UHGV virus genome: UHGV-0284229
Source: a virus
Reading direction: 5' to 3' (one strand)
DNA: 5,526 nt
The translations under genes and the position numbers were made by a program. The notes under the pieces were generated by a model that saw only the letters and a list, made by a program, of their open reading frames with translations, was not told the DNA's origin and searched no databases. This document shows positions 1 to 5,526 of this stretch, in pieces. Numbering within the stretch: the stretch's first letter is position 1; each line of letters opens with the position of its first letter.

Positions 1-165
1 GTAGGAAATATGGTAATCGGAGGAAAAACAGGAAAAGCGATCAGAGAATACACGGAAAGAAGGATGAGCGAAACACCCCCCAAGAATTCATCGACAGTAA
101 CACAACACTATGATCCGGAAATGAATTTTAAAGGAGTGGACAAAACCGTAACAACAAAATGGTAG
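1..165 (+). CDS. Possible 3' end (C-terminal 54 codons) of an upstream gene that starts outside the window. Hypothetical; it could be the tail of a scaffold-like (VP3-like) gene if the genome is circular with order VP2-VP3-VP4.
   Basis: Frame 1 is open from base 1 to the TAG at 163..165. Codon style (gga/aaa/aca/gaa) matches the clearly coding genes. It stops 40 nt before the Rep start. The + strand is T-poor, so open frames of this length can arise by chance; support is weak. Confidence 0.3.
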   Translation, partial: VGNMVIGGKTGKAIREYTERRMSETPPKNSSTVTQHYDPEMNFKGVDKTVTTKW

Positions 166-204
166 TAAAAATGATTTTAAGGGGTCAAAATTCAATTAAA
201 AACA

Positions 205-1071
205 GTGTGCCTATATCCAAGTATCATTGAGAATCCAAGATACGCCAAATCAAATGAAAAAAGAAAAGCAATAAAAGACGACCGTCTAAGATGGATACAA
301 ATTCCATGCGGACATTGCGAAGAATGCAGACGCGCAAAAGCAAATGAGTGGAGAGTAAGATTAATGGAAGAAATAAAATCTAATCCAAAAAACATTATAT
401 TTGCAACGCTGACATTCTCCGAGGAAAACCTAAAAAAGTTAGAGTATGACGAAAAAGAACCTAACAAAGCAGCTCAAAGGGCAATCAGCCTATTTAGAAA
501 ACGATGGTGGAAAAAGTACGAAACACCACTCAAACACTGGCTAATCACAGAAATGGGACATGACAACACCAAGAGAATACATCTGCACGGCCTCATATGG
601 ACAGAACTAACAGAGGAGCAATTCGAAAAAGAATGGGGATACGGCTGGATATTCTTCGGGCATGAAGTAAGCGAGAAAACAATAAACTACATCATAAAAT
701 ACGTAACAAAGAGAGACGAAACCAATCCCGAGTTCAACGGAAAGATATTCACTTCAAAAGGGATCGGAAAAGACTATATAAACAAGAACTCACTTAGAAG
801 GCACAGATACCAAGATAGATTTACAGAAGAAACGTACAGAACAAACTCGGGAATAAAAATTGCACTACCAACGTATTACAAACAAAAATTATGGACAACT
901 CAGGAACGCGAAGCCCTCCGAATCATAAAGGAGGAAAAACAAGTAAAGTACTACAATAAAACTCCTATCAGAGTAGAAACAATAGAACAATACAAGGAGT
1001 ACGTAAACGCAGTAAAATATTGGCAATCAATCAAAAAATATGACGGAAAGAGAAAAAAAGGAAATATGTAA
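205..1071 (+). CDS. VP4: Rolling-circle replication initiation protein (Microviridae VP4 / phiX174 gpA-like, HUH endonuclease superfamily), 288 aa, with an apparent GTG start.
   Basis: N-terminus MCLYPSIIENPRY is typical of microvirus Rep. CGHCEEC cysteine cluster at 307..327. Motif I FATLTF at 400..417. Motif II HLH (HUH) at 580..588. Motif III YIIKYVTK with two tyrosines at 688..690 and 700..702. The first in-frame start after the TAA at 178..180 is GTG at 205; there is no in-frame ATG upstream. Confidence 0.9.
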   Translation: MCLYPSIIENPRYAKSNEKRKAIKDDRLRWIQIPCGHCEECRRAKANEWRVRLMEEIKSNPKNIIFATLTFSEENLKKLEYDEKEPNKAAQRAISLFRKRWWKKYETPLKHWLITEMGHDNTKRIHLHGLIWTELTEEQFEKEWGYGWIFFGHEVSEKTINYIIKYVTKRDETNPEFNGKIFTSKGIGKDYINKNSLRRHRYQDRFTEETYRTNSGIKIALPTYYKQKLWTTQEREALRIIKEEKQVKYYNKTPIRVETIEQYKEYVNAVKYWQSIKKYDGKRKKGNM

Positions 1072-1228
1072 AGGATATGCAGACTTAATCATAAAGAAAG
1101 AAAAACTAATTCGTGAAATATGGGAAGTAGAATTAACAATCAAGAGGATAGAAGACATCCTGATGCGAAACAAGATTTTAAAGCCTACAAAGACAGAGGA
1201 GGAATCGGAGACAGAGCCGAAAACCTAA
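1040..1228 (+). CDS. Small hypothetical protein (62 aa; charged, predicted helical) overlapping the 3' end of the Rep gene in a different frame. Possibly a VP5-like small overlapping gene.
   Basis: ATG at 1040 lies inside the last 32 nt of Rep (frame 2 versus Rep frame 1). Codon pattern is coding-like. Gokushoviruses commonly carry a small ORF overlapping the end of VP4. At this length a chance ORF in a T-poor strand is plausible. Confidence 0.3.
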   Translation: MTEREKKEICKGYADLIIKKEKLIREIWEVELTIKRIEDILMRNKILKPTKTEEESETEPKT

Positions 1229-1476
1229 GAGAACTGATCGGCCTGGAAAGAGTAGTTCGACAAGACTTCGGATACGAAGGAACATACTACGTAACAGAAG
1301 ACGGAGAAACATATGACGATGAATATGTAAGTACTCACAATCCACGAAGAATCGGCGTTCCATTCTACGAAGTGAGCAACTGGAGATACAACAGAAAAAA
1401 GGAAATATACGAACCTATCATCAGAAGAATAGTGATGATCGAAATCAAAGAAATCCAACTAACATTAGACCTATGA
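1120..1476 (+). CDS. Hypothetical acidic protein, 118 aa (YVTEDGETYDDEYV region).
   Basis: It is the only open frame covering 1229..1472 in an otherwise gap-free genome. It starts at the first ATG after an in-frame TGA (1114..1116). Its TGA stop (1474..1476) overlaps the ATG (1473..1475) of the next ORF in an ATGA arrangement typical of translational coupling. Purine-rich codon usage matches VP1 and VP4. Confidence 0.5.
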   Translation: MGSRINNQEDRRHPDAKQDFKAYKDRGGIGDRAENLRELIGLERVVRQDFGYEGTYYVTEDGETYDDEYVSTHNPRRIGVPFYEVSNWRYNRKKEIYEPIIRRIVMIEIKEIQLTLDL

Positions 1477-1643
1477 ATGAAAAAGTAAAGAAAATCGTAA
1501 AATGGATCGCGGTAATAGCAGCTGCGATCGGCGCAGCGGCTGCTGTAATCATGGAACAGGGATGCACTCACAAACACTACCTCAAAGCAAACGGCATCAA
1601 AATCGACACAATCCAAGTAGAAACAACAACAAAAATTAAATAA
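1473..1643 (+). CDS. Small predicted single-pass membrane protein, 56 aa: MNEKVKKIVKWIAVIAAAIGAAAAVIMEQGCTHKHYLKANGIKIDTIQVETTTKIK. Candidate lysis or membrane-targeting protein. Not present in the supplied ORF track.
   Basis: Hand translation of frame 3 from ATG 1473 to TAA 1641..1643. The start overlaps the upstream stop (ATGA). Its stop is followed 1 nt later by the ATG of the next gene (1645). A basic N-terminus (KVKK) precedes a hydrophobic stretch of about 20 residues (IVKWIAVIAAAIGAAAAVIM), encoded by a locally GC-rich, T-containing patch (1503..1553) that stands out against the A-rich background. Confidence 0.5.
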   Translation: MNEKVKKIVKWIAVIAAAIGAAAAVIMEQGCTHKHYLKANGIKIDTIQVETTTKIK

Positions 1644-1644
1644 C

Positions 1645-1950
1645 ATGGAAAAGAAATTCAGAGATCAGCTGCTTACTGAAAGCAGAAAAAAAGAAGAAGA
1701 AATCGAAAATGTAAACCTCGAAATCGAAGAAAGAGAAGCATCGGAAAACGGCCCGTTCGTACTGATCCGCAACAAAAAAAACAAATGGGTAATCACAACA
1801 TGCGGTGCACTCGTAAACGGGAAAGAGTTCGACACTAAAGAGGATGCTGAAGAACATCTGGCTCAAAAAAAGTGGGAAGACATCCTAACAGCAACGCTCA
1901 TATTCTTCACACACGTAAAAAACCAAATGGAAAACACTCAAAAAGAATAA
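1645..1950 (+). CDS. Hypothetical protein, 101 aa. Acidic N-terminal coiled-coil-like segment (KKEEEIENVNLEIEEREASE), then a small globular region (FVLIRNKKNKWVITTCGALVNGKEFDTKEDAEEHL).
   Basis: ATG at 1645 is 1 nt after the preceding stop. The stop TAA at 1948..1950 is 3 nt before the VP1 ATG. Coding-like codon usage; fills the gap between flanking genes exactly. Confidence 0.6.
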   Translation: MEKKFRDQLLTESRKKEEEIENVNLEIEEREASENGPFVLIRNKKNKWVITTCGALVNGKEFDTKEDAEEHLAQKKWEDILTATLIFFTHVKNQMENTQKE

Positions 1951-1953
1951 GCC

Positions 1954-3999
1954 ATGAAAAAAACATTAGGAGGAGACAGAATCCGAAGCGAAAGCAAAAT
2001 GGAAGTATATCTGCCTAATTTCGGCAGATCATCTCACAACGTGGGAAAAATAATCCGAACAACACAGGCATGCGGCACGATCGTTCCCTATTGGTGCCAA
2101 ATAGGTTTGGATGGAACAACGTTCTACATCGACATCACAACGAAGGTAAAAACCCTGCCAACAACCGGGCCTGTATTCGGAAGCTTCAAACATCAAATCG
2201 ATGTGTTTGTAATTCCGATCAGGCTCTACATAGCAGCACTGCACAACAACGCTTTAGGAGTAGGGTTGAACATGAGCAAGGTATTGCTGCCGCAATTCAG
2301 GGTCAGCACCGCTATCGCATCAATCTATGAAAACGATACCAACAGAGGGCAAGTCAATCCGAGTTCGCTGCTCTCATACTTAGGAATAAAAGGATTCGGA
2401 TACTCCAGTACTAACACCTACATTCGAACCTTTCCTGCAATATTCAATCTGGCATACTGGGACATATTCAAAAACTATTACGCCAACAAGCAAGAAGAAA
2501 ACGCATACGTAATCACCGGAGTAAACCATATTTGGAAGAAAATCAGTGCAGGAGATGGAGTTGCTTGGAATAGAGTGTGGACAGAAAATACAAGTGAAGC
2601 ATACCCACTCAATCCGACAAGTGAAGCACCGAGTTTTATCAAACTGGAATTCGAGGAAAGAGTATCACCCGAGGAAGTCAATGAAATACAATTCTTAACA
2701 AATGATCCGGAAAAACCTACACAAGCAATCAACAAACTAACAAAACTCGGAGACGCCTTTATATTCGAGCGAACAGACCCGGAGGCAATGGGACTAAGGA
2801 AACCAGAAAACCCGAGAAAGGCGACCGACATTTACGTGTATCAAGTCAAGAAGCCAATCAAAATTGCATACAATCTAAACATAGCAGGGAGTAACAACTT
2901 GACAATGCCGGACAACAAAAAAATCAAATTAACACCATTTCCATTAAAAAACATCGACGAAGAACGAAATAAAATCTTAGCTGCACCCAGTACCTCTGCA
3001 TATGTAGTAGACGGCGCTACAATGCCATACGGAGCCGCAATGAAAACTATAGGACTACCAAGCCATGACCGCAAAAGCAAATATAACAGTTCAAACGCAT
3101 GGTACTCACAAGCAGGGTTGGCGGTAAAAACATACCTTAGCGACAGATTCAACAACTGGCTAAACACCGAATGGATCGACGGAACAACAGGTGGAATTAA
3201 TTCAATCACAGCTGTAGATGTGAGCGACGGCAAACTTACGATGGATGCTCTGATCCTCCAAAAGAAAATATTCAACATGCTTAACCGCGTAGCCATTACA
3301 GACGGCACCTACCAAGCATGGAGAGAAGCGACATATGGAATCAGGAGTGCAACACTGCCCGAATCACCTATATTCTGCGGCGGAATGCAGAGCGAAATTG
3401 CATTTGATGAAATCGTATCAAACTCAGCAACAGAAGAAGAACCGCTGGGAACACTTGCCGGACGAGGAGTTGCAACCATGTACAAATCCGGAAAGGGTTT
3501 GAAAATCAAATGTACAGAACCCAGCATGATTATGGCCTTAGGATCGATCACACCTCGAGTTGATTATAGCCAAGGCAACAAATGGTGGACAAGACTACAG
3601 AATATGGATGACTTCCACAAGCCAACATTAGACGCAATCGGGTTCCAAGAACTGATCGCAGAAGAAGCAGCAGCGTGGACTACAGAAGCCATCGAGAACC
3701 ATGATCTCAAATATCAATCATTAGGAAAACAGCCATCATGGATCGAATACACAACAGACGTAAACGAAACATACGGCGAATTTGCCGCAGGAATGCCATT
3801 AGCATTTATGTGCTTGAACAGAGTGTACGAAGAAAACTTGGATCACACAATCGGCAATGCATCAACCTACATCGATCCTACGATATACAACAACATATTC
3901 GCAGAATCAAGACTAAGTTCACAAAACTTCTGGGTACAAGTAGCATTCGACGTAACAGCGCGCCGAGTAATGTCAGCAAAACAAATTCCAAATTTATAA
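1954..3999 (+). CDS. VP1: Major capsid protein (Microviridae VP1 / phiX174 gpF-like), 681 aa.
   Basis: Length and position match VP1. The N-terminal region RSSHNVGKIIRTTQACGTIVPYWCQIGLDGTTFYID matches the conserved gokushovirus VP1 N-terminal pattern (S-H...G-x-[IL]-[VI]-P...[IL]-x-x-G-[DT]-T-F). It is the longest ORF in a phage-sized window, flanked by tightly packed genes. An alternative start at ATG 1999 (MEVYLPNF...) is possible. Confidence 0.92.
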   Translation: MKKTLGGDRIRSESKMEVYLPNFGRSSHNVGKIIRTTQACGTIVPYWCQIGLDGTTFYIDITTKVKTLPTTGPVFGSFKHQIDVFVIPIRLYIAALHNNALGVGLNMSKVLLPQFRVSTAIASIYENDTNRGQVNPSSLLSYLGIKGFGYSSTNTYIRTFPAIFNLAYWDIFKNYYANKQEENAYVITGVNHIWKKISAGDGVAWNRVWTENTSEAYPLNPTSEAPSFIKLEFEERVSPEEVNEIQFLTNDPEKPTQAINKLTKLGDAFIFERTDPEAMGLRKPENPRKATDIYVYQVKKPIKIAYNLNIAGSNNLTMPDNKKIKLTPFPLKNIDEERNKILAAPSTSAYVVDGATMPYGAAMKTIGLPSHDRKSKYNSSNAWYSQAGLAVKTYLSDRFNNWLNTEWIDGTTGGINSITAVDVSDGKLTMDALILQKKIFNMLNRVAITDGTYQAWREATYGIRSATLPESPIFCGGMQSEIAFDEIVSNSATEEEPLGTLAGRGVATMYKSGKGLKIKCTEPSMIMALGSITPRVDYSQGNKWWTRLQNMDDFHKPTLDAIGFQELIAEEAAAWTTEAIENHDLKYQSLGKQPSWIEYTTDVNETYGEFAAGMPLAFMCLNRVYEENLDHTIGNASTYIDPTIYNNIFAESRLSSQNFWVQVAFDVTARRVMSAKQIPNL

Positions 4000-4003
4000 C
4001 ACC

Positions 4004-4327
4004 ATGAAAACAGCAATAAACAGAAAAGGATGCATCAACAATCCAGACCTCACATACCAAGCAGAACCAAGAGAGGTAAAACTAAGGAAAATAATTAGCG
4101 GAGAATCCAGCAGCATGGAAGACGGAGTATTCCCAACAATCTACACAGAAAAAAAAGACGGTGTGCTACCAGAATACGATATCCGTACAGACCGCTTTGA
4201 AGTGGCGATAGACGCAATCGACAAAATCAACAAAAGCGCAGCAGGCCAAATAGCAAAAAGCAAAGGTGAAACCGAAGTCGTAAAAGATTTCGGGACAGAA
4301 ACAAAAACCGATCCCGAAAGAAGCTAA
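4004..4327 (+). CDS. Hypothetical protein, 107 aa, encoded between VP1 and VP2. Unknown function; candidate accessory, scaffold-like or minor structural protein.
   Basis: ATG at 4004 is 4 nt after the VP1 stop (3997..3999). Coding-like purine-rich codon usage. Ends at TAA 4325..4327, about 30 nt upstream of a strong hairpin. No other frame covers this interval. Confidence 0.55.
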   Translation: MKTAINRKGCINNPDLTYQAEPREVKLRKIISGESSSMEDGVFPTIYTEKKDGVLPEYDIRTDRFEVAIDAIDKINKSAAGQIAKSKGETEVVKDFGTETKTDPERS

Positions 4328-4356
4328 AGCAGTCGTATAAAGATCAACCAAAAATC

Positions 4357-4389
4357 AAAGAGGGGGGTTGATTCCGCCCCCCCTCTTTT
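4357..4389 (+). terminator. Perfect 11-bp G/C-rich stem-loop (AAAGAGGGGGG / loop TTGATTCCGC / CCCCCCTCTTT) ending in a T tract. Likely rho-independent terminator; alternatively an ssDNA structural element such as a complementary-strand origin or packaging signal.
   Basis: Left arm 4357..4367 is the exact reverse complement of right arm 4378..4388. The loop is 10 nt. As RNA the stem is followed by UCUUUUA. It lies in the largest intergenic gap (4328..4482), immediately after the 107-aa ORF. Confidence 0.55.
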
Positions 4390-4530
4390 AACCCTCGCAA
4401 ATGCGTGTGGCACAGCGCGGTAGACGTTTATACATATATAACAAGAACTATAGGTATAAATTCTTTTTAAAAAAGAACGAAAATGAACTTCAAAAAACTA
4501 TTAGAATTACTCGAAAAAGGAGAGGACCTC

Positions 4531-5526
4531 ATGAGTCCTATCTCGGGAATCGTAGGCGATGTATCAGGAATCCTCAACACGCTGGGCATAGGCAGAAGGA
4601 GGCAGATAAGACAGCAGAAAGAGATGGCGGAAAACGCAGCCAAGATAAATTACAAATACGGAGAAATGGCGGCGGAGAATGCATTCGAAAGACAGCAGGT
4701 GTTATACAACAGGACCTATCAAGACCAAAGCTACGCCAACCAAGTCGCGCAAATGGATGCAGCGGGATTATCTCCCGGTCTGATGTACGGCAAAGGAGGT
4801 GCCGGAGGCGGAGGAGCCGGCTCGACAACAGGTGCTCCAATGGGTGCAACAGGAGCTACAGGAGCAGGATCGGCAGCCGATCCGAATATGCAACTGCAGG
4901 CATTGATGTCACTGCGACAGGTGCGGATGAGCGAACGAAAGAACGAGGCAGAAATCAACCTGCTCAATACTCAGGCAAAAGCACTCGAAGCAGAGGCAGG
5001 TAAAAACAGAGAAGAAACCACGACAATAATCGAGAAAAGAATATGGCAAGTAAAGCAAGAGATGTTCGAAGGGTGGAAGGGTTTCATCAATACGGCAAAC
5101 CAACTATGGGACCAAATGGTAAAATGGCAACCTACACAGAAAACGACGATCGACGGCAAAGAAATCGAGATACCCAAATACTTCGAAATAGAGGACGATA
5201 AATTCGGAAAGATCGTATTCGGAGAAGAATCATTCCAGGGCGATATGATGAAAGCCGAAAAACAAATCCTCGAAGGAACAGCGGCAATCAAAACTCTGGA
5301 GAGCATATATGCAGACGAGAAACTATCGGCAGAAATCAACAAAATAAACGCGGACGCATGCAGCGCAATGGCTCAAGCAGCATATTTCTACGCAGCAGGC
5401 AGAAACCAAGAAGCAGAAGCAAAAGTAGCCGAAGCAAAAAGGAGGACCGAAGAAGCAACCGCAGATCTGCGAGAACTCCAATACTGGACCGAAATCGCAA
5501 ACACGATCCTCAGACTCGCGCAAGTA
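4531..5526 (+). CDS. VP2: Minor capsid / DNA pilot protein (Microviridae VP2 / phiX174 gpH-like). 3' end truncated by the window edge, with at least 332 aa visible.
   Basis: Frame 1 is open from the TAA at 4468..4470 to the window end. The frame is missing from the ORF track because no stop falls inside the window. MSPISGIVGDVSGILNTLGIG...AGLSPGLMYGKGGAGGGGAGSTTGAPMGATGATGAGS matches the conserved VP2 N-terminus: small hydrophobic/Gly-rich leader, then NxxYxxxxAxxNxxF...Q, AGL(N/S)P and a glycine-rich tract. GGAGAGG sits 5 nt upstream of ATG 4531. The longest in-frame ATG is at 4483 (MNFKKLLELLEKGEDL-), so the start is ambiguous between 4483 and 4531. Confidence 0.85.
   Translation, partial: MSPISGIVGDVSGILNTLGIGRRRQIRQQKEMAENAAKINYKYGEMAAENAFERQQVLYNRTYQDQSYANQVAQMDAAGLSPGLMYGKGGAGGGGAGSTTGAPMGATGATGAGSAADPNMQLQALMSLRQVRMSERKNEAEINLLNTQAKALEAEAGKNREETTTIIEKRIWQVKQEMFEGWKGFINTANQLWDQMVKWQPTQKTTIDGKEIEIPKYFEIEDDKFGKIVFGEESFQGDMMKAEKQILEGTAAIKTLESIYADEKLSAEINKINADACSAMAQAAYFYAAGRNQEAEAKVAEAKRRTEEATADLRELQYWTEIANTILRLAQV

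What the first reader, a model, noticed from the sequence alone, without database searches (positions are those of the whole stretch)
1473..1643. Unannotated 56-aa transmembrane mini-protein: candidate single-gene lysis protein
The ORF falls below the 60-aa cutoff of the supplied track but has hallmarks of a real gene. Its ATG is embedded in ATGA with the upstream stop, its own stop is 1 nt from the next start, and it is the only frame filling 1477..1643. It encodes a basic N-terminus followed by a hydrophobic helix of about 20 residues (Ala/Ile/Val/Gly-rich) and a polar, lysine-rich C-terminus. The hydrophobic segment needs T- and C-containing codons that are otherwise depleted on this strand, which argues for selection rather than chance. 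Gokushovirus-like phages have no well-established lysis gene. An N-in single-pass small membrane protein is the architecture of phiX174 E and other single-gene lysis (Sgl) or pinholin-like proteins. It could alternatively be a membrane-anchored superinfection-exclusion or morphogenesis factor.
Basis: partly seen in the sequence, partly recalled or inferred. Interest (0 to 1): 0.65.

Follow-up and report, generated by a model that had tools for sequence, protein, structure and literature searches.

The report
Small envelope lipoprotein-like gene of gut microvirus
The 56-codon ORF is a real, strongly conserved gene of a gut microvirus; it belongs to a previously undescribed family of tiny exported lipoprotein-type proteins, which makes it the best (untested) candidate for how these phages break out of their Bacteroidales hosts.

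Summary
ORF 1473-1643 (+) exists with the stated ATGA start overlap and a 1-nt gap to the next gene. It contains the only hydrophobic helix encoded on the coding strand of this complete 5,526-nt circular microvirus genome. It is a real gene: intact in all 35 close relatives, dN/dS 0.09 (shifted frames 1.9 and 2.3), with variation confined to its third codon positions.

The interpretation needs revising. ORF56 belongs to a large, unannotated family of 50-100-aa proteins, about 570 90%-identity clusters over two searches. They lie at the same place upstream of the capsid gene in microviruses related to Bacteroidales proviruses. Almost all members have a signal peptide ending in a canonical lipobox (F/L-T-S-Cys) and a 25-50-aa Ser/Thr-rich mature peptide. 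The Cys is the only invariant column.

ORF56's own clade is aberrant. Its box is E-Q-G-C, with Glu at -3 under selection, and constraint sits on the helix rather than the tail. Cleavage in this clade is therefore uncertain.

No endolysin, holin or spanin partner is present. The most likely role (about 45%) is a single-gene lysis effector that works like colicin lysis lipoproteins rather than phiX174 E. A superinfection-exclusion lipoprotein is the main rival (about 25%). Function is untested.

The parts
1473..1643 (+). ORF56 coding sequence, 56 codons plus TAA
   Evidence: Present and 171 nt long in 37 unique related DNA sequences, with pooled dN/dS 0.09. Variation among 32 relatives sits at this frame's third codon positions: entropy 0.03/0.01/0.74 by phase over 1500-1559.
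1473..1476 (+). ATGA overlap of the ORF56 start with the stop of the upstream ORF118 (translational-coupling-type junction)
   Evidence: ATGAAT is conserved at this junction in 36 of 37 relatives, and the remaining one has ATGAAC.
1473..1502 (+). Basic n-region MNEKVKKIVK (net charge +3), predicted cytoplasmic
   Evidence: K4, K6, K7 and K10 are invariant in 44 DNA variants.
1503..1553 (+). Hydrophobic h-region or transmembrane helix WIAVIAAAIGAAAAVIM (codons 11-27), with a small-xxx-small Ala/Gly face
   Evidence: Kyte-Doolittle 2.33, the only such segment on the coding strand. AlphaFold2 predicts a helix over residues 3-28 with pLDDT 80, 84 and 67 for residue blocks 1-10, 11-20 and 21-30. 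Codons 1-31 give dN/dS 0.026, and the Ala codons vary freely among GCN. W11 is nearly invariant across the whole family.
1554..1565 (+). Lipobox-like motif E28-Q29-G30-C31. Cys31 aligns with the lipid-modified Cys of the family. Glu at -3 is non-canonical.
   Evidence: All four residues are invariant in 44 DNA variants with mixed synonymous codons: GAG 23/GAA 21, CAG 36/CAA 8, GGA/GGG/GGT, TGC 40/TGT 4. Cys is the only invariant column of the joint family alignment. Relatives carry F/L/T-T/S-S/G-C.
1566..1640 (+). 25-residue polar tail THKHYLKANGIKIDTIQVETTTKIK after Cys31 (the mature lipopeptide would be 26 residues including Cys31). Predicted periplasmic and possibly a beta-hairpin. Carries the family motif G-[IV]-[KH]-I-D-[TS]-[IV]-x-V.
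   Evidence: hhalign of mature parts against a canonical-lipobox subgroup gives P 1.9e-5, ungapped and Cys to Cys. Compare P0253 'NGVHIDTVRVD'. AlphaFold2 predicts strands 34-39 and 49-54 at low confidence. dN/dS is 0.19. No acidic residues follow the Cys, so there is no Bacteroidota surface-export signal as described in PMC12889592.
1641..1647 (+). TAA stop, 1-nt spacer, and ATG of the downstream ORF101 (tight operon-like packing)
   Evidence: The same layout is conserved in relatives.

Best explanation
ORF56 is a real gene for a 56-aa envelope-targeted mini-protein. It belongs to a previously undescribed family of very small microvirus (pro)lipoproteins.

Shown:
- The gene is under purifying selection as strong as the replication initiator.
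- It has homologues at the same genomic position (rep - small ORFs - this gene - ORF101-like - capsid) in many microviruses. Some of these are integrated in Bacteroidales genomes.
- In those homologues the hydrophobic segment ends in a canonical lipobox.
- The genome contains no other membrane protein, endolysin, holin or spanin partner.

Inferred mechanism:
- The basic N-terminus and hydrophobic helix insert through Sec with the N-terminus in the cytoplasm.
- In the family, Cys is diacylglyceryl-modified and the leader is removed by signal peptidase II. This leaves a 25-50-aa lipid-anchored, Ser/Thr/Lys-rich peptide facing the periplasm.
- In the ORF56 clade the box is E-Q-G-C and selection is concentrated on the helix. 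Processing is therefore probably slow or absent, and the helix itself is functional.

I propose this protein is the phage's single-gene lysis effector. As it accumulates late in infection it compromises the envelope from the periplasmic face of the inner membrane. It works like the colicin lysis / bacteriocin-release lipoproteins, which are small lipoproteins whose mature form and stable signal peptide permeabilise and kill the producing cell. It does not work like phiX174 E. It could alternatively block a membrane step of wall synthesis through its helix.

Probabilities:
- Real gene: about 0.98.
- Member of the lipoprotein family: about 0.85.
- Actually lipidated and cleaved in this clade: about 0.5.
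- Lysis function: about 0.45.
For: Gene reality:
- 188 protein clusters at 77-95% identity, and 103 of the 120 listed are exactly 56 aa.
- dN/dS is 0.09, against 1.85 and 2.30 in the shifted frames.
- dN/dS is comparable to VP4 (0.10) and lower than the capsid (0.146).
- The third-position variability phase switches exactly at the ORF's borders.

Family and lipobox:
- Syntenic small ORFs with TTS|C, LTS|C, FTS|C, VQS|C, GVS|C and IGG|C occur in distant relatives.
- A profile search found 381 further proteins, all on contigs of at most about 8.5 kb. Of the 120 listed, 118 carry a canonical box.
- An exhaustive HMMER search of 1.84 billion representatives gave 56 hits. These included about 30 distinct subfamilies outside the ORF56 clade, all with the same layout.
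- hhalign of ORF56 against a canonical subgroup gave P 1.9e-5 on mature parts alone.
- Cys is the only invariant column of the joint alignment.

Host:
- Related proviruses lie in long contigs of Dysgonomonas, Paludibacteraceae and Phocaeicola. The Paludibacteraceae provirus carries a family member directly upstream of its capsid gene.

Lysis inference:
- ORF56 holds the only hydrophobic segment on the coding strand.
- None of the other ORFs scanned against Pfam and PHROGs matches an endolysin or holin family.
- Relatives that lack the lipoprotein sometimes carry Amidase_2 or Peptidase_M15_3 in the same rep-to-capsid interval, often with a small TM ORF. None carries both.
- The only cultured Bacteroides microvirus has an M15 peptidase (PMC13064476).
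- The gene is strictly retained within the clade and patchy between clades. This is the pattern reported for single-gene lysis genes of ssRNA phages (PMC7693330).
- The clade is seen only as free contigs of about 5.5 kb, never within contigs over 10 kb.

Analogy:
- Colicin lysis proteins are 47-aa lipoprotein precursors that are lethal when overexpressed and have toxic signal peptides (PMC2896534, PMC9517006).
- ORF56's leader is its most conserved part.
Against: - No experiment bears on function.
- ORF56's own box has Glu at -3. This violates every lipobox definition consulted: [LVI][ASTVI][GAS]C in PMC6139136, and 'largely uncharged' in PMC12889592.
- The absence of co-occurrence between the lipoprotein and endolysins is not statistically significant: 17 lipoprotein-only, 8 endolysin-only, 0 both and 55 neither among 80 capsid clusters, P about 0.15.
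- Of the 38 related genomes with neither gene, 21 encode no hydrophobic segment at all. Lysis in this group therefore does not generally need such a protein, and 'the only candidate' is a weak argument.
- The rep-to-capsid interval is where all accessory ORFs sit, so a shared location says little.
- There is no sequence similarity to Lysis_col or any known lysis family.
- Whether Bacteroidales have an OmpLA-like target is unknown.
Confidence: 0.45

Rival explanations
1. Superinfection-exclusion or receptor-masking lipoprotein. The exported (lipo)peptide binds the phage's outer-membrane receptor or entry machinery from the periplasmic side. This blocks secondary infection and stops progeny being lost on cell debris and vesicles, as T5 Llp and phi80/N15 Cor do.
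For: - It has the same general architecture as known exclusion lipoproteins: a small exported lipoprotein made by a lytic phage (own knowledge of Llp/Cor).
- Its distribution across capsid lineages is patchy, present in 17 of 80 clusters, as expected of an accessory host-interaction gene.
- Signal and mature modules are shuffled between subgroups, as in P0166.
- A family member sits in an integrated provirus.
- Many relatives manage without it.
Against: - Constraint is very strong (dN/dS 0.09, equal to the replication protein), and no loss is seen in 35 of 35 genomes of the clade. That is unusual for a dispensable arms-race gene.
- A 5.5-kb genome has little room for non-essential genes.
- The mature peptide is only 26 residues, against 61 for Llp (own knowledge).
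- The motif G-[IV]-H-I-D-[TS]-V is shared between phages whose capsids are under 50% identical, and so presumably use different receptors.
- In this clade the conserved part is the helix, not the exposed tail.
Confidence: 0.25
2. Uncleaved bitopic 'protein antibiotic'. In this clade the former lipoprotein has become an N-in single-pass membrane protein. Its Ala/Gly-rich helix binds and inhibits an essential membrane enzyme of wall-precursor synthesis or flipping (MraY/MurJ-like). This would be the E/LysM mode of lysis. It is a mechanistic variant of the lysis explanation rather than a different function.
For: - Glu at -3 is under selection (GAG 23/GAA 21) and is incompatible with lipobox definitions (PMC6139136; PMC12889592).
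- The helix region shows 91% mean pairwise identity against 70% for the tail. Canonical subgroups show the reverse: 51-72% against 76-91%.
- dN/dS is 0.026 for codons 1-31.
- The helix has a small-xxx-small face: A13, A16/A17, G20/A21, A24.
- Known Sgls such as LysM act through a TM helix (PMC12506998).
Against: - Gln-Gly-Cys at -2, -1 and +1 remain invariant. That fits a box that is still used.
- Non-consensus boxes can be functional in phage lipoproteins, for example AWAC (PMC6139136).
- Homologues are clearly lipoproteins.
- No target is known.
Confidence: 0.15
3. Accessory envelope factor that needs an unidentified partner. Examples are an o-spanin-like or outer-membrane-disrupting component, or a modulator of vesicle release. 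In this reading the primary lysis function lies elsewhere, for example in a moonlighting structural protein as in Qbeta A2.
For: - Some lineages pair the lipoprotein with a second small TM ORF: L112/L116 have a tail-anchored 52-aa ORF, and L060/L069 have a 45-aa ORF.
- Many relatives have no membrane protein at all, so a non-membrane lysis mechanism probably exists in this group.
Against: - The window genome encodes no second hydrophobic segment in any + frame and no endolysin.
- ORF56 has no C-terminal TMD, so it is not a u-spanin.
- There is no sequence match to spanin families; the closest was 13.9 bits against a 100-bit cutoff, and that was for a relative.
Confidence: 0.1
4. Not a gene: a chance ORF in an A-rich strand.
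For: - Many ORFs of 30-60 codons occur by chance in this genome.
- Lipoprotein-like patterns are common on the T-rich reverse strand, found in 18 of 66 loci.
Against: - dN/dS is 0.09, with pS 0.33.
- Third-position periodicity follows this frame.
- The length is a fixed 56 codons in more than 100 variants.
- The hydrophobicity is unmatched in 599 of 600 random sequences.
- Family members occur across about 570 90%-identity clusters.
Confidence: 0.01

Closest known systems
Colicin lysis proteins / bacteriocin release proteins (Pfam Lysis_col; ColE7 Cel, pCloDF13 BRP)
   Same: - Very small prolipoproteins: 47 aa with a 19-aa leader, against 56 aa with a 30-aa leader here.
- The mature peptide is short (about 28 against 26 residues), polar and Ser/Thr-rich.
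- They are encoded by a small selfish replicon as its only release function.
- They are lethal or lytic when they accumulate, and the signal peptide is itself toxic and stable (PMC2896534 and references cited there; PMC9517006). This parallels the unusually conserved leader of ORF56.
   Different: - No detectable sequence similarity; no Pfam hit at E<=0.01.
- The host phylum is different (Bacteroidota, not Enterobacteriaceae).
- The leaders are longer, with a conserved Trp-containing n-region.
- ORF56's box has Glu at -3.
- Dependence on an outer-membrane phospholipase is unknown.
- The function is untested.
phiX174 protein E and other single-gene lysis proteins (LysM, MS2 L)
   Same: - A small membrane-targeted protein.
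- It is the only candidate lysis factor of a minimal ssDNA/ssRNA phage genome that lacks a muralytic enzyme.
- The pattern of strict conservation within a clade and non-homology between clades matches that reported for Sgls (PMC7693330).
   Different: - E is overprinted inside gene D. ORF56 is a free-standing ORF with no overlapping frame under selection.
- There is no sequence similarity.
- Family members carry a cleavable lipoprotein leader, so the active part would be periplasmic. E instead has a cytoplasmic domain plus a TMD bound to MraY, and E's N-out/C-in topology is from my own knowledge.
Phage exclusion lipoproteins T5 Llp and phi80/N15 Cor
   Same: A small exported lipoprotein made by a virulent or temperate phage and acting on the host envelope from the periplasmic side.
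   Different: - The mature part is much shorter.
- There is no sequence similarity.
- ORF56 is conserved like a core gene.
- Its motif is shared between phages with very different capsids.
Spanins (lambda Rz1 o-spanin, T1 gp11 u-spanin)
   Same: - Phage lysis proteins with an outer-membrane-lipoprotein signal.
- Unusual lipoboxes occur and can function (PMC6139136).
   Different: - There is no i-spanin partner and no C-terminal TMD.
- There is no holin or endolysin to act after.
- There is no family match.
Entericidin B and similar small bacteriolytic lipoprotein toxins
   Same: A prolipoprotein of 45-50 aa with a lytic mature peptide.
   Different: The only match is a sub-threshold hit confined to the signal peptide of a relative (E 0.015, 15 bits against a 94-bit cutoff). 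The mature part is predicted to be beta-rich rather than an amphipathic helix, at low confidence.

Membership tests
Bacterial/phage lipoproteins (signal peptidase II substrates) | Positively charged n-region followed by an uncharged hydrophobic h-region | tested here: met
   The n-region MNEKVKKIVK has net charge +3. The h-region W11-M27 is 17 uncharged residues with Kyte-Doolittle 2.33. A helix is predicted over residues 3-28.
Bacterial/phage lipoproteins (signal peptidase II substrates) | Lipobox [LVI][ASTVI][GAS]C, with the three residues before Cys uncharged | tested here: not met
   ORF56 has E-Q-G-C. Positions -1 (G) and -2 (Q) are acceptable; Q at -2 also occurs in relatives as VQSC and AQSC. 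Position -3 is Glu, invariant and under selection. The definitions used are from PMC6139136 and PMC12889592. Homologues do meet the feature: 118 of 120.
Bacterial/phage lipoproteins (signal peptidase II substrates) | Cys 15-35 residues from the N-terminus and invariant among homologues | tested here: met
   The Cys is at position 31. It is the only invariant column in the 51-sequence joint alignment. Codons are TGC 40 and TGT 4.
Bacterial/phage lipoproteins (signal peptidase II substrates) | Diacylglyceryl modification and cleavage before Cys | not testable with these tools
   This needs labelling, globomycin treatment or mass spectrometry. SignalP and LipoP were not available.
Colicin lysis proteins (Pfam PF02402 Lysis_col) | Sequence membership in the family | tested here: not met
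   No Pfam match at E<=0.01 for ORF56, or at E<=0.1 for two relatives.
Colicin lysis proteins (Pfam PF02402 Lysis_col) | Prolipoprotein of about 45-52 aa with a mature part of about 28 aa | tested here: inconclusive
   The sizes are similar: 56 aa with 26 aa after the Cys. The family median is a 37-aa leader and a 34-aa mature part. Processing of ORF56 itself is uncertain.
Colicin lysis proteins (Pfam PF02402 Lysis_col) | Causes quasi-lysis through outer-membrane phospholipase A, with a stable toxic signal peptide | not testable with these tools
   The only indirect hint is that the leader is more conserved than the tail.
phiX174 E-type lysis protein | Gene overprinted within another gene, with sequence similarity to E | tested here: not met
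   It is a free-standing ORF. The other frames have stops and dN/dS above 1. There is no Pfam or PHROG match.
phiX174 E-type lysis protein | Inhibits MraY and requires SlyD | not testable with these tools
   This needs genetics or biochemistry.
Two-component or unimolecular spanins | o-spanin lipoprotein paired with an i-spanin that has an N-terminal TMD, or a lipoprotein signal plus a C-terminal TMD in one protein. Both act after a holin and an endolysin. | tested here: not met
   There is no second hydrophobic segment in any + frame. ORF56 has no C-terminal TMD. There is no endolysin or holin match. A relative's spanin2 hit scored 13.9 bits against a 100-bit cutoff.
Holins / pinholins | Small TMD protein encoded with an endolysin whose release or activation it controls | tested here: not met
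   The window has no endolysin. Relatives that have Amidase_2 or M15 carry other small TM ORFs and lack this family.
Exclusion lipoproteins (T5 Llp, Cor) | Sequence or structure relationship, and blocking of the phage receptor | tested here: inconclusive
   There is no match in Pfam, PHROGs, NCBIfam, PADLOC or PDB sequences. I did not check whether those libraries contain Llp or Cor models. Receptor blocking cannot be tested here.

The most novel reading that the evidence does not exclude
A whole family of lipoprotein-type single-gene lysis proteins exists in Bacteroidales-infecting microviruses. These would be 25-50-residue lipid-anchored peptides, in some clades acting through the retained leader helix, that kill the host from the periplasmic face of the membrane. 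That would be a new class of phage 'protein antibiotic', aimed at a conserved envelope target in a dominant gut phylum and evolutionarily unrelated to phiX174 E.
Probability: 0.4. Interest if true: 0.8.

Novelty: new variant of a known kind. Interest (0 to 1): 0.6.

Why it matters
- How microviruses other than the phiX174 group lyse their hosts is an open question. phiX174 is the only microvirus whose lysis mechanism has been worked out, and M15 peptidases are found in only a minority of genomes (PMC3394797, PMC9239249).
- This family gives a concrete, widespread and cheaply testable candidate in one of the most abundant phage groups of the human gut. One variant (P0007) is indexed in 139 blocks of the public assembly collection and stands for 437 member sequences.
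- If it is lytic, its target would be a new weak point in the Bacteroidota envelope. The peptides are small enough to synthesise.
- If it is instead an exclusion factor, it would be the first one described for a microvirus.
- Either way the family is absent from Pfam, PHROGs and NCBIfam, and the members traced in public records are unnamed or labelled hypothetical. It deserves a name and a model.

Tried and rejected
- Family libraries. Pfam, PHROGs, NCBIfam, PADLOC and PDB-sequence searches of ORF56 and relatives gave nothing significant. The only hits were sub-threshold signal-peptide matches to entericidin B, spanin2 and 'smalltalk'.
- GenBank phages. tblastn of ORF56 against the INPHARED collection gave no match.
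- More endolysin-bearing microviruses. Two viral-contig scans seeded with M15 peptidases returned only other phage or viral contigs, none with a microvirus capsid. This was a dead end.
- Exclusivity test. I added 77 capsid-seeded loci. Across 80 capsid clusters the counts were 17 lipoprotein-only, 8 endolysin-only, 0 both and 55 neither, P about 0.15. This is suggestive only.
- Pattern-only detection of lipoproteins. It fires on the T-rich reverse strand (18 of 66 loci) almost as often as on the coding strand (23 of 66), though never in shuffles. I therefore relied on homology and synteny.
- Promoter motif. The Bacteroides -7 motif TAnnTTTG is not enriched: 8 sites against 5.3 expected, and none near ORF56.
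- AlphaFold2. It gave only a confident helix and a low-confidence hairpin (mean pLDDT 64.7), so I ran no fold search.
- Genomic context of distant family members. P0253 and P0284 sit only on 1-2-kb contigs.
- Rejected alternatives. The 45-aa ORF at 1502-1639 and the reverse-strand ORFs at 1365-1646 and 1445-1567 are rejected, because they have stops in relatives and dN/dS above 1. Read-through of ORF118 is rejected because of the conserved ATGA junction and the phase switch at about 1470.
- Unavailable source. The colicin review PMC1847374 was not available, so statements on slow processing of colicin lysis proteins rest on references cited in PMC2896534 and on my own knowledge.
Full report
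**Context**

The window is a complete circular microvirus genome of 5,526 nt, with all genes on the A-rich + strand. The genes are:
- replication initiator VP4, 205-1071 (PHROG 942, Pfam REP_ORF2-G2P)
- ORF62, 1040-1228
- ORF118, 1120-1476
- ORF56, 1473-1643
- ORF101, 1645-1950
- major capsid protein, 1954-3999 (PHROG 514, Pfam Phage_F)
- ORF107, 4004-4327
- a 402-aa pilot-protein-like ORF that wraps the window ends, 4483-5526 plus 1-165

The nearest GenBank records are faecal microviruses at only 64-71% nucleotide identity over parts of the genome.

**The observation**

The ORF, its ATGA start/stop overlap and the 1-nt spacing to the next start are exactly as described, and both junctions are conserved in relatives. 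The protein has:
- a basic n-region (net +3)
- a 17-residue uncharged Ala/Ile/Val/Gly stretch
- the sequence E-Q-G-C
- a polar 25-residue tail

The hydrophobic stretch is the only one in any + strand frame of the genome. Random sequences of the same composition matched it in 0 of 300 and 1 of 300 runs.

A second + frame is open here in this genome (1502-1639), but it is broken in most relatives. The compositional signature of the helix is GC-rich Ala codons and A depletion rather than T/C enrichment.

**Is it a gene?**

Yes.
- A protein search found 188 clusters at 77-95% identity, nearly all exactly 56 aa, on contigs of about 5.5 kb.
- All genomes of the close clade (capsid at least 79% identical) carry it. 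One copy is split by the contig ends.
- Pooled Nei-Gojobori dN/dS over 37 unique DNA sequences is 0.09 with pS 0.33. The shifted frames give 1.85 and 2.30.
- This is as constrained as VP4 (0.10) and more constrained than the capsid (0.146).
- Column variability among 32 relatives jumps to this frame's third position at about 1470 and leaves it at about 1645. Entropy by phase is 0.03/0.01/0.74 over 1500-1559.
- Gene callers on public metagenomes already predict it, and one GenBank entry labels it 'hypothetical protein'.

**What it is**

Relatives with 35-57% capsid identity carry small ORFs at the same place, 260-700 nt upstream of the capsid gene and usually with one ORF101-like gene between. 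Their hydrophobic segment ends in a canonical lipoprotein box. Examples are TTS|C, LTS|C, FTS|C, VQS|C, GVS|C, LLA|C and IGG|C.

A profile of those sequences retrieved 381 more proteins. All lie on contigs of at most about 8.5 kb, and none carries any name beyond 'hypothetical protein'. Of the 120 listed, 118 have such a box.

ORF56 is homologous to this family.
- hhalign of the mature parts alone against the FTS|C subgroup gives P 1.9e-5. The alignment is ungapped and runs Cys to Cys.
- An exhaustive HMMER search of 1.84 billion cluster representatives with a joint profile returned 56 proteins at E<=1e-3.
- Intermediates such as P0253 (...TFCS|CAVSSKVQKNGVHIDTVRVDY) match ORF56's CTHKHYLKANGIKIDTIQVE.
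- In the joint alignment the Cys is the only invariant column, and a Trp in the n-region is nearly invariant.

Family-wide features are:
- unusually long leaders (median 37 aa) with a conserved motif M-E-x-x-K-x-L-x-W-L-K-x-x-P-x-W-A-K
- a mature part with a median of 34 residues, rich in Thr/Ser/Val
- no acidic residues after the Cys

The last point means the family lacks the Bacteroidota surface-export signal described in PMC12889592.

AlphaFold2 predicts a helix over residues 3-28 and two short strands at low confidence. Nothing in Pfam, PHROGs, NCBIfam, PADLOC or the PDB matches.

**Host**

Capsid relatives are integrated in long contigs of Dysgonomonas (two species), a Paludibacteraceae MAG and a Phocaeicola MAG. 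The Paludibacteraceae provirus has a family member (LGLTS|C...) directly upstream of its capsid gene. The hosts are therefore diderm Bacteroidales, which have the Lgt/Lsp lipoprotein pathway (PMC12889592). The window's own clade has only been seen as free contigs of about 5.5 kb.

**A peculiarity of this clade**

ORF56's box is E-Q-G-C. Glu at -3 violates the consensus [LVI][ASTVI][GAS]C (PMC6139136) and the 'largely uncharged' criterion (PMC12889592). Yet E28, Q29, G30 and C31 are invariant in 44 DNA variants with freely mixed synonymous codons, for example GAG 23/GAA 21.

The distribution of constraint is also reversed.
- In the ORF56 clade the leader part shows 91% mean pairwise identity and the tail 70%. 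dN/dS is 0.026 against 0.19.
- In three canonical-lipobox subgroups the leader is the less conserved part, at 51-72% against 76-91%.
- The helix has a small-xxx-small Ala/Gly face.

I read this as a functional shift. The leader helix is itself functional in this clade, and cleavage may be slow or lost. Unusual boxes can nevertheless work in phage lipoproteins, as AWAC does (PMC6139136). I put lipidation and cleavage at about 50%.

**Function**

An exported mini-protein in a genome of about 8 genes must act on the envelope. The genome has no endolysin, holin or second membrane protein. This rules out holin, o-spanin and u-spanin roles as defined in PMC6139136.

Some relatives lack the family and instead carry Amidase_2 or Peptidase_M15_3 in the same rep-to-capsid interval, often followed by a small TM ORF. 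The only cultured Bacteroides microvirus has an M15 peptidase (PMC13064476). No genome has both the lipoprotein and an endolysin. Among 80 capsid clusters, however, the counts of 17, 8, 0 and 55 are not significant (P about 0.15).

The gene is kept strictly within a clade, and unrelated solutions occur between clades. This is the pattern reported for single-gene lysis genes of ssRNA phages (PMC7693330).

The closest functional analogue is the colicin lysis / bacteriocin-release protein. These are 47-aa prolipoproteins, lethal on overexpression, whose mature form activates outer-membrane phospholipase A and whose signal peptide is itself toxic (PMC2896534, PMC9517006). I therefore favour a single-gene lysis effector of that kind, at about 45%. 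A mechanistic variant is that the retained helix inhibits a membrane step of wall synthesis.

Several points count against this.
- There is no experimental evidence.
- Of 38 relatives without the lipoprotein or an endolysin, 21 encode no hydrophobic segment at all. Lysis in this group does not generally need such a protein.
- The shared genomic location is weak evidence, because all accessory ORFs sit in that interval.

The main rival is a T5-Llp/Cor-like exclusion lipoprotein, at about 25%. It fits the patchy distribution and the module shuffling seen in P0166. It fits poorly with core-gene-like constraint, with the tiny mature peptide, and with a motif shared between phages whose capsids differ greatly.

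**Novelty**

Searches of the held literature for microviruses combined with lipoproteins, lysis or Sgl found no description of this family. Key papers on microvirus diversity mention only M15 peptidases as lysis-associated accessory genes. I classify the finding as a new variant of a known kind: small phage- or plasmid-encoded lytic or envelope lipoproteins. It comes with a testable hypothesis for the long-open question of lysis in non-phiX174 microviruses.

Noticed in passing
window 1040-1228 and 1120-1476: ORF62 (coiled-coil-like, conserved in L111, L001 and L002) overlaps the end of VP4 and the first 36 codons of ORF118. Third-position variability among 32 relatives follows ORF62's frame over about 1050-1200 and ORF118's frame only from about 1200. 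ORF118's N-terminus is therefore overprinted or weakly constrained, or its true start is unclear, since there is no in-frame ATG after 1120. Gene callers call ORF118 and not ORF62.
   Followed up: partly
window 1270-1476; L001 1511-1711; L002 5033-5239; L117 3240-3440: The C-terminal part of ORF118 carries a motif Y-Y-V-T-E-D-G-E-T-Y that recurs in 66-68-aa ORFs of distant relatives (F-Y-D-E-D-G, Y-V-D-Q-D-G, F-V-D-V-D-T-G-E). This is a conserved small protein of unknown function, with no Pfam or PHROG match.
   Followed up: no
window 1645-1950; L113 3202-3504; L115 5290-5595; L117 3367-3705: ORF101 (motif ..NGPF.., then ..F.T.E.A..Y...K.W..I) lies immediately upstream of the capsid gene, or of an intervening endolysin, in almost every relative, including integrated proviruses. 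It looks like a core gene and has no database match.
   Followed up: no
L113 3511-3936 and 7408-7551; L115 5573-5989; L117 2759-3115 and 3097-3243; L082 468-899; L087 4606-4932 and 4963-5067: Related microviruses and proviruses carry Amidase_2 or Peptidase_M15_3 endolysin genes in the rep-to-capsid interval, several with an adjacent or separate small TM ORF (holin-like). None of these genomes has the small lipoprotein.
   Followed up: partly
L112 7323-7481; L116 10662-10820; L060 5143-5280; L069 2228-2365: Some lipoprotein-bearing lineages also encode a second small membrane protein: a tail-anchored 52-aa ORF after VP4, or a 45-aa ORF with an N-terminal TM. This hints at two-component systems in those lineages. 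The window genome has no such partner.
   Followed up: no
L111 (NZ_JACWEU010000076.1, whole 5,673-nt scaffold): A genome with a 91%-identical capsid and an intact ORF56 homologue is deposited as a stand-alone scaffold of an Acinetobacter lwoffii assembly. It is not integrated and is probably a contaminant, so it is not host evidence.
   Followed up: no
protein P0166: This is a hybrid family member. It has the leader of the 'MEYIKQ...FTS|C SAS' subgroup joined to the mature part of the '...GDT..IKYEQVG' subgroup, which suggests that leader and mature modules recombine.
   Followed up: no
family alignment: The leaders of the family are unusually long (median 37 aa) and share a conserved n-region motif with two Trp residues (M-E-x-x-K-x-L-x-W-L-K-x-x-P-x-W-A-K). 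This is unexpected for a disposable signal peptide. ORF56 retains only the second Trp (W11).
   Followed up: partly
window 4401-5003 and 4650-4950: A 200-aa Arg-rich ORF overlaps the pilot-protein gene in another frame. It is probably spurious. The underlying region is the most GC-rich of the genome (0.55) and encodes a Gly/Ala-rich stretch of the pilot protein.
   Followed up: no
L002 (PQ006946.1) whole genome: This relative, with capsid about 55% identical, has no lipoprotein, no endolysin and no hydrophobic segment in any coding-strand frame. Its lysis mechanism is entirely unknown.
   Followed up: partly
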